Source: an uncultured delta proteobacterium (GTDB taxonomy: Bacteria; Desulfobacterota; Syntrophobacteria; BM002). From it: a stretch of 64,000 bases of DNA. Both the position numbers and the translations under genes were made by a program. The stretch lies in the NCBI GenBank assembly GCA_963712115.1, contig CAVQGX010000019.1, positions 25,293 through 89,292 on the forward strand. The letters are read 5' to 3'. Under the pieces are notes generated by a model. It worked only from the letters and a program-made list of their open reading frames with translations, searched no databases and was not told the DNA's origin. Of this stretch, positions 1-64,000 are shown piece after piece (positions within the stretch are counted from its first letter, which is position 1; each line of letters opens with the position of its first letter).

Positions 1-1558
1 AGGGAGGCTCCTTTCCCCCGACGATCTGGCCAGCGATAATGAAAGTCAAATAGCCACAGTGTACCGGATTTATCAGTACACTTTGGAAAAAAATAATTTT
101 CTGGATTTCGACGATTTAATTAGTAGGCTGGTTCTTCGCTGGGAAGGAGAGCCTATGCTCCTTGCCCGGCACCAAAGACTATTCAGGATGATTTTGGTAG
201 ATGAATTTCAGGACGTAAATAAGGCCCAATACCGCTGGCTCCAACTCCTAGCCGGACCGCACCGTAACCTGTGCGTTGTGGGGGATACAGATCAATCCAT
301 TTACGGTTTTCGTGGCTCCCATGTAACCATTTTCCAGCGGTTTCAGGAAGATTTTTCTGACACACGGGTGATAAAGCTGGAGCAAAACTATCGCTCCAGC
401 CAGCGTATTTTGGAAGCTGCAGTTGAGGTTATTTCTCATAATGCCAATCCTCTTACCTGTAAGCTTTGGAGCGAGGGTGTTCCTGGTTCACCTCTCCGAC
501 TAGGTCGACTTGGTGACGACAAACAAGAGGCTCGCTTTATAGTGAATGAAATTGACAGGCTTGTGGGCGGGAGCAGTCACTATCAGATCTACCAGAGCAA
601 AGACATTAGGGCCCCAGAGGGAGATCAATACAGCTTCAGTGACTTTGCTATACTTTATCGGACCCATGCCCAAAGCCGCCCACTGGTCGAGGCTTTTTCC
701 AGCGCCGGCATCCCCTTCCAAGTCGTAGGAGAAAAAGCTCCCTTTGCAACCCAAGCTGCAGACGCGCTACTCGCATACCTTTGCTATGCCGTGGACACCT
801 CCAGCAGCAAAAATCTTAAAATTATTTTTAACCTCCCTCCCCGAGGTCTTGGCGACAAAGCCTGGCAGTGGCTGGCTGGGGAGATTGACAAGGGGACCAG
901 CTCCTGGGAGGCTTTGCGTCTGGCCAGTAGAAATCGTGGTTTTCCTGTGCGTTACCAGTCAGCTACTGATCTTCTGAGGCGCGCCATTATTTCACTGCAA
1001 AACTTTATGGTCGAACTGCCACTGGCGGAAATGTTAGCAAGAGCCTGGGAGGAAACTGGCCTGCGCCAGTATTTTGCTGAAGTAGCTTCAGCACAAGAAA
1101 GCTTTAGCTGGCTTCATCTACTTGCTGGACTCCATGGTGATAAACCGGCAATTGAGACCTTACCCTCTTTCCTTGATGACCTATCCCAGTGGCGGGCTGG
1201 TGACTTTTTCGATCCCCGGGCTGATGCGGTGGCAATGATGACCTTGCATGCAGCGAAAGGTTTAGAGTTCCCCGTGGTCTTCATCTGCGGTCTGGATCAA
1301 GATCTCCTTCCACTGGCTCACAAAAATCAAGACCAGGAAGCTCTACAGGAGGAGCGTCGACTCTTTTACGTGGCTATGACTAGAGCCCGCCATCGTCTAA
1401 TACTTTCAACGGTCGATCGTCGGTCCTTCTATGGGGAATACCGGACTTGCAAGCCTTCGACTTTTATCAAAGAAATCCCGGCCCACTGTGTTGAAGCAGT
1501 GTCCCCCCCCATAAAGAAGAAGAAACCCCCGAAGGAAAAGCAGCTTACTTTGTTTTGA
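1..1558 (+). CDS. UvrD/PcrA/Rep-family SF1 DNA helicase, 5'-truncated by the window edge
   Basis: Motifs LVDEFQDVN, VGDTDQSIYGFRG, LEQNYRS, MTLHAAKGLEF, EERRLFYVAMTRA. Frame is open from position 2, so the true start is upstream. Ends with QLTLF. Confidence 0.93.
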   Translation, partial: GRLLSPDDLASDNESQIATVYRIYQYTLEKNNFLDFDDLISRLVLRWEGEPMLLARHQRLFRMILVDEFQDVNKAQYRWLQLLAGPHRNLCVVGDTDQSIYGFRGSHVTIFQRFQEDFSDTRVIKLEQNYRSSQRILEAAVEVISHNANPLTCKLWSEGVPGSPLRLGRLGDDKQEARFIVNEIDRLVGGSSHYQIYQSKDIRAPEGDQYSFSDFAILYRTHAQSRPLVEAFSSAGIPFQVVGEKAPFATQAADALLAYLCYAVDTSSSKNLKIIFNLPPRGLGDKAWQWLAGEIDKGTSSWEALRLASRNRGFPVRYQSATDLLRRAIISLQNFMVELPLAEMLARAWEETGLRQYFAEVASAQESFSWLHLLAGLHGDKPAIETLPSFLDDLSQWRAGDFFDPRADAVAMMTLHAAKGLEFPVVFICGLDQDLLPLAHKNQDQEALQEERRLFYVAMTRARHRLILSTVDRRSFYGEYRTCKPSTFIKEIPAHCVEAVSPPIKKKKPPKEKQLTLF

Positions 1559-1571
1559 CGCATGGCGCATG

Positions 1572-1768
1572 GAGCAGGTTCAATATCAAATTCGAAATCC
1601 TAAGCACGAAGCACTAAACAAATCCGAATTACCAAAATCCAAATGACCCAAACGGGATAAATCAAATCGATATTAATAGTTCTCGTTTTGAACATTGGAG
1701 AATTGGAAATTTGAATTTGTTTCGATTTGATATTCGGATTTCGGATTTATCTGCTAGCCCCATGCCCT
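1572..1768. repeat. Imperfect palindromic heptamer-repeat element, copy A
   Basis: AAATTCG/AAATCCT/AAATCCG-type units on the left, CGGATTT/GAATTTG units on the right. Near-identical to 15812-16021 and related to 23207-23370. Confidence 0.85.
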
Positions 1769-1874
1769 GTGCTCCATGCCCGCCAAAGCCTGGGCGAAGG
1801 CGGGTGGTTGCTGCCGCCCAAATCCACCGTCTAATTTAATTATCAGGACTGAAGTCAAGGGCTTATGGAGTATT

Positions 1875-2060
1875 CCTGATCACCAGCAAGGTATTAGATG
1901 CAAGGCGCCGAGGAGCGACGCCTGAGGCGTATGGAGCAATACGCCGCAAGCATGCCCCCGCGAAGGCGGGGGAGGAGCGATCGAAGGCAACGCCGCCCTT
2001 CGACTTTGCTCAGGGCCGTGAGCCTGTCGAACGGCAGATGATGCCTTGCTGGTGATCAGG
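1875..2060. mobile_element. MITE-like element (family C) with 17-bp perfect terminal inverted repeats
   Basis: CCTGATCACCAGCAAGG at 1875-1891 and its reverse complement at 2044-2060. Internal GAGGCGTA..TACGCCGCA hairpin. No credible CDS. Confidence 0.7.
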
Positions 2061-2130
2061 GTGCCAGCTGGTGAGTTGCTCTTTACCCTCCTTTGTGGTA
2101 ACTCCAAAAATTGATTGGAGAAATGTGATA

Positions 2131-4248
2131 ATGGCCGGTCAAAGCTTAAATAGCCCCGCTGTTAACTCATTGCCTCTGCAGCCTGTAGAGGCAATCAAAG
2201 GTGTAGGGCCTCGATTGGCTCGTCACCTCAAAGCCAAAGGCTTGATCACCGTAGAAGATCTTCTTTTCAATCTGCCTCTGGGCTATCTGGATCAGCGGGG
2301 CGGCCTACAGATCAGCAGGCTGCGCCCAGGCGATTACGTCAGTTTTGTGGCCACAGTTTTAGGCGCCCGCGAGGTCCAATATCGCCGCCGCAAAATCTAC
2401 CAAGTAACCCTCAGCGATGGCACCGGTATGGTAACAGCCAAATGGTTCCACTACGGCCGTTGGCTGATTCAGCGCTTTCAGCGGATAAAAGGGAGCCTTA
2501 GGGTGAGCGGTACTTTGCGTGTCTTCGCCGGACATCTGGAGATTCATCACCCGGAGATTGAGGAAGAAGAGGTAGCGACTGAAGAAGATGGTGGCGGGAT
2601 AGTGCCCCGTTACAGCCCCATACCCGGAGTAGCCCCGCGAGCCTATCGCCGCATTATGAAGGAGGTGGTAGACAGCTTCGTTCCCCAGTTGGTGGAGACT
2701 TTTCCTGATGCTGTGCGTCAATACTTCAAACTTCTTGACTTGCAGAGTGCATTGCGCCAGGTTCACTTCCCAAAGGAATTGTCGGAAGCCGAGAAAACTC
2801 GAAAGCTCTCACCTGGATTACGCCGGCTTATTTTCGAAGAACTCTTCTTCCTGGAACTCCTGATCATTCGAAGTCGGGAGGAGTTGTCCAGTGAAACCGG
2901 TCATCCCATGATCCTTAATCGAGATTTCCTGGGCCGAGTGGGCAAATTGCTCCCTTTCAGCCTCACTAAAGCTCAAAAGAGGGTTATGCGAGAGATCGCT
3001 GCCGACCTCGGTCAAAAGCGTCCCATGAACCGACTGATCCAGGGAGATGTAGGTTGCGGCAAGACTATAGTCGCCCTACTCACGGCACTCATAGTGATTT
3101 CCAATGGATTTCAGGCTGCAGTGATGGCGCCCACCGAGATTCTGGCCCACCAACACTTTGTCAATTTGAAGCCCTTTGCCGAACCTCTTGGGGTGGACCT
3201 GGTCCTATTAACCTCCAAGCTAAAGTCGAAGGAGAAGCAGTCAAGCACAGAGGCTATTGCCAGCGGTGAGGCTCGTCTGGTAATCGGCACCCATGCGTTG
3301 GTCCAAAAGCACGTCACTTTTAAGCGACTTGGCCTGGTGATCATAGATGAGCAACATCGTTTCGGCGTACTCCAACGGTTGGCCCTCAGGCACAAGGGTG
3401 GGAGTCCTCACGTCCTGGTAATGACTGCAACCCCCATACCGCGGACTTTAGCAATGACCGTATATGGCGATTTAGATGTTTCTGTTATTGATGAACTCCC
3501 GCCCGGTAGAACTCCAGTGGAAACCCAATTAATACATGCCAAGCAAAGGAAGAAGGCTTACGAGCTTCTGCGGCAAGAGTTTACTCGAGGCCGGCAAGCC
3601 TACATCATCTATCCTTTGGTAGAGGAATCTGAAAAGTCAGATTTGAAAGATGTCACCACCATGACTGAGCATCTGCAAAAAGAGATCTTCCCTGACATCC
3701 CTATGGCTATGCTACACGGCCGCATGGCTGGGGAAGAAAAACAGAAGATCATGACTGCTTTTGCCAGTAAACAATTACAGCTTCTAGTTGCCACCACAGT
3801 AATCGAGGTGGGAATTGATGTACCAGACGCCACTGTAATGGTTGTTGAACATCCGGAGAGATTCGGGCTCTCTCAGCTTCACCAACTACGAGGCCGGGTG
3901 GGGCGCAGCAGCCACCGTTCCTATTGCCTTTTAATCTACGAAGGTGGTGGTCTGGAAACGAGACAACGGCTGGCCATTATGGAACAAAGCAACGATGGCT
4001 TTCGGATCGCCGAAGAAGATTTGCGTATACGAGGTCCGGGTGACCTGATTGGGGTTCATCAAGCTGGCTTCATTGACCTAAAGCTGGCAAATTTAGTCCG
4101 GGATGCAGACACACTGGCGGCAGCGAGGCAAGCCGCTTTGACTCTAATGAAAAAGGACCCCAAATTGACAAAATCAGCCCATGCAGCCATTAAAGACAAA
4201 ATCCAGCGACAGAGCTTGCAGGCTGCCGAGCTGCTGAAGACTTCCTAG
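2131..4248 (+). CDS. recG: ATP-dependent DNA helicase RecG
   Basis: Motifs IKGVGP, RLIQGDVGCGKT, IIDEQHRFGV, MTATPIPRTL, QLHQLRGRVGR, DGFRIAEEDLRIRGPG. ATG 2131 follows GGAG. Confidence 0.97.
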   Translation: MAGQSLNSPAVNSLPLQPVEAIKGVGPRLARHLKAKGLITVEDLLFNLPLGYLDQRGGLQISRLRPGDYVSFVATVLGAREVQYRRRKIYQVTLSDGTGMVTAKWFHYGRWLIQRFQRIKGSLRVSGTLRVFAGHLEIHHPEIEEEEVATEEDGGGIVPRYSPIPGVAPRAYRRIMKEVVDSFVPQLVETFPDAVRQYFKLLDLQSALRQVHFPKELSEAEKTRKLSPGLRRLIFEELFFLELLIIRSREELSSETGHPMILNRDFLGRVGKLLPFSLTKAQKRVMREIAADLGQKRPMNRLIQGDVGCGKTIVALLTALIVISNGFQAAVMAPTEILAHQHFVNLKPFAEPLGVDLVLLTSKLKSKEKQSSTEAIASGEARLVIGTHALVQKHVTFKRLGLVIIDEQHRFGVLQRLALRHKGGSPHVLVMTATPIPRTLAMTVYGDLDVSVIDELPPGRTPVETQLIHAKQRKKAYELLRQEFTRGRQAYIIYPLVEESEKSDLKDVTTMTEHLQKEIFPDIPMAMLHGRMAGEEKQKIMTAFASKQLQLLVATTVIEVGIDVPDATVMVVEHPERFGLSQLHQLRGRVGRSSHRSYCLLIYEGGGLETRQRLAIMEQSNDGFRIAEEDLRIRGPGDLIGVHQAGFIDLKLANLVRDADTLAAARQAALTLMKKDPKLTKSAHAAIKDKIQRQSLQAAELLKTS

Positions 4249-4400
4249 TTTCCAGGGTTTTAGGTGTCAGGTTTCAGAGGGAGAATGGAACCACAGAGAG
4301 CACAGAGGTGATTGCAGATTTGGAAACTTTCTAGTTCCTACTTTTGCCAATCTACAATCTGAAATCTAAAATCACCTGTGGCAGCATCAGGATTAGAGCT

Positions 4401-5621
4401 ATGCAAAGGTTAATTTCCTTACTAGGCATTCCAGGGCTTTTACTCATTGCCTTTATTTTCTCCAAGGACCGACGGAAGCTCCCATACAAAATAATTCTGG
4501 GGGGCATTGGTCTTCAGTTTATCTTTGCCCTTGTGGTTTTGCGCACCCGGATCGGCCATAAGATTTTCTATTGGGTGGGCCGGGGTGCCGAGAAGTTGAT
4601 TGGTTTTACCCAATCGGGCTCCACCTTCGTCTTTGGTGATCTCATGAATGTTGAAAAATTCGGCTTTATCATCGCCTTTCAAGTTTTGCCGGTGATCATC
4701 TTTTTTTCTTCCCTGTCGGCTATCCTTTACCATTTCGGCATTTTGCAGTGGTTGGTGCGACAAATGGCACGTATCTTTACTCGCACATTGGGTGTTTCTG
4801 GGGCAGAGGCCCTCAGTGTTGCAGCCAATGTGTTCGTCGGCATGGTGGAAGCACCCATTCTAGTTAGACCCTATGTAGAAAAAATGACCGAATCGGAACT
4901 CTTCTGTCTAATGAGCGCCGGCATGGCAACCATCGCCGGCAGTGTCATGGCAGCTTACATCGGCATCCTTCAGCCTCACTTTCCGCAAGTGGCAGGTCAT
5001 ATCCTCTCGGCCAGCCTTATGAGTGCACCTGCAGCCGTGGTAATTGCCAAAATCATGATCCCTGAAAGCGAAACTCCCCTCACAGCCGGCAAAGTCCAGA
5101 TTACCTACGAAAAACAGGACGTAAATTTCATTGACGCCGCCGCCCGTGGTGCCATCGACGGAGTACATTTGGCCATCTTTGTTGCTGCCATGCTCATTGC
5201 CTTCATCGCTCTGGTAGCCATGGTCAATGCTTTTTTTGGCTTGTTCGGCACTAGCTTTGAGACCATTTTGGGTTGGCTCTTCGCCCCCATTGCCTTTCTC
5301 ATGGGGATTCCTTGGAAAGAAGCGGTTCAGGTGGGATCATTGCTGGGGCAAAAGACAGTACTGAACGAGTTTGTCGCTTACCTGAACCTGGCCAAGGGAC
5401 TGGCCAGTGGTGAGATTAGCCTGAGTGGACGTTCCCTCACCATAGCAACCTATGCCCTCTGCGGCTTTGCCAATTTCGGCTCCCTCGGCATCATGATAGC
5501 CGGCATAGGGGGTATGGCCCCAAGCAAACGCCATGTTCTGGCAAGACTGGGAATCCTCTCTATTATTTCAGGTTCTTTGGCTGCTTTTCTCACCGCTACC
5601 ATCGCGGGAGTCTTGGTGTAA
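4401..5621 (+). CDS. Concentrative nucleoside transporter (NupC/CNT family)
   Basis: Hydrophobic protein with VLPVIIFFSSL, GMATIAGSV, NEFVAYL, YALCGFANFGS. Confidence 0.93.
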   Translation: MQRLISLLGIPGLLLIAFIFSKDRRKLPYKIILGGIGLQFIFALVVLRTRIGHKIFYWVGRGAEKLIGFTQSGSTFVFGDLMNVEKFGFIIAFQVLPVIIFFSSLSAILYHFGILQWLVRQMARIFTRTLGVSGAEALSVAANVFVGMVEAPILVRPYVEKMTESELFCLMSAGMATIAGSVMAAYIGILQPHFPQVAGHILSASLMSAPAAVVIAKIMIPESETPLTAGKVQITYEKQDVNFIDAAARGAIDGVHLAIFVAAMLIAFIALVAMVNAFFGLFGTSFETILGWLFAPIAFLMGIPWKEAVQVGSLLGQKTVLNEFVAYLNLAKGLASGEISLSGRSLTIATYALCGFANFGSLGIMIAGIGGMAPSKRHVLARLGILSIISGSLAAFLTATIAGVLV

Positions 5622-5817
5622 AAATAATAACGCAAAGCGCAGAGCGCCAAGCGCGAAGCGTTTGCTATTTACCGTTTACTATCATTTTCGCTATGCGCTA
5701 TGCTCTTTGCGTCAACCTTGACCTTTGCTCCCCCATTAAGTATGGGTTAAATTTTCTAGGTCAAATATTCTCTTTACTTGAAATAGCGAAAAAATCGTCC
5801 ATTGAAAAAAACGGATA

Positions 5818-6756
5818 ATGAAACATAACTCAAGCCATTCCATTCAATCTCACCCCGCAAGTCTTCAGGATCTTTTTCAGTCTGGCAACCGCAAGGACTT
5901 TGTCGCCCAAGTGCGAAATGCACTAAACCAGCTACTAGTAAAACTCCATGTGGAAGGTCATTATGATCAGGTCATAACTTTGGTAAAGCGAGAACCCTGC
6001 TATCGCGAATTGAACAACACCTGGGAGGAGATAAAACCCTCGGCTCGCAGCCAAAAGTGGTATGAACTCATGGAACTTCTCATCCAGATAGCTTACTCTA
6101 CCCGGCCATATTGTCTGCGTTGTGGGGAATGCTGCCGGTTAGGAAGTCCTTCCCTGCACCTTGAAGATGTAGATCTTCTGGCCAGGGGGTTGATATCATT
6201 CAGGCAGATATACACCCTCAGGCGAGGCGAACCGGTAAGATTAAATATCGAAGCGAAGCTGAGTACCCTCCCGAGTGAGCTAATCAAGTTCAAAGAAGAT
6301 CAGGAGAAGGGGTATTGCAGGTTCTATTCAGAGAACCAGAATAGCTGTGGTATTTATGAGAACCGGCCACTCCAATGCCGTTTCCAGCAGTGTTGGAACC
6401 CAGAAGCTCTAGAGAAACTTTGGCAAGAACAAAAGCTTACCAGGCGTGACATTTTAGAAAACGATCAAGACCTAATGGAACTGCTGGAACTCCACGATGA
6501 ACGTTGTGATCCCGAAAGACTAAATCATCTTTTCATCCAGTTGCACAATACCCGGGACATGACAGTGCTAGATCAGGTGTTGGAGATGCTCAGACAGGAC
6601 GTGGCCATCAGAAGTCTTGCCACGACAAAACTGAATCGTGATGAGGAAGAGCTGGATTTCCTCTTAGGTAGACCTTTGGCTGAAATTCTGCGCCCTTACG
6701 GTTTCAGGGTGGAAATGGATCAAGATGGAGTCTACCACCTGGTTGAGGTTCGATAA
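5818..6756 (+). CDS. YkgJ/CxxCxxCC-family cysteine-cluster protein
   Basis: CLRCGECC, CRFY, CGIYENRPLQCR pattern. Confidence 0.8.
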   Translation: MKHNSSHSIQSHPASLQDLFQSGNRKDFVAQVRNALNQLLVKLHVEGHYDQVITLVKREPCYRELNNTWEEIKPSARSQKWYELMELLIQIAYSTRPYCLRCGECCRLGSPSLHLEDVDLLARGLISFRQIYTLRRGEPVRLNIEAKLSTLPSELIKFKEDQEKGYCRFYSENQNSCGIYENRPLQCRFQQCWNPEALEKLWQEQKLTRRDILENDQDLMELLELHDERCDPERLNHLFIQLHNTRDMTVLDQVLEMLRQDVAIRSLATTKLNRDEEELDFLLGRPLAEILRPYGFRVEMDQDGVYHLVEVR

Positions 6757-6833
6757 AGTCGGGCCTCCCCCAATCAAACCTCTGACAATTTGCCCCGACT
6801 CAATACCCGTCCCCTATTTTTTCAAGCCCCTAT

Positions 6834-6849
6834 TGGCATATGGCTTGCA
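6834..6849 (+). promoter_or_regulatory. Putative sigma-54 (-24/-12) promoter
   Basis: TGGCATATGGCTTGCA fits GG-N10-GC, about 80 bp upstream of ATG 6928. Confidence 0.6.
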
Positions 6850-6927
6850 TCTTGGCAAATATGGCTTGAAAGGTTATTTCCACTGCAGCAAAAGCTACTG
6901 TTTCAATAACAGGCTCGAGGGACTAGT

Positions 6928-9900
6928 ATGGCATATCAAGATCTACTCTATTTTCTCCAAAATGTGGGCAAGGATCCCTCGCGCCTGATCTTCGAAGACG
7001 AGCTCACTGGTATATATAACCGCCGTTTTCTCCTCAACTATTTCGAATACAAAATCCCCTGGGATTCCTTGGAGAACCACCCGGTGTCGTTGATCATGCT
7101 GGACATAGACTATTTCAAACAAATCAACGACACCCACGGTCATGAGGCCGGAGATCAGGCTCTCATCTGGGTGGCCACCTTGTTGCGGGAGGTAGCTGGT
7201 GAAGCGGGATTGCCCGTCCGTTATGCTGGAGACGAGTTCATCATACTCCTGCCCAAAGCTAAGAAACAGGCTGCTCTGCAAATTGGTGAACGCTTAGTCG
7301 AGCTGGTCCATGAAAAACCAGTTCACCTAGAGGGGACGGAAGATGAATTTTCTCTAACCCTGAGTATTGGCGTAGCCTCAGCACCAGAAGACGCCCAGAC
7401 TGGCAAGGATCTCATCCAGAAAGCAGATACAGCCCTCTATTTTTCCAAAAAAACAGGCCGTGATCGACTCGCCAACGCCAGTTTGGTAACCCCTCATGAG
7501 GTCTCAGACAGAACAGCCCTTTACCACCTTGATAAAGCGACGATTGCCGGCCGACAGGCTCAACTCGCCACCGTGGCTGAGGCCCTAAAGAGATTCAGCG
7601 AAGGCAAAAGTCAGTTTCTCATTGTCGAGGGGGCAGCCGGCCTAGGGAAGAGCGAGTTTTTAGACACAATTCAAAAAAATATCTCGGAAAGCAAAGATTT
7701 GCAGATTAAGGTCAGTGGTGTAGCCCAAGAGCTCTTTCGACCTTACTATTTAACCACCAACATCCTAATTGAAACATTCAACCGGCTACCCGACAAGGGC
7801 ATCAAAATCCTTGAGAGTCTGAATCCTAAAGAAATCTATTACCTTTCCCACATCCTTCCTCAGTTGGGAGAATCCGAAGGCTACAGCAAGGACGGCGAAA
7901 AAGCTCAGCGAGAGGGTCTCTTTACCACCCTCGTACGTTTCATCCCAAAGGTTCTCAATTCCCGTCCTTCCATATTGCTCGTTGACGATCTGCACTTTGC
8001 TGACGAGGCCACCTTGCTCCTTCTGCGCCGGCTGATCCTGGATGGAGGTTTTCCTGTATTTATATGTGCCACTGCAGCAGACACCCGCCATGACAAGTCG
8101 GAGGGAGATCCACCCCCCTTGGAACGCTTTTATGCTTCCTATTGCAAAGATTTGGACATACACAAGGTCAGCCTAACACCGCTTACCGCTGCACACATCG
8201 CCGAACATCTACGAGGAGTTTTCCCTCAGTTAGATTTGCCCAAAAATTTTGAGAACAACATAGCCAAGATCACTCAGGGAAATCCGTTGTTTCTAAACGA
8301 AATCGTGCGCAAGCTGGTAATGGACAGGAAAATTAACCTAGTGGGCAACCAGTGGGTGGTTGAACCTTTGGGAGAAGGTTACCTTCCCGAATCTCTCGAG
8401 CAGATCGTGAGCGAGAAGATCGCCGCTTTAGATGAGGAAAGCAGATCGCTGTTAGATCAAGTTTCCACCTTTGGCGAAAATGTTTCATTGAGTATGCTCT
8501 CAGGAAGCTCTGAAGAAATGGAAGCAAAAGTCCTGGAATTCCTCGACCAGGCAGTGGCCCAAGGCTTAGTGAGCTCTGAATTTCAGATTAATGATGAGAC
8601 AATTCGCTTCCTGAGTAAGAGAGTTTTGGACATCGCCTACGGTGCCATAGAGGAGGAACGCAAACAAGAGTTGCACGAACGTGTGGGTACCTACCAGGAA
8701 GTCCTTTTCGAGCAACATCTCATCCCTTCAGCTGCCACTTTGGCCTATCACTTCAAGCGTTCCACCAATCAGGAAAAGGCCGGGAACTACGAAAAACTGC
8801 AGGCAAGTTCGAACAATAGATTATTCGACGCAGCAGAGGCAGTCTACTACACTGCTGAGAGGTCACCTGAAGCTGCTCCCGATACCAGTCCGCTGGATAA
8901 GAACAGCTTGCCGCTAATTCCCGCCGTGATCCGCTCAATGCTCTTGGTGGTGCGCAACTTGAAGCTCTATCCTCCCGGAAGTAAGGCTATCGTAGCAGCC
9001 AATCGGCAGATGAAGGAGGTAATCGACCAGTTTCTGAAAAAAAATGAGCTTCTCTCGCTCTTTGGTATCAAGAGTGCCTTAATCGTCAATGGCCAGAAAA
9101 TTGATGTGACCGAATACAAGTACTTCGCCGAGTCCTTTTTGAAGCTCCTGAGCCGCTTTGAACTCAAAGGCATAACCTTTAGAAAGGGCCTTACAGAGAA
9201 GGAATTACAAATATTGCTTGAGGCCTTCGGTCGGGTTAAGCACGACATGATTGACCAGCATTTCTGGCAACGCTTTTTAGGGGAGCAGCGGATTGTCAAT
9301 ATTGAGATGACTCAGGTTCGCTATACGGTGATCACTGATTCGACCAGCCAAGCACACACCGCTCAACTTGTTGCCGGTGAGGATGGTTTATCTGCGGTAG
9401 AGATCGCTGCCCAACTGGAAGATGCCGAACAGGGCATGGATGAGCACGACATCAGGGAACTACCCGAGATCATACGCACCCTGCTTAATGCGGCGAGAAG
9501 TATAAAACTCTACCCACTGAAAAGCAAAGCTATCGCAGCTGCCTTAGAGCTGCTGCAGCAATCCCTCAAGAGTATCTTGGACAGAAAACCAGCTCTTACC
9601 CTGGCGCGGGTTGGGGACTCTCTTCTGGTCAACGGGGAAAAGATCGACATTTCAGAGTTTGAAACACTGGCTCAGGCCTTTCTCAAATTCCTTGACTCCC
9701 TTTCCCTAACTAGTCTCACCTTTCTGGCCACCGTCTCTTCCGATGAACTGCAAGCATTTGTTGGCTCCCTCGGGCAGCTTCCTACCTCTGAGTTGGATGG
9801 CAACTATTGGGCAAATTTAGCAAAAGAGAAGGGACTGAGGGGTATTCTCTTCGACCTGCGTCTCTATGAAGCACGAGTCTCAGCTGCTAGGATGACTCCC

Positions 9901-11208
9901 GTTGAGACCCGCCAAGTCAAGGTCAAAGCCCAACCAGTAAAGACGGTGCAAAAGGAAGCTCCAGAACCAGCAGAAACTCTTGATGATCTCGCAGCAAAAA
10001 TGGTGGTGCGGGTAAGCGATCTTTTGCTGAAGGGGGACGAAGCAAAACTCAAAGAGATTATAAAACGTCTTCTCCAGGAATACTTGCAAGGTCCATTACA
10101 GACCCGCCAAAAGATAGTAAAGCGTCTAAAGGGTATGCTGGAAGGTCTTAACTTGGGCCTGCAGAATCAGCTGGCAAAAATAATGGCAGGTCTGCTCCTC
10201 CTAGTTTTCTCCAGAGAAGATGATCCCATACTTCTCAGAGAGCTAGCAAACCTTCTTCACCAACTCAACACAACCCTGCTTCAATTTGGAGAGTACCCTG
10301 CTGCCAGCCAGATTCTCCTGCATCTCCATCGCCGGCACCAGGAGCTTGTCGAGGCGCGAAGTGAGCAGGCTCAATTACTGGGGAAAATACTCCTCAGGCC
10401 CCTGGAACCAAAAGCACAACAGCTAATCCTCGAGGACTTTCGCTCCGGCGACCCAGCGCGGCGGCAGAATGCGGCACAACTGCTGGGGAGCACGCGCCAA
10501 GCCGCCTTCCCCTTGCTCATAAAGCTCATCAAGAGCGAAGAGGAATTCAGAGTTCGGCAAATGGCCGCCTCTCTCCTCGCAGAGTACGGACCTCAAGCGG
10601 CAAAATTGCTGAAACGTGAATTGGCACTCCGGACCAACCCAGACGAAAAGGTTCGTATCCTCGAAATCCTCGACAGTGTCACCCGCGACCTTAGAACGGA
10701 GCTTGCTTATGCCCTTACTGATGACAGTGACCAGGTACGCCAGGCGGCTCTTCAGCTTGCCGAAAGATTGAACGACGATCAGGCGGGCAAGCTCCTTTTA
10801 GAACAAACTGAGAATGGAAACGTAAATGTGGCAATTGCTGCAATTACATTTTTGGGGAAACTCAAACCGCCTACTGCCCATGAAAAGCTTGTTTCCATAT
10901 TGCAAACAGCCAAGAATGAAAAACTGGTTGTGGCCTGCTGTCAATCTTTGGGACTGATCGGGGATTCAGCCAGCATTGACCCCCTGGCAAAACTCCTGGC
11001 CTCAAAAGGCTTGTTTCGCCGTAACCGACAAAGTGCTGAAGTCCGCGCCACTGCTGCCTTGGCCTTATCACAAATCGATCATCCCAGGGTTGTTCAGATC
11101 CTCAGCAGCTACACTGACGATAACGACCCCCGGGTAAGGCAAATAGCCAGCTCTCTCAAACTACCTCCAAGTACTCATCCTAATAGCAAACTTGCTGCCG
11201 CCAAGTGA
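6928..11208 (+). CDS. GGDEF domain - STAND-type P-loop ATPase - two LYP(P) helical domains - HEAT repeats, paralog 1 (1426 aa)
   Basis: DELTGIYNRR, DIDYFKQINDTHGHEAGD, RYAGDEF; Walker A GAAGLGKS; Walker B LLVDDLHFAD; TQGNPLF; LAYHF; NLKLYPPGS and SIKLYPLKS repeats; C-terminal HEAT-like repeats. Confidence 0.88.
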   Translation: MAYQDLLYFLQNVGKDPSRLIFEDELTGIYNRRFLLNYFEYKIPWDSLENHPVSLIMLDIDYFKQINDTHGHEAGDQALIWVATLLREVAGEAGLPVRYAGDEFIILLPKAKKQAALQIGERLVELVHEKPVHLEGTEDEFSLTLSIGVASAPEDAQTGKDLIQKADTALYFSKKTGRDRLANASLVTPHEVSDRTALYHLDKATIAGRQAQLATVAEALKRFSEGKSQFLIVEGAAGLGKSEFLDTIQKNISESKDLQIKVSGVAQELFRPYYLTTNILIETFNRLPDKGIKILESLNPKEIYYLSHILPQLGESEGYSKDGEKAQREGLFTTLVRFIPKVLNSRPSILLVDDLHFADEATLLLLRRLILDGGFPVFICATAADTRHDKSEGDPPPLERFYASYCKDLDIHKVSLTPLTAAHIAEHLRGVFPQLDLPKNFENNIAKITQGNPLFLNEIVRKLVMDRKINLVGNQWVVEPLGEGYLPESLEQIVSEKIAALDEESRSLLDQVSTFGENVSLSMLSGSSEEMEAKVLEFLDQAVAQGLVSSEFQINDETIRFLSKRVLDIAYGAIEEERKQELHERVGTYQEVLFEQHLIPSAATLAYHFKRSTNQEKAGNYEKLQASSNNRLFDAAEAVYYTAERSPEAAPDTSPLDKNSLPLIPAVIRSMLLVVRNLKLYPPGSKAIVAANRQMKEVIDQFLKKNELLSLFGIKSALIVNGQKIDVTEYKYFAESFLKLLSRFELKGITFRKGLTEKELQILLEAFGRVKHDMIDQHFWQRFLGEQRIVNIEMTQVRYTVITDSTSQAHTAQLVAGEDGLSAVEIAAQLEDAEQGMDEHDIRELPEIIRTLLNAARSIKLYPLKSKAIAAALELLQQSLKSILDRKPALTLARVGDSLLVNGEKIDISEFETLAQAFLKFLDSLSLTSLTFLATVSSDELQAFVGSLGQLPTSELDGNYWANLAKEKGLRGILFDLRLYEARVSAARMTPVETRQVKVKAQPVKTVQKEAPEPAETLDDLAAKMVVRVSDLLLKGDEAKLKEIIKRLLQEYLQGPLQTRQKIVKRLKGMLEGLNLGLQNQLAKIMAGLLLLVFSREDDPILLRELANLLHQLNTTLLQFGEYPAASQILLHLHRRHQELVEARSEQAQLLGKILLRPLEPKAQQLILEDFRSGDPARRQNAAQLLGSTRQAAFPLLIKLIKSEEEFRVRQMAASLLAEYGPQAAKLLKRELALRTNPDEKVRILEILDSVTRDLRTELAYALTDDSDQVRQAALQLAERLNDDQAGKLLLEQTENGNVNVAIAAITFLGKLKPPTAHEKLVSILQTAKNEKLVVACCQSLGLIGDSASIDPLAKLLASKGLFRRNRQSAEVRATAALALSQIDHPRVVQILSSYTDDNDPRVRQIASSLKLPPSTHPNSKLAAAK

Positions 11209-11326
11209 GGAATTCAGGTGCGGAGACTTTGGATTTAAGGTTCCAGGGGGGCTTCAAAGGTCTTTCCTTCTCACGGGCATCCGCGGATGTGGATTAGTGG
11301 AGAATCTTGATGGTGACTGTTAGGTA

Positions 11327-11355
11327 TTGAAAACCGAGCGATCTCACTGTATCAT
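11327..11355 (+). promoter_or_regulatory. Putative sigma-70 promoter
   Basis: TTGAAA-17 bp-TATCAT upstream of ATG 11472. Confidence 0.5.
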
Positions 11356-11471
11356 AGTCAAAGAAAAACCTTGTTTAGGAGAGCTTCACCCTCTGAAGTC
11401 CCTCGACCCGCCACTGCTTTTTCACCTTGCTCTCCTAGCCTACACATAGCGGGTCTTGATCCGACCTTAGT

Positions 11472-14400
11472 ATGGAATACAAAGATCTTCTTCATTTTCT
11501 TCAGCATGTCGGCACAGATCCTTCGCGTTTGATCTTCGAAGACGAACTCACCGGTATCTATAACCGCCGTTTCCTCCTTAATTACTTCCGCTACAAGGTA
11601 CCCTGGGATTCCTTGGAAAACCGGCCCCTGTCTTTGCTCATGATGGACCTGGACCGTTTCAAGGAGATTAACGACAACTATGGTCATGAAGCTGGAGACC
11701 AAGTTCTGATCTGGGTGGCCAGTCTTATCAAAGAGGTATCAGGTGATCAGGGGTTAGCCATCCGCTACGCGGGCGATGAGTTCATTATTCTCATGCCCAA
11801 TGGTGCCAAAGAGGCGGCCCTGAAAGTTGCCGAACAGCTCCTCCAAAGGCTTCACCAAGAGGTCGTCCGCTTGCCGGAAGTGGATGAGGAGCTACGTATT
11901 ACACTCAGTATAGGTGTTGCTTCAGCCCCAGATGATGCCTACACAGGCAAGGCTCTCATTCAGAAAGCAGATACTGCTCTTTACTATGCAAAAAAGACAG
12001 GGCGTGATCGGTTCGCCAACGCCAAGGAAATAGCCCCTGAGGAAGTTTTTACTAAGACTGCTCTATATCAATTAGATAAAGCAAGAATCGCCGGCCGCAA
12101 GAACCAACTGACTAAAGTGGCCGAAGCCTTGAGAAAATTCAGCAAACGGGAAAGCCAGTTCCTCATCGTTGAGGGGGCAAGCGGCATGGGTAAAAGTGAA
12201 TTTATCCAAACAATCCGCAGGAACCTGGCCCAAACCAAGATCTGGCAAATCGCTGTTAACGGAGTTCCCCAGGAAGGTTTTCGCCCCTATTATCTGACAA
12301 CCAACATTCTGGTCGAGATAATGAATCATAGACCAGATAAGGGTGCCGGCATCTTGGATCACCTAAGCCCGCAGGAAGTAAACTACCTTTCTCACATATT
12401 ACCCCAATTGGGAGAGCCTGAAGAGGAGGCGGACCAAAAAGATGAAAAAACTCAGCGCGAAATCATCTTTACCACCCTTGTCCATTTTATCCCCAAGCTG
12501 ATCAACTCACGACCTTTAATCTTCTTTATTGATGATTTGCACCTGAGCGACGAGGCTACTCTCCTGCTACTAAGAAAGTTGCTTTTGCGTAATGATGTTC
12601 CCCTTTTCATCTTGGGAACTGCCATGGATATTCTCCCGGGTAAGGGGGAAGGACAACAGACGCCACTGCAACGTTTCCTTACCGCACATCAGCAGGAACT
12701 TATTATTGACACCGTGCCCCTTACCCCGCTGACAGCCTCTGACATTGGCGCCCACTTTCGGGGGATTTTTCCACAAGTGAGCTTGCCTGAAGATTTTGAA
12801 GGGAGCCTAGTGCAGATCACCCAAGGCAACCCTCTTTTTCTCAGCGAGATCCAGCGTAAGCTTGTCCTAGAGGGGAAACTTACCCTCACTGGGCAACAAT
12901 GGATGGTAGAGCCCCTAGAGGAGGGTTATCTACCTAAGTCTTTGGAAGAGATCGTCAGCCAGAAGATCGTGGCCTTGGACAAGGAGAGCAAGGAGCTACT
13001 CGATCAGGCCTCCACCTTTGGCGAGAATGTTTCCCTAAGCGTGCTTACTGGCAGTTCTGAGAATAGGGAGACGCAGGTGCTTGAATTCGTCGATCAAGCG
13101 GTAGCTCAGGGTCTTATCAGCACCGATTACCAGATGAACGACGATACCATCCGGTTCCTCGGTAAGCGTGTTTTAGAGATCACTTACGGTGCCATTGATG
13201 AAGATCGGAAACGGGAATTACATGAGCGGATAGGTGACTACCAGGAGACCCTTTATGAACAAAAACTTTTGCCCTCAGCTGCGACCCTTGCCTACCATTT
13301 CCAGCTCTCGGCGAACCATGAGAAGGCCCGTCTCTATCTAGAGTCTCAACAAACCCACAACAATAAAATCTTCAACCCAGAAGAGGCGGTCAACTATACA
13401 GGAGAAAAGTTAGAGGATACCGTTCCGGAGGACACTCCCCTAGATTCCACCAGCCTTTCGGAGATCCCTGGGGTCATTCGTGTGCTCCTCACCACCATAC
13501 GCAACATCAAGCTCTACCCTCCTGGAAGCAAGGCCATCGTCACTTCAACCCAGCAGTTGCAAGAAGCGATCGACAAGATCTTGAATGACAACCAGCGGCT
13601 AAACATCACGGTCGTAGAAAATGATCTGGTAGTAAACGGCGAAACTCTGGATATTGGAGAGTTCAAATCAATAGCCCAAGCGTTTATGAAATTCCTCAAT
13701 CAGGTGGAACTGAGAGGCATAGCCTTATCTCAAGGCCTAGCTGGGCATGAATTAAGGGCAATGGTAGAAGGACTTGGCAGAATTAGTAAAAAGATGATTG
13801 ATCGACGCTTCTGGAAACGATTTGCGGCGGAGCAGCGTCTATATCACATAGACATGAAGCAGGTGCGCTACACTACCATGGCGGGACCGGATGGAGCCTT
13901 AGAAGATCCTGGAGAGCCCAACCCGAGAGCAGAGGTGCTCCCAGGTATGATGCCTCCCAAATTCTCGGTGTTGACCAGCCATTAGATGATCGAGATTTGA
14001 ATCAGATTCCAGATGTACTTAGGTGTCTCCTCACTGCCACCAGTAACATTAAACTCTACCCCCCGGAAAGCACTGCCATCAGGTATTCAATCGAGCAGCT
14101 CTATCAAGCCTTAAAAGCCTTTCTTGCCAACCGTCCTGCCCTTACCCTGGCGCGGGTAGGTGAGTCCTTGCTGGTAAACGGCCAAAGAATAGACACCGCT
14201 GACTTCAAAACCATGGCCGATGGTTTTTTGAGATTCCTGGAGTCTGTAAACCTCAGGAGCTTGAGCTTTCTGAGAGATACTTCTGTTCGTGAGTTGGTAG
14301 CTTTCATTAGTGCTGCCGTTCAAAGCACTGCTGACGGTTTTGACACTTTTTTCTGGCGGCGACTTGCCAGAGAACAACAGTTATTCGGCATCCTTTTTGA

Positions 14401-15781
14401 CCAGCGTTTGTACGGAATTTTAGGGGAACGGGTTGGCATTGGTGTGGATCAGCTGGAAAAGGCGGAGGAACTCCCTGAAGGGGATGGTCTGGGACCCGAG
14501 CAGGTTGTTCCAACCGTTTCAGGGATACCACCAACGGTTGAGCCCGTGCAAGAGTCAGTTGCTTCAGAGCCCAGTGAGGTTCAACTCACCGACCGTTCTA
14601 TCGATGCAATGGCAGAAAAGCTGGGCGATTTTCTCCTAAAGGGTGATGAGAGGCAAGCCCTCCAGATAATTAATCAGCTTTTCCATGACTTCGTCGGCCA
14701 GGGGGATTTGATTCGCACCAAGGTGGTCAATTTTTGCGAAAACTTCCTCGAAGATCCAGTATACGGTTCTCAACCGATTTTGGTGGAGTTTTTGATTGAT
14801 CCCCTTCTTCGCGTTTTCCCTCAGGAAGAAGATCTTGGAATTTTGAGACAAATGGCCACACTGCTCTCTCAAACTGCCGCTAATCTAATTCAGTTTGGAG
14901 ATTACCAGATGGCCAGCCGGATTCTGACGCATCTGCGCAATCGTCAGAATCAGTTGCAGGCAGGTAGGGACACAAAAGCCCTAGCGGATGAGACAATTCT
15001 GCTCAGAGAACTTGATCCAAAAACCCAGATGATTCTTTTGGAAGATTTGCGATCAAAAGACCCCGCCAGGCTCCAGAGGGTTACCCAACTTCTGAGCAGC
15101 TTGGGAGCAGTAGCCATGCCCCTGCTCGTAGAGGTGGTAAAAGGTGAAGAAAGCCTCAGGCTGAGACAGATTGCCTCATATCTGCTGAAATCATTGGGGC
15201 CTGAAGGGGCCAGACTCCTTAAACGAGAACTGGTACTTGAGGGCTTTCCCAAGGAAAGGGTGCGAATTTTGGAGGTGATCGACGGCGTAACCCAAGACTT
15301 GAAAACCGAACTCGCTTACACTTTGGGTGATGACAATCCGAAGGTGAGGCGAGCGGCATTTCGCCTCACGGAGCGTTTGAATGATGCGCAAGTAACTTCT
15401 TTGCTATTTGATTATGCCAACCACGAAGATCCAAAGATGGCCGTAATTGCCATCAAGTCCTTAGGAAAAGTCAAACCTGCAGGAGCAGTGGACGTTCTGC
15501 TTTCGTTACTTGAGTCCTCCAAAGAAGTTGAACGTTTGATCGCTTGCTGTCGGGCCCTCGGACAAATTGCCGATCCAGCAGCTATCGAACCGCTGGCCAA
15601 AATGTTGTCTCCAGGAAGTATTTTGTTTCTCCGAAAAAGAAGGAGTTCTGCAATCCGCGCCGCCGCTGCTTTCGCTCTGGCGCAGATACCTCATGCTAGG
15701 GTCTCCGAAGTACTAGCCCCTTACGCAGATGATCGGGATCTGAGGGTTCGACAAATTGCCAGATCACGGATTGCTGAGTAG
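11472..15781 (+). pseudogene. GGDEF-STAND ATPase-HEAT paralog 2, split by a frameshift near 13900-13950 (pseudogene or sequencing error)
   Basis: ORFs 11472-13985 and 13997-15781 are in different frames but together colinear with paralog 1. The second frame is open upstream of 13997 and reads YDASQILGVDQPLDDRDLNQIPDVLRCLL, aligning to IAAQLEDAEQGMDEHDIRELPEIIRTLL of paralog 1. Confidence 0.85.
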
Positions 15782-15811
15782 AAAGTTAGGAGTCGGTAGG
15801 CAAAGAGCAGA

Positions 15812-16021
15812 GAGCAGGTTGAATATCAAATTCGAAATCCTAAGCACGAAATTCGAAACAAATCCGAATTACCAAAATCTAAATGACCCAAACGAGAAAG
15901 ATCAAATCTATACTAATAGTTCTTGTTTTGAACATTGGAGAATTCGAAATTTGAATTTGTTTAGTCCGCCTCCGGCGGATCGATATTCGGATTTCGGATT
16001 TATCTGCTAGCTCCATGCCCT
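15812..16021. repeat. Imperfect palindromic heptamer-repeat element, copy B
   Basis: Near-identical to 1572-1768, with an extra TCCGCCTCCGGCGGA hairpin at 15965-15979. Confidence 0.85.
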
Positions 16022-16028
16022 ATGCCAC

Positions 16029-16220
16029 TAGCCCGGATGTTTCATGAATTGCTGTCGCGAGACCGTGAAGATGGGCGTGCCACCGGGCAATCCCGCGGTA
16101 CCGCGGTATTGGACCCGAGGCGTACCTGAACGGTACGTCGCAGGGTACAACACTCGAGGACGCCCGGAAGGACGGCCATATCCGCGGTCGCAGCAGGTGA
16201 TTCATGGAACATCCGGGCTA
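16029..16220 (+). mobile_element. MITE-like element family A, copy 1 (192 bp)
   Basis: TIR TAGCCCGGATGTTTCATGAAT / ATTCATGGAACATCCGGGCTA. Homologous to 16911-17102 and 59810-60004. Confidence 0.85.
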
Positions 16221-16865
16221 TTATTCCCTTAGTTTATTAAGGACATGGAATAAGCGCCAGAGTGCTGTTAGGTTGGTTCCTACGGCGAGAAAAATTACGG
16301 TTACGATCAGTGCTGCATCCTGCCCGAATAAGGCCGCTTCGTTGGCCCGGGCAGTGAAGTTTATCAAGGAATTAACCATACCGGCAACGCCAATGGCAAT
16401 GATTCTCTCCCCCCGCTGAAAAAGCCCAACAAAACAAGAGACCATTAGTCCTTCAGCTCGTGCCTTAGTGTAACTCACCATAACCGAGCCAAAAAGGACG
16501 AGGAAAACGGTAATTGTTATAAGGGGCGTGGCATGACCTTTACGCAGGAAGTATGCCCAAATACCAAGGAGGATAAAAAACTCGCCATAGCGATCAAGGA
16601 CTGAATCTAGAAAGGCACCCCGCTTTTTAACCTGGTTTAGCTCTCGGGCTAGGGCTCCATCTAGAGTATCCAGTAAGCCACTAATCAAAGTTAGCAACCC
16701 GCCCCAGAAGGGACTAAAGACAAAAGAAATGCCTGCACCCAAGCCGCAAAGCAGGCTAAAAATACTGACATGGTTGGCCTTCAGTCGGAGAAACACACAA
16801 CAAGGAACCAGGTATCTGCCCAAAAAACGGTAGAAGGCAGCTTCAAGCACGCTTCCCTTGAGCAT
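16221..16865 (-). CDS. CDP-alcohol phosphatidyltransferase family protein
   Basis: DTLDGALAR...GAFLDSVLDRYGE signature; SYTKARAE, RGERI. Confidence 0.9.
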   Translation of the reverse strand: MLKGSVLEAAFYRFLGRYLVPCCVFLRLKANHVSIFSLLCGLGAGISFVFSPFWGGLLTLISGLLDTLDGALARELNQVKKRGAFLDSVLDRYGEFFILLGIWAYFLRKGHATPLITITVFLVLFGSVMVSYTKARAEGLMVSCFVGLFQRGERIIAIGVAGMVNSLINFTARANEAALFGQDAALIVTVIFLAVGTNLTALWRLFHVLNKLRE

Positions 16866-16910
16866 TGCAAGTCACCTCCCTAAGAAAAATCTAATCTCTC
16901 CACTGTTTTC

Positions 16911-17102
16911 TAGCCCGGATATTTCATGAATTGGCGTCGGGAGACCGTGAAGATGGACGTGCCACCGGGCAATCCCGCGGTACCGCGGGATTGGATCCGA
17001 GGCGTACCTGAGTGGTACGTCGCAGGGTCCGACACCCGAGGACGCCCGGAAGGACAGCCATATCCGCGGTCGCAGCAGGCGATTCATGAAATATCCGGGC
17101 TA
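16911..17102 (+). mobile_element. MITE-like element family A, copy 2 (192 bp)
   Basis: Perfect 21-bp TIR TAGCCCGGATATTTCATGAAT; CTAG at both ends. Confidence 0.85.
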
Positions 17103-17251
17103 GGCGGATAGCAGATGAGCGCCAGCATGATTTGGCTGATGAGCAGAACAGTCGGTGACTTCTACTGGAAAAGTTTCCAATCGAACGAATCGCACTAGCG
17201 TATATCTTCCATAAGAATAGCAAAACTTGCTCCATTGTCGAGCGGATTCTT

Positions 17252-17280
17252 TTGACAAAGGGTTGCTCTTTAGTTATGCT
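17252..17280 (+). promoter_or_regulatory. Putative sigma-70 promoter of the fdhD operon
   Basis: TTGACA-17 bp-TATGCT. Confidence 0.6.
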
Positions 17281-17363
17281 AATTTTGTCCTAACGTACCA
17301 GTATTCTTCTGCGAAGTTCCTTTTATGGGTTGCCCAATGTTTTTTTAGCATCCCCTGGAGAAA

Positions 17364-18164
17364 ATGTTGTCAGTAGATCCGAGTAACCTCGCAAAAGACG
17401 TAGAGGTTTTGCGCATTACCAAGGACCGTTGCCGTCACACCCGGGTTTCTGTGGTGCGTGAAATCCCCCTTACCATATTTCTCAACGACCGGGAAATTAT
17501 CACCCTTCTTTGCACAGGATCTCATATTGAAAGCTTAGCTGTTGGCTTTCTCAAGTCAGAGGGTCTGTTGCAACATCGAAGCAATCTCCAAAACGTGGAG
17601 ACGGACCCGAATGGCCAAACAGTTCGAGTCTTCACAAAAGAGCCTACAGCAATGGCTGAGCAGCTTTTCGGCAAGCGAACTCTTACCTCTGGTTGCGGAA
17701 AAGGTACCATCTTTTACAACGTGCTAGACTCCTTGCAAAGCCAGCCACTTGAAAATCAGGTCACTATTAAGGTTGACCAGATCCGCAAACTCATGACTGA
17801 GCTCCACAAACGGTCAGAACTTTATCGCCTCTCTCGAGGAGTTCATAACTGCGGCCTTGCAACTACAAAAAAAATTGTGATCTTTCGCGCTGACATCGGT
17901 CGTCACAATGCCGTAGATATGATACTAGGAGAGTGTTTTCTTAAAGAAGTTGACACCAGTGATAAGATTCTCATAACCACGGGCCGTATTACCTCCGAAA
18001 TCCTAATAAAAGCTGCTAAGATGAAAATCCCCATGCTGATTTCCCGCTCGGCGGCCACTAGTCTGTCCCTTGACCTCGCTCATAACCTAAACATGACCGT
18101 CATCGGCTATGTGCGTGGGGGCAGCATTCTTGCCTATGCTGGAGGAGAAAACCTTATCTGCTGA
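17364..18164 (+). CDS. fdhD: Formate dehydrogenase accessory sulfurtransferase FdhD
   Basis: EIPLTIFLN, LAVGFLKSEG, TSGCG, DIGRHNAVD, TGRITSE. Confidence 0.93.
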   Translation: MLSVDPSNLAKDVEVLRITKDRCRHTRVSVVREIPLTIFLNDREIITLLCTGSHIESLAVGFLKSEGLLQHRSNLQNVETDPNGQTVRVFTKEPTAMAEQLFGKRTLTSGCGKGTIFYNVLDSLQSQPLENQVTIKVDQIRKLMTELHKRSELYRLSRGVHNCGLATTKKIVIFRADIGRHNAVDMILGECFLKEVDTSDKILITTGRITSEILIKAAKMKIPMLISRSAATSLSLDLAHNLNMTVIGYVRGGSILAYAGGENLIC

Positions 18165-18167
18165 CCT

Positions 18168-19316
18168 ATGATCTATCTGGACAACGCAGCCACATCCTTT
18201 CCCAAGCCAAAGCGTGTAATAGATGCAGTTACGCGGTATTTGAACGAAATCGGGGGTAACCCCGGACGGGCCGCCCACGCTCTAGCTCGAGAGGCCAGTG
18301 GTTTAATTGATCGCACTCGACGATTGCTCGCCAGTCTGCTTGGCAATGTGGACCCTAGCCGCATCATATTTACCCCAAGTACAACTGTCGCTCTGAACTT
18401 GGCTATCAAAGGGTTGCTCAAATCGGGTGATCACGTGCTTACCACCAGCATGGAGCACAACTCGGTATTGAGGCCTCTAAATGGATTGGCAAAGCTAGAT
18501 GTGACCCACAGCCTGATTCCCTGCAGCAACAGCGGGGAACTGGACCCGGCAGACATCCTACCTCTCATCCAACCCCATACTCGACTGATTGCCTTAGTTC
18601 ATGCCTCAAATGTTACCGGTAGTTTGATGCCTGTTGCCGAGGTAGGGAAAATAGCTCGAGAGCGAGGTATCATGCTGCTGGTTGATGCGGCTCAAACCAT
18701 GGGCAAGATAGCAATTGATCCGGAAAAACTACTTGTCGACTTGCTTGCTGGCCCCGGTCACAAGGGTTTGCTGGGGCCCATGGGTACGGGCTTCCTCTAC
18801 GTAAAACCAGGTCTTGAGTTGGAACCATTGTGGGAAGGCGGCACTGGCACTCACTCTGAATCACTCAAACAGCCGAAAACTTGGCCAGATCGGTTTGAGA
18901 GCGGCACCTGCAATGCACCTGGTCTCGCTGGTCTAGCCGAGGGCATAGCCGAGGTTCAACAGTTGGGTTTTGAAGCCATCGCTGCCCATGAGCGGCGGCT
19001 GGCTGAGATTCTTCTGGACGGCTTGAGTCAGTTTCCTGGGATAACCCTTTACGGACCCAAGGATCGGCGCTTTTGCACTGGCACCCTTGCCTTCAATGTC
19101 CAAGAATTGGATTGCGCAGAAGTTGCCCACATTTTGGACACAGCTTATTCAATTGCGGTACGTTCCGGACTCCACTGTGCTCCAGCGGCACATCGAACCA
19201 TAGGCACTTTCCCTCAGGGCGCCGTTCGCGTCAGTGTAAGCCCTTACAATAGGGAAGAGGAAATTCATACCTTTCTTGAGGCTGTCTCTGAAATAGTAGG
19301 TTTCCGCCGCAGATGA
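18168..19316 (+). CDS. Cysteine desulfurase family (class V aminotransferase, PLP)
   Basis: MIYLDNAATSFPKP, EHNSV, VDAAQ, GHKGLLGP, RSGLHCAP. Confidence 0.93.
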   Translation: MIYLDNAATSFPKPKRVIDAVTRYLNEIGGNPGRAAHALAREASGLIDRTRRLLASLLGNVDPSRIIFTPSTTVALNLAIKGLLKSGDHVLTTSMEHNSVLRPLNGLAKLDVTHSLIPCSNSGELDPADILPLIQPHTRLIALVHASNVTGSLMPVAEVGKIARERGIMLLVDAAQTMGKIAIDPEKLLVDLLAGPGHKGLLGPMGTGFLYVKPGLELEPLWEGGTGTHSESLKQPKTWPDRFESGTCNAPGLAGLAEGIAEVQQLGFEAIAAHERRLAEILLDGLSQFPGITLYGPKDRRFCTGTLAFNVQELDCAEVAHILDTAYSIAVRSGLHCAPAAHRTIGTFPQGAVRVSVSPYNREEEIHTFLEAVSEIVGFRRR

Positions 19317-19391
19317 GATTGTCAGTAGGCAGTGGAAATGGAGTTTTGTAGTAGCGGCTTTTGCCGTAATACTAAACGGAGGGAAAAGCAT

Positions 19392-20051
19392 ATGCCTGCA
19401 GTGCTGTCCATTGTCGGAAAGTCGAAGGTGGGAAAAACCACCTTTCTGGAAAAATTGATACCTGAGATAAAAGGCCGAGGTTACCGCATTGGTACTTTAA
19501 AGCATGATGCCCATGATCATTTTGAAATTGACCATCAAGGTAAGGACACCTGGAGACACCGTGAAGCTGGGGCTCAGACGGTTGCCATTAGCTCTCCTTC
19601 ACGTTTTGCCCTGACCAAGGCCATGCAAAGGGAGCTGGACATAGATACAATCATCGCTGCTTATTTCTCGGACGAAGACTTGGTATTAACCGAGGGCTAT
19701 AAAAGCGGCAACCAAGCCAAGATCGAGATCTGCCGAAAGGAGTTGCAAGCAGAGCCTCTCTGCAGCAAAGAAGATCGTCTACTTGCAGTGGTAAGTGATT
19801 TTTCAGTGTCGGTGGATGTCCCCCACTTTGAATTGGAAGATATATCGGGGGTAGCTGGCTTCATTGAAGACCGTTTTTTGAAAAAGAAAACAGAACCCAG
19901 AGTGGTGTTGAGGCTGAATGGCAAAAAAATGCCCATGAAGTCTTTCGTACAAGAATTTGTCATGGGCGGTATTATGGGCATGATTTCAACACTTAGGGGT
20001 TTCGAAAATCCCAGCCGAGTTGATATATCCATCCGGCTGAAAAAAAGCTAA
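19392..20051 (+). CDS. mobB: Molybdopterin-guanine dinucleotide biosynthesis protein B
   Basis: GKSKVGKTT, LKHDAH, GKDTWRH, EGYK. ATG at 19392. Confidence 0.9.
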   Translation: MPAVLSIVGKSKVGKTTFLEKLIPEIKGRGYRIGTLKHDAHDHFEIDHQGKDTWRHREAGAQTVAISSPSRFALTKAMQRELDIDTIIAAYFSDEDLVLTEGYKSGNQAKIEICRKELQAEPLCSKEDRLLAVVSDFSVSVDVPHFELEDISGVAGFIEDRFLKKKTEPRVVLRLNGKKMPMKSFVQEFVMGGIMGMISTLRGFENPSRVDISIRLKKS

Positions 20052-20174
20052 CGGCCTGATGCTGAAAATTGATTCTGATTGTCTTTCCACGCCTTTGGTT
20101 TTTTCGCTCTGCGCTATGCGCCATGCGCTCAGCGTTATTGTTTTGGCAACAACCCGTTGACAATTGAGGATGGG

Positions 20175-20795
20175 GTGGCTGAAATAGTTGGCGTAGTCTT
20201 GGTAGGAGGCAAAAGTCGCCGTTATGGCCGGAATAAAGCACTGGAGGTTTTCCAGGGTGAGCGGCTGATTGACCGGCAGCTAAGGAAAGTACAGGCTCTG
20301 TTCCAGGAGGTATTAGTTATTACCAACGAACCTGGTGATTATCTTCATCTAGAGGTAACCATACTCCGAGATGTAATTCCTGGACTGGGGCCCCTGGGAG
20401 GTATTTACACAGGGCTTCTTTTCGCCCAGGGCAAAAGTGTGTTCATCACCGCCTGCGACATGCCCTTTTTGCAGCCGGCTGTCGTCAAACACATGATGCA
20501 ATTGTCCAGGAACAACGATGTGGTCGTTCCCGAGAAGAAGGAAGGATTGGAGCCGCTCCACGCCATCTATTCAGCCCGCTGTCTGCCGCACATCAAGAAA
20601 ATGCTGGATCGAGGGAAGTTTCAGGTTGTTAGCTTTTTCCCGGCAGTCAAGGTATGTCGGTTGAGCCAGGAAGAGCTTGAAAAGCTTGATCCTTATGGAC
20701 TGTCCTTCTTTAACATTAACACCCCCGACGATATGAATAGAGCCAGGGAGCTGCTGGAAGAATTAGGGGAGAGCCCTGAGTTAGACACGGGGTGA
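20175..20795 (+). CDS. mobA: Molybdenum cofactor guanylyltransferase
   Basis: LVGGKSRRYG, GPLGGIYTGL, ACDMPF, EPLHAIY, FFNINTPDD. GTG 20175 follows GAGG. Confidence 0.9.
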   Translation: MAEIVGVVLVGGKSRRYGRNKALEVFQGERLIDRQLRKVQALFQEVLVITNEPGDYLHLEVTILRDVIPGLGPLGGIYTGLLFAQGKSVFITACDMPFLQPAVVKHMMQLSRNNDVVVPEKKEGLEPLHAIYSARCLPHIKKMLDRGKFQVVSFFPAVKVCRLSQEELEKLDPYGLSFFNINTPDDMNRARELLEELGESPELDTG

Positions 20796-22060
20796 TGATG
20801 GCACTAGATGTTAACAAACTGGTATCGCTGGAAGAGGCTCAACAAATTGTTCTTGGCCAGGCACAACCTCTGCCAACCGAGTTGGTACCCCTAGAAGACG
20901 GAGGCGGCAGGGTGCTGGCCCAAGGGATCAGAGCCACAATGGATGAGCCCTCCACCACCCAAGCAGCCATGGATGGCTATGCAGTTCGGAGTGCGGATGT
21001 GCACTCTGCCTCTCCAGAGGGAGATCTGTTCCTAAAAGTGGTGGGCTTGCTTGGCCCCGGCCAACGGAGCGAGCATCGGTTGAAAGGGGGAGAAACACTG
21101 CGGGTCATGACTGGAGCCACTTTACCTGAAGGAGCAGACGCAGTAGTGCCTGAGGAGATGACAGAAAGTGTCTCCGGAAGAGTGCGGGTGATGGCTCCGG
21201 TGGCGCCCGGAGATTATCTCTTCCCTGTTGGGGCCGAAATTCGTCGGGGACAGCAACTCATCTCAAAAGGTAAAGTCCTCCGAGCCAGAGAACTGACCGC
21301 ATTGGCAACCCAGGGATACGACAGATTAGAGGTAATTAGACAGCCTGTGGTTTCTGTGCTAGCCACCGGCGGCGAATTGAAAAAAGTCGGCGAGAGACTC
21401 GATATTGGAGAGGTATTCGCCAGCAACCTGCACACTGTGTCACAATTGGTGAAACGCTGCGGTGGAGTGCTTAGATCCGTGGAAATTGCACGAGATGATT
21501 TGCAGAGCTTAAAAGAATCCATCCGCAGGGGAAGTCAGGCAGATGTGGTGGTAACCACCGGAGGCACAGGCAGAGGAGAGAAAGACTTGGTGTCTGCTGC
21601 AATCGCCGCCCTGGAAGGAGAATCGTTTTTTCATGGGGTTAACATGTCACCGGGGAAGCAAACTATATTCGCCCAATTAGATAAAACTCTGGTATTTGGC
21701 CTCCCGGGAAGGCCGGTTGCAACCTATGTTGCCTTTGAGCAACTAGTGCGTCCCATGTTACTCCAAATGACCGGCCTGTCAGAAGTTTTCTTGCCCGAGA
21801 TTACAGCTACATTAAAGCATTCAATTCGGCTAAAGGGAAGGACACTCTCCTTTCTCTTCTCCCGTCTCACTTTCGGACCAAGCGGCCCGGAGGTGGAAGC
21901 CCTGCGTTCAGCAAGACAAGGGATAATGGCAGAGATGCTGGCGTCTAATGGTCTAATTAAAGTAGAGCCAGGGAGAGATCGGTTGAAAGCGGGGGAAGGG
22001 CTAAGGGTACAACTGCTAGACTTAGGCCTGGATGGGCTCTCGTATTTCGCCGACTCCTAA
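20792..22060 (+). CDS. moeA: Molybdopterin molybdotransferase MoeA-like
   Basis: AMDGYAV, MTGATLPEGADAVV, TTGGTG, PGKQ, FGLPGRP. Confidence 0.88.
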   Translation: MMMALDVNKLVSLEEAQQIVLGQAQPLPTELVPLEDGGGRVLAQGIRATMDEPSTTQAAMDGYAVRSADVHSASPEGDLFLKVVGLLGPGQRSEHRLKGGETLRVMTGATLPEGADAVVPEEMTESVSGRVRVMAPVAPGDYLFPVGAEIRRGQQLISKGKVLRARELTALATQGYDRLEVIRQPVVSVLATGGELKKVGERLDIGEVFASNLHTVSQLVKRCGGVLRSVEIARDDLQSLKESIRRGSQADVVVTTGGTGRGEKDLVSAAIAALEGESFFHGVNMSPGKQTIFAQLDKTLVFGLPGRPVATYVAFEQLVRPMLLQMTGLSEVFLPEITATLKHSIRLKGRTLSFLFSRLTFGPSGPEVEALRSARQGIMAEMLASNGLIKVEPGRDRLKAGEGLRVQLLDLGLDGLSYFADS

Positions 22061-22354
22061 AGTACATCAGAGCCGGTTAAACCACGGAGATCAAGGTAGG
22101 AATGGAGTACTGGAGTGCTGGAGTAATGGAGTATTGACTGCCTGCTGCCCGCTTTCAGCTGCTAGCTGTATCTCCCCATGCTCTATGCCCTGTGCTTTCG
22201 TAACAACGGACCACGGACAACTGACTAGTGAAACCTGCCAGTAATGTTGACCGAGTTCATACTCTTGTGATACTGCTACTGGGGCGAAAAGCAGTTTAGA
22301 ACTGTTAAAAACCTTTGGTCATTCGACGGCTGACTGTAAACAAAACCCAACAGT

Positions 22355-23146
22355 ATGTTGCCATATCCCAACATAAACCCCAACATCATCGAGATCGGCC
22401 CGGTAAAACTTCGTTGGTATGGGCTAATGTACGTTTTGGGGTTTGTCTCTTGTTACTTCCTCATAGGCAGACAACAAAAAGCCCGCGACCTTGGCTTGAT
22501 AGGAGCAAAACTCCAAGACCTGATTTTTTCTCTGGCCATCGGCCTTATTGTCGGAGCACGTCTGGGCTACGTCCTTTTCTACCAATTCTCCAACTACGCC
22601 TACTACCTGAAGCATCCTCTAGAGATAATCGCAATCTGGCATGGTGGCATGTCTTTTCATGGTGGGCTTATTGGCGCTGTAATCTTGGGCATCTTGTTCT
22701 GCCGGCGGCACAAGCTTCCCCTTTGGGAAGCCGCGGACGTGGTAATTGTCACTGTCCCAATTGCCCTCGCTCTGGGGCGCTTGGGTAACTTTATCAATGG
22801 CGAACTATTTGGTCGCCCCAGCAACTTACCCTGGGCCATGGTTTTTCCCACAGGTGGTCCAGAACCTAGGCATCCCTCACAGCTCTATGAGGCTGCTTTA
22901 GAGGGAGTAGTTTTATTTATTATTCTTTGGCTGTTAAAAGACCGCTCTTTTAAGGCCGGCACTATGGTCTGTTTTTTTCTTGGCGGTTATGGGATATTGC
23001 GCTTCCTGGTGGAATTCTTCCGCCAGCCCGATCCACAAATCGGTCTACTTTGGGGTCTTTTTTCCATGGGCCAGATCCTCTGTCTAGCCATGATCCTTGC
23101 TGCTGCTGTCCTTTGGAAGTTGTTACCCCCAAAAACCGCCGGCTGA
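22355..23146 (+). CDS. lgt: Prolipoprotein diacylglyceryl transferase
   Basis: RWYGLMY, GGMSFHGG, GRLGNFINGEL, HPSQLYE. Confidence 0.97.
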   Translation: MLPYPNINPNIIEIGPVKLRWYGLMYVLGFVSCYFLIGRQQKARDLGLIGAKLQDLIFSLAIGLIVGARLGYVLFYQFSNYAYYLKHPLEIIAIWHGGMSFHGGLIGAVILGILFCRRHKLPLWEAADVVIVTVPIALALGRLGNFINGELFGRPSNLPWAMVFPTGGPEPRHPSQLYEAALEGVVLFIILWLLKDRSFKAGTMVCFFLGGYGILRFLVEFFRQPDPQIGLLWGLFSMGQILCLAMILAAAVLWKLLPPKTAG

Positions 23147-23206
23147 CTGATCCCAGGCAAGTCACAAATTCCAAATATTTAATAAGCACAGACCAGTGCA
23201 ACTTCC

Positions 23207-23370
23207 ATCAAATTCGAAATCCTAAATCCGAAGCACGAAACAAATCCTAATTTTAAATTCTCCAATGTTCAAAACGAAATCGAATAAATTTATGATCTGG
23301 AAGTTTTGGTCATTTGGATTTTGAAAATTTGAATTTGTTTAGTATTTCGATATTCGAATTTCGGATTTAT
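23207..23370. repeat. Imperfect palindromic heptamer-repeat element, copy C (inner segment inverted)
   Basis: Outer arms match copies A/B in the same orientation. Inner TTCTCCAATGTTCAAAACG and GGTCATTTGGATTTT are reverse complements of the A/B inner segment. Confidence 0.8.
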
Positions 23371-23420
23371 TCTCTACTATGCTCTCGGTGTTTCAATTGC
23401 GGCGCCACAAACCCATGTTC

Positions 23421-23449
23421 TTGACAGGGGGGTTGACTGGTCATAAGAT
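23421..23449 (+). promoter_or_regulatory. Putative sigma-70 promoter
   Basis: TTGACA-17 bp-TAAGAT upstream of 23483. Confidence 0.55.
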
Positions 23450-23482
23450 TATTGTGTTAAAAAAAGCGCGGATATTTATAAA

Positions 23483-25450
23483 ATGGAATCTCATTCTAAC
23501 ACTTCGAGTCAGATGAAAGAATCTGCGGCTCATCCTGAAGCAGGTAAGCCTAAGTCCTCGGAGTGGCGTGCCGATTATGACAAAAAAGTCCAAAGTGCTG
23601 AAAGGGCAATGCGGCTTATTCGGAGGGGTCACCGAGTCTTCATTGGCTCCGGTTGTGGAGAACCCCAACACCTTGTCCAGGCCTTGGAACGGGTGGCCAT
23701 TGAATTAGCTGATTTGGAAGTGCTCCATTTGCTCTCCTTGGGCAGGACTTCCTATACGGATGAGACTTTCCAGGACAAAGTTCGCCTCAAGTCGCTATTT
23801 GTTGCTTCGGGATCCCGCCAGGCAATAGCCGAAGGAAGAGCTGACTACACTCCCATCTATCTATTTGATGTGCCAGAGCTATTCCACAGCGGCCATACTA
23901 CTATTGATGTAGCTCTCATCCAGGTTTCTCCCCCGGGGGAACATGGCTTTTGCTCCTTGGGTATAGCTGTGGACATCGTCAAGGCGGCAGCTGCCAATGC
24001 AAATTTGGTAATCGCCCAGGTCAACCCTCGCATGCCTCGAGTTTTAGGGGACAGCTATGTCCATGTACGTGACATTGACGTCATCGTGGAACACGAGGAA
24101 GAACTTCTGGAGATGCCGCCGCCGCTCATGAATGAGACAGCCCACCAGATCGGCAAACATGTGGCAAAACTCATTGAGGATGGGTCCACCATTCGGGCGG
24201 GAGTCGGTAGTGTCTCAAATGCCGCCCTCTATTCTTTAGAAGGGAAAAAGGACTTGGGGGTTCACACGGACATGCTCACCGACGCATACCTGCACTTGGT
24301 GGAGGGAGGCGTAATCACCAACACCAGAAAGACTCTCCATCCAAAGAAAATAATTGCCAGTTTCTGTATGGGATCGAGAAAACTCTATGATTTTGTCCAC
24401 AACAATCCAATGGTGGAATTTCATCCCATCGAATACACCAATGATTTTTCGGTCATAAGTAAAAACGAAAAGATGGTTTCCATTAACTCGGCCCTGCAGG
24501 TGGATCTCAGCGGCCAGGTCTGCGCCGACTCGATGGGCTATATAATTTACAGCGGGGTGGGAGGATCAGTTGACTTCATCCGTGGCTCCACCCTTTCCAA
24601 AGGTGGCAAGTCAATCATCGTACTTCCGTCAACTACCCTAGATGGCAATGAGTCTCGGATAGTACCGCACCTTAGCGAGGGAGCAGGGGTGGTCAACACC
24701 CGTGGCGGCGTGCATTACGTTGTCACCGAGTTCGGCGCCGTCAATCTCCACGGGAAAACAGTGCGCGAGCGTGCCCTGTCTCTAATCAACCTCGCCCATC
24801 CTAAATTCCGAGGTGAACTTCTAGCGGCCGCCAAGAGGCTGCGCTATGCTTACGAAGATCAACTGCTGCCACTGGGTGATACCCCTCAGTATCCAGATGA
24901 ATGGGAGACAACCCAGCCGTGTGGTGATGATGGCAGAGTACTTTTTAGACCTGTAAAGCCCACAGATGAGAGAAGCCTAAAGGAATTCTTCCACGCCCTT
25001 CCCCAGCAGACCCACTATGTCCGGTTTATCTCCGCCATGCGGGTGTTTCCTCAAAGGAACCTCCGGGACCTTCTCAACATTGATTATGAAAAGGAAATGT
25101 CAGTGGTGGGCGTTATTGGCGCTGTTGGTTCAGAGAGGGTGATTGCCCTAGGTAGCTACTTGCTGGATGAAGAGACCAACATTGCGGAAGTTGACTTTGC
25201 TGTGCGGCAAGAATGGCAAGGCAAAGGGGTTGCCACTTATTTGCTCAACCACCTGGTGAAGATCGCTAGGGCAAAACAAATTGCTGGCTTTGTGGCTTAC
25301 GTGGATCCCACGAATCAGGCCGCCGCCGCTGTATTCCACAACACCGGCTACGTGGTGCATCGTTCACTGCGCAAGGGGATCCACCGAATCACTATTTTAT
25401 TCGACCAACCGGCCCAGCAATGCTTTACAGATCCAGAGGGTGAGATGTAG
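23483..25450 (+). CDS. Acetyl-CoA hydrolase/CoA-transferase fused to a C-terminal GNAT domain
   Basis: GEPQHL, IAQVNPRMP, NSALQVDLSGQ, SGVGGSVDF, YVVTEFG; C-terminal AEVDFAVRQEWQGKGVA. Confidence 0.88.
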   Translation: MESHSNTSSQMKESAAHPEAGKPKSSEWRADYDKKVQSAERAMRLIRRGHRVFIGSGCGEPQHLVQALERVAIELADLEVLHLLSLGRTSYTDETFQDKVRLKSLFVASGSRQAIAEGRADYTPIYLFDVPELFHSGHTTIDVALIQVSPPGEHGFCSLGIAVDIVKAAAANANLVIAQVNPRMPRVLGDSYVHVRDIDVIVEHEEELLEMPPPLMNETAHQIGKHVAKLIEDGSTIRAGVGSVSNAALYSLEGKKDLGVHTDMLTDAYLHLVEGGVITNTRKTLHPKKIIASFCMGSRKLYDFVHNNPMVEFHPIEYTNDFSVISKNEKMVSINSALQVDLSGQVCADSMGYIIYSGVGGSVDFIRGSTLSKGGKSIIVLPSTTLDGNESRIVPHLSEGAGVVNTRGGVHYVVTEFGAVNLHGKTVRERALSLINLAHPKFRGELLAAAKRLRYAYEDQLLPLGDTPQYPDEWETTQPCGDDGRVLFRPVKPTDERSLKEFFHALPQQTHYVRFISAMRVFPQRNLRDLLNIDYEKEMSVVGVIGAVGSERVIALGSYLLDEETNIAEVDFAVRQEWQGKGVATYLLNHLVKIARAKQIAGFVAYVDPTNQAAAAVFHNTGYVVHRSLRKGIHRITILFDQPAQQCFTDPEGEM

Positions 25451-25549
25451 GTTGCTCTTGATCTCCCCCATTGGTGTTCCTCGCTCGTCTTATTGAATCC
25501 CACTCTGCCTGTGATTAAAACTTATAGTGGAAATGTTAAGGAGAAGCCA

Positions 25550-26452
25550 ATGACAGACAATGTCTACGATGTAATCATCTTGGGGAGCGGACCGGCAGGG
25601 CTACAGGCTGCTATTCATGCAGCTCGCGCCAAAGTTTCCGTATTAGTCATGGGCAAGCCATCCAAGAGCAGTCTCCACAAGGCCCACATCGAAAACTACT
25701 GCTGCATGGAGAGAACTGCCGGGGAGGATTTGCTCCAGCAGGGAATCATACAGGCGGAGACAGCCGGCACCAATTTTATGTATGAAGACGTGTTAAAAGT
25801 TTCCCAGGAGGATCAATGGTTTATTGTCCGAAACGAAAGTGGGGAAGACCTTAAGTGCAAAGCCCTTATCATGGCCATGGGTATTTCACGCAACAAACTC
25901 AGAGTGCCTGGAGAAAAAGAATTACTGGGGCGCGGAGTGAGCTATTGTGTGGACTGCGACGGTGGTTTTTTCCGCGGTGAGCCAGTGGCAGTGGTGGGTA
26001 ATGAAAGTGCTGCAGCCAGCGGTGCTCTTACCATGACATTCTATGCGAGCTATGTCCATCTTGTCTCTGACCAACTGGAGATCTCGGAAGTACTGGCCCA
26101 TCAACTTGGGGAAAGCAAGGTCACCATACATGAAGGTCGTAAAGTCGCAGAAATCATTGGGCAAGATCAGGTGGAAGGCCTACTACTAGACGATGGAACA
26201 CGTCTTGAGGTGAAAGGGGTTTTCATTGAACTGGGGGCTAAGGGTGCCATCGAACTTGCCAGCACACTGGGTGTGGCCATGGATGCCGAGTCACCCCAAT
26301 TTATCGCCGCCGATAAAAGACAAAGAACCAACATTGAAGGCTTGTTTGCCGCCGGTGACATTTGTGGTCTGCCCTGGCAGCTCGCTAAGGCGGTGGGAGA
26401 GGGCTGTGTGGCTGGCCTGGAGGCAGCAACTTACGCCAAGAAGTTAAGGTAG
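25550..26452 (+). CDS. Thioredoxin reductase-like FAD-dependent oxidoreductase
   Basis: GSGPAG, GRGVSYCVDCDG, FAAGDI. ATG 25550 follows AGGAG. Confidence 0.88.
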   Translation: MTDNVYDVIILGSGPAGLQAAIHAARAKVSVLVMGKPSKSSLHKAHIENYCCMERTAGEDLLQQGIIQAETAGTNFMYEDVLKVSQEDQWFIVRNESGEDLKCKALIMAMGISRNKLRVPGEKELLGRGVSYCVDCDGGFFRGEPVAVVGNESAAASGALTMTFYASYVHLVSDQLEISEVLAHQLGESKVTIHEGRKVAEIIGQDQVEGLLLDDGTRLEVKGVFIELGAKGAIELASTLGVAMDAESPQFIAADKRQRTNIEGLFAAGDICGLPWQLAKAVGEGCVAGLEAATYAKKLR

Positions 26453-26620
26453 TTAGTCCGTAGTCAAAGACACTTAGCGCATAGCGCAGAGCGGATGACT
26501 AGATGCGACAACAACTATGCGCTCTGCGCTTGGCTCTATGCAGCGCACGAGAGAAAAACTTTTTGAGCCTCATCAAAGGTTTCCTCCCATCCCTCCCATC
26601 AGCCCTTTACCAAGAGTGTG

Positions 26621-26661
26621 CCCAGAAATATTTTTGTGACATAGGCCACGGGAAAGCTACT
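26621..26661. repeat. 41-bp dispersed repeat, copy 1 (possible regulatory site)
   Basis: 37/41 identical to 38466-38506; 23-bp identical core TTTGTGACATAGGCCACGGGAAA. Confidence 0.75.
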
Positions 26662-26885
26662 CCACAACGATCATATTCGCGCCATTTATTGGCAGAGTTC
26701 CTGTTGAGAAAACACCACATCTTCATGCAGGCCCTCTCAAAGCTGAGATTCGTCAAGATAGGTTGCTCAGATGCTCGTTGTTTCGCAGCTTCCCCTTTTG
26801 GCCTTTGACTTAGGAAATAGTTCGGGTAGAATGTACCACTTTGTAATGTCAATTTGAGTAGTTGTGCAGAAACTTCTGCCCATGG

Positions 26886-27959
26886 ATGAATTTAGTGGAA
26901 ACTAAACGGTTTGTCACAGAACTCAAGGAGAACGAGAGTCTCTTTAGCAGCTTTCTGGTTAAGGCCAAGACCCTGGGAAATACTCGCAGTGGCAATCCCT
27001 TTCTTAGGATTCGTCTGGCCGATCGTTCTGGTGAAACTGAGGGCCGTATTTGGGAACGGGCCCTGGAGTTGGATGGCGACTTCGAGGTCAACGATGTGGT
27101 GCGCGTTCGCGCCAAAGTCGAACGCTATCAAGGCGAACTCCAGCTGAACATAAGCGACCTCGAGCGGATAGATCCCAGTAAGGTTAACCCCACGCTCTAC
27201 CTGCCCACAGGTCCGAAGGATCCAGATGACCTATGGCGCCAACTCACGGATCTCGCAGCTCAGGTCAAGAATACTCATTTAAAACGTCTTTTGCAGAGCT
27301 TCCTCACTGACGCTGACTTTATCAAACGGATGAAACAGTCTCCAGCTGCCAAGGCCATGCATCATGCCTATTTGGGTGGTCTCCTCGAACATACTGTTTC
27401 GGTCACCAAACTCCTGGGTCGAATCTGTGACCACTACCCCCGGTTGGATCGAGACCTGCTTGTCACTGGGGCCATTCTCCACGACATAGGCAAAGTTGAA
27501 GAATTTTCCTACCAGCTGCAGCTCGATTATACCGACGCTGGAAGGCTTTTGGGGCACGTGGTTATCGGAGTTCAGCGGGTACAGGAAAAGATAAGTAAGA
27601 TTAAGGGATTTCCAGCAGATCTCTCGCTCGCTCTCCAGCATCTCATGGTAAGCCATCACGGTGAATACGAGTTTGGCTCACCTAAACGCCCAAAAATCTT
27701 GGAGGCCTTCGCTCTTCACTATGCAGACGACCTAGATGCCAAAATGAACCATGTCTCAGGGCTGCTGGATGCTGGAGACCAAAGTGCTTCCCGCTGGACA
27801 CCATATCAGCGCGTCTATGGCCGCTATTTTTTCAAAGGAAGCACTGAGGAGAGAAAGGACGGGGAGATTCAAGCCGTCGGGGCAGAGGAAGAGGCTGAGC
27901 CACAAAACTACAGTTTCTTGGATCTGCTAACCCCGGCAGGAAAACGGGAGGAGCGTTAG
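26886..27959 (+). CDS. yhaM: OB-fold + HD-domain 3'-5' exoribonuclease YhaM/Cbf1 family
   Basis: LADRSGETEGRIW, PAAKAMHHAYLGGLLEHT, LHDIGK, SHHGEYEFGSP, ADDLDAK. Confidence 0.9.
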   Translation: MNLVETKRFVTELKENESLFSSFLVKAKTLGNTRSGNPFLRIRLADRSGETEGRIWERALELDGDFEVNDVVRVRAKVERYQGELQLNISDLERIDPSKVNPTLYLPTGPKDPDDLWRQLTDLAAQVKNTHLKRLLQSFLTDADFIKRMKQSPAAKAMHHAYLGGLLEHTVSVTKLLGRICDHYPRLDRDLLVTGAILHDIGKVEEFSYQLQLDYTDAGRLLGHVVIGVQRVQEKISKIKGFPADLSLALQHLMVSHHGEYEFGSPKRPKILEAFALHYADDLDAKMNHVSGLLDAGDQSASRWTPYQRVYGRYFFKGSTEERKDGEIQAVGAEEEAEPQNYSFLDLLTPAGKREER

Positions 27960-27964
27960 TAACC

Positions 27965-28606
27965 GTGTTCATCAGTTTCGAAGGTATCGAAGGATGTGGT
28001 AAAACGACCCAAGTAGAGCTGCTGGCGAAATTCTTGTCGCACCGTAGCATTCACTACGTGGTAACCCGTGAGCCTGGTGGCACCCACTTGGGCAAACTTA
28101 TACGGCAAATGTTGCTCGATCCGGCCCATACCGAGATGGAACCTCTTACCGAACTGTTTCTTTATGCAGCCGACCGGGCCCAACATATTGCTCAGGTAAT
28201 CCGCCCAGCATTGGAATCCCACCAGTGGCTCATTTGTGATCGGTTCGCCGATGCCACCACCGTGTACCAGGGTTACGGCCGAGATCAGGATCTCTCTTTT
28301 ATCCAGCAGCTAAATGAGATGGCCACCCAGGGGATTTGGCCGCGCTTGTCTATACTACTTGATTGTCCGGTGGAAATCGGATTGGATCGAGCTCGACAGA
28401 GAATTATGCAAACATCTCTTGAAGGGCTGGAAGATCGCTTTGAGCAGCAAGACTTGGGCTTCCATCAAAAGGTGAGAGAAGGTTACCTGAAGATTGCCGC
28501 CCAAAATCCCTATCGTTTCAGAGTACTTGATGCCACCCTGGAACAGGAGAAGTTACACCAAGAGATCGTAGCCTTACTGGAGCCCTATTTATACGATACG
28601 GACTAA
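27965..28606 (+). CDS. tmk: Thymidylate kinase
   Basis: FEGIEGCGKTTQ, TREPGGT, CDRFADAT, YQG. Confidence 0.96.
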   Translation: MFISFEGIEGCGKTTQVELLAKFLSHRSIHYVVTREPGGTHLGKLIRQMLLDPAHTEMEPLTELFLYAADRAQHIAQVIRPALESHQWLICDRFADATTVYQGYGRDQDLSFIQQLNEMATQGIWPRLSILLDCPVEIGLDRARQRIMQTSLEGLEDRFEQQDLGFHQKVREGYLKIAAQNPYRFRVLDATLEQEKLHQEIVALLEPYLYDTD

Positions 28607-28614
28607 ACCTGTAA

Positions 28615-29703
28615 ATGAGTTTTTCTGAGATCATAGGCCAAACCAGGATAATTCGCCTGTTGCGGCGAGCCCTGGCCCAGGACCTCTTGCCTCACGCCTT
28701 TCTCTTCACCGGCGTAGAGGGGGTTGGCAAAAAGTCTACAGCTCTCACTCTAGCCAAAGTGGTGAACTGTCAAGACGGTGCCAGCGGAGATTGTTGCGAC
28801 CAATGCATTTCCTGCCGAAAAGCAGCCAGTGGGAACCATCCCGATATCAACCTCATAGAAAGAGAGGGCCCTTTTATCAAGATAGAACAGATACGTGCTC
28901 TTAAGCACCGTTTGCGTTTTAAACCCTTAGAGGGCCGCTACCGGGTAACTGTGATAAGCAACAGTCAACACCTAAAAGTAGAAGCGGCAAATGCTCTTCT
29001 CAAGGTCCTTGAGGAACCACCTGCGCATAATTTAATCATTTTAACCGCCATAGAAACCACAGCCCTTCTGCCCACCATTGTCTCTCGCTGTCTCCATCTA
29101 CCTTTTCAACCTTTGGCAACGGTGGAAATATCGGCCCATCTGTGTAAGACTCACTCCATATCGCCAGAGAACGCTTCTGTGATAGCCAGATTGGCAGGTG
29201 GTAGTCTATCTCGAGCAATGGCCTTGCTGGACGAAAAAAAGCTTGACCGCCGGAATTGGATTCTCGAGACAGTGGCCGAAATCCACAAATCTCGAATTTC
29301 TGACCTCTTGGCTGCAATCAACAGGTGGAAAGGCGACAACTTAGATCTGCAGCAAGATTTAGACTGGTTAAAAACATGGATTCGGGATCTCCTGGTGCAA
29401 AAGTTCGAGGCGTCCGATAGTGTCGGCCTGCTGAATTCAGATCTTGCCGATAAGATAAAGACCATGGCGTCGCAAATGAGTTCCGACAACCTATTGCAGT
29501 TCTTTGACCTTGTCTGCACAATACAGGGAGCTATCGGTTATAATGTCAACAGAAGATTGAGCCTCGAAACGCTCCTGCTTTTATTTTACGCACGAGCAAC
29601 GGGCCAGACCACAGAGACAGGAGCAGATCTTTCAGTTGTGGCCAGGGAACGATTTGCTTGGCCAGTTAGGCTTGGTGTTGACCACAAAAACTGGAACAAT
29701 TAA
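28615..29703 (+). CDS. holB: DNA polymerase III delta-prime subunit
   Basis: HAFLFTG, CDQCISC, ANALLKVLEEPP, LPTIVSRC; follows tmk. Confidence 0.93.
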   Translation: MSFSEIIGQTRIIRLLRRALAQDLLPHAFLFTGVEGVGKKSTALTLAKVVNCQDGASGDCCDQCISCRKAASGNHPDINLIEREGPFIKIEQIRALKHRLRFKPLEGRYRVTVISNSQHLKVEAANALLKVLEEPPAHNLIILTAIETTALLPTIVSRCLHLPFQPLATVEISAHLCKTHSISPENASVIARLAGGSLSRAMALLDEKKLDRRNWILETVAEIHKSRISDLLAAINRWKGDNLDLQQDLDWLKTWIRDLLVQKFEASDSVGLLNSDLADKIKTMASQMSSDNLLQFFDLVCTIQGAIGYNVNRRLSLETLLLLFYARATGQTTETGADLSVVARERFAWPVRLGVDHKNWNN

Positions 29704-29730
29704 GGACACAGGTTTGGATTAGGAAGTTTT

Positions 29731-30591
29731 ATGGATAATATCGTTGGCATCCGCTTCCGAGAAGGCGGCAAAATATACAACTTTGCTCCAGGTCATTTTG
29801 TTCTCAAGGAGGGAGACGAGGTAATCGTCAAGACCGAGAAAGGCTTAAGTTTTGGTATAGTGGCAACTCCGGTGAGAAAGCGAGACCCTAACTTCCCCAA
29901 GGACCAATTGAAAGAGGTATTCAGGCTGGCAAACGATAACGATCGCCAGCAATACCAGGACTGCCTCACCCGAGAGAAAGAAGCTCACGGGTTCTGCCAG
30001 GAACGCATAGAAGAGCGCACTTTACCCATGACCTTAGTAGACGTGGAGAGTTTCTTTGACGGGTCTAAAATCATCTTTTACTTTTTTGCCGACGGCCGAG
30101 TGGATTTCCGCGAGCTGGTCAAAGATCTGGTGAAAGAACTGCACACCCGAGTCGAACTTCGACAAATCGGCGTGCGAAACAAGGCCAAAATGATTGGGGG
30201 TGTTGGTCCTTGCGGACGGGAACTCTGCTGTGCCACATTCCTTAAAGAATTCCATTCCGTCTCGGTAAAGATGGCTAAAGAGCAGAACCTCTCCCTCAAC
30301 CCAACAAAGATATCTGGGGTTTGCGGTCGACTCATGTGTTGCCTTAAATATGAATATGCCGATTATATTGAGATGAAAAAGGGTATGCCCAAAGTGGGTA
30401 AACGGATCATAACACCTGAAGGGGAAGGGAAGGTGGTCCGCCAGAACGTTATGGAAAAAAAGGTGGTGGTCGCCTTAAGCGATGGCAGAGAGGTTGAATT
30501 TGGGCTTTTCGACCTCGAAGCGAACGCGGCAGCGTGCCATCAGTGTGGTGATAAAGAGGCTAAAGCGGAACAGGATTTGGACGGAGGCTAA
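29731..30591 (+). CDS. ricT: PSP1/RicT (YaaT) family protein
   Basis: RVDFRELVKDL, GPCGRELCC, KISGVCGRLMCCLKYE. Confidence 0.93.
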   Translation: MDNIVGIRFREGGKIYNFAPGHFVLKEGDEVIVKTEKGLSFGIVATPVRKRDPNFPKDQLKEVFRLANDNDRQQYQDCLTREKEAHGFCQERIEERTLPMTLVDVESFFDGSKIIFYFFADGRVDFRELVKDLVKELHTRVELRQIGVRNKAKMIGGVGPCGRELCCATFLKEFHSVSVKMAKEQNLSLNPTKISGVCGRLMCCLKYEYADYIEMKKGMPKVGKRIITPEGEGKVVRQNVMEKKVVVALSDGREVEFGLFDLEANAAACHQCGDKEAKAEQDLDGG

Positions 30592-30605
30592 TTCAGGGAG
30601 GATCT

Positions 30606-32501
30606 ATGGCAGCTAGGTATTACATCACCACACCCATATACTACGTGAATGCTCCACCCCATCTCGGCCATGCCTACACGACCATTGTCGCTGATGTTCT
30701 GAACCGTTTTCATATGCTCACAGGGAAAGAAACCTATTTTCTCACCGGCACAGATGAGCATGGGGACAAAGTCGTAGAAGCCGCCGCTGCCGCAGGTAAA
30801 GATCCTCAAGCTTACGCTGACCAGATCAGCGAGTTGTTTCGCAAAACCTGGCCAAGTCTTAATATTACCAACAACTACTTTATCCGCACCACTGATGAGC
30901 TTCACAAACGAGCAGTGCGCTATATCCTCCAGAAGGTTTACGACGAGGGAGATATCTACTTTAGCTCCTACAGCGGCCAATATTGTGTTGGTTGTGAACG
31001 GTTCTATACCGCAAAGGAACTGATTGACGGTAAGTGCCCTCAGCATGATCGCCCCCCCGTAGACCGTGAGGAAGAAAACTATTTTTTCAGGATGAGCAAA
31101 TACCAGGACTGGCTCATCGACCACATCCAGAAGAATCCCAGTTTCATTAGGCCTGAACGATATCGCAATGAGGTACTCAGTTTTCTCAGCGAACCCTTAG
31201 AGGATCTTTGTATATCGAGGCCAAAATCAAGATTGAACTGGGGAATCACCTTACCATTTGATGACCGTTATGTGACCTATGTCTGGTTTGACGCTCTGAT
31301 CAACTACGTCTCCGCCCTATCCTATCCCGACGGCCCCCTCTTTTCTAGCTATTGGCCTGTGGCTCAGCATCTCATCGCCAAAGACATTCTCAAGCCCCAC
31401 GGTATCTATTGGCCAACCATGCTGAAGGCTGCTGGCATTCCCCTATACCTCCATCTCAATGTCCACGGCTACTGGAATGTTGAAGAGAAAAAGATGTCCA
31501 AGAGTAGAGGCACGGTAGTCAAACCCTTGGATCTCCGCAAAGTTTACGGCCTTGATGGTTTTCGCTATTTCCTCATGAGGGAAATGGTCTTCGGCCTCGA
31601 CGCCAGCTTCAGTGAAGAGGCCCTTATCTCCAGAATCAATGCTGATTTGGCCAATGACCTCGGCAATCTCACCAGTCGCCTTTTGACCATGATTAACAAA
31701 TACTGCCAAGGTCAGATTCCCCAGTCGGAGGCTGAGGAAAAAGAGGATAGTGAGTTGAAAGAGGCGGTAGAAAAGCTACCCACTACCTACTCTCACCATA
31801 TGGAACATTTGCAGTTCCACAAAGCGCTCATGGCGATCTGGGAAGTCATCAACCACGTGAACCGCTACGTTGACCAAAGTGCCCCCTGGGTTTTGGCTCG
31901 CGATCCTCAGAAACAGAACCGTTTACGGACTGTCCTTTACTATTCGCTGGAGAGTTTGAAAGTGATAGGGGTACTTCTAGCCCCAATCATGCCTGATACC
32001 AGTGAGGAATTGCTTGATAGACTGGGAGTTAAAATTGATCCGTTGAAGTTGAGACTGGACCAAGACGCAGCCTGGGGAACCTTGCCGCCGGAGGCAACAA
32101 CCCGTCGCGGCAAACCCTTGTTCCCCAGAATCGAGAAAGCGGCCAAAGATGAAACAGCCGCGGCTGCGGCCACAGGTAAACCATTGGTTAGGCTGGATGA
32201 GTTTACTCGATTGGATTTGCGGGTGGCAGAGATCGTTCGAGCGGAGGCGATCCCCGGCTCAGAGAACCTCCTTAAACTGGAAATGGATTCAGGGGAGAAA
32301 CGGATTGTTGTGGCCGGTATTGCTCGGCGCTACCGCCCGGAGGATTTGCTTGGCAAACAGGTGGTGATAGTGGCAAATCTGAAGCCGGCCAAGCTGATGG
32401 GGATCACTTCCGAGGGCATGGTTCTGGTTGCAGGTGATGATGAGGAGATGACCCTTATTGCCCCGGAGAAAAAGGTGAAACCCGGAAGTCCGATCCACTG
32501 A
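30606..32501 (+). CDS. metG: Methionyl-tRNA synthetase
   Basis: YITTPIYY, HLGH, TGTDEHG, YVWFDAL, KMSKS; C-terminal tRNA-binding domain. Confidence 0.97.
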   Translation: MAARYYITTPIYYVNAPPHLGHAYTTIVADVLNRFHMLTGKETYFLTGTDEHGDKVVEAAAAAGKDPQAYADQISELFRKTWPSLNITNNYFIRTTDELHKRAVRYILQKVYDEGDIYFSSYSGQYCVGCERFYTAKELIDGKCPQHDRPPVDREEENYFFRMSKYQDWLIDHIQKNPSFIRPERYRNEVLSFLSEPLEDLCISRPKSRLNWGITLPFDDRYVTYVWFDALINYVSALSYPDGPLFSSYWPVAQHLIAKDILKPHGIYWPTMLKAAGIPLYLHLNVHGYWNVEEKKMSKSRGTVVKPLDLRKVYGLDGFRYFLMREMVFGLDASFSEEALISRINADLANDLGNLTSRLLTMINKYCQGQIPQSEAEEKEDSELKEAVEKLPTTYSHHMEHLQFHKALMAIWEVINHVNRYVDQSAPWVLARDPQKQNRLRTVLYYSLESLKVIGVLLAPIMPDTSEELLDRLGVKIDPLKLRLDQDAAWGTLPPEATTRRGKPLFPRIEKAAKDETAAAAATGKPLVRLDEFTRLDLRVAEIVRAEAIPGSENLLKLEMDSGEKRIVVAGIARRYRPEDLLGKQVVIVANLKPAKLMGITSEGMVLVAGDDEEMTLIAPEKKVKPGSPIH

Positions 32502-32607
32502 AAAAATTTGGCTTAAGGTAAACGGTGAGCAGTAAGCGGTAAGCGGTAAGCGGTCATTCAATAATCTTTATCCCACACTGCTAACTGTTTACTGCTCACT
32601 GCTCACT

Positions 32608-33273
32608 CTATGAAAGTGCCTCTCTAATCTTCTCCCGGAACAACCTCAGGGTCTCGCCATAGTCGGAAGTGGAAAAAACTGCCGAGCCGGCAACAAAAAC
32701 ATCAGCCCCGGCTCGAGCCACTTCACCTATGGTCTCCCCATTGATGCCTCCATCCACTTCCAGTTCTACCAGCAGCTTGCGCTCATCAATAATCTTCCGG
32801 AGAGCTCGGATTTTAGGGATAACTGCCTCAATGAATGACTGTCCACCAAAGCCAGGATTAACAGTCATTAGAAGCACTTGATCCACCAGGCCCAAGACAT
32901 GTTCCACCATCACCAAAGGTGTGGAAGGATTGAGGGTTACTGAAGCCTTTGCACCCAATTCCTTGATACGCTCTAGTGTGCGGTGTAGATGAGGCAGAAT
33001 TTCCACGTGTACTCCAACAATATCCGCTCCAGCCTTAATGAAATCCTCCAGGTACAGATCTGGCTCGTTGATCATCAGATGTACGTCCAATGGCAGGTGG
33101 GTGCTCCGACGTACAGCCTCCACCACCAGCGGCCCTATGGTTATATTGGGAACAAAATGGCCATCCATCACATCCACATGGATGTAGTCAGCACCGGCAG
33201 CAGTCACTGCGACAACTTCTTCTCCCAGTCTACTAAAATCGGCAGACAGAATTGAGGGCGCCAGTTTCTTCAT
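32608..33273 (-). CDS. rpe: Ribulose-phosphate 3-epimerase
   Basis: [37 protein letters not shown]. Confidence 0.97.
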
Positions 33274-34316
33274 ATTGCTCTCCGTAACTTGTCAAATGCA
33301 ACAGGGACAAGCTCTTCGCCAATTGAAAGGTAACTTAGCCTAGCCAAATCCTCCCAGTTAAAACCAATTGTTTCTTGCCTTTGGAGCAAACCGTCGACTA
33401 AAACACTTACCTCGTCTGGAGAACGAACCCATATGAGCCAATCCAGCTGGTCACCAGGACGGTGAATCCTGCGGTATAGGTCCATATCCTCGCCGTCTTG
33501 ATTTTGGCTTAGAGTAATCTCTTTTTTGAAATAGCCAGGCGCCAACTGATATGTGATCCACCATAGCTTGGCCTCCTGCCCTTTGGGCTGTGGAAGCCTA
33601 TTAATGGTCAAGACAATGGAACTATCGCCATCTACACGATACCCTGCCAAAGGTCGCTGACCAACAACAGTATTTAAAGGTTGTTCAGACTGGTGAACTT
33701 CCTTGACTTCAGAGGGTAGCAAACCCAGTCCGTCGAGTATTTTCAAGGCCTGTCCCACTGATCGCTGTCGCAGTTCAGGCATAGCCACTGCATCAGATTT
33801 GCTGCCGTTGCTAATTAAAAAATCAACTGACTGCCCCCGCTCTATCTCCTGCAAAAACTCTGGTTTTTGAGCAATTATGGTACCCCGCGGATATTGTGAT
33901 GCCGGGATCCTACATATGCCACCGAGTTGCAGGCCATTTTGGGCAAGAATCAGCTTTGCCTCTCGCAGTTTCGTTCCCACCAGCTTCGGAACACGTACCC
34001 TTTTTGAGCCCCGAGAAATAATTACTTTCACATCTCGATCCTGCTTTAGCCAGGTTCCGGAATCAGGTTTTTGAGAGGCAATGAAATTTTTGGGCACGCT
34101 TTCACTCCACATGAATCCCCCTACCTTGATATTCAATCCTAGAGAGGTGAGGAGATCTAAAGCATAAACCGTATCGTGCCCAACCAAGTCGGGGACAAGA
34201 ACTTCTTCCTCACTTTGAACGATCCACTTGCTAGTGAGGTAGAGACTACATACTAGTGCCACCAAAAATATAACAGCGTAGATCCCATATCTAAGCAATT
34301 TATTTAAGATGGCCAT
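33270..34316 (-). CDS. PASTA-domain membrane protein
   Basis: N-terminal TM helix; three repeats beginning VPDLVG, VPKLVG, MPELRQ, each with Q-x-P. Confidence 0.85.
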
Positions 34317-34475
34317 CGGTCATGCACCATACCGAAATCTGGACAATAAAGCAACGCCGTGGTTCTTTTTCAGCGAGCAGCATGCAGCCCGCAGCGGGCA
34401 GTTTTTTCTATGAATTCCTTTTTAGCTGCAAGCTGTCTGCTGCCTGCTGAAAGCCCTGAGCCTGTCGAGGGGCTG

Positions 34476-35828
34476 TCAGCTGATGTGCCGGAGTCGCGCA
34501 GCAAAAAAACCGTCCACTCCATGCTTGTGGGGCCAAGTCTGCACAGCACCAGTTCGGTTCACCAAGCCAGCACCTCCTGGTGGAAGATAGGAACGAGCCG
34601 ACTCTAGCTGATAGTCTGGGTGTTCAGCCAGAAAACCTTGCACCGTCTCCTCATTCTCCTCGTTACTCACGGTGCAGGTAGCATATAATAGAACACCACC
34701 AGGCTTGAGCAAAGGAGCCAATCTTTCTAACATTTGTTGCTGCACCAGGTGTAATCTACGAAAATCCTTTGGCTTTACCTTCCATTTTATGTCGGGGTTT
34801 CGTCTTAACACTCCCAAACCAGTGCAGGGTGCGTCCAAGAGAATCCGATCAAAGGAAAACTCCTCTCCAGAGGGAACAATTTCAAGTACATCCATTTCCA
34901 CCGGCTCAATACATGAGACTCCAAGTCGTTGAGCATTCTCCATAAGACGAGTCAACTTCCAGCCTTGATTGTCCAAGGCAATTATTTCTCCTTGGTTTTC
35001 AATGAGTTGGGCGAGATGGGTACTTTTTGCCCCCAAACCTGCACAAGCATCCAGTATTCGCTCTCCTGGCTGCGGTTGAAGCAAGTGAGCAATCAACTGG
35101 GATGCCTCATCCTGTACCTGAAACTCTCCCCGCTCATACTGGTCAAGAGACGAAAGATCAGTCCGAATAGATCTCAGGTGGAGTGCTTCAGGGACAAATT
35201 TTCCAGGTTCTACAAAAAAGCCGAGATCTTTGAAAGAGGCGGCCATACCTGCCACCGTTGTCTTGAGCGTATTAACCCTGACTGTGGTTGGAGGAATCTG
35301 GTTCCCAGCCTGGCAAAAGGACTCGGTTTCCTCATTTCCCAACTGTGTTAGCCAACGTTGAATCAGCCAGACTGGATATGAATAGAGCATTGCCAGGCGA
35401 TGCTCAGCACTTCCCTCCGGTTCGGCTTCTTTTAGAGCTCTGCTCTTGCGGGAAATTGTCCGCAGGACCCCATTTACAAAACGGACAACATGTTTCGGCT
35501 GGCTCGCTTTTGCAAGCTCCACCGCTTCGTGCACCGCAGCTGCTGCAGGAACCCGATCTAGAAAGAGAAGCTGATACACGGCTAAGCGGAGGATCAAGCG
35601 GACAGTAAGCTCTACTTTGTCTGGCTTTATCTTGATCTGCTGGTCAATTATCCAATCCAACCGTCCTTGCCACCGCAGCACTCCGTAGACCAATTCAGTG
35701 ACAAGTGCACGGTCCCGAGGGTCCAGTTTAGGATGTTCTTTAAAGTAAATGTCTAGCAGGACGTCTGGAAAGGAGCCGCGTCGGGCCACCTGCATCAGCG
35801 TGTGCATGGCAATGGCCCTGGCATTCAT
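34476..35828 (-). CDS. rsmB: 16S rRNA m5C967 methyltransferase RsmB/Sun
   Basis: NusB-like N-terminus, VQDEASQ, DACAGLGAK, DAPCTGLGV, YATCT, EENE. Confidence 0.95.
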   Translation of the reverse strand: MNARAIAMHTLMQVARRGSFPDVLLDIYFKEHPKLDPRDRALVTELVYGVLRWQGRLDWIIDQQIKIKPDKVELTVRLILRLAVYQLLFLDRVPAAAAVHEAVELAKASQPKHVVRFVNGVLRTISRKSRALKEAEPEGSAEHRLAMLYSYPVWLIQRWLTQLGNEETESFCQAGNQIPPTTVRVNTLKTTVAGMAASFKDLGFFVEPGKFVPEALHLRSIRTDLSSLDQYERGEFQVQDEASQLIAHLLQPQPGERILDACAGLGAKSTHLAQLIENQGEIIALDNQGWKLTRLMENAQRLGVSCIEPVEMDVLEIVPSGEEFSFDRILLDAPCTGLGVLRRNPDIKWKVKPKDFRRLHLVQQQMLERLAPLLKPGGVLLYATCTVSNEENEETVQGFLAEHPDYQLESARSYLPPGGAGLVNRTGAVQTWPHKHGVDGFFAARLRHIS

Positions 35829-36661
35829 GATGCTGAAGTGTCCAGAAAGTGGCGGATAGCCATTTCCACCTCCTCAAGCGGCAACCCGGTATTGAAACAG
35901 GGACCGAAGGGGCGGCGGTTGAAAATGCCGTAAACCGGCAAAGGATAAGTATCCTGTATTCCACTGGTAAGATCACGTTCGCAGGCTACGGCTATAATGA
36001 GCTTTGGTCTCTTCTGAACCACAATGCGCCGAGCAATAGTACCACCGGTGGCTACTGCCAGCTCTACGTCGTATTTATGCGCGATTACCAGAAGCTCCTT
36101 TATAGGGCATTTGCCGCAACCCTCGCAATTCTCCACATTCCCGGTAATTTTCACTCGGCAGTCGTGGTTCTGCAGGCAGTGGGGCATTAGTAAGAGTAGG
36201 CGGGATGGCCCCATCTTCACATCTTGAGCCAGAATCAGTTGATTGTTTATGGCAACAAAGGAATGACTGATTTTTTCTCTGGAGAGGCCAAAAAGTTTAC
36301 CCATTACAACAAGCAGCGGAAATAAAATTTTGACTACCGCTCCCCGGAGTTTCCGCGAAAGGATAAAATCGCGCCCTGCCAAAATAGTCAAAGTCAAAAG
36401 TACTGAGCCGGCAGCTACCGCGAGCACAACCAGACCCAGTATTACCGCCAAGATGAGCGGCAAATATGGATGGATATTCCGCAGTCCCACAAAGGGAACC
36501 CACCACAGCACGTAGGCCAAGCCAGCGAGAATAAAACAGGTCACCGCCAACAGTCCGATAAAAATCCGCTTTTGCGGCTTTTCCGGAATCTGGCTAGCCT
36601 CACTGAGTGCTTCTTTGGTGATAGTTGAGAGTTTTTCTTTTGACTCTAATACTTCACTCAC
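35825..36661 (-). CDS. DUF116-family membrane protein
   Basis: PHCLQ, CEGCGKC, VATGGT, AVACERDL, GPCFNT. Confidence 0.85.
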   Translation of the reverse strand: MSEVLESKEKLSTITKEALSEASQIPEKPQKRIFIGLLAVTCFILAGLAYVLWWVPFVGLRNIHPYLPLILAVILGLVVLAVAAGSVLLTLTILAGRDFILSRKLRGAVVKILFPLLVVMGKLFGLSREKISHSFVAINNQLILAQDVKMGPSRLLLLMPHCLQNHDCRVKITGNVENCEGCGKCPIKELLVIAHKYDVELAVATGGTIARRIVVQKRPKLIIAVACERDLTSGIQDTYPLPVYGIFNRRPFGPCFNTGLPLEEVEMAIRHFLDTSAS

Positions 36662-37598
36662 CGAATCTGGTCTCCACTTGAAGGGAATATCCTCTGAGAA
36701 AATCTGCCACCGGAAGAGAACGGCGGCCCTCGAGCTGCAAGGTCTTGATGAGTGCCACCCCTTTTCCGCTAGCTACCTGCAAGCCCCCTTCATCCGCTGC
36801 AATCACCGTGCCCGGCTTGGCCTGCGTTGACACCGCCAAAGACTGACAGCCAAAGAGCTTCAATCGCTTTCCCTGCCACAAGGTAAACCCACCAGGCCAG
36901 GGATCCAATCCGCGAATGCGACAACAGATTTTCTTTGCCTCTTCGTTCCAGTCAATCTCACCATCTTCTTTGACAAGCATGGGCGCGTAAGTAGCCTGAG
37001 AATCGTCCTGTGCTCTTGGTTTCAGCTTACCCTTTTTCAACAAATGAAGGGTCTCCACCAGCAATTTGGCCCCTGCCTCGGCCAAACGATCATGCAGGGT
37101 ACCAGCCGTATCTTTTGGCTCGATTGGCACCTCACTCTGCAAAAGAATATCGCCGGTGTCCATACCTATGTCCATGAGCATTGTGGTAATCCCGGTTTTC
37201 TCTTCGCCCCGAATCAAGGCCCAATTAATAGGTGCTGGTCCCCGGTATTTTGGCAAAATTGATGCATGAACATTTACGGCTCCCAAATGGGGCAATGCCA
37301 AAATTTCGGCTGATAGCAACTGACCGTACGCCACCACCACTATGCAAGCCGGAGCCAAATTAGCAATTCGTTCAATGGCCTCAACACTCTTCACTTTTTG
37401 CGGCTGATAAACCGGAATCCCTTCTGCCTCGGCCAGCAGTTTCACCGGTGGGGCTACCATTTTCCTGCCCCGGCCCCTGGGCCTGTCTGGCTGAGTTACC
37501 ACAAGTGAGATAGGGGCTCCTGCAGCGATCAGTTCCTTCAGGCTTGGTAGGGCAAACTCTGGAGTACCCATAAAAACCAGGGTTGGTAAATCGTACAC
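36654..37598 (-). CDS. fmt: Methionyl-tRNA formyltransferase
   Basis: VFMGTPEFA, VTQPDRP, NVHASILPKYRGPAPI, MDTGD. GTG 37598 follows GGAG; the longer ORF runs into a MITE. Confidence 0.95.
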   Translation of the reverse strand: MYDLPTLVFMGTPEFALPSLKELIAAGAPISLVVTQPDRPRGRGRKMVAPPVKLLAEAEGIPVYQPQKVKSVEAIERIANLAPACIVVVAYGQLLSAEILALPHLGAVNVHASILPKYRGPAPINWALIRGEEKTGITTMLMDIGMDTGDILLQSEVPIEPKDTAGTLHDRLAEAGAKLLVETLHLLKKGKLKPRAQDDSQATYAPMLVKEDGEIDWNEEAKKICCRIRGLDPWPGGFTLWQGKRLKLFGCQSLAVSTQAKPGTVIAADEGGLQVASGKGVALIKTLQLEGRRSLPVADFLRGYSLQVETRFGE

Positions 37599-37649
37599 CC
37601 TATAAGCTCCATGCATAGCAGGACTAATATTCGACCAACTTGTTGATGA

Positions 37650-37851
37650 TAAACCTAATGTTGTATACCTAGACCGGCAAAAACCGCTGCGCTCGCGCGA
37701 TAGTCCCGCCCATGGCGGGACGGCTGTGCTCGACTCGGACAGGGCTTCACGTACGGTCAAGTACGCCTCGACCTGTCCAAGCCTGTGCGCAGCCACATCT
37801 GTTGCACTCTTGCGCGTTTTTCCTCGACATAGGTATACAACATTAGGTTTA
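37650..37851. mobile_element. MITE-like element family B (202 bp) between def and fmt
   Basis: Perfect 22-bp TIR TAAACCTAATGTTGTATACCTA (37650-37671 / 37830-37851), TA at both ends. Confidence 0.8.
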
Positions 37852-38361
37852 AGACTGCTCCTTGGCGAGTTGTTTCCTCACCTTCCTTTTATAAAGATCG
37901 CGTTTCAACTTACTCAAGCGATCAATAAAGAGCATACCGTTAAGGTGGTCAATTTCGTGCTGAAGTACAACGGCCAAAAGACCCTCGGCCTCTATCTCCA
38001 CCTCTTCTCCTTTGAGATTGAGCCCCCGCACCGTAATTTTTTCATGTCGTTTTACTTCGGCCTGGTAATCCGGCACGCTCAAACATCCTTCCTCAAAGAT
38101 CACCTCCCCTTCGGCGGCGACTATTTCGGGGTTGATGAGGACAATAAGTTCTGATTCGGGCCTACGAGGAGCCATGTCGGCCACGAGCACCTGCTTGGCC
38201 ACTCCTACCTGAGTGGCCGCCAAGCCGATACCCGGTGCACTGTACATGGTTTCGGCCATATGGTCGACTAACTTAACCACCTCCTCATCGATCTCGGTGA
38301 TGGGTTCGGCTCGCTGGCGCAATATTTCCTCGGGGTAGGTGCAAATGTGAAGAATAGCCAT
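37849..38361 (-). CDS. def: Peptide deformylase
   Basis: GIGLAATQ, EGCLS, QHEIDHLNG. Confidence 0.97.
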   Translation of the reverse strand: MAILHICTYPEEILRQRAEPITEIDEEVVKLVDHMAETMYSAPGIGLAATQVGVAKQVLVADMAPRRPESELIVLINPEIVAAEGEVIFEEGCLSVPDYQAEVKRHEKITVRGLNLKGEEVEIEAEGLLAVVLQHEIDHLNGMLFIDRLSKLKRDLYKRKVRKQLAKEQS

Positions 38362-38465
38362 GGTCACACTCCGCTTAATAAACAAAGTCTATCTGCCGGT
38401 ACAATAACTTTTTAATATATAGCAAAAACTGAAAAGCATCAATGGACAGGAGCCACAGGAGTTCC

Positions 38466-38506
38466 CCCAAAAATCTATTTGTGACATAGGCCACGGGAAA
38501 ACTACT
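38466..38506. repeat. 41-bp dispersed repeat, copy 2
   Basis: 37/41 identical to 26621-26661. Confidence 0.75.
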
Positions 38507-38564
38507 GAGAGAAGAAGCAGTCTTTTTTGCCTTCTTGGGGTAGGTTGATTGGGGACCGAAAGGT

Positions 38565-38747
38565 CTAAAACCTATCACAGCGGATGTGTGACAATTCAGC
38601 CTCAAATTCATCGTCCATAGCTTCAACGAATTTTTCCAGAGGATATCTCTCGCCGCAAGACCTGCAGCGCAAGTCAACCCTCCGTCAGGACCTGTGTACA
38701 TGGAGAGGACTCTTGCATTTTAAGCATTGGAGCTGGGTCTCAGTCAT
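38565..38747 (-). CDS. Small dual-CxxC selenoprotein (60 aa, Sec21), absent from the ORF track
   Basis: GAGGGG RBS, ATG 38747. MTETQLQCLKCKSPLHVHRS-U-RRVDLRCRSCGERYPLEKFVEAMDDEFEAELSHIRCDRF. TGA at 38687-38685, followed 15 nt later by hairpin CGCTGCA-GGTCT-TGCGGCG. Confidence 0.82.
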
Positions 38748-38919
38748 ACACCCCTCGTTCGCCATGCGCTATGCGATATTAGACTCTAGCCAGGACATTT
38801 CGAAACCTTGTAACCACTTAGTTCCATGGCCTTTTTGACCGTTATTCCAGCCTGTCACCATCTAGTTTAATTGACACTTTGTTGGCCACAATTCTTAGCC
38901 CTTCCTAATGAAACCCTCT

Positions 38920-39900
38920 TTACACCTTTCTAGCCTCCACTAAACAGTCCATTCGCTCACCCTCTCTAACCAGCTTAACTTCCCCAAAGCCGGCTGCCTC
39001 CAAAGTATCCTTTATTTCGTCAAATGTATAAGTGTCGCCCCCTTTGGTATTCACCAGCATGTTTATGGCAAAGAGTGTTCCCTGGGGAGGAAAGGTGCGA
39101 CCTGGATCCATCACGTGGTCGCGGATAAGTAGCTTGCCGCCCGGCTCAAGAGCCCTGTGTATTTTGCCGTAAACATCGAGATTCTCTTGAGGACTGTTCT
39201 GATGGATTATTGCAGAAAGTAGGGCCAAGTCACAGCCCCTTGGCAGTTCGTCATGGTAGAAGTCTCCTGCCACAAGTTCCACCCGACCCACCAGACCTTC
39301 GCTCCCAAGTCTCTCCTCTGCCCAGGGTATAACATCCGGCAAATCAAAGAGTACCGCGGTCATTTCAGGATTCTTATCCAGAAATGCTATGGTGTAAGTA
39401 CCGGTAGCCCCGCCAATATCTAACAGTCTTTTGAAAGGGGAAAGGTGGTAAGAGTCCGCTATCTCATTTGATAAACTGCGGCCAGCCACATGCATGGCAC
39501 CAATAAAGTCTTTGAGGCTATCCTTTCCTCTGTCGGCAACGGGCTTTCTCCTGGGGTTCTCTCCGGTCTTCAAGGTCTCGGTGAGACCGCTCCAGGTTTC
39601 CCACAGACCATTGAGATGAAGCACCATAGGGAGTTCAGTCTCGGGATGTTCGGCCGAGAGCAGAGCGCCACGCTCAGAGGTCTGGTAAATACCATCTTGT
39701 TTGGACAAAAGGTGTAGGGCCACAAGACAGTCCAGAAGCCGGGTCAAACACCTTTGGTCACACCTGAGCTCCTTGGCCAGATCATCTGCCGTGGCCTGCC
39801 CTTTTTCCAGCCGGGTAAACAGATCCAACTCCGCAGCCGTCAGAATAACCCTGCTTTTAAAAAATCCCCGAACATCCTCCATGACTGCACCTTCTATCAT
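38920..39900 (-). CDS. SAM-dependent O-methyltransferase family 2 (dimerisation + MTase domains)
   Basis: AAELDLF, LLDIGGATG, FDLP, GDFY, LSAIIH. Confidence 0.9.
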   Translation of the reverse strand: MIEGAVMEDVRGFFKSRVILTAAELDLFTRLEKGQATADDLAKELRCDQRCLTRLLDCLVALHLLSKQDGIYQTSERGALLSAEHPETELPMVLHLNGLWETWSGLTETLKTGENPRRKPVADRGKDSLKDFIGAMHVAGRSLSNEIADSYHLSPFKRLLDIGGATGTYTIAFLDKNPEMTAVLFDLPDVIPWAEERLGSEGLVGRVELVAGDFYHDELPRGCDLALLSAIIHQNSPQENLDVYGKIHRALEPGGKLLIRDHVMDPGRTFPPQGTLFAINMLVNTKGGDTYTFDEIKDTLEAAGFGEVKLVREGERMDCLVEARKV

Positions 39901-40157
39901 GCCAGACCTCCTTGAATGTGAGTTTGACCATCATTTAATCATATTTAATCAAAAGGGTCATGCTTTGGAATGACTGCAAAAAGAGTTATTTCTGGGACTG
40001 TGCCATTAATCATCTACTATTTATCCATTGCGGAGGATGAAAAAAGATGAAAAAAACAGTAGAATGATTATCTTGGTTCAAATGACTTTCCCGTTATGAT
40101 GGCCAGCGGCCATGAAATTATACCACATAGGCAAGTGACGAGAGGTTAGCAATAATC

Positions 40158-40310
40158 ATGGACAACATTTGGATCTTACTGGCAATTCTAGCAGGATGGA
40201 TAGTATTAAATAAGTGGGTACTGCCCAAATTGGGCATTTCAACCTGAATGAGTGGAAGTTGTGAGATCGAGGATCGATCTCATGGTGAAAATCAGAAGAA
40301 TCCCGAGTAA
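40158..40310 (+). CDS. Candidate 50-aa membrane micro-selenoprotein (Sec30, U-x4-C), absent from the ORF track
   Basis: MDNIWILLAILAGWIVLNKWVLPKLGIST-U-MSGSCEIEDRSHGENQKNPE. TGA 40245-40247; perfect hairpin TGAGATCGA-GGA-TCGATCTCA begins at 40262. Confidence 0.68.
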
Positions 40311-40407
40311 CCTTGGTCGTGTTTGATCAGAGGATAGCCCTTTTGAAAACTCAGACTGATGAACACAAAGATGGCAAACTTCAGTGGGATTGAGAGGGGA
40401 GGAAATC

Positions 40408-40680
40408 ATGGCTGAGAAAGTTCACATGTGCGAGACTTGCGGCAAGACAACGGAAAAGTTTGGTCACCTGTGCAATCCAGTAGAGGTAGATGAAGCCTAC
40501 GTCTGCGATCATTGTGGCCAAGCATCCACCGACCCACGACATATATGCAAGCCCAAGCTACAGAACATAAATTTTGTTTGCATAGCCTGCGGTCGGGTGG
40601 CAGAACTCCCAAGTCAGCTCTGCAATCCGCGGGATATCGAGCTTATGAAAAGGCAAGATCCCCCAACCAGGATCACTTAG
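40408..40680 (+). CDS. Small protein with three CxxCG-x(8-9)-LC-x-P type cysteine repeats (putative metal-binding)
   Basis: CETCG..HLCNP, CDHCG..HICKP, CIACG..QLCNP; GGAGG RBS before ATG 40408. Confidence 0.8.
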   Translation: MAEKVHMCETCGKTTEKFGHLCNPVEVDEAYVCDHCGQASTDPRHICKPKLQNINFVCIACGRVAELPSQLCNPRDIELMKRQDPPTRIT

Positions 40681-40723
40681 GCCTTTTTCACCAACTTTAA
40701 TATCAAAAAAATTCACTGCTTTG

Positions 40724-40750
40724 ATGGCGCCCACGGCGCCATTTCTATTT
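40724..40750 (+). terminator. Putative intrinsic terminator
   Basis: ATGGCGCC-CAC-GGCGCCAT followed by TTCTATTT. Confidence 0.55.
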
Positions 40751-40894
40751 CAATATCTCAAGCCGAGACCCAAATCCCCCTTTCATCCCATGTCACTCCC
40801 CCTCTAGTAAAGATGTTGGGCGGGATTTTGACGTTATGTAGTAGTGAAAGATAGAATTAAGCGAGCTAGTACTGGAAGGGATAGGGCTTTTCCT

Positions 40895-41188
40895 TTAACT
40901 GGTCACTAGTTTCAGCTGGCTGTTGGAAAGCTCACTTTTCTCAACCGTTGTCCAACCACCAAGTGGAATCTTGTCGTTTGGCTTTAGCATACGAAAGTGT
41001 ATATCTGCAGCGCCTGAAGGTACTGTGGCCCGATAGAAGTTCCCTTCCATTCCATCGTAACGATATATGTAGTAGTGGCCATCCCTGGTCAATTCACTCG
41101 CTTCACAAAGTGACATCCTGGGATTACGAACCATCTCCACTAAAGTAAAATCTCTATCTTCCATGACTAATTCCTTTGTCTCTATCAA
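40895..41188 (-). CDS. Hypothetical protein
   Basis: 97-aa ORF filling the intergenic space; no recognised motif; start uncertain. Confidence 0.55.
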   Translation of the reverse strand: MIETKELVMEDRDFTLVEMVRNPRMSLCEASELTRDGHYYIYRYDGMEGNFYRATVPSGAADIHFRMLKPNDKIPLGGWTTVEKSELSNSQLKLVTS

Positions 41189-41386
41189 AAATCCCGTCTC
41201 TCACCTCACTCCGCACCAGCTCTTTGCTCTTAGTGGTGACAGAATCGAACTTGTGGTTACCATTACTTACAATATCATATCCCCTTTAGCTTCATTGGCA
41301 TAGACTCTTATGCACTCGGTGTTAAGAATTGAAAAAGTGAGGACTGTTAACGGGGGCAGGTGTCTGGCTAAAAAGTCTCTGAGAGG

Positions 41387-42586
41387 TCATTCTATGGTCT
41401 GAGTCTGTCCGTATAGAAAACGCTGTAGCTTCTCTTTGTCTTCGCTGGAGGTATCAACAAAGACAATGCCAAGTTGTACTGTATTTTTCTCTCGACTCAC
41501 GTGGCGTACCAAGCCCTGAGTTTCGACTCTTCCATGGTGATTGGGGAGCTGTATTTCCAGCTGTAATCGGCAGCCTTCACGAAATGCTTCCATGGCTGGC
41601 CCCATGGCCACCAGCATCATACCGGAGAGGGAAATATCCGATGAAGTTGCATTATATTTATGGTTGATCATCTCCTCTGGCAAGCTCTCCGTGGGCCAAA
41701 CTCCAAAATTAACCAGTAGCCTCTCTTTTAGTCGAGGCTGCTGCCTCCGTTCCGCAATGTTTGCCTTTGCCCTTTTCTTGCGAGAGTCCTCAATCCTTTC
41801 ACTATAATAGTTCAGTAATACTACCTTAATCTGCGGATAGCGCATCATAAGCCTGTTCATGTTGTTATAGCTTATTTCGCCCAGCAGGGTTTCCTCCAAT
41901 GTTGCCACAGAGCCGGCCCGTGGTTTGCCGGTTAAAAGTGCCATTTCTCCGAAGAACTGGTATGGTTCTAGAGTTGCCAGTGGGAACTCTTTACCTTCGC
42001 GGTCCTTGGTGAACACCTTCACCCGGCCATGAAGAACGATGTAAATAGAGCGACCAGGGTCACCCTCCCGGAGGATTAACTGCCTAGCACTGAAAAAGTG
42101 CAGATTTGCAACATCTTCCAACCCCCTGAGTTCCTTTTTCCCCAGAGATCCAAAGATAGGGGTTGACAGGAGGGCTCCTTGCAAGCGCATAAACCCGGGA
42201 TTGTCTCGATTGGGATCTACAAAAGGAAACTGATAGTTAATTAACGACACAAACATCTGCATCGTCTCGGCGAGTTCTCTTGCTTTATCTGAAGCACCCT
42301 CTTCCATAAAAGTTAATGAAGATTCACCAATTTGAAAGATATCCCCTGGCTTCAACGTTTTAGAGACTACCCGCTCCCCGGCAAAAATTATTCCATTGGC
42401 GCTCCCGAGATCTTCAACGACCCAGGAACCTTTCTGAAAGCTGACTCTGGCGTGCGTACGGGAGACATTATAGTCCGCCAGGGCTATGTCATTTTCCGGA
42501 CTGCGGCCGATGCTAACAGAACCTTCGAGGGGATAGATACTTTTCTGCAATTTTTCCCTCTTCAGTCCCAGATAAAACCTTTGCAC
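41387..42586 (-). CDS. FHA - cyclic-nucleotide-binding - PilZ domain protein
   Basis: FHA: IGRSPENDI, VSRTHA, DLGSANG. cNMP: FFGEMALLTGKPRAGSV. PilZ: ERRQQPR, DISLSG. Confidence 0.87.
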   Translation of the reverse strand: MQRFYLGLKREKLQKSIYPLEGSVSIGRSPENDIALADYNVSRTHARVSFQKGSWVVEDLGSANGIIFAGERVVSKTLKPGDIFQIGESSLTFMEEGASDKARELAETMQMFVSLINYQFPFVDPNRDNPGFMRLQGALLSTPIFGSLGKKELRGLEDVANLHFFSARQLILREGDPGRSIYIVLHGRVKVFTKDREGKEFPLATLEPYQFFGEMALLTGKPRAGSVATLEETLLGEISYNNMNRLMMRYPQIKVVLLNYYSERIEDSRKKRAKANIAERRQQPRLKERLLVNFGVWPTESLPEEMINHKYNATSSDISLSGMMLVAMGPAMEAFREGCRLQLEIQLPNHHGRVETQGLVRHVSREKNTVQLGIVFVDTSSEDKEKLQRFLYGQTQTIE

Positions 42587-42850
42587 CCTCTCACTCCATT
42601 TTGCAAAGATTGGACAAATCAGAATGAAGCTTAGCTCACCTCGCACAAGAGAAGCGTGGTTCAGAAAAAAACCTCATCCTCGAAGCAGCTCTGCAAAATT
42701 TGGGCCCAGTCTTGAAGTAGATGCAAATAGTCTCACAATTACAAATATGGCGAGGGCTTAGGAAATGTGGCCACGGAGAATCTGAAAAAGGTTGTTGAAC
42801 GGGGGTAATCCTGTTACATTTCTTCGGTTAGATTTTAGACAGGAGCACAC

Positions 42851-43045
42851 ATGCCCGAAAAGAAGCATCACAGCAGAAAGCGCAAGCTCACCGTGACCTG
42901 GAAAAATCCTCTCATAGGTGCCGAGACTTCTAAGACCATGACTGGCTTGGACTATTTGCTAGCTATTGAGAGAGGTGATGAGAAGAGATTAACTGATTCG
43001 GAGGTTCTCTTTAATGCAGAACAAGAAAGTACTGATAGTGGATGA
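42851..43045 (+). pseudogene. Probable N-terminal remnant of a PaaI-family thioesterase
   Basis: AGGAG RBS. VTWKNPLIGAETSKTMTGLDYLLAIERG resembles PaaI N-termini, then similarity ends. Confidence 0.45.
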
Positions 43046-43418
43046 TGAGATGGACATGCGAATCTTCCTCTCCACCCTTTTAGAGACCAGTGGTTACAAA
43101 GCAATTATTGCCACCAATGGCGAAGAGGGTATTCAGAAGGCCCGCAAGCATAAACCGGCCGTTATCATCCTTGATGTATTGATGCCCAAATCCGGTGGTA
43201 TCCAGATGTACCGTGAGGTAAGAACGGATGAGAATTTAAAAACTACCCCGGTGATCATGATCTCGGCCATTGCCAAGAAAACCTTCTTCCACTCCATGAA
43301 GATGCTGAATAGTTACAGGGGCGAAACTGTTCCGGAGCCGGAGGGTTACATTGAGAAACCGCCGGAAAGTGATGAATTACTCGAAATCCTCGCCCGGATA
43401 CTTCATGAATCGCCGTAG
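43014..43418 (+). CDS. Single-domain response regulator receiver
   Basis: VLIVDDE, IILDVLMP, VIMISA, YIEKP. Confidence 0.92.
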   Translation: MQNKKVLIVDDEMDMRIFLSTLLETSGYKAIIATNGEEGIQKARKHKPAVIILDVLMPKSGGIQMYREVRTDENLKTTPVIMISAIAKKTFFHSMKMLNSYRGETVPEPEGYIEKPPESDELLEILARILHESP

Positions 43419-43446
43419 TGATCTTCCAAATTTCGCCAATCCAGGC

Positions 43447-43480
43447 AAAAAAAGTGGCGCCAATGGGCGCCACTTTTTTT
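43447..43480. terminator. Bidirectional intrinsic terminator
   Basis: AAAAAAAGTGGCGCC-AATG-GGCGCCACTTTTTTT between convergent genes. Confidence 0.85.
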
Positions 43481-43507
43481 AGGTCACTGGAGCTTCTGTG
43501 GAGAAAC

Positions 43508-43651
43508 TTAAAGTGGTCCTCTCTTCCCCTTGTGACGTATGTCTATCTCAACTATTCCGTCTTCTTGGTGAAATGAGTGTATTAGCCTTAAAATCAATAC
43601 CATGGTAAGAACAATGGCGATTACCAAGAATATACCTACTGCTGAGACCAT
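43508..43651 (-). CDS. 47-aa single-TM small protein, absent from the ORF track
   Basis: AGGAGG RBS. MVSAVGIFLVIAIVLTMVLILRLIHSFHQEDGIVEIDIRHKGKRGPL. Sigma-54 site upstream, terminator downstream. Confidence 0.72.
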   Translation of the reverse strand: MVSAVGIFLVIAIVLTMVLILRLIHSFHQEDGIVEIDIRHKGKRGPL

Positions 43652-43692
43652 CTCGCACCTCCTAAATAAACTCGATTCGTCCATCTGAGTTG

Positions 43693-43708
43693 TGCAGAAG
43701 TGATGCCA
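43693..43708 (-). promoter_or_regulatory. Putative sigma-54 promoter
   Basis: Minus strand TGGCATCACTTCTGCA fits GG-N10-GC. Confidence 0.6.
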
Positions 43709-43865
43709 ACAGATTATGAAGATTAAAAGTAATAAAATAACAAAGACTTATAGATCTATATCCCCTTTTCTTCTCTTGCCAAATCACCAAGTCTTGCCAG
43801 AAGACCAAATGTTACAGGCCAAAACAACAAACTTACTTTCTCTTTGCATTAGCCAGCCTGCTAGC

Positions 43866-44717
43866 CTACCACAGTCCCCATCTTGTTTTGGACCTTTTCA
43901 CTATGTTCACAAGTTTGTTTGCACCTTCCGGGGACAATCCGAGATTGCCCACTTGTGCCTCAATTTCATCCAAATTCCCATAGCCGTCCAGGTAGCCGTT
44001 TACCCTTGCTGCTGCAGTGGAATTCACCAAATCCTCCATTTTCGGATAGATGGTTTTGAACTCTTGCAAAAGATCACGCTGCTGCTGCAAGCGATACTTC
44101 TGATGATAATCCTCGGCCAGGTAAAAGGCATTAAAAGGAATGACCTCAGTGTGGACTTTACCCTCTAGGATAACGGCAACCTGATCCTTGCTCTTCAAAG
44201 CCAGCCTTTTCTGTTCTTCATTGTGGTAAAAGACCGCCGCTTTGTATTGGTTCGACCAAGGACTTCTCCCCGGCTTGTGGCTCTGCCAGAAAATATCCAA
44301 AAGCAGCTCATATGAGATCTTCGCAGGGTTGTAGTCAATCTGGATCGTCTCGGTGTGGTCTGCCAGGTTGTAATAGGTGGGATCCTTTGTTGTTCCTCCT
44401 GAGTAGCCAACCCTGGTCCGAACAACGCCATCAATGCTCCCGAACTGAGCATCCGGACCCCAAAATCAGCCCAAGGCAAAAGTCGCTGTCTCGACTTTTG
44501 CCGGTAGATTAAGGTCCACTGGTGGTTGGCTAACATGGCTCACTGAACTTTGTTTTACTACTTCCATCTTATTCCCCTCATTTCCTTGGTAGTCCCCGTG
44601 AAAACTATCGCACGAAGTCAACAAGATGATGTTTGCCAGGAAAATCAGCCTGAAAATCAAACCGGTTTTCCACTGGGAACCCAAGCTGTGCCAATTTAGT
44701 AAAGAAAAATTATGCAT
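43866..44717 (-). CDS. msrA: Selenocysteine-containing peptide methionine sulfoxide reductase MsrA (start uncertain)
   Basis: ORFs 44466-44729 and 43866-44300 join in frame across TGA 44468-44466: ATFALG-U-FWGPDAQFG..RTRVGYSGG..PTY..DHTE..FYLAEDYHQKY. Hairpin GATGCTC-AGTTCGG-GAGCATT 12 nt after TGA. Confidence 0.92.
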
Positions 44718-44892
44718 AATTTTCAACAAAGTCTGCGGAATGCAGAACTGTTTAAATCACCTCGATCTGTGCTTGGATCAGTCTGTTGAGATTCTCGGCA
44801 CTGGTTGAGGTCGAGTGTTAGTCGGCGGAGCCAAAAAAGAATTACATTCCTGCAACCAATAATTTGTCCCAAAGATTCTATCCTTTTGTTTT

Positions 44893-45039
44893 TTAAAATA
44901 ATTTCTTCAGCAAAACCTTTGTCACCTTGCCCAAGAAATTACGGGGAAGGTCATCCACAATAACAACGCGAGTAGGGACTTTATAGGGTGCGAGTCTCGC
45001 TTTGCCCCAGGTTCTAAGCTCTTCAAGGGTAAGATCTTC
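44893..45039 (-). pseudogene. C-terminal remnant of an AMP-dependent acyl-CoA synthetase
   Basis: EDLTLEELRTWGKARLAPYKVPTRVVIVDDLPRNFLGKVTKVLLKKLF*, with no start and an in-frame stop directly upstream. Confidence 0.7.
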
Positions 45040-45059
45040 TCAGACAATGCCATAGACCT

Positions 45060-45464
45060 TTATTTTGTTTCAGCAGGAACGAACTTGAGTGCCAGAGAAT
45101 TGATACAATACCGCAGATTAGTGGGAGGTGGGCCATCAGTGAAAACATGGCCAAGATGTGCATCACATCTCTTGCACAACACTTCGATCCTTCTCTTGAA
45201 AAGGCTGTTGTCCGGCTCGGTTCTAATGCTTCTCTCCGAAATCACCTCCCAGAAGCTGGGCCAACCCGTGCCGGAGTCAAATTTACTTTTCGAACTGAAG
45301 AGCTCATTGTCGCAGCATACACACTGATATACACCTTCACCTTTAAAAGCATGGTACTCACCACTAAATGGTGGTTCAGTTCCTTTTTTCCTGGTGATCT
45401 TGAACTGCTCCGGTGTAAGTATCCGGGCCCATTCTTTCTCTTTTTTTACCACTTTTTCGCTCAC
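45060..45464 (-). CDS. msrB: Peptide methionine-(R)-sulfoxide reductase MsrB (Cys form)
   Basis: GTEPPF, KFDSGTGWPSF, HLGHVF.DGP, RYCINS. Confidence 0.96.
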   Translation of the reverse strand: MSEKVVKKEKEWARILTPEQFKITRKKGTEPPFSGEYHAFKGEGVYQCVCCDNELFSSKSKFDSGTGWPSFWEVISERSIRTEPDNSLFKRRIEVLCKRCDAHLGHVFTDGPPPTNLRYCINSLALKFVPAETK

Positions 45465-45754
45465 ATCTAACTCCTTTGTCTTTGCGGACTCCGAGGAGTA
45501 ATTTTCAACCTGGAAAGGGCGAAATTTGATCTACAGAATTTAATGATAACCATTACTTTCGCAGGTGTCTAAGAGGTGGGTTTGTTTTCTGCAGCTCCAG
45601 CCAAAGCTCTTATTTGTTGGAATATAAGGACGCATGAATTATAAACATTACTGAGCTCAATTAAGGTTCTTCGGTTTTTTTAAGGTAAGCCCGGAGAGGA
45701 CTAGTAAGGGTTCGCTACGAAAATTCATAAAATAGCCGGGTTAAAGGTGTCAGT

Positions 45755-47053
45755 GTGAAAACGAACAGTTCGATCACCAGCAGAAAAGTCGTCTCATGGG
45801 CCCTTTATGACTGGGCCAACTCCGCCTTTGCCACTACGATCATGGCAGGTTTTTTCCCGTTGTTCTTCAAAAAATACTGGAATGTCGACGTGGAGGTCAC
45901 TACCAGTACCTTTCGTTTGGGCTTGGCAAATTCCATAGCCAGCATCATCGTGGTGGCCCTGGCACCGTTTCTTGGTGCAATAGGTGACCAGGGAGGGGCT
46001 CGGAAAAAGTTCCTCCTCTTTTTTGCCACCATGGGTGTAATTATGACGGGCAGTCTGTTCTTTGTCGCTCAGGGAGCCTGGCAAATTGCGGTGCTCATCT
46101 TCGTTCTGGGAGTCATAGGTTTTTCGGGGGGTAACATTTTTTATGACTCTCTCCTGGTAAGTGTCTCTCCCGCTGGCAAAGAAGACATGGTATCGGCCTT
46201 TGGCTTTGCCTTGGGCTATCTTGGAGGCGGGCTGCTCTTCGCACTCAACGTTTTCATGACTCTTAAGCCTGAACTTTTTGGCCTGCCTGACGCCAGCGCA
46301 GCGGTGCGGGTCTCTTTTCTAAGCGTTGCCGCTTGGTGGGCTCTTTTCTCTTTGCCCGTTGCCATCTGGGTGAAAGAGCCGCCTGTGGAACAGAAAAAAG
46401 ACGGTTGGGCAATGGTAACTAGCGGTTTTCAACAGCTCAAAACCACCTTTGCAGAAATCCGTAAACTTCGGATGGTTTTCCTTTTTCTTTTGGCCTACTG
46501 GCTTTATATAGACGGGGTCGACACTATAGTAAGGATGGCGGTGGACTACGGCATGTCCCTGGGCTTTGCCGAAAATAGCCTAATTGTTGCCTTGCTCATT
46601 GTTCAGTTCGTCGGCTTTCCGGCCGCCATCCTCTATGGCAAACTCGGTGAGAAACTTGGCACTAAAAGGTCAATTCTTTTGGGCATTGCAGTCTACATTG
46701 GGGTCACGGTTTGGGCTAGGTTCATGGACAGCAGCGGTGAGTTTTACGTCCTTGCGGTTGCCATCGGCTTGGTACAGGGTGGCGTGCAAGCATTGAGCCG
46801 CTCCTTTTACTCTCGCCTCATCCCCGCCAATAGGGCGGCAGAATTCTTTGGTTTTTATAATATGCTAGGAAAGTTCGCCGCTGTGATCGGACCCATACTG
46901 ATGGGTTTAGTTGGAGTACTCACAGGCAATCCCCGCCATGCAATTCTCTCCATAGTAGTTCTGTTCTTGGCGGGAGGCATAATTCTCTACTTCGTAGACG
47001 AAAAGGAAGGTGCGCGCATAGCCCAGGAGTTGGAGGCCAAAGGGCTGAAATAG
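45755..47053 (+). CDS. MFS transporter (UMF1/Atg22-like)
   Basis: SWALYDWANSAF, GYLGG, QALSRS, EFFGFY. Confidence 0.88.
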   Translation: MKTNSSITSRKVVSWALYDWANSAFATTIMAGFFPLFFKKYWNVDVEVTTSTFRLGLANSIASIIVVALAPFLGAIGDQGGARKKFLLFFATMGVIMTGSLFFVAQGAWQIAVLIFVLGVIGFSGGNIFYDSLLVSVSPAGKEDMVSAFGFALGYLGGGLLFALNVFMTLKPELFGLPDASAAVRVSFLSVAAWWALFSLPVAIWVKEPPVEQKKDGWAMVTSGFQQLKTTFAEIRKLRMVFLFLLAYWLYIDGVDTIVRMAVDYGMSLGFAENSLIVALLIVQFVGFPAAILYGKLGEKLGTKRSILLGIAVYIGVTVWARFMDSSGEFYVLAVAIGLVQGGVQALSRSFYSRLIPANRAAEFFGFYNMLGKFAAVIGPILMGLVGVLTGNPRHAILSIVVLFLAGGIILYFVDEKEGARIAQELEAKGLK

Positions 47054-47133
47054 AAAGGGAAATAAGCAAAGCAAACATTTTTTCTCAGCCATCAGAACAA
47101 ACGCTATGCGCTATGCCCTTTGCGCTCTGCTTC

Positions 47134-47643
47134 TCACACCTTGAACCCGCCTACGGGATAAACCTCAAATTCGTGCTCCACGATTTTTTTTATCATCTCA
47201 AAAAAATCAATACCCACAGGATCAATTAACCTTATCTTGTTGTCAGCGCCGGGCCAGGCTGAAGGAACACACACACCCTCACTTTTGTCGATTAGGTTTT
47301 CTTGGGCAAGAAAATACAGACCTAACTCGTATTCGAAAAGAGAGACCTTTACCAGGAATCGTTCGTCGGCCGAGACAAAGGAAAAAAGCTCCCCCCTGTA
47401 CATATTGGTAAAATCAACGCTTTTTGGCTCCAATAAGTAGAAAAGGCGATAAATACCTCTGGGGGTGTCCTCTGCCTTGTAGCTGCCGCAGTCGTGGTAA
47501 TTTTTCTCCTTATTCGAGCTCATGAGTTTAACGCACTTTTTGAATTCCTCTTGTACGGTCTCAGCGTCTTGCTTTTCCCAATGCTCGTCCCAATCAAAAT
47601 CTGGAGACAGCATCTCCTGCACCTTTTTAATTTTTTTCTTCAT
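47134..47643 (-). CDS. Hypothetical protein
   Basis: 169-aa ORF co-oriented with upstream genes; no motif recognised. Confidence 0.65.
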   Translation of the reverse strand: MKKKIKKVQEMLSPDFDWDEHWEKQDAETVQEEFKKCVKLMSSNKEKNYHDCGSYKAEDTPRGIYRLFYLLEPKSVDFTNMYRGELFSFVSADERFLVKVSLFEYELGLYFLAQENLIDKSEGVCVPSAWPGADNKIRLIDPVGIDFFEMIKKIVEHEFEVYPVGGFKV

Positions 47644-47678
47644 TTGCTTGTACCCTTGTGCAAGCTCTTCACTTGCCC

Positions 47679-48422
47679 CTACTGCATCCTCCGGATTCGC
47701 ACCTCCACCTCACCCACACCCTGCAGCAACTCTACCAGCCGGCTGGTGTCCGTCTCACCATAATGGTAGGGATAAAGAATTGCCGGCTTAAAAGCCTTGG
47801 CAGCGTCGGCCACCATCTCCGGTGTCATGGTGTAGGGCAGATTCATGGGAAGAAAGGCGACGTCGATATTTTTCAGCTTCTTCATTTCCGGGACGTTTTC
47901 GGTGTCTCCTGCCACATAAACCCTTTTATTACCAAAGGTGATTACGTAGCCATTTCCCACACCCTTTGGGTGAAAGGGAACTCCCGGGCTGCGCATGTGC
48001 ACCAGGTTATAGGCTGGAACTGCCTCGATCTCTAGACCTCGTACATTTGTTACCTGCCCGTTCTTCATAACCACACCGCCACTTATCTTACTGGCGCACA
48101 CCTCAGTCAATACTATGGATGTTTTCTCAGTGCGAATCAGCTCGATCGCCTGTGGATCAAGGTGATCGCCGTGTTCGTGAGTTACGAGGATGAGGTCGGC
48201 TTTCGGCATCTTGCCATAATCAGCCTCCCTGCTGACCGGATCCACATGGATCACTTTTCCTCCAAAGGAAAACATTAAGGTCCCATGGCCTATGAAGGTG
48301 ATCTGCAGCGGTCCTCGGACTGTTTCGATAATATCCGTGTCAAACTCGGCCTCACCTCGAGCTGGAATTGGAGCGAGGAAAAGGATAAGCAAGAAAATGA
48401 CGACGAATGCTGATCTTCTCAT
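47679..48422 (-). CDS. Secreted metallo-beta-lactamase-fold hydrolase
   Basis: Signal peptide MRRSAFVVIFLLILFLAPIPARG; THEHGDH, YVAGDT, YPYHY. Confidence 0.88.
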   Translation of the reverse strand: MRRSAFVVIFLLILFLAPIPARGEAEFDTDIIETVRGPLQITFIGHGTLMFSFGGKVIHVDPVSREADYGKMPKADLILVTHEHGDHLDPQAIELIRTEKTSIVLTEVCASKISGGVVMKNGQVTNVRGLEIEAVPAYNLVHMRSPGVPFHPKGVGNGYVITFGNKRVYVAGDTENVPEMKKLKNIDVAFLPMNLPYTMTPEMVADAAKAFKPAILYPYHYGETDTSRLVELLQGVGEVEVRIRRMQ

Positions 48423-48589
48423 AGCCCACACCCTTGTCCCTCTGCTGAGGGAACGGCTTTCCCTCCGGGCCGGAGGCCAGCCGCCATTTAAAAAATTTAT
48501 CTTAGGCCTACCAGATAGAGTGGCCACAAATAAGGCCAGTCTCAGCAAAGCAGTTGTGCTCAAGAAACTAATTACCGGGACTATTTATA

Positions 48590-49735
48590 TCAAGGGCTGA
48601 CCGAATCTTTCACCCGGATCATTTGCACCGCTACCAGAGAAATCACGCTCATACCAGCTCCCGCCACAAATGGAATCCGGTAGTCCACCATCCACAGTAT
48701 GCCGCCGACTGCTGGTAAAAAAACTGCGGCAATGTGGTTTATGGTGAATCCCACCGCCATGCTAGGTGCTATGTCCTGGGGATCTCCCACTTTCTGGAAG
48801 TAGGTTCGTATAGCGATGGCGAAATTAAAGAAGATGTGGTCCAAAATGTAAAGTATGGCAAGGACGATTTTGGACTGCACTAAGGCGTAGGCCAGGAAAA
48901 TAAATATGAGGCTACTGTACTCGAGAGAGAGTACTTTCCTCTCGCCGAAGCGGATAATACTTTTGCCGATCAGGGGACTCAAAAAATAGTTGATCACATT
49001 GTTGATCACAAAAAGAGCGGTAACCTCCTGAATGCTGTATTGGAACTTCTTGACCATGAGGAAAACAGCAAAGGCTATAAAAATTTGGCGCCGCGCTCCC
49101 CCCATAAAAGTGAGAAAATAAAAAAGCCAGTACTTCTTCCGGAAAATCATCTTTTTGTGTTGAGGAGGAACATCCCGGTCTACCGGATCCTGCCGCAGGC
49201 CCCAGATACCAGCAGCAAAAATGAGGCTTCCGAGGAGAATATACATTTGAGTGTAATTCAACAATGAGGTCAAGACATAGATCAAAATACCTACGGCGAT
49301 ATTAGAAGCAGCACTATAGCTCCGCATTTTTCCCAGTACCCAGGGAGACGTATTCTTATCGAAATATTGGAGGGTCAAGGACTGATTCGTCGTCTCATAG
49401 TAGTGGAAACCAATGCTCATAATCAGCGTGGTAACTAGTAGACCCAGAAAGGAAGGAAACAGACCAGTTACTGAAACCCCTAATCCCAAAACCAGAATTG
49501 ACAGTGCCGAGAGACGGTGCTCCCTGATGACAAAGAGCGCAAAGATTACCAGGAGCGTGAGGAGTCCAGGGACTTCACGTATAGACTGGATAATTCCTAT
49601 GTGACTGCCGTCCAGACCAGCAACCTCCACCGAGAAATTGTTGAACAAAGTTCGCCATGCTTGCAGCCCTACGGTTGAGCTGATGGTGAGAACCATAAGA
49701 AAACGATACATGGGTTGCCGTTTTGCTTCTTTCAT
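48590..49735 (-). CDS. MFS-like transporter
   Basis: Multi-TM; SIREVPG, GARRQIF, INHIAAV. Confidence 0.85.
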   Translation of the reverse strand: MKEAKRQPMYRFLMVLTISSTVGLQAWRTLFNNFSVEVAGLDGSHIGIIQSIREVPGLLTLLVIFALFVIREHRLSALSILVLGLGVSVTGLFPSFLGLLVTTLIMSIGFHYYETTNQSLTLQYFDKNTSPWVLGKMRSYSAASNIAVGILIYVLTSLLNYTQMYILLGSLIFAAGIWGLRQDPVDRDVPPQHKKMIFRKKYWLFYFLTFMGGARRQIFIAFAVFLMVKKFQYSIQEVTALFVINNVINYFLSPLIGKSIIRFGERKVLSLEYSSLIFIFLAYALVQSKIVLAILYILDHIFFNFAIAIRTYFQKVGDPQDIAPSMAVGFTINHIAAVFLPAVGGILWMVDYRIPFVAGAGMSVISLVAVQMIRVKDSVSP

Positions 49736-49964
49736 CTTTTCTTTTCCAGACCAGATAGAGCAGCTATTTCTTCAAACTCTGCTTCCACAAGATCGAGGTT
49801 TAGATCTACCGGTGACCTCAGAGTATTTCTGAAATCAAAGGACAAATAAAGGATTCATCTGGTATTGAATGGCAAGAAATGTCAAGAGGAAAGATTTTCA
49901 GGGTGATAGGGGGGACGGTGAAGACATCCCCCCTTTTAAATCTGGCAAAAGGAATGCGGCCTAA

Positions 49965-50648
49965 TTAAAGCTCCAGGAATTCACCCGGCTTGAGCACGGT
50001 CACCTGGGCCGAGGTCTCTTTCTCCACTTGACTTCTCCAGGCTGCAGGATCCTGTTTGATCATGTCAAAGGTGTCATAGTGGATGGGAAGCACCTTTTTG
50101 GGTTCGATAAGCTTCACTGCCCTGAGGCCATCTTCCGGTCCCATGGTGAAATTATCTCCGATGGGCAATATGGCCAGGTCTATTCCCTCTTCACCGATGA
50201 GCTTCATGTCATAAAAAAGACCAGTATCACAGGCGTGATAAATCTTCTTGCCTTGGATGTAGAAAAGAAAACCGCAAGGATTGCCGCCGTACGAACCATC
50301 TGGAAGTGCCGAGCCGTGCTGGGCAATTGTCAGTTTGACTCGCCCCCACGGATAGTCGAATCCGCCCCCGATGTGCTGTGGGTGAGCCTTTTCGACCCCC
50401 TGGTTCACCAGCCAGTTGTGAATTTCAAAGTTGGAAATCACCGTGGCCCCGGTCCGCTTGGCAATGTCCACCGTATCTCCCACATGATCACCGTGTCCAT
50501 GGGAAACAAAAATATAGTCTGCCGGGATTTCCTCAGGTTTGACTGGGGCCAAAGGATTACCGCTGATGAAAGGATCAACCAGCAAATTAGTCCCTTTTGC
50601 TTCAATCAAAACACAGGCGTGGCTGTACCATGTTACTTTAACGCTCAT
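49965..50648 (-). CDS. UPF0173-type metal-dependent hydrolase (MBL fold)
   Basis: VDPFISGNP, SHGHGDH, LPIGDNFTMG, PIHYDTF. Confidence 0.9.
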   Translation of the reverse strand: MSVKVTWYSHACVLIEAKGTNLLVDPFISGNPLAPVKPEEIPADYIFVSHGHGDHVGDTVDIAKRTGATVISNFEIHNWLVNQGVEKAHPQHIGGGFDYPWGRVKLTIAQHGSALPDGSYGGNPCGFLFYIQGKKIYHACDTGLFYDMKLIGEEGIDLAILPIGDNFTMGPEDGLRAVKLIEPKKVLPIHYDTFDMIKQDPAAWRSQVEKETSAQVTVLKPGEFLEL

Positions 50649-50745
50649 TTGATCCTCCTTTTTCTCAATCTAGGGTCAGAGCCAAATCCTTAAATTCCAT
50701 GGGAGCGTGTAGACAAACTCCGACCCCAACTCTCCGGTTTATTCC

Positions 50746-50777
50746 TAGCCCGGATTTTTCATAAATTGTTCGGGCTA
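50746..50777. repeat. 32-bp internally deleted derivative of MITE family A
   Basis: TAGCCCGGATTTTTCATAAATTGTTCGGGCTA retains both TIR ends. Confidence 0.65.
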
Positions 50778-51146
50778 AAATTGCCCCGTCCTCAGCATGA
50801 CAAGGGTGCATGCCCTGAGCACGGGTATACCCTCGTCATTGAGACGCGCCTCGATTTCGTCTGATTCTGTCCCCGGGTTCATAATGACTCTATCAGGCTG
50901 CAAATCGATCATTTCTGGGAGCAGCTTCTTTCCCAACTCCGGACCCACATAGAGGGTAAGAGTGTTCACTGCTGCATTTATGTTAGTCAAGGACGGTACG
51001 GCAGGCACCCCTGCGATTTTTTTTAGTAAGGTATGAACGGGAATGACCCGATGTCCGTGCTCCACCAGGGCACGGACTGCTTGGTTTGAGTATCGCTCTG
51101 GCTTGGGACTGGCTCCCAGTACAACAACAGTTTCGTTAGCAGGCAT
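50775..51146 (-). CDS. CoA-binding domain protein
   Basis: VVLGASPKPERYS, NPGTES, ACTLVML. Confidence 0.9.
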   Translation of the reverse strand: MPANETVVVLGASPKPERYSNQAVRALVEHGHRVIPVHTLLKKIAGVPAVPSLTNINAAVNTLTLYVGPELGKKLLPEMIDLQPDRVIMNPGTESDEIEARLNDEGIPVLRACTLVMLRTGQF

Positions 51147-51283
51147 GATTTTGGGGCTGCGCTGACTAGATTAGATGTTTCCACTAAGAGTGACTACCCA
51201 TTCTTACCTCAGAAGATTCAATTTTTCAAAACAAAATATTTGACTCCTCTGTCGCTCCTTCTAAAACCTTATGGCGGATTACA

Positions 51284-51299
51284 TGGTACGGAAGTTGCT
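51284..51299 (+). promoter_or_regulatory. Putative sigma-54 promoter
   Basis: TGGTACGGAAGTTGCT, one mismatch to TGGCACG-N4-TTGC. Confidence 0.6.
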
Positions 51300-51450
51300 G
51301 TGAACTTAGGTCGGAACGATCAGGTTCGACAGTGGAAAGCCGCTATAAATAAAGCACTGCGGTGTTCCACAGCCCATATATATCATTGGCTTTTAACCTA
51401 AGACTCGACAACTGACGGTACGATTTTGGATACGGAAAAGGTCACTTAAA

Positions 51451-52593
51451 GTGATGCGGTCTTATTTGCCATCTTCTAGTAGTACACGGCTACTACCTCT
51501 GCTTCTAGGAGTGATAGCTCTCCTGTTGGCTCTCAATCTTGTGGTACTGGCCCTTAGATCCTCTACCTCTACCGCCGAAGAGCCCACTAGTCCTGAGGTT
51601 CTGAGTAACTTTCACCTTCCTGGATCAATAAGCCTTTGTCATGAGCCCATACCTCTAGAGAACCGGAAAATTTTGGATATGCTGGATCGAGAATTCACTA
51701 TTGCGGTCTGGGATCGGGCTCAGGTTTTTATGTGGCTCAAAAGAGCTGGACGCTATTTCCCATATATAGAGGAAAAGTTGGCCGAAGCTGACATGCCTGA
51801 TGATATCAAATACGTGGCTGTTGCAGAGAGCGCCCTTATTACCGATATCAAATCGAGAAAAAGAGCCGTTGGACTTTGGCAGTTTATGTCCCGCACCGCT
51901 AGGCGCTATGGTCTTCGGAAAAACCGACTCATAGACGAACGCTTAGACTTTGAGCGATCTACTGAAGCAGCCATTAAATACCTCAAACGGTTACATAGGG
52001 AATTCGGCAACTGGACTTTAGCCCTGGCCGCCTACAACTGTGGCGACGCTTTCCTAAAAAGTGAAATCAAGAAACAGAAGGTCAAAGACTTCTATAGGCT
52101 CGATCTACCTCTGGAAACAGAGAGATATATTTTCCGCATCGCTGCCATCAAGACTATCATGGAAAACCCCAAACAGTATGGCTTTCACCTCCACACAGAC
52201 CATATTTATCCGCCTAGGTGGTACGACACGGTGGAGGTAAAAATCAGCCACCCGTTGAAGTTCGCCGATCTTGCCCTTACCCTTGATACGGATTTCAAGG
52301 CTCTAAAAGAGCTCAATCCCCAATTCCTCAGAGACTATGTGCCCAGGGGTAGCTACCACATTAAGGTTCCTCCCGGATTCGGTCCCAAGGTAGTTGTCGC
52401 CATGCAAAAAAATGGCAATGGTGGAGCCCAAGAAAGGGAGGATATCTCTGGAAACCACTATGTGGTTCGTGAAGGTGATACCTTGGGACATATTTCCAGG
52501 CGAACGGGCGTCTCCCTGGCAACTCTCAAGAGAATCAACAGTATTGAAGGGTCCACCATCTGGGCAGGACAGAAGCTTCGTCTGACTCCCTAA
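51451..52593 (+). CDS. MltD-like lytic transglycosylase (SLT + LysM)
   Basis: VAESAL, AVGLWQFM, ALAAYNCG, ETERY; LysM YVVREGDTLGHIS. Confidence 0.92.
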   Translation: MMRSYLPSSSSTRLLPLLLGVIALLLALNLVVLALRSSTSTAEEPTSPEVLSNFHLPGSISLCHEPIPLENRKILDMLDREFTIAVWDRAQVFMWLKRAGRYFPYIEEKLAEADMPDDIKYVAVAESALITDIKSRKRAVGLWQFMSRTARRYGLRKNRLIDERLDFERSTEAAIKYLKRLHREFGNWTLALAAYNCGDAFLKSEIKKQKVKDFYRLDLPLETERYIFRIAAIKTIMENPKQYGFHLHTDHIYPPRWYDTVEVKISHPLKFADLALTLDTDFKALKELNPQFLRDYVPRGSYHIKVPPGFGPKVVVAMQKNGNGGAQEREDISGNHYVVREGDTLGHISRRTGVSLATLKRINSIEGSTIWAGQKLRLTP

Positions 52594-52725
52594 TCCAAAC
52601 TTACCCCCTTTGTCTTAGTACACCATAAACCCATTCTCTACCTTTCGTCTAACGCTTTCTCTCTTCCTTTCAATGCAATCAAGGACCCCAATATATAGGA
52701 GGGGTCGAAAGGCAAATACAACACT

Positions 52726-52741
52726 TGGCATGGTACTTGCT
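52726..52741 (+). promoter_or_regulatory. Putative sigma-54 promoter
   Basis: TGGCATGGTACTTGCT fits GG-N10-GC. Confidence 0.62.
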
Positions 52742-52789
52742 TTTAGTTTGGCTGAACTTCTCTCTAGCCCGGATTGCAGGGGGTGGGCG

Positions 52790-53035
52790 ATGGAAAAGTC
52801 AGTCAAAATGAAAACAAATGAACCCCGTTTTTTGGGAGGAGAAGTCAGGATTTCTATTGGCTTACGGCTTTATGAACTCTTCTGTGCAGACTGCAACCGC
52901 GTTCTCATCGAAGAGGACTCACACCTAATGCGACTACAGTGCACGGAGTGCAAGCGTATTTATGCTTACCGGCTTTCTCCAGACCAAGAAGAGTCGATTT
53001 TTGAATTATCCACGAAAAAGGTTTCGATCCAATGA
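52790..53035 (+). CDS. Small zinc-ribbon-like protein (start uncertain)
   Basis: CADC..CTEC; stop overlaps the next start (ATGA). Confidence 0.6.
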   Translation: MEKSVKMKTNEPRFLGGEVRISIGLRLYELFCADCNRVLIEEDSHLMRLQCTECKRIYAYRLSPDQEESIFELSTKKVSIQ

Positions 53036-53346
53036 AACCAGGAATATTGAATTTATCCAAGTGGGTAGAGAAAACGGCTGAGGCCGTCCGGCACATCTGC
53101 ATCAGGAAACAAGCTCCCTGCGTAGGCTTTGGCTTGGTCTTTTTCGACCCCCTAGCTGAACCAGAAGAGCGCTGGAATTATGTCATCGAGCTTGCCTACG
53201 ATCCCAACAATCCTCCTACCCAAGAAGAACGGAAGCGATTAGAGCAAGCTTTCGAGCTCATTAGTGAAGGTATCCGCAGGATCATGAGCGATGAGGAAAG
53301 TGAGGAGGACTTTGAGGACTGCTCCCAGGCAGCTCAGTGGCATTGA
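53032..53346 (+). CDS. Hypothetical protein with acidic C-terminus
   Basis: 104-aa ORF translationally coupled to the previous one. Confidence 0.6.
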   Translation: MKPGILNLSKWVEKTAEAVRHICIRKQAPCVGFGLVFFDPLAEPEERWNYVIELAYDPNNPPTQEERKRLEQAFELISEGIRRIMSDEESEEDFEDCSQAAQWH

Positions 53347-53451
53347 GCCTCTAACCTTGGATACCATCTCTACCTTAATATCTTGACAGTGCTTACGGGC
53401 TTATCCCTACCCCCATTGACGCTGATTTGCTTGTGGAATCAAATATTCGGG

Positions 53452-53976
53452 CTATCGCAGCTTTGTCGCCTCTAAGTATTCCTTAACACTACCTATTGTT
53501 GCACTGAACATCTTTGCGCCTGTGAGGATCGTGTAGGCATCATCCACATTCCCGCAGGTCCTGGCGAACTCCGGTCCTATTACAGAAACGGGCTGAGACG
53601 CATAAGGGTTTTCATTCAAAGCATCCAGGTACATATCCAAGCGGTCTCTTAGGATCTGAAAATAATCAATTTCATGACCGGTCATGAGCCCGGTTGATCT
53701 AGATATGCTCTTGGAGAATTCCTGAACCGCCTGCCAGTAAAGCTCTGCAAGCTGAGTCTTCTGGGGACCCTTTTCCAGATAATAGGATATGCTCCATCCC
53801 ACGCTGATTATCTTCAGAATCTGAAGCTCGTATTCAACTGTGACTCCCTGGATGTCAGCCTCTTCAGGCAGATTTGCCACAAGCTCTTTAACGTCCTCGC
53901 GGTCCATAGCAAAATTGAACAGATCCTCTCCTGCTTTTTTAATTCCTGTTTTTTTCTCTTCTGAATTTTTCACCAT
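53452..53976 (-). CDS. Hypothetical protein
   Basis: Likely ATG 53976; the longer ORF overlaps the upstream permease. Confidence 0.7.
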   Translation of the reverse strand: MVKNSEEKKTGIKKAGEDLFNFAMDREDVKELVANLPEEADIQGVTVEYELQILKIISVGWSISYYLEKGPQKTQLAELYWQAVQEFSKSISRSTGLMTGHEIDYFQILRDRLDMYLDALNENPYASQPVSVIGPEFARTCGNVDDAYTILTGAKMFSATIGSVKEYLEATKLR

Positions 53977-54050
53977 TTTCAAGTCTAATATAATTCCACT
54001 GACACCCTGTACCCTGTTCACCACCTGCGAACATCGGCAAACCATCCGGG

Positions 54051-55322
54051 TTAGGGTTTTTGCTGGCGCAGCTTTGTGATCATGTAGTAAACCACTCCGG
54101 CTGCTATCAATGACGGGAGCGAACCTCCCACGGAGTATTTCATAATGGCGATAATTTCGTAAACTATGAACCCTATGACCCAAGATACGATTGCCGTGAT
54201 ATTAAATCCCTTGAAATACCAGTACTCACCTCTCTCTTTGTAAATCTCTTCTTTATTGAGTTTACACGAGCGAATTAGAAAATAATCGGTAAGCACCACA
54301 CCAAAAAGAGGCACAAACATGGCGCCGATGAAAAAGAGGAAATTCTCGTACTGTTCCATGGGAAAGACCAGTGCCACCAGAATTGATAGGATGCCGGCGA
54401 TCCACATAATCGTTCTTGCGCTTATTCTCCTGGAGATATTAAGCATGGAGCAGGTGGCAGAATAGATATCGGGAAAATCAGAGGTAATGGTTGAAAATAC
54501 CACCAGCATCAGGGCGGGGATAGCAAGGCCGATTTTGCCCATAATTTGTAAGATCAGGGCTCCCGGGTCTGTCTCTCCGGTAACCAAGGTGGCCATCAAT
54601 CCCAGGACATACATCCAGGATGAAATTAGAAAATAGCCCCACCAGGTATTCCAGAATGCCGGCGCCGTTTTTTTCGAAAAGCGGGAATAGTCAGATACCA
54701 GCGGCATCCAGGATATGGGCATAGCTATAACCAGATCCAGGCCGATCATAAATGGCATGGCTGTTGGTTTGACAGCCAAAAAGCCACCGCCAAATTCCTC
54801 AATGGAAACCCAGGTCATCAATACAACGATCAGCAGCAAGCCGACTACCGCTGCTTTCTGCATAATTTTCCAAATAGGTTTACCCGTGTAAAAGGCCCAA
54901 ATAAGGGTGCCGAACCCTATGGCCACAATCCAGAAGTGGTTTGAGGCCAGGATGCCCCCGATGGGTTTACCCAGCATGGCCCCGGCCCGACCTCCTATTA
55001 TCAGCATTATGGAAGCCCAGCCGATGAGCTGGATGATATTCAATACAGCCGCCAGGTTAGATCCGAGAATGCCGAAAGATGGTCTTACAGATACCATGGA
55101 CATGATGCCGTAATCCGAACCGATGACACCGCCCAAAGCCATGAAGGTGTTACCGATAACATGCCCGATAATGATGGCCCAGAAACCCATCCAGAAACCC
55201 ATGGGGGAGAGAAATCCACCGGCCCAGATTTCAGCCAGAGAGATAGCTACGCCCGCCCATAGAAGAAAATAATCCACCCCCCCAAGGTTTCTTTCTTCAC
55301 TTGTAATAGGTTGAATGTCCAT
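54051..55322 (-). CDS. NCS1/purine-cytosine permease, CytX-like
   Basis: WAGVAISLAEI, RPSFG, QLIGW, MPISWMPLVSDYSRF, STITSDF. Confidence 0.88.
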   Translation of the reverse strand: MDIQPITSEERNLGGVDYFLLWAGVAISLAEIWAGGFLSPMGFWMGFWAIIIGHVIGNTFMALGGVIGSDYGIMSMVSVRPSFGILGSNLAAVLNIIQLIGWASIMLIIGGRAGAMLGKPIGGILASNHFWIVAIGFGTLIWAFYTGKPIWKIMQKAAVVGLLLIVVLMTWVSIEEFGGGFLAVKPTAMPFMIGLDLVIAMPISWMPLVSDYSRFSKKTAPAFWNTWWGYFLISSWMYVLGLMATLVTGETDPGALILQIMGKIGLAIPALMLVVFSTITSDFPDIYSATCSMLNISRRISARTIMWIAGILSILVALVFPMEQYENFLFFIGAMFVPLFGVVLTDYFLIRSCKLNKEEIYKERGEYWYFKGFNITAIVSWVIGFIVYEIIAIMKYSVGGSLPSLIAAGVVYYMITKLRQQKP

Positions 55323-55404
55323 AACTAATCCAGTCTATTGAATTTGATAACCCGCACGGCAAAAGGCTTGATAAGTATTTTTTTGCGCCTTGTGCCTTCT
55401 TCTC

Positions 55405-56184
55405 TTACAACCTGGGCAGAATACCTTTCCAATCCTGCTTGAAGCTGAGCATGGATAGATAGACACAGTTCTTGGGATAGGCGTCGTGCAGAATGCGCAA
55501 GTTCCTAAGTGGATCGTACCCTTCAGCCCGTTCGTCCTTCTCGCTCCGCACACTCTTTAACAGTAAATCCATCTTTTCCGACATCCAGGCCTCGATAACA
55601 ACTGGTAGGTTGAAACCTTCGAGCAAGTCCACCTTCGGATCTTTTCCCAGCACTGGCTGGGTAATGATAAATTTAGCACCTGCATCAATCTTCTGCTTTA
55701 GCCTATCCGATTCAAAAGGCATGGGGTTGTACTGGTTAAAAGCCGCACCTGTGATAAATACACCCGAATATTCGCCGTTAATGTATCTAAGCAGATCAAT
55801 TGAGGTGGCAACACTCTTTTTACTCCCTATACTCCCGGGCTCGAGTTTTGCTAAGGTTGGACCTCCGTCGCCTCTGACAACCAGGAGATACTTCAAACCT
55901 AAACTCGACGCTCGATTCAGCATGCCGTCAAGCTCTTCCCTGGTATGAAAGGTGTTCAGGTTCATCACGGTTCTTGGGGGATGAACCGGCAGACCGCAAA
56001 ATTCTATTACTTCCAATAGGCTGTACCTGGGTTGCCCCATGGGGTTGTCCGGGATTGAAAGCCCACTGCCGGAGTCTAAGATCCTGCGGTACCTCTCGGC
56101 AAAATCTGTCATCCTCTCCTCTAGATCGCCCAGAGTTGCCCGTTTGGGAGTTAGGATCTCAATTAGGTAAGCACAATCGAACAT
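55405..56184 (-). CDS. Methylenetetrahydrofolate reductase-like protein
   Basis: SIPDNPMG, LLVVRGDG, KIDAGAKFIITQP. Confidence 0.72.
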   Translation of the reverse strand: MFDCAYLIEILTPKRATLGDLEERMTDFAERYRRILDSGSGLSIPDNPMGQPRYSLLEVIEFCGLPVHPPRTVMNLNTFHTREELDGMLNRASSLGLKYLLVVRGDGGPTLAKLEPGSIGSKKSVATSIDLLRYINGEYSGVFITGAAFNQYNPMPFESDRLKQKIDAGAKFIITQPVLGKDPKVDLLEGFNLPVVIEAWMSEKMDLLLKSVRSEKDERAEGYDPLRNLRILHDAYPKNCVYLSMLSFKQDWKGILPRL

Positions 56185-56278
56185 GAAAACTCCTATCTAG
56201 AATACTGTTCACAAATCACTCAATGACAGCGAAGCGTATACCCTTGCGCCTCAGGCCTTTCGCCTTGAGCCTTATGCC

Positions 56279-56761
56279 TCATTTCCCCGGTCTTATGTGG
56301 AGACGGCAGCAGCCTTCCTCTCCCGGCTTCCAGGTGTCAGCAAAAAACCGGAAACCAGCTCCTTCAAAGGTGCCGTAGTCAACCACAGCAGCAATATCGC
56401 ACATTGTGGCAATTTCCTCATCAGTCAATCCCGCCTCCTCATAGGCTTCCCTCAGTGGGCAGCTACGCATATGGATGTCCAATCCCTCCCCATCGCAACG
56501 GAGTACTTCAGGCTGGAACATTTTACCCTGGTCCGCTGAACCAGCCAAAAAAGCATCCTTCAACCCCTCAAGGTCCGCGGGTGCGAATTTTTCATACTTC
56601 TTGCCTATCTCCAGGCCGCGGTTGTAAATTCCCCGTTTCATTATATCCGCTGCTTTTTCGTCCCCCACCTCTTTCCTCAATTCCTGGAAGATATGATAGT
56701 ACATCATCCCACGGTTCTTGTAAGCTCCATATAGCTGTTCGCGCAAGATTTGTTCAAACAT
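56279..56761 (-). CDS. L-2-amino-thiazoline-4-carboxylate hydrolase-like family protein
   Basis: SCPL, MCDIAAVVD, GCC pattern; GGAG RBS. Confidence 0.7.
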   Translation of the reverse strand: MFEQILREQLYGAYKNRGMMYYHIFQELRKEVGDEKAADIMKRGIYNRGLEIGKKYEKFAPADLEGLKDAFLAGSADQGKMFQPEVLRCDGEGLDIHMRSCPLREAYEEAGLTDEEIATMCDIAAVVDYGTFEGAGFRFFADTWKPGEEGCCRLHIRPGK

Positions 56762-57091
56762 GCCACTCCTTCCATTTCCTGAGACTTGTTTGCTATTTTC
56801 CAGGCGTTCATAAAAGATTGTCCACAGAGTTTATCACAGAGAAGATGAAAATGAATTCAAGCTCTTTAGGTCCACATTGAACTCGAAACTGTAATTCCAT
56901 GGCCTTGCACATCTCCTATCATAAAAAGTGAGCCAAATTAAATCCCCACTGTTGAATTAATCATTTTAGAGATTATCTTCTCTGCCATAGAGCTCTTGTG
57001 CAATAATTTCTCTTCATTTGCCGGGCAGAGCTTGTGATAAGCTTTCACCTGTCGATGTTACCTACAATAATTTGATCATAGGAGTTCAGTT

Positions 57092-57742
57092 ATGGGACTG
57101 CAAGAGAAATTGACTCGATTGAAAATGGGTTTTGAAGCCCAAGCACCGAAGGAAGTTGTTGAGATCATGCACCGGGCAACCGACGACCTTGAAAGATCGG
57201 GAATTCTTGATGGCACGGTGAAAGTGGGTGACCAAGCCCCGGATTTTTCCTTGAAAAACGCTGACGGCCAGGAATTTTCTCTGAAAGATTTACTTTCTCA
57301 TGGTCCAGTTGTTCTCAGTTTTTATCGGGGCAAATGGTGACCCTATTGCAACCTGGAGCTGGACGCTCTCAAGAAAGCAGCCGGGGAATTCGAAGCACTA
57401 GGGGCTACTTTTATCGCCATCTCGCCTCAACTGCAGACATACAATCGAGCACTCAGAGAGGAAAAGCAGTTGACCTTTGAAATACTGAGTGATCCCGGCA
57501 ACCGGGTGGCACAGCGCTATGGCCTCAAGTTTCAATTGCCTGAGGACCTAAGAGAAGTGTATTTGAAATTCGACATTGATCTTCCAAGATACAATGGAGA
57601 CGATTCCTGGACACTACCTTTGCCAACCACTCTGATTATCGATCAAAATGGCATTATTCGACACGGAGCAATCAACGCTGACTACACGGTTCGCCCGGAC
57701 CCGGAAGAGACCTTGGCTTCCCTGAAAAAAATCGTGGCATAG
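57092..57742 (+). CDS. AhpC/TSA peroxiredoxin-like selenoprotein (UxxC)
   Basis: ORFs 57092-57340 and 57470-57742 join in frame across TGA 57338-57340: FYRGKW-U-PYCNLEL..AISPQ..ILSDPGN..LPLP. Short hairpin GGAGC-TGGAC-GCTCT about 14 nt downstream. Confidence 0.9.
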
Positions 57743-57806
57743 CATTGGTAGGCTGATCTCTGCAATGCCAAGTGCTTGCTAACCCATCAACTGGTGAGGA
57801 TAAAAC

Positions 57807-58607
57807 ATGATAGGGCTTGGTAGTCATTACAAGGACATGGCAACTACCTGCAAGACTAGACCCACAAAAGAGAAAAAGGTCGTCTGGAGGAGATTTGAAT
57901 CGGAGCCTTTTGAGGACGGCAGATTCCAGGTGAAAGTTCTCTCCAAAAAACTGATCGACTCTGCGGCCGATCTTTTTCGCAATGCTTACCCTGAAATCTA
58001 TGGCTCACCCCATGAGTTCGTGCTCATGCCCGAGAGATACGAGGGGCTGATAGCCCTCGAGGAAAACTGGGAGGAAGATGGTCGAAGCAGAGTCTACTGC
58101 ATGCCGGTGGTGGTAGAACTCCACAGCCAAAGAGTGGTCGCCGCCACCATGCTCACCAAGATGGAGAAGAACCTCCAGGTGGAGTTCACCTTTGCTGCTA
58201 CCCTGCCGGAATACAGGCTAAAGAACATAATGCTGAATTTGAGAGTGGTTAACTGGAAGACCGCTTTAGCATCTGGCGCAGAGTATCTCACTACCTTCCT
58301 GGAGACCTGGCACGACATAACTCAACAATGGTGCATCAAAGACGGTTGGCAGGTGGCTGGTATTTTTCCGGGTAACTTTGTCCGCTGGAAAAACCCGGAC
58401 CAGGAGTACAGAGGTTGCACGGTCCACTGTTACTATTTTCTCCACAATACAGAGGAGTATGTCACCAAACCTGAAGAATGGAGTCTCGCACCTGAATTCA
58501 GGGAACTGTGGGAGGTTCTAGGGCGGATAAATTCAAAGATAGCCAAGGAAGGCAGTGTCCCTCCTTGGTTGAAAGAATATTTATCAGAGGAGGAGAGAAG
58601 TCGATAA
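57807..58607 (+). CDS. Hypothetical protein, possible GNAT fold
   Basis: AATLPEYRLKNI and GWQVAGIFPG resemble GNAT motifs A/B. Confidence 0.6.
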   Translation: MIGLGSHYKDMATTCKTRPTKEKKVVWRRFESEPFEDGRFQVKVLSKKLIDSAADLFRNAYPEIYGSPHEFVLMPERYEGLIALEENWEEDGRSRVYCMPVVVELHSQRVVAATMLTKMEKNLQVEFTFAATLPEYRLKNIMLNLRVVNWKTALASGAEYLTTFLETWHDITQQWCIKDGWQVAGIFPGNFVRWKNPDQEYRGCTVHCYYFLHNTEEYVTKPEEWSLAPEFRELWEVLGRINSKIAKEGSVPPWLKEYLSEEERSR

Positions 58608-58657
58608 AATTATAATTTTATCTCAAATTGCCTATACCAAGAACCTCGCTGAGGGTA

Positions 58658-59596
58658 CTACGGTGTACCCCCCCTGCTTGTATCTTGCTTATATACTTTC
58701 CCTCCTGCTGTGGTTCCCACTAATGCGTGTGTTTCTGTCTTTCGGGTGGTGATAATTCCGGCAATACAGATCAGGAAGGCACCGACCCAGGTCAAAAAAT
58801 CAAGACTCTCACCCCATAATACCCAGCCGAGTACCATGGCAAAGACCACATTACTATAGGAAAAAGGCCCGACCTTAGCTGCTGGAGCGAGGCTGTAGCC
58901 TTTGGTAAGCAGAAATTGCCCCACTGCGGCCAGCAAGCCCATAAGGACGAGGAGCCACCAGATTTCCGCCTTCGGTGACTGCCAAGACCAGACCAAGGGA
59001 ATTGAGGAGATCAGGGTGCCGAACACGGTGAAATAGAAAACGATTCGGATGGTTGGCTCTGACGAGGACATCCGCCGGATGCTTACCATAGCCAATGCGC
59101 CCATAAGACCAGCCCCCAAACCGACGAAAGCAATTGGCCGAAATACTCCCACTCCAGGTTTGAGAATTAGGATGATGCCGATAAAGCCGATAATAATAGC
59201 CCCTCGCACTTTTCGCTCAACTGGCTCATGAATCCATACATATGCGATTATTGGAATGAACAGGGGTGCGGTGGACATGAGCAAGAAGGACTCAGATAGT
59301 TGCAACCGGGCGATGACATAAAAAAAGCAATACATTCCTCCGAGACCCGCCATGCTGCGCAGCAGGTGGAGTGGGAAATATGATGTTCTGACTCCTCCTG
59401 GGGGACGGCTGTACCAGATCCAAGGTAGAATGAAAAAGAGCGAACAAAAGTTGCGAAAGAATACAACCATTTCATTATTTAGCGAAAGTGAAACGACTTT
59501 GACCACCGCACCCAGAATGGCAAAGGTCAACGAGGCACTCAGCACACAAAGAGCACCTGCCACGGGTTGATCCTTATAGATTTCTTGCTGACTCAC
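58658..59596 (-). CDS. DMT/EamA family transporter
   Basis: Two EamA repeats; VFFRN, TAPLF, PFSYS. Confidence 0.9.
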   Translation of the reverse strand: MSQQEIYKDQPVAGALCVLSASLTFAILGAVVKVVSLSLNNEMVVFFRNFCSLFFILPWIWYSRPPGGVRTSYFPLHLLRSMAGLGGMYCFFYVIARLQLSESFLLMSTAPLFIPIIAYVWIHEPVERKVRGAIIIGFIGIILILKPGVGVFRPIAFVGLGAGLMGALAMVSIRRMSSSEPTIRIVFYFTVFGTLISSIPLVWSWQSPKAEIWWLLVLMGLLAAVGQFLLTKGYSLAPAAKVGPFSYSNVVFAMVLGWVLWGESLDFLTWVGAFLICIAGIITTRKTETHALVGTTAGGKVYKQDTSRGGTP

Positions 59597-59809
59597 TGGT
59601 CTACTTCGCTGGCAGATTATGATTTATCGAACGTCCTGAATAGCAGAGGCAGCAGAGACACACAAGTATTAAAAATACTTTCTCCCCTGAAACCTATCTT
59701 GATACTTGCGAGAGACAATAAAAGGAAATCAAAGGAAGGAAGGGTGAAAAAAGGAGTGGGACCACGGCTACCGAACTTTTTAATATCGAGAACTACTGCT
59801 TTTTATGAC

Positions 59810-60004
59810 TAGCCCGGATATTTCATGAATTGCTGTCGCGAGACCACGAAGATGGGTGTGTCACCGGGCAACCGTCCCGCGGTACCGCGGGGTTGGTTCC
59901 GAGGCGCACCTGAACGGTACGTCGCAGGAGCCGACACCCGAGGACGCCAGGAAGGACGGCCATATCCGTGGTCGCAGCAAGTGATTCATGAAATATCCGG
60001 GCTA
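59810..60004 (+). mobile_element. MITE-like element family A, copy 3 (195 bp)
   Basis: Perfect 21-bp TIR; homologous interior. Confidence 0.85.
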
Positions 60005-60319
60005 AAGCTTCCCCACTATGCTAAACTCACTTAGAGACTGGCTTTCGTCTTTTATAGTTTCTTTGAACTCCTCTATGGCTTTGTCGAGCACTCGCTGAAG
60101 CAATTCCTGTGGCTCAGGATGACCTTGGGCGATGGTATGAAATAACTTACCAAGAAGTCCTGCATAAAGCTGATATGGGCTCGAAAATTTCTTTGAAGCC
60201 CTGGCTCCTGACATAATTTGATAATTACCGGAGGGGTCTTTAACGCAGCATGAGACTAGATATCCCTCTGCTTCTTCTTCGTCCACCATTTGGGCCATAG
60301 ACCTTATTAATTCCTCCAT
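60002..60319 (-). CDS. Hypothetical protein
   Basis: ATG 60319 follows AGGGGG; TAG stop overlaps the MITE end. Confidence 0.6.
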   Translation of the reverse strand: MEELIRSMAQMVDEEEAEGYLVSCCVKDPSGNYQIMSGARASKKFSSPYQLYAGLLGKLFHTIAQGHPEPQELLQRVLDKAIEEFKETIKDESQSLSEFSIVGKL

Positions 60320-60432
60320 TCGTTTCCCCCTTCTCGGGTTATCCGGGCAGTTGCGACACGATGTCACATACTTGCAAGTGAAAGCATATTCTGCCCTTCA
60401 TTGAGGAGAAAAAATCTCTGCAGTTGCCCACT

Positions 60433-61143
60433 CTATTCATCCTTTTTCGGAGCTTTGAACCTTAGCTTGAAAACCAGCACAAATGCCAAAACAATTATGC
60501 CAATCAGCCCTGCAGTTCTCATTTGTTCCAAGCTAGCATAGCCCGATACGTATCTGTAAAAATAGGTTCTGGGGTCCTTTAGTAGAGCTGCCCTGATATC
60601 GGCAAAGGCCTTGTCTTGAAAACCAAGCTCCCGATAAACCTTAGCTCGTGTGATGTAGGCGTCCGCCAAAACTCGCGGTTCTCTAGCGAGTTGGATCGCT
60701 TCGGTGGAATCGCTAAGGGCCTTTTCATTCTGACCACTTCGTCTGTAAGCCTCCGCCCGGTAACAGAGTGCACTAATCAAGTTTGGATCAACCTTTAAAG
60801 CGTGACTAAAAGTGGCTATAGCTGCATCATAGGTTCCTATGTATAGGTAACCCATACCCAACATCCTAAAGCCCTCACCTTTATCGGGCTGGAGTCTCGT
60901 GTAGTTTTCAAAATCCTCAACAACCTTGTGGTATTTTCCTTGGAAATAGTAGAGCATACCCCTTTTTGCGTATGCCGATGCCAGGTTCGGATCCAACTCC
61001 AGCGCCTTGCTGAAGTACTCTATCTTTTTTTTGGCCGTGGAGCTTTTCGTGGCAATATCAAAGTAGACCGCAGCGTCCTTAGCAAGGGCTGAGGATGTGG
61101 GCAGCCAAACTATTGTGAGCAAATAGATTAGAAGCCTCTTCAT
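60433..61143 (-). CDS. TPR-repeat protein with signal peptide and C-terminal TM
   Basis: ALELDPNLASAYAKRG-type TPRs. Confidence 0.85.
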   Translation of the reverse strand: MKRLLIYLLTIVWLPTSSALAKDAAVYFDIATKSSTAKKKIEYFSKALELDPNLASAYAKRGMLYYFQGKYHKVVEDFENYTRLQPDKGEGFRMLGMGYLYIGTYDAAIATFSHALKVDPNLISALCYRAEAYRRSGQNEKALSDSTEAIQLAREPRVLADAYITRAKVYRELGFQDKAFADIRAALLKDPRTYFYRYVSGYASLEQMRTAGLIGIIVLAFVLVFKLRFKAPKKDE

Positions 61144-61311
61144 GAAGTTACACCATATTGTTCAAGGACAGAAATGAGCTGAAACTAATTTTGAATTATA
61201 TCCCCAACCATTCCAGAATGCTCAGAAAAAAAACTGCGGGCAGGATAAAAAAACAGCACTCAGCAGTAGAGCAATAGCTAGATTTTCCTGCTCCTATGAG
61301 CAATGAGTGCT

Positions 61312-61327
61312 TGGCATGATTCCTGCT
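61312..61327 (+). promoter_or_regulatory. Putative sigma-54 promoter
   Basis: TGGCATGATTCCTGCT fits GG-N10-GC. Confidence 0.5.
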
Positions 61328-61425
61328 TTTGCATGACCCTGAATCATGTCCAGGACAAGTATTTATGACCACTTAAGCTTTAAAGGATTCTTCTATAGTA
61401 ACCAAATAGAATAAAAGGAAAAAAT

Positions 61426-61770
61426 TTGCTAAAAGAAGAAAAAGCCTTCCTGGTAGTCATGAGCATGGCAATTGGAGCACTCGTCTGTTCGATTGCCGTT
61501 ATTGGCAAGCACCTTTCACTAACCAAATCACTGCTTGTGGGGCTGGCGATTACACTGCTTTACCCCACCTTTATCATCGCTATGGTGAGGTTTTCTGTGG
61601 CACTAAAATCTTGGGCCCATAGGGAAAAATTCGACGACTGGGTTGCCAGCGGTCGAGAGACGGTGCGAGCATATCTTTTCCTACTATTTCCTGTGGTACT
61701 TCCAATTCTTGTAGTCTTTTATTTGTCTTTTGGCATAATAAACCGGATTTTTAGTTATAAGGCTGCGTGA
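61426..61770 (+). CDS. Small membrane protein (about 3 TM)
   Basis: Three hydrophobic stretches. Confidence 0.6.
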   Translation: MLKEEKAFLVVMSMAIGALVCSIAVIGKHLSLTKSLLVGLAITLLYPTFIIAMVRFSVALKSWAHREKFDDWVASGRETVRAYLFLLFPVVLPILVVFYLSFGIINRIFSYKAA

Positions 61771-61916
61771 CTGTTTCAATCGGCTCCAGACCAAATACTA
61801 GGGCCGACTTAGACATGGTCTACTTGATTTTGGCCATGAAATAAATTGTGACCTTTCCCGATATTTTGATAAGCTCTAAACGGCAAGGCTAAACGCAGTT
61901 TCTTGGACAAAAAAAT

Positions 61917-63104
61917 ATGTACCTCTCTTCATTCATCCACAGGGACGATCTATTCGACATTGCCGAGCGCTGGCTCTTGGGTCGGCTAGAGCCCGACGAT
62001 GGCTTGCGCATTACACAAATCCTCATCTGTGACGGCTTCGTCCTGGGTCAAACTCTTGAGGCTATGTTAAGGGTTTTATTGGAGACGGTTCATGGAAAGT
62101 TTTTCAAGCAAAAACGCATTCAATTCAAAGGCCAGCTCCGCGATGCCATCTGTAGCAGTCCTCTAGACGGAAGCGCTCGTGTCCATGACCTGGTGCGTCT
62201 CTACAACACTAATCCTGAGTTTTTCTACCGAGAAGCACCCATCAATGGCTCTATCTGTATCGATGACGAGAATCGCCTCTTGGGTCTGTATAGACTAAAA
62301 CGTCCAAGACGGATCGCAGAGAAAGCCAACCGTTATGTGGCCAATTGGATTTTTCGGCTGGTCCAGGATCGGGCCAAAGAAATGGCCTGGGAAAGGGCAA
62401 AAGACCATAACGTCCCCTTGGAAGCACTCATCACCCCCCAAAATCTCATGGACTCCGAGTTTGTCAGGGCAGAGAAAGATATTGCCAAGATGTTCAAGGA
62501 CAATAAAATACAACTGGATAAGTCGGCTCTAAAAATCCATGACGTTGGAGGTATAAAAATTGTTGCAAGTACGGAAAGGCTCTCTCTTTTGGAAAAAGAA
62601 CTGTCTGACCAGCTGAACATCAGAGTGAATGAAAGAGAAAGCTTTTCGGGAACTTACCAGGCCACCAGTTTAGTTATTGAAGTGGTGTGGGATCCAGATT
62701 ATGTTTGCCGCCGTTACATGGATCTACGTGCTTGGAGGAAATATCTTAACCGAGGCCTTTCTGAAATAGAGTTGAAAAAGGGATTGGAGCCTTTATTGGA
62801 GGGCTCGAAACCAACCCTCAAATTAGAATTGATTCTTTCCACCTTCCCCGACATGGTGGAGTCCGAGTTAGGAAACAGCCTCCACGAAGAAAGAATCGTA
62901 GCCCAAAGAGACAACAAGCTCTACAGGGGTTATATCCCCATGAATGTGGAGTTCCTCATAGAATACCTTCTTGCTGTTGGGGTCTGCCCACATACTAATA
63001 TCGAACGGTTGCCCATAAAGATCTGGGGACGCTACCTTCCCGATACGGTCATCGATCACATCCGGGCGCTTTATGGGATGCCGGATTTTGACCTTTTTTG
63101 TTAA
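61917..63104 (+). CDS. Hypothetical protein with divergent RelA/SpoT synthetase-like motifs
   Basis: RLKRPRRIAEK, DVGGIKIV, GTYQATSL, LELILST, SELGNSLHEERI, in the order of RSH synthetase motifs. Confidence 0.6.
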   Translation: MYLSSFIHRDDLFDIAERWLLGRLEPDDGLRITQILICDGFVLGQTLEAMLRVLLETVHGKFFKQKRIQFKGQLRDAICSSPLDGSARVHDLVRLYNTNPEFFYREAPINGSICIDDENRLLGLYRLKRPRRIAEKANRYVANWIFRLVQDRAKEMAWERAKDHNVPLEALITPQNLMDSEFVRAEKDIAKMFKDNKIQLDKSALKIHDVGGIKIVASTERLSLLEKELSDQLNIRVNERESFSGTYQATSLVIEVVWDPDYVCRRYMDLRAWRKYLNRGLSEIELKKGLEPLLEGSKPTLKLELILSTFPDMVESELGNSLHEERIVAQRDNKLYRGYIPMNVEFLIEYLLAVGVCPHTNIERLPIKIWGRYLPDTVIDHIRALYGMPDFDLFC

Positions 63105-63275
63105 CTAGCATAGCCCCTGTCATTTCGCAGTATTCATTTCACATTTTTCATTGATAACTTCTCACTTGTGCTTGACTACTTTAGTGAAAGCCCTTCACTA
63201 AAATTTTCTTGTCCCTCTTGATAAGATGATAAATGGGAAATGAGAGATGAGAAATGAAAAGGTGTCTAGTTGGCT

Positions 63276-63677
63276 TTAGGTATGCTTTGAAATGACACCG
63301 CTAAGGAAGGTGCGGTCATTACTGGAAAGTTTAGTGAAGCGGACACCCATTACATGGTGGGTGGATTTGCCCTCAGACTTGTGGCCATTTGACCAGACTA
63401 CTTCTGCGTTCACCAAAATTAGACGGTCCTTGGTGGTCATAACCAGACGAAAGTTGTCTTCCAGCTTAGGCTTTTGGGGACAACGGATAAACGCCCCGCC
63501 AAGACTGATATTGTGAGTCCGACCATCGACCAGGCCGTTACTTGTGGTCATCACCACGGGCCATTTTACTTTGACTCTGCGGTGTCTTCGATTCTCACGG
63601 GACCCAAATCCACTGAGTAAGACCGCGAGCTTGGCGACCGGTTTGTGAATGATTTGTTTGACCACCTCTAGCTCCAT
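63276..63677 (-). CDS. Single PilZ-domain protein
   Basis: NRRHRR, NISLGG, AEVVW, MGVRF. Confidence 0.85.
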   Translation of the reverse strand: MELEVVKQIIHKPVAKLAVLLSGFGSRENRRHRRVKVKWPVVMTTSNGLVDGRTHNISLGGAFIRCPQKPKLEDNFRLVMTTKDRLILVNAEVVWSNGHKSEGKSTHHVMGVRFTKLSSNDRTFLSGVISKHT

Positions 63678-64000
63678 AAAGGCTAAATTAACTTCCTTTC
63701 CAATGTGCCTGTAGTCACAAGTTGTGGCTGTATACCATAAAGGATGGGTAGAAGGCAAGCCCATTAGTGGCCGGAATTGGAGAGAGATTAAAGAGGGGAG
63801 ATAACAGATTAGAATAAAATGAAAAATCTTCCACCCAACCAATAATATATATTCCAGCCAGCAGAAATAAAAACGCCCGGCAAGATTTCCTTCGTGGAAG
63901 GAACTTGTCCTGAGCAAAGCGAAGGAGGACAAGCTCACTCGGAGTTGCTGCAAGTCCGTCTCCAGCGCAGTGTTTGAAACAAAAAAAAGCGCCCGGACCA

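Follow-up and report, generated by a model that had tools for sequence, protein, structure and literature searches.

GGDEF-type diguanylate cyclases are active as dimers only, and many of them, though not all, carry an allosteric RxxD inhibitory site (I-site). To our knowledge, dimerization of GGDEF domains is controlled by N-terminal sensor, receiver or coiled-coil domains, and we know of no GGDEF enzyme that is activated by assembly into a multi-subunit ring or filament through a STAND NTPase. A cyclase of another type is joined to a STAND module in the TOMM kinase/cyclase fusion proteins (TIGR03903), which carry an N-terminal Ser/Thr kinase and a class III cyclase, itself in need of dimerization, in front of a STAND module of AAA_16 type and a TPR sensor of helical repeats; the Mycobacterium tuberculosis proteins Rv0386, Rv1358 and Rv2488c are presumably of the same class III cyclase–AAA_16 STAND–TPR build. 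Further STAND systems to be compared are MalT, Apaf-1/CED-4, the plant NRC NB-ARC and the archaeal TPR-STAND 6mfv, the outputs of the MalT/Apaf-1 type being DNA binding, caspase recruitment and cell death, as well as the Avs and bacterial NACHT proteins, with their effector–NOD–sensor order and toxic effectors.

The locus described here, situated in a window of 64,000 nucleotides (the whole stretch of DNA that was analyzed), comprises two adjacent genes, A and B, whose products have, like TIGR03903, a dimerization-dependent cyclase that precedes a STAND module of AAA_16 type and a sensor built of helical repeats. They differ from it in that the cyclase is a GGDEF domain and the sensor consists of two copies of a domain named here KLYP plus HEAT repeats; the N-terminal kinase of TIGR03903 recurs in two relatives of A and B, P0224 and P0237. 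The similarity covers the STAND part only, with residues 190–642 of gene A aligning to TIGR03903 positions 464–914 (E 4.7e-24), and the whole-protein scores of 84.3 bits for A and 65.9 bits for B lie far under the cut-off of 705.75, so that A is not a member of that family. To MalT, Apaf-1/CED-4, NRC NB-ARC and 6mfv the identity amounts to 12–18%, the sensor type differs, and the output of A and B is a second-messenger synthase. With PleD, WspR, DgcZ and VCA0965, A and B have all GGDEF catalytic residues in common, but unlike in canonical cyclases the GGDEF domain of A and B lies at the very start of the protein and has no RxxD I-site; the mere 20 or so residues in front of it leave no room for an N-terminal sensor or a coiled-coil stalk, and regulation must, as read from the sequence, be exerted by the STAND and sensor parts that follow. 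The effector–NOD–sensor order is that of the Avs and bacterial NACHT proteins, whereas the defense-island context of the latter is absent, inheritance is housekeeping-like, and the effector is a signaling and not a toxic one.

The earlier note, made from the same DNA, had not recognized this architecture as characterized. A literature search found neither GGDEF-STAND-HEAT proteins nor KLYP-HEAT/HD-GYP pairs, although such proteins may appear in supplementary architecture tables accompanying PMC7159879 or the HD-GYP survey. Three papers considered in the search (PMC10154355, PMC13725321 and 10.1101/2023.11.21.568195) are, in the portions available, unrelated to GGDEF-STAND-HEAT or KLYP. The features of the locus are as follows.

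6928..11208, + strand: gene A (1426 aa) with GGDEF, STAND NTPase, two KLYP domains and HEAT, from the ORF, its translation and Pfam
6997..7473, + strand: GGDEF domain of gene A (residues 24–182), with AGDEF active site and without RxxD I-site
7483..8823, + strand: predicted STAND module of gene A (residues 186–632), with NBD, helical domain and winged helix, then helices
8911..9327, + strand: KLYP domain 1 of gene A (residues 662–800), from the internal repeat, the AF2 model and profile A4
9463..9879, + strand: KLYP domain 2 of gene A (residues 846–984), from the internal repeat, the AF2 model and profile A4
9988..11157, + strand: C-terminal HEAT-repeat region of gene A (residues ~1021–1410), from Pfam and PDB profile
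11209..11471, no strand: A–B intergenic spacer of 263 nt
11472..13985, + strand: first frame of gene B (837 aa), with GGDEF, STAND module and KLYP1 (13437–13904)
13802..15781, + strand: second frame of gene B, open from 13802, with KLYP2 (13940–14416) and HEAT repeats
13914..13915, + strand: frameshift site of gene B, one base short in the window, from blastn against an intact ortholog

The open reading frame of gene A at 6928–11208 is real, and its translation contains all the motifs that had been named for it (RYAGDEF at 98–104, FKQINDTHGHEAGD, GAAGLGKS, ILLVDDLH, GNPLF, LAYHF and KLYPPGSK/KLYPLKSK); its relatives are full-length and colinear, with ~1400–1450 aa. The C-terminus matches HEAT_2 (E 4.7e-27), HEAT and HEAT_PBS in Pfam and leads to alphaRep HEAT proteins in a PDB profile search. 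The description of the locus as two adjacent paralogs stands as far as the shared domain plan is concerned, but the second paralog is present in the window as two frames and not as one ORF, the second frame counting 594 aa from the TTG at 13997. Relatives have a single ORF of ~1440 aa, and alignment (blastn) with an intact 1444-aa ortholog (L022:12545–16879) shows one base to be absent after 13914, within the linker that joins the two KLYP domains and is poorly conserved. Contigs from four of four other public runs (X1, X2, X4 and X15) carry one more base at this point, either T or C, with the X4 contig being additionally one base short at 13883, which gives a net frame like that of the window; the frameshift probably reflects an error of assembly or variation between strains. 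The A–B spacer holds one promoter-like site (11327–11355), such sites being rarer there than in shuffles, and promoter- and terminator-like sites around the two genes show no excess over shuffled sequence. An Rfam/riboswitch search of positions 5500–17500 gave one sub-threshold chance hit, with no Rfam match in the spacer.

The GGDEF domain of gene A is matched by Pfam over residues 24–180 (E 2.9e-43), with PF00990 scores of 147.9 bits for A and 142.9 bits for B (cut-off 23.8) and TIGR00254 scores of 153.4 and 157.1 bits, respectively (cut-off 37.4). It aligns without gaps to PleD (1w25), in which we take D327, K332, N335, D344, R366, E370, E371, K442 and R446 to be the metal-, guanine- and phosphate-binding residues; their equivalents in gene A are D59, K64, N67, D76, R98, D102, E103, K174 and R178, and these positions, together with G101 and F104, are kept in 62–63 of 63 relatives. 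The absence of an RxxD site, claimed previously, is borne out, with the aligned I-site position reading GEAG in A and GDQG in B and RxxD occurring in none of the 63 relatives (searched over the 16 residues preceding the signature). On these grounds the GGDEF domain of A and B is predicted to be a catalytically competent diguanylate cyclase.

The following module is predicted, from its modeled structure, to adopt a STAND fold. Gene A shows the NBD, helical domain and winged helix organization of STAND proteins, as well as their overall layout, with the effector (GGDEF) N-terminal and the sensor (two KLYP domains and HEAT) C-terminal. AAA_16 is matched in Pfam with 51.6 bits in A (residues 207–370) and 64.3 bits in B (cut-off 32.6), and the motifs GAAGLGKS, ILLVDD and GNPLF correspond to Walker A, Walker B and the GxP motif. 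Among the 63 relatives, the Walker A lysine is present in 62, D353 in all and D or E at position 354 in all; H583 and H608 are invariant, and no cyclase or NTPase motif is missing from either paralog. In the model the module takes up the closed form that regulated STANDs typically show, and its fold matches (Foldseek) include Avs3 (8dgc) and plant and animal NLRs. A complex prediction with two copies of residues 1–465 and ATP (score 0.00, mark 0.42) weighs neither way.

The KLYP domain had been taken for a helical one, a view corrected by the AF2 model of the tandem (pLDDT 88.8, pTM 0.80), in which each unit starts with a pair of long helices and continues as an alpha/beta part (element order a-a-b-b-a-b-a-a-b-b). 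The two units form an internal repeat (unit 2 of A versus unit 1 of B, 32% identity, E 7e-27), and the KLYP1 and KLYP2 sets cross-score at 104–118 bits, compared with 36–75 bits against the KLYP sets of HD-GYP or HEAT type; an origin of the giant proteins by fusion of a KLYP-HD-GYP with a KLYP-HEAT gene was rejected, as KLYP1 and KLYP2 are closest to each other. No fold match was obtained in the PDB, the query being the two-domain model, whose first helical hairpin dominated the searches, and PDB sequence profile searches with the KLYP profiles A2 and A4 returned chance-level matches only. In the ESM Atlas, residues 655–985 met unnamed clusters only (0.88–0.90). Neither KLYP in A or B nor 35 KLYP-HD-GYP proteins matched DUF3391, DUF3369 or GAF in Pfam at E<=0.001, and KLYP is not among the named N-terminal domains of HD-GYP proteins (REC, GAF, DUF3391, DUF3369 and MASE9-11) in the available portion of the preprint by Galperin and Chou (10.1101/2021.11.05.467447).

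Beyond A and B, the host genome has no KLYP genes (A2 at E<=0.01, A4 at E<=1e-3). Across the phylum, 124 of 301 genomes contain matches to profile A4. A word-based search with A2 among proteins of 171–594 aa, too insensitive a method, gave 3 fragments only, and it was from the profile search of the genomes that relatives of HD-GYP and HEAT type emerged. HD_5 (HD-GYP type) is present in 35 of 35 KLYP proteins below 500 aa and HEAT_2 in 47 of 49 of those with 500–1000 aa; many HD-GYP proteins of 370–495 aa have an N-terminal domain homologous to the KLYP of A and B. Pfam assigns no N-terminal family to these proteins, and solved HD-GYP structures match them in the catalytic domain alone (PDB profile search). 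KLYP is a module of c-di-GMP signaling that reaches beyond the giant proteins and also heads HD-GYP phosphodiesterases and HEAT proteins. An adjacent same-strand KLYP pair was seen in 31 of the 55 fetched loci having a KLYP ORF, a count that is inflated, as about half of the regions in part of the set had been chosen for two nearby matches; 56 regions were fetched in all. KLYP-HEAT proteins are found paired with HD-GYP enzymes, one of them with cNMP_binding and PilZ domains. Because KLYP-HD-GYP and KLYP-HEAT genes are often side by side, the KLYP domains probably work pairwise, as a unit for coupling or sensing that links a HEAT sensor with a c-di-GMP enzyme; with the fold lacking a PDB match, this role is drawn solely from gene and domain associations.

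In one search, which scored 7999 proteins, at least 863 belonged to the family at E<=1e-3, and colinear relatives of ~1400 aa are encoded in 334 of 599 matched stretches of species genomes from several phyla, with full-length ones in MAGs labeled Desulfobacterota-type, Nitrospirota, Acidobacteriota, Gemmatimonadota and Rokubacteria. There is usually one copy per lineage, and the family tree largely follows the phyla. A and B arose by duplication within Desulfobacterota, B being the ancestral type.

In the model that we consider probable, A and B are cytoplasmic one-component signaling proteins, in which a diguanylate cyclase is placed under a MalT/Apaf-1-type STAND switch and a KLYP/HEAT sensor and is activated by sensor-triggered oligomerization. 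At rest, the NTPase module would be closed and the GGDEF domains kept apart. Recognition of a ligand or partner protein by the KLYP/HEAT region would lead to nucleotide exchange and NTP-dependent oligomerization, which would bring the GGDEF domains into a two-fold arrangement, allowing two GTP to be condensed into c-di-GMP. Since the I-site is absent, the output would not limit itself and would behave like a switch.

A different role, unlikely in our estimate, is that of a local-signaling scaffold, with a constitutive or weakly regulated cyclase, the STAND, KLYP and HEAT parts mainly tethering it to a partner machine where c-di-GMP is made locally, and the NTPase serving for assembly or as a timer rather than as a switch triggered by a ligand. 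HEAT repeats typically act as scaffolds for protein binding, and the pairing of KLYP-HEAT proteins with HD-GYP enzymes would suit such a role; however, no partner gene conserved across phyla occurs in the window or in the clustered loci of 63 distinct family proteins, and the retained Walker A, Walker B and GxP motifs and two invariant histidines are what a working nucleotide switch would be expected to show, with the closed form of the module again that of a regulated STAND. The sole recurring neighbor is a CxxCxxCC gene directly upstream, in 9 loci of the same bacterial family. The proposal, made in the earlier note, of a sensor/helper pair would have A and B form hetero-oligomers, with one partner as sensor and the other as amplifier, like the paired NLRs of plants. 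At least 10 of 17 genomes of the genus retain the tandem, the copies fall into two sister clades of the tree, both of which persist, and their C-terminal regions indeed differ most, as had been noticed (60% identity over residues 1–803 versus 44% over A residues 842–1409, and 31% in HEAT_N). This gradient is, however, equally steep between orthologs of different phyla and is thus a property of the whole family, not the mark of a pair; most members occur as single copies, among them those of a one-contig genome from the same genus (G013) and of the sister genus (G018), which have the B type only, and every catalytic and NTPase residue is kept in both copies, so that neither looks specialized as a helper. 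As single copies are usual, no gene neighbor is conserved across phyla and defense context is absent, a sensor/helper division finds no support, and we hold it to be improbable.

The immune flavor of the comparison with NLRs has likewise not been sustained. An anti-phage or conflict NLR of the Avs/bNACHT kind, with GGDEF as its effector, would be in line with the shared effector–NOD–repeat logic, with Avs3 and plant and animal NLRs among the fold matches, and with GGDEF being listed as a rare effector domain of vWA-MoxR NTPase conflict systems in the available part of PMC7159879. The neighbors, however, are housekeeping genes (UvrD, RecG, a nucleoside transporter and molybdenum-cofactor genes) and form no defense island; PADLOC-DB 2.0 gave HEAT-ARM_XIII (E 1.3e-6) and P-loop-level matches at E 0.0015 or weaker; and the colinear, phylum-tracking family is conserved even in the sensor, unlike fast-diversifying immune sensors. 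The family looks like ordinary signaling rather than phage defense, which leaves the immune reading very improbable. We give equally little credence to a GGDEF domain that is a non-catalytic nucleotide-binding or receptor domain in a protein doing something other than c-di-GMP synthesis. The first glycine of the signature is replaced by alanine in A, B and 42 of the 63 relatives, and the AGDEF domain of NbdA is termed degenerate by its authors in the accessible part of 10.64898/2026.03.20.713172. The AGDEF enzyme VCA0965 of Vibrio cholerae nevertheless makes c-di-GMP, according to the available text of PMC3974145; 19 of the 63 relatives have the canonical GGDEF within the same architecture (the remaining two have SGDEF and AGDNF); and the near-complete conservation of the PleD-aligned binding positions argues for catalysis.

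The model of a STAND-switched cyclase may be part of a wider, more tentative reading, to which we would give about one chance in four, in which KLYP is an undescribed pairing and sensor domain that defines a c-di-GMP toolkit of uncultured Desulfobacterota and other phyla. KLYP-HEAT input would be wired to breakdown in the gene pairs and, in A and B, via an NLR-like NTPase to synthesis, the STAND module assembling an apoptosome-like GGDEF ring or filament for an all-or-none burst without feedback. Within that reading, KLYP might itself bind c-di-GMP or GTP, replacing the missing I-site, and A and B might co-assemble, integrating two inputs. KLYP ties the family of A and B, which spans several phyla known almost solely from metagenomes, to HD-GYP phosphodiesterases and HEAT proteins, and it offers a testable handle on c-di-GMP enzymes with N-terminal domains that are termed undefined in the field itself. 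If true, STAND-induced oligomerization of GGDEF domains would be a new control principle in c-di-GMP signaling, and bacterial NLR logic would here be serving ordinary signaling instead of cell death.

The pair and its flanks comprise the following features of the window:

5818-6756, forward strand: CxxCxxCC protein (PF03692, putative Zn/Fe-chelating), 312 aa, directly upstream of gene A
6928-11208, forward strand: gene A, 1426 aa
11472-13985, forward strand: gene B, first reading frame, 837 aa
13997-15781, forward strand: gene B, second reading frame, 594 aa
17364-20795: molybdenum-cofactor and formate-dehydrogenase maturation cluster (FdhD, class-V aminotransferase, MobB, MobA-like), downstream of the pair

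The translation of gene A contains all the motifs that the earlier note had listed for the two adjacent paralogs. Pfam places a GGDEF domain at residues 24-180 (E 2.9e-43), AAA_16 at residues 207-370 (51.6 bits, cut-off 32.6) and HEAT_2, HEAT and HEAT_PBS repeats at the C-terminus, and finds no named family between residues ~650 and ~1000, the region of the two units (KLYP1 and KLYP2) of a domain called here after its KLYP motif. As the two frames of gene B match successive parts of gene A (residues 1-803 with 60% identity to the 837-aa frame, residues 842-1409 with 44% identity to the 594-aa frame), the second paralog is indeed present, but it is split over two reading frames.

The second of these frames is open already from 13802, and nucleotide alignment with the ortholog of L022, a chromosome-level MAG and the closest complete relative, in which this gene is a single 1444-aa ORF, shows one base to be missing from the window after 13914, in the poorly conserved linker between KLYP1 and KLYP2 (mean column conservation 0.28). 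Contigs with near-identical DNA from four public runs (a metatranscriptome and three DNA runs), which represent related populations and not necessarily the source sample, all have one more base (T or C) than the window behind 13914, and the B-type copies listed within the genus have open frames of ~1437-1470 aa, so that an assembly error or strain variation is the likeliest cause of the break; the window's genome comprises 70 contigs, with 94.4% completeness and 5.99% contamination. A real pseudogene is possible as well, and in the contig of run X4 an additional base is missing at 13883, which returns the net frame to that of the window. Single-base indels in the linker (13883-13985) thus vary among near-identical environmental populations, and this segment may be especially prone to assembly errors or to real frame changes. 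Contigs of the metatranscriptome run X15 cover 13763-14219 of gene B with 90-99% likeness, a weak hint at transcription of gene B, or of the gene of a close relative, in sediments or soils, with DNA carry-over as another possible source.

The family numbers at least 863 proteins at E≤1e-3 (7999 scored); among the best 120, all but one have 1370-1474 aa and those with a name are called only “diguanylate cyclase”. When each species was represented by a single genome, relatives were encoded by 334 of 599 stretches that matched the pattern; the best 80 of these, colinear over ~1400 residues where the contig permits, belong to MAGs or single cells with the labels Deltaproteobacteria, Syntrophobacterales, Desulfobacterales, Nitrospirota, Acidobacteriota (including Aminicenantes and Vicinamibacteria), Gemmatimonadota and Rokubacteria. 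The gene occurs in 16 of 17 genomes of the window's genus and 19 of 21 of its family, and in none of 19 genomes from five other families of the class (E≤1e-40). In a FastTree phylogeny, Gemmatimonadota and Nitrospirota form one clade each, Acidobacteriota appear in three places, and the clade of A-type copies is sister to that of the B-type copies (support 98). Since the sister genus (L028) and a one-contig genome of the same genus (G013) each have a single, B-like copy, gene A is the derived duplicate. In three ORFs of ~1290-1350 aa (L070:4485-8351, L089:8007-11900 and L071:3841-7902, from two Acidobacteriota-labelled MAGs and one “uncultured bacterium” MAG), the alignment to gene A ends at about residue 820-850, and the C-terminal region seems to be a different one.

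The two copies had been proposed to form a sensor/helper pair because their C-termini looked the more diverged. Identity between A and B does fall from the N- to the C-terminal part (GGDEF 67%, STAND 62%, KLYP 47-49%, HEAT_N 31%, HEAT_C 52%), but the same gradient separates A from single-copy orthologs of other phyla, as in a Nitrospirota relative (66, 56, 49-52, 34 and 56%, respectively). With the gradient being family-wide and all catalytic residues kept in both copies, no helper-type specialization is seen, and the proposal is not upheld; hetero-oligomers of A and B are possible, though not indicated.

The pair's neighbours encode UvrD- and RecG-type helicases, a nucleoside transporter, the CxxCxxCC protein, a CDP-alcohol phosphatidyltransferase, FdhD, a class-V aminotransferase, MobB and MobA. 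Neighbour-ORF clustering found the CxxCxxCC gene directly upstream in nine loci of the same bacterial family and not in other phyla, and no partner gene common across phyla among the clustered ORFs of all loci, synteny being confined to the bacterial family. The cofactor cluster at 17364-20795 is syntenic in the closest relatives. PADLOC returned only a HEAT-ARM match (E 1.3e-6) and P-loop noise; the surroundings are not a defence island.

The GGDEF domain of gene A aligns without a gap to PleD (1w25). Among 63 distinct, aligned full-length relatives, the positions that we take to be equivalent to the metal-, guanine- and phosphate-binding residues of PleD are kept in 62-63, and D76, at the position separating c-di-GMP makers from Hypr cGAMP makers, is Asp in all 63, for which reason c-di-GMP is the expected product. 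The active-site signature reads AGDEF in 42, GGDEF in 19, and SGDEF and AGDNF in one each; the RxxD inhibitory site (I-site) is absent from all 63, as noted earlier for the pair itself. An excerpt of PMC3974145 describes an AGDEF enzyme that makes c-di-GMP. The domain lies at the extreme N-terminus, preceded only by a strongly conserved leader of ~20 residues, so that the protein lacks the sensor or stalk usually found there.

In the STAND module, the Walker A Lys is kept in 62 of the same 63 relatives, and D353 of Walker B, Asp or Glu at 354, the Gly of the GxP-like motif GNPLF, and His 583 and His 608 in all of them. The best Foldseek matches of an AF2 model of residues 186-650 (63-row alignment, pLDDT 87.6) are CED-4, Apaf-1, Cdc6/Orc1, a TPR-bearing STAND protein, MalT, Avs3 and NRC2, entries that presumably represent resting or inhibited states, which gives the model the look of a closed STAND. 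In sequence, this region comes closest, among named families, to the STAND region of the cyclase-fused family TIGR03903 (E 4.7e-24), although genes A and B score far under its membership cut-off. The kinase/cyclase/STAND fusions of that family are paralleled by some relatives of genes A and B, P0224 (2140 aa) and P0237 (1762 aa), in which a Ser/Thr kinase stands N-terminal to the GGDEF-STAND-KLYP-HEAT core.

KLYP1 and KLYP2 are homologous (32% identity, E 7e-27). The domain had been described as helical; in the AF2 model of residues 655-985 (60 rows, pLDDT 88.8, pTM 0.80), each unit instead consists of two long helices followed by an alpha/beta part (b-b-a-b-a-a-b-b), and the two units, to judge by the high pTM, probably pack against each other. 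Solved structures gave no match to this two-domain model past the helical hairpin. Searched with a profile, 1.84 billion representatives yielded 2242 matches (E≤1e-3), and almost all of the best 150 share this architecture or are fragments of it. A one-unit profile (A4, 70 rows) had matches (E≤1e-3) in 124 of the 301 genomes searched from the phylum, most of them close to the N-terminus of proteins of 370-920 aa. Complete KLYP ORFs, 86 in total, were present in 55 of 56 such regions examined: all 35 below 500 aa carry HD_5/HD of the HD-GYP type, with HD, HHE and GYP motifs in their alignment, and 47 of 49 with 500-1000 aa carry HEAT_2, single ones adding cNMP_binding and PilZ, or PAS and histidine-kinase domains. 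The 918-aa protein at L118:2920-5676 (KLYP, HEAT, cyclic-nucleotide-binding and PilZ) connects a c-di-GMP receptor domain with the KLYP-HEAT module as well.

A conserved two-gene module of Desulfobacterota consists of a KLYP-HEAT gene (~510-875 aa) directly followed on the same strand by a KLYP-HD-GYP phosphodiesterase gene (~370-495 aa), stop and start often overlapping (L117:2418-5751, L107:1059-4038, L114:1050-4338 and 28 further loci); its share, 31 of 55 loci, is an overestimate, since two nearby KLYP matches had been the reason for choosing about half of the regions in two of the three sets. Solved HD-GYP proteins match the KLYP-HD-GYP proteins only over the catalytic domain, and an excerpt of an HD-GYP architecture survey names REC, GAF, DUF3391, DUF3369 and membrane domains (10.1101/2021.11.05.467447). 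An origin of the KLYP tandem by fusion of such a gene pair was rejected, as cross-scoring makes KLYP1 and KLYP2 each other's closest relatives, which points to internal duplication. KLYP domains thus tend to occur two per unit, beside HEAT repeats and c-di-GMP enzymes.

In an excerpt of PMC7159879, GGDEF appears only among the rare effectors of vWA-MoxR systems. Second-messenger cyclases under a STAND switch and GGDEF enzymes with a cytoplasmic sensor are kinds already known; the literature search found no description of the GGDEF-STAND-KLYP-HEAT combination, nor of the KLYP domain and its HD-GYP/HEAT gene pairs, which supplementary files may list. GGDEF domains must dimerize to be active, and STAND modules oligomerize upon sensor engagement and nucleotide exchange, which makes proximity-induced activation of the cyclase by the STAND switch the most economical reading. 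The two KLYP units and the HEAT repeats would then be the input, whose engagement, with nucleotide exchange, would drive oligomerization and bring the GGDEF domains into proximity, and lack of the I-site would lead to a switch-like output.

Follow-up and report, generated by a model that had tools for sequence, protein, structure and literature searches.

Introduction

The eukaryotic selenoproteins SelK and SelS are single-pass proteins of the ER membrane in which the selenocysteine (Sec) residue lies in a disordered cytosolic tail, and SelS has a cysteine (Cys) that pairs with its Sec. The small membrane domain of YgaP ends in ...LGI.TC and, in E. coli, this protein is encoded beside the ArsR-type regulator YgaV. 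For bacterial selenoproteins, 119 families are catalogued in the accessible text of a 2026 review (PMC13188914). Among the selenoproteins of Haft and Gwadz are a putative mercuric transport protein (MerT-like, PF02411) and the CU-motif proteins SaoL and HgcA, all from anaerobes, in which Sec is found beside or near Cys and a role in the handling of soft metals is presumed.

Here, a stretch of 64,000 nucleotides from an uncultured delta proteobacterium (GenBank accession number CAVQGX010000019.1; coordinates 25293 to 89292), referred to as the window, was analysed. An earlier note made from the letters of this DNA had pointed to a small gene at 40158–40310, which it read as a candidate new membrane micro-selenoprotein that it could not assign to a known family. 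Comparative tests support this reading, and we put the probability at about 0.85 that the locus encodes a genuine 50-residue selenoprotein, a member of a widespread and unnamed family of single-pass membrane micro-proteins, as judged from sequence comparison.

Organisation of the gene

The features of the gene are as follows.

40140–40145, forward strand: Shine-Dalgarno-like GAGAGG, 12 nt 5′ of the ATG
40158–40310, forward strand: candidate selenoprotein coding sequence of 50 residues, ATG to TAA with the stop codon included, with homologues in 51/61 genomes of the class
40161–40232, forward strand: predicted single transmembrane helix, about residues 2–25, from the AlphaFold2 model of the Cys homologue P0012
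40245–40247, forward strand: UGA probably read as Sec, residue 30; over 120 distinct homologous segments, this codon is TGA 119 times and TGC once
40259–40285, forward strand: putative SECIS hairpin within the coding sequence, 12 bp when G-U pairs are counted, loop GGA at 40271–40273
40260–40262, forward strand: codon for Cys35, the likely partner of Sec (U-x4-C), present at 90% or more in alignment A1 and invariant in the Cys-form alignment A7

The start at ATG 40158–40160, the in-frame TGA at 40245, the Cys five codons further on and the TAA at 40308–40310, all described in the earlier note, were borne out. The GAGG that it had placed before the ATG lies within GAGAGG, and this purine-rich block was found to be retained among close relatives when the upstream sequences were compared. 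The full reading of the coding sequence is MDNIWILLAILAGWIVLNKWVLPKLGIST-U-MSGSC-EIEDRSHGENQKNPE (50 residues). In the mechanism proposed, the ribosome would initiate at ATG 40158, SelB with Sec-tRNA would arrive at UGA 40245, recruited by the hairpin in the coding sequence, and Sec would be inserted at the UGA, with translation finishing at TAA 40308.

For P0012, a natural homologue of the Cys form, AlphaFold2 with a 70-sequence alignment as input gave a helix at residues 2–25 (pLDDT 90–95) and no order thereafter. The helix ends in a conserved W..LN[RK]W[VI]LP[KR]xG segment, in which P23 and G26 are invariant and W14 and W20 are each found at 90% or more (alignment A1), and the conserved post-helix segment as a whole is LN[RK]W[VI]LP[KR]xG[IV]xT-[U/C]-MSGx-C, followed by a tail that is polar and not conserved. 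Over 262 sequences, the N-terminal flank carries 0.40 K/R versus 0.90 D/E, and the 12 residues preceding Sec carry 1.65 K/R versus 0.03 D/E. This charge bias suggests that the short N-terminus faces outside and that the Sec/Cys pair, which follows the helix by a few residues, is located at the membrane surface on the cytoplasmic side. A homodimer prediction run with the Cys-form alignment scored 0.03 against a mark of 0.42, and was used neither for nor against any reading.

Distribution and conservation of the family

Within the class to which the window's genome belongs, 51 of 61 genomes have a homologue with a single in-frame TGA at the Sec column, and TGA-bearing homologues were also present in Desulfuromonadales, Desulfomonilaceae, Planctomycetota, Spirochaetota and Acidobacteriota. 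Among cultured bacteria, Desulfacinum hydrothermale DSM 13146 has the gene (locus L123). A search of 185,579 species genomes located the family at 373 places at least, and the Sec column was TGA in 79 of the best 80 loci from this search. In a sample of 201 Planctomycetota genomes, TGA was found at the Sec column in 19 of 22 matches. The Planctomycetota locus L152 was one of the three matches that had been listed as lacking a stop; when the 13 Planctomycetota loci missed by the strict motif were read, its match was seen to stop short of the Sec column, which is TGA. The gene was found once in the genome from which the window comes (G000).

Across 120 distinct segments, restricted to sequences with Cys at +5, the Sec column was TGA in 119 cases and TGC in one. 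The earlier note had named TAA or TAG at this column as evidence against its reading, and neither was seen in any homologue examined. It had also proposed that the flanks of the TGA be compared. Both sides are conserved, and on each of them variation is greatest at the third position of the codons, the entropies for positions 1, 2 and 3 being 0.86, 0.36 and 1.58 on the 5′ side and 1.15, 0.87 and 1.46 on the 3′ side. The Ser at +2 is encoded by TCN in 66 sequences and by AGY in 30, and the Cys at +5 by TGC in 68 and TGT in 52. The codon pattern indicates that selection at the protein level operates on both sides of the TGA.

For the hairpin and codon analyses, 16–17 loci that duplicate genomes already present were left out (L055–L065, L069, L070, L120, L123 and L135, and in most analyses also L039), together with L148, the loci that hold no member (L053, L054, L155 and L156) and any segment truncated at the end of a contig. 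Some of the locus comparisons omitted the near-identical loci L002–L014 of the window's genus.

The hairpin downstream of the UGA

The perfect 9-bp stem of the hairpin starts 14 nt past the TGA and closes on the GGA loop, with 40262–40270 paired to 40274–40282, in agreement with the earlier description; G-U pairs lengthen it to 12 bp (40259–40285), and the distance from the UGA to the loop is 23 nt. When 61 nt of the window were folded as a single sequence, the MFE was -15.5 kcal/mol (z -2.24) and 4 of 200 shuffles folded equally well. Taken alone, this fold is only mildly unusual, and the weight comes from comparison. The Rfam gathering scan of the window returned no family, and bacterial SECIS elements are not expected in such a scan.

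In the accessible text of the review, the bSECIS model has a loop of 3–9 nt, a stem of 4–16 bp, a G in the first two loop positions, a distance of 16–37 nt from the UGA and an MFE of -7.5 kcal/mol or lower (PMC13188914). The window hairpin lies within these published constraints, with its GGA loop, a stem of 9–13 bp, a spacing of 23 nt and -11.2 kcal/mol.

A qualifying hairpin, defined as ungapped, at -5 kcal/mol or better, with its loop beginning 20–30 nt from the U of the UGA and a G in the loop, was present in 96 of 132 Sec-form homologues, versus 7.4 ± 2.7 in codon-order shuffles (maximum 15 in 200 shuffles). This position-specific count replaced a synonymous-recoding control on the MFE of the whole segment, as the latter was weak, giving a modest mean z of -1.4 with 16 of 52 at p<0.05. 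The Sec forms contain 75 distinct hairpin sequences, and the sequence of the stem varies by clade. Covariation, which the earlier note had suggested looking for, was found in the form of compensatory changes. These affect 6 of 8 pairs in alignment A5, where the paired cells make up 90.9%, and 6 of 7 pairs in alignment A6 (96.8%), a level reached by 0 of 500 shuffles in either alignment. A5 and A6 are subgroups picked because their hairpins share a register, a choice that works in favour of pairing.

The residues past Cys35 are shaped mainly by the need for the SECIS stem and not by protein function. As the peptide and the hairpin are entangled in this part of the gene, some of what is conserved downstream does not count as evidence for the protein.

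Sec machinery and other selenoproteins

The window's genome carries selA (618 bits), selB (395 bits) and selD, all above cut-offs, and selD itself carries a TGA. A tRNA-Sec gene (selC) was not found in this assembly, which is 94.4% complete, either by ARAGORN or with Rfam, where the best tRNA-Sec match (45.8 bits versus a threshold of 47) is a tRNA-Ser. In relatives, tRNA-Sec was found in 5 of 5 genomes, at 73–75 bits. Sec decoding at UGA 40245 is supported by the comparative evidence.

Three other genes with TGA read-through had been claimed for the window, and two could be shown. One is an MsrA with GUFWG, which has its TGA at 44466–44468 on the minus strand and scores 121 bits with TIGR00401 (cut-off 108). 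The other is a peroxiredoxin-like protein, in which the TGA at 57338–57340 is the U of W-U-P-Y-C. Two further long frames were rejected as cases of read-through, one across the TGA at 2053, which lies upstream of the RecG match, and the other across the TGA at 18162, which separates FdhD from a cysteine desulfurase.

Cys forms and database searches

A word-index search with the window's protein returned one 29-residue stump alone, and a full HMM search was therefore needed. Searching the public protein sets with the HMM gave 1329 representatives at E ≤ 1e-3, and with the threshold at E ≤ 1e-6 the family makes up 647 clusters (90% identity). Among the top 150 matches, 108 have the form C-x4-C, 16 end exactly at the Sec column, and 14 and 2 have W and G, respectively, at that position, through gene calls made with other codes. 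Cys-aligned homologues, another check proposed at the outset, exist both here and at locus L115, and the Sec profile aligned with the Cys profile at 99.9% (hhalign, E 3e-31). In public annotation, the family appears only as 'hypothetical protein', as the 29-residue stump or as a mistranslation in which W or G takes the place of Sec. In the ESM Atlas, the nearest cluster to one Cys form was a Planctomycetota 'hypothetical protein' at 0.88, below the level at which a match was counted and of use as a lead only.

Of 8000 candidates scored in a search for fusions, only three were longer forms. Thioredoxin and rhodanese were each seen once in a fused or run-on form; each of these partners has its own start or signal peptide, and the forms may be run-on gene calls.

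No Pfam-A or NCBIfam 20.0 family matched the window's protein at E ≤ 1, consistent with the assignment to no known family, and ten Cys forms gave chance-level matches below cut-offs. Precomputed Pfam domains were absent from all 120 relatives among the matches listed, and the NCBIfam models cited for recent papers on bacterial selenoproteins did not match. The family does not appear among the 119 selenoprotein families in the accessible text of the 2026 review (PMC13188914). A search of the literature found no description of it, and supplementary tables could list one.

Genetic context and transcription

Two further features lie downstream of the gene.

40408–40680, forward strand: Cys-rich protein of 90 residues with three C-x2-C-G...H-x-C-x-P repeats
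40723–40743, forward strand: terminator-like hairpin followed by a T-run, past the Cys-rich gene, as a match to a consensus only

The Cys-rich protein gave only weak zinc-ribbon matches. Its gene is a conserved same-strand neighbour in the 14 closest genomes and is probably in the same operon as the small gene in the window's genus only. A contig from an RNA library bridges 40215–40712, spanning both genes, and contigs from 4 runs of 3 studies cover the small reading frame; these come from relatives that are 90–99% alike, and may contain DNA. Terminator-like sites numbered 3 in the region versus 0.8 ± 0.8 expected, and a promoter scan was uninformative (3 sites versus 1.8 ± 1.4 expected).

Neighbourhoods vary between clades, and no neighbour is universal. 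In Desulfomonilaceae-like loci an ArsR-family regulator is immediately downstream on the same strand, and in Isosphaeraceae and other Planctomycetota an ArsR-family regulator is divergent, 103 nt upstream. A gene for a TlpA-like CxxC redoxin precedes the small gene in 11 of 117 loci, and 12 of 117 have FmdB zinc ribbons. The most frequent neighbour is a convergent DD-carboxypeptidase gene (30 of 113 loci), an adjacency that probably reflects synteny only. Some support for a redox or metal-related role comes from the ArsR-type regulators, the TlpA-like redoxin and the zinc-ribbon proteins among these neighbours. However, the N-terminal anchor of the TlpA-like redoxin is typical of proteins that face outwards, making it a poor fit to direct contact with a cytoplasmic Sec.

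Possible function and alternative explanations

The Sec/Cys pair would be expected to carry out redox chemistry or to bind soft metals or metalloids at the inner face of the membrane. A plausible reading, held at somewhat under even odds, is that the selenol/thiol pair serves at the membrane to catch or hand on a thiophilic species, which would be a soft metal(loid) or else sulfane sulfur, and in some lineages this step would belong to a stress circuit under the adjacent ArsR-type repressor. Next most likely, and to be taken as tentative, is that the pair forms a selenenylsulfide/dithiol redox couple, with thioredoxin-like proteins to recycle it; to our knowledge, U-x4-C is not a classical redox motif. 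More speculative, and in our view rather doubtful, is the suggestion that bacteria have in this protein a first counterpart to the membrane micro-selenoproteins of eukaryotes, serving as a stand-alone selenol/thiol 'hook' on the inner face for thiophilic species. Such a hook would sense or pass on arsenite, mercury, cadmium, sulfane sulfur or selenium itself, with ArsR-type regulators, zinc-ribbon partners or exporters as recipients, and the near-exclusive use of the Sec form in anaerobes would then follow from the ability of a selenol to outcompete thiols for these ligands.

The locus could also encode a genuine selenoprotein that is an accessory subunit or assembly factor, with Sec/Cys as a ligand of a metal centre or Fe-S cluster in a larger membrane complex. 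Accessory membrane subunits typically have this size and architecture, many Syntrophobacteria loci have a gene for an Mrp/NUBPL-type Fe-S carrier ATPase nearby, and small zinc-ribbon or Cys-rich proteins adjoin in two clades. However, the Mrp gene is on the opposite strand and confined to one clade, and there is no membrane complex among the conserved neighbours, making this role improbable.

In 30 of 113 loci the gene that follows is convergent and nothing lies downstream to be controlled, and it is very improbable that the small frame is chiefly a selenium-sensing leader, in which passage of the ribosome across the UGA would tune the next gene (here the Cys-rich gene at 40408–40680) and the peptide would have no role of its own. 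The Cys forms could not sense selenium in this manner, yet they retain the same peptide, and the helix and LP.xG..T[U/C] are under strong amino-acid selection in at least four phyla. What speaks for a leader is a same-strand gene 97 nt past the stop in the window's genus, a weak terminator-like stem at 40303–40316 that overlaps the stop codon, and an RNA-library contig covering both genes.

An ordinary stop at the UGA would leave a 29-residue hydrophobic peptide, and the downstream conservation would be that of an RNA hairpin alone, for example a stabilising or attenuating one. Public gene calls do terminate at this point (P0002 and the 16 of the top 150 database matches), and the residues beyond Cys35 follow the hairpin and not a protein motif. 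However, the M-S-G-x-C that directly follows the UGA lies ahead of the stem, with both synonymous and Ser-family switches among its codons, and natural homologues with TGC or TGT in place of the TGA continue to the conserved Cys five codons on. With no T-run after the hairpin at 40259–40285 and neither TAA nor TAG at the column in the homologues examined, an ordinary stop is scarcely credible. A chance ORF, a toxin-antitoxin peptide and a RiPP precursor were rejected, because the family is kept across phyla, occurs once in the window's genome, has a Sec-Cys pair and lacks neighbouring modifying enzymes.

Proteins of 50 residues, such as the membrane selenoprotein favoured here, are below the size that the usual searches and gene callers keep. 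With the family named, many anaerobe genomes would be annotated correctly, and the list of bacterial selenoproteins would gain a membrane-anchored type. The family would also provide a very small model that can be synthesised, in which a selenol can be compared with a thiol at the membrane surface, and a clear case of a SECIS stem that dictates the amino acids after an active site.

Comparison with known systems

The YgaP-like transmembrane domain (PF11127/DUF2892) was considered and rejected as an identity for the family, as PF11127 was found in 0 of 26 genomes at E ≤ 0.001 with stops read through, whereas the small gene is present in 23 of the 26, and PF11127 gave no match to the window's protein or its Cys forms. 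The two share a small membrane domain, the ...LGI.TC end and an ArsR-family neighbour, but YgaP has two helices and the window's protein has one.

The MerT-like, SaoL and HgcA proteins also have Sec close to Cys, but have no homology to the window's protein; they are multi-pass transporters or enzymes, whereas the window's protein has one helix and a five-residue loop. Closer in size are the small selenoproteins NF041046 (UGSC), NF041197 (dual-CXXC) and NF045695 (TsoA 'LULAXC'), which, in the accessible text of the review, are likewise short Sec/Cys families with a nearby Cys, discovered by comparative genomics and mostly from Desulfobacterota. However, their models miss the window's protein and the ten Cys forms at E ≤ 1, the spacing of their motifs differs from U-x4-C, and none is tabulated as membrane-anchored in that text (PMC13188914).

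In architecture, the window's protein resembles the eukaryotic SelK and SelS, having one N-terminal membrane helix, Sec outside any thioredoxin fold and a short unstructured tail that would be on the cytosolic side, as the charge bias suggests. The resemblance is architectural only, as there is no sequence relation (no Pfam match at E ≤ 1). Unlike SelK and SelS, the window's protein is bacterial and half their size or less, its putative SECIS element lies within the coding sequence, and its Sec is 5–6 residues past the helix in a fixed [U/C]-x4-C motif.

Reading frame and conservation of the small gene

The small gene at 40158–40310 was read and translated, and the ORF, in-frame TGA, Cys codon, TAA stop and hairpin claimed for it in the earlier note were all present. 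With TGA translated as selenocysteine (Sec, U), the product is MDNIWILLAILAGWIVLNKWVLPKLGIST-U-MSGSC-EIEDRSHGENQKNPE, 50 residues in length; under table 11 the gene is listed as a 29-residue ORF. The sequence of 39700–40800 was read as follows.

12 nt upstream of the ATG, +, GAGAGG
40158–40310, +, small gene
40245–40247, +, in-frame TGA (Sec column)
40260–40262, +, Cys35 codon
40308–40310, +, TAA stop
40408–40680, +, following gene encoding a 90-residue Cys-rich protein with three C-x2-C-G-x(7-8)-H-x-C-[NK]-P repeats

The 50-residue reading had no matches in Pfam or NCBIfam at E<=1, and no Rfam family was matched in a scan of the window. A weak terminator-like stem of 5 bp (40303–40316, +) overlaps the stop codon, and could modulate read-on into the Cys-rich gene.

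When 61 genomes of the same class were searched with stops read through, the matches (E 9e-30 to about 1e-4) spanned the TGA and contained exactly one TGA each. The loci were then fetched and motif-scanned, and the gene was found in 52 of 54, representing 51 of the 61 genomes, the two weakest matches (loci L053 and L054) not being family members. In this class the start codon is always ATG or, rarely, GTG, located 28–32 codons upstream of the TGA. In the alignment of 50 Sec forms (A1), M1, P23, G26 and U30 are invariant, and W14, W20 and C35 are present in at least 90%. Variant active sites were also seen. Loci L048, L050, L051 and L052, from one genus of the class, have ...GLGC-U-Q..., with Cys directly before Sec (a CU dipeptide) and none at +5, L049 has ...GVTG-U-IPYSR... 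and no nearby Cys, and the spacing is U-x5-C or U-x6-C in some members from Planctomycetota and Acidobacteriota.

A scan of one genome per species (185,579 species) identified 373 stretches encoding a relative. The best 80 of these were from Syntrophobacterales/Syntrophobacteria (the group of the window), Desulfuromonadales, Desulfomonilaceae, Planctomycetota, Spirochaetota and Acidobacteriota, and included the cultured Desulfacinum hydrothermale DSM 13146; the Sec column was TGA in 79 and Cys in one (L115, from a Planctomycetales MAG). An even sample of 201 Planctomycetota genomes gave 22 matches, 19 with one TGA and three with none listed. On inspection by eye, one of these three (L152) has a TGA just past the matched part, and another (L135) is the same place as L115 and hence the Cys form. 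Over all loci, the critical column was TGA in 119 and TGC in one of 120 distinct 66-nt segments, a set restricted to sequences with Cys at +5 and from which duplicate genomes were left out. TAA or TAG, which by the earlier note would have counted against its reading, was not present at the Sec column of any homologue examined.

In the 120 segments, mean column entropy by codon position was 0.86/0.36/1.58 over the 16 codons 5' of the TGA and 1.15/0.87/1.46 over the five codons 3' of it. The third position is the most variable before and after the TGA, confirming the predicted conservation on both sides, and, as the five 3' codons precede the hairpin stem, their codon-position signal is not due to RNA structure. 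Met is found at +1 in 94 of the 120, Ser at +2 is encoded by TCN in 66 and AGY in 30, both codon families are likewise used for Ser at +4, and the codons for Cys at +5 are split between TGC (68) and TGT (52).

The hairpin as a SECIS element

The hairpin consists of nine perfect pairs (40262–40270 with 40274–40282) around a GGA loop, or 12 pairs counting G-U. A 61-nt segment folded alone gave -15.5 kcal/mol with a z of -2.24, which is only mildly unusual. In a 2026 review (PMC13188914), the model for the bacterial SECIS (bSECIS) specifies an apical loop of 3–9 nt with G in the first two loop positions, a stem of 4–16 bp, a UGA-to-loop distance of 16–37 nt and an MFE <= -7.5 kcal/mol, and the window's element (loop GGA, stem 9–13 bp, spacing 23 nt, -11.2 kcal/mol) falls within all four of the constraints given there. 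Across the family the distance of the hairpin is constant, and its sequence is wholly different between clades, as in the following stem arms.

Window: GAGATCGA/TCGATCTC
Isosphaeraceae: GCGCGGT/ACCGCGC
Desulfuromonadales: CTCCC/GGGAG
Desulfomonilaceae-like genomes: TCATCCGG/CCGGGTGG

A qualifying hairpin (ungapped, -5 kcal/mol or better, loop start 20–30 nt from U, G in loop) was found in 96 of 132 Sec forms, with 75 distinct hairpin sequences, versus 7.4 +/- 2.7 (maximum 15 in 200) in codon-order shuffles. The anticipated covariation was recovered in two gapless groups selected by hairpin register. In A5 (26 sequences) 90.9% of cells pair, with changes on both sides in 6 of 8 pairs, and in A6 (18 sequences) 96.8% pair, with changes on both sides in 6 of 7. 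The observed covariation score was reached by none of 500 shuffles in each group, and pairing fell to 17–52% when the partner was shifted by one to three columns. A synonymous-codon recoding control reached only modest significance (mean z -1.4; p<0.05 in 16 of 52), because, downstream of Cys35, peptide and stem determine one another. This peptide is shaped by the RNA stem: amino acids covary to preserve it (E-I-G-D-L, GAG...CTC; G-I-G-D-P, GGG...CCC; S-I-G-D-R, TCG...CGA), as when I to V occurs together with GAT to GAC.

Cys forms and database proteins

The A1 profile was searched against 1.84 billion representative proteins, yielding 1329 representatives at E<=1e-3 and 53 at E<=1e-10. Among the top 150 of the 1329, 108 show C-x4-C with its first Cys at the Sec column, so that Cys-aligned homologues, of which L115 is another, do exist. 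A further 16 stop exactly before the Sec column, W (14) or G (2) at this column is read as reflecting gene calls under other codes, and the remainder are odd cases. Sixteen of the top 150, P0010 and P0035 among them, are Sec forms whose deposited sequences either have W, G, L or S in place of Sec or are truncated to 29–31 residues, and both kinds of error are systematic mis-annotation of UGA.

In an alignment of 70 Cys forms (A7), P23, G26, C30 and C35 are invariant and nothing is kept beyond C35. Compared profile against profile, A1 and A7 matched at 99.9% (E 3e-31), a result that is not independent, the members of A7 having been retrieved with A1. Ten Cys forms matched no Pfam or NCBIfam family. 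A second search gave 647 clusters at E<=1e-6, and the 120 of these that were listed all lack a Pfam domain and, where named, are 'hypothetical protein' from Planctomycetota. The one genomic Cys form (L115/L135) retains a hairpin (7 bp, GTC loop) where the SECIS would lie, and looks like a recent Sec-to-Cys change.

Sec machinery and other UGA-containing frames

The window's own assembly encodes selB (395 bits, cut-off 242), selA (618 bits, cut-off 268) and selD (382 bits, one internal TGA), as well as several selenoprotein genes. A tRNA-Sec gene was not found in this assembly (94.4% complete, 70 contigs); the best Rfam match, at 45.8 bits against a threshold of 47, is tRNA-Ser, and ARAGORN called 44 tRNAs, none for Sec. 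As only 44 tRNAs were called, the gene probably lies in the unassembled part, and tRNA-Sec was present in all five relatives checked (73–75 bits). Other frames in the window read through a TGA are as follows.

43869–44756, -, Sec-form MsrA, active-site GUFWG, TGA 44466–44468 (TIGR00401, 121 bits, cut-off 108)
57071–57739, +, peroxiredoxin/redoxin-like protein, W-U-P-Y-C (UxxC), TGA 57338–57340 (NCBIfam matches below family cut-offs)

Only the post-TGA part of MsrA is listed under table 11 (144-residue ORF, 43866–44300). The sub-cut-off matches of the redoxin-like protein are to ResA, thiol peroxidase and a SelL-related redox protein. The frame at 17349–19313 (+), open across a TGA at 18162–18164, is not a selenoprotein gene but two genes. 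The TGA terminates FdhD (formate dehydrogenase sulfurtransferase), and directly behind it starts a protein of the cysteine desulfurase family, which also resembles the selenocysteine lyase SclA (346 bits, cut-off 525).

Expression, topology and gene neighbourhood

Metatranscriptome contigs cover the small gene at 39960–40313 (X15), 40108–40305 (X17) and 40224–40391 (X16), and a further contig, X19 (40215–40712), bridges it into the next gene. These contigs, from four runs in three studies, have 90–99% likeness and may include DNA; they weakly support transcription of the small gene and bear on transcription, not translation.

In an AlphaFold2 model based on A7, the natural Cys form P0012 forms a single helix over residues 2–25 (pLDDT 90–95), the remainder being unordered. 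In 262 family sequences, the residues before the helix average 0.40 K/R and 0.90 D/E, and the 12-residue stretch from the hydrophobic core to Sec averages 1.65 K/R and 0.03 D/E, with K/R in excess on the C-side in 75% and the reverse in 2%. The K/R-rich flank of a membrane helix is the cytoplasmic side (positive-inside rule), and this bias therefore predicts an N-terminus out, C-terminus in orientation, which would place the Sec/Cys pair at the cytoplasmic face, about five residues past the helix.

No universal partner gene was found across the neighbourhoods compared. In the window's genus, a divergent O-methyltransferase gene is upstream. The Cys-rich protein, which had no family match above threshold, is a conserved neighbour of the small gene in the closest genomes alone, and a terminator-like site follows its gene in the window. 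In other Syntrophobacteria, the small gene is preceded, in the same orientation, by an FmdB-type zinc ribbon gene (12 of 117 upstream neighbours), and a DD-carboxypeptidase gene is convergent on it (30 of 113 downstream neighbours), the latter being taken to reflect synteny alone. In Desulfomonilaceae-like genomes, a gene for a membrane-anchored TlpA-like redoxin (C-Q-Y-C) comes first, followed by the small gene, an ArsR-family regulator 3–43 nt on, and NikR. In Isosphaeraceae and other Planctomycetota, the Cys form included, the gene 102–103 nt upstream is divergent and encodes a distinct ArsR-family protein that carries C-x3-C at its C-terminus. ArsR adjacency in two phyla and two arrangements offers the best hint of function, and cation-efflux (3) and MerR (2) neighbours point the same way, as do the fused or run-on forms, one with thioredoxin (P0092) and one with rhodanese (P0154).

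Possible function and relation to known systems

The earlier note's reading of 40158–40310 as a membrane micro-selenoprotein is supported, and the finding is real. From the comparison of homologues, the UGA of this conserved small membrane protein appears to be decoded as Sec via a SECIS in the coding region. The selenol/thiol pair, predicted to be at the cytoplasmic membrane face, may bind or relay a thiophilic species (sulfane sulfur or a soft metal(loid)), with regulation of the ArsR type in some lineages (probability about 0.40). The pair could instead form a selenenylsulfide couple recycled by thioredoxin, which is a tentative but serious possibility, and it is unlikely that the protein is an accessory subunit of a larger complex. 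A true stop or a pure leader peptide, either of which would deny Sec decoding, is jointly very improbable. A suspected likeness of the small protein to the transmembrane domain of YgaP was tested and not borne out.

Table 1 of the 2026 review (PMC13188914), with its 119 families and subfamilies, does not include this family, and none of the Pfam/NCBIfam models cited in that review matches it. The available portions of BSepDB (PMC13326102) and deep-Sep (PMC12013277) do not mention a membrane micro-protein, and full-text literature searching found no description of the family. The family, new within a class of system that is well understood, is notable for its size, membrane anchor, breadth and near-exclusive use of Sec in the genomes examined. 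Eukaryotic SelK and SelS, though unrelated to the small protein in sequence, resemble it in architecture.
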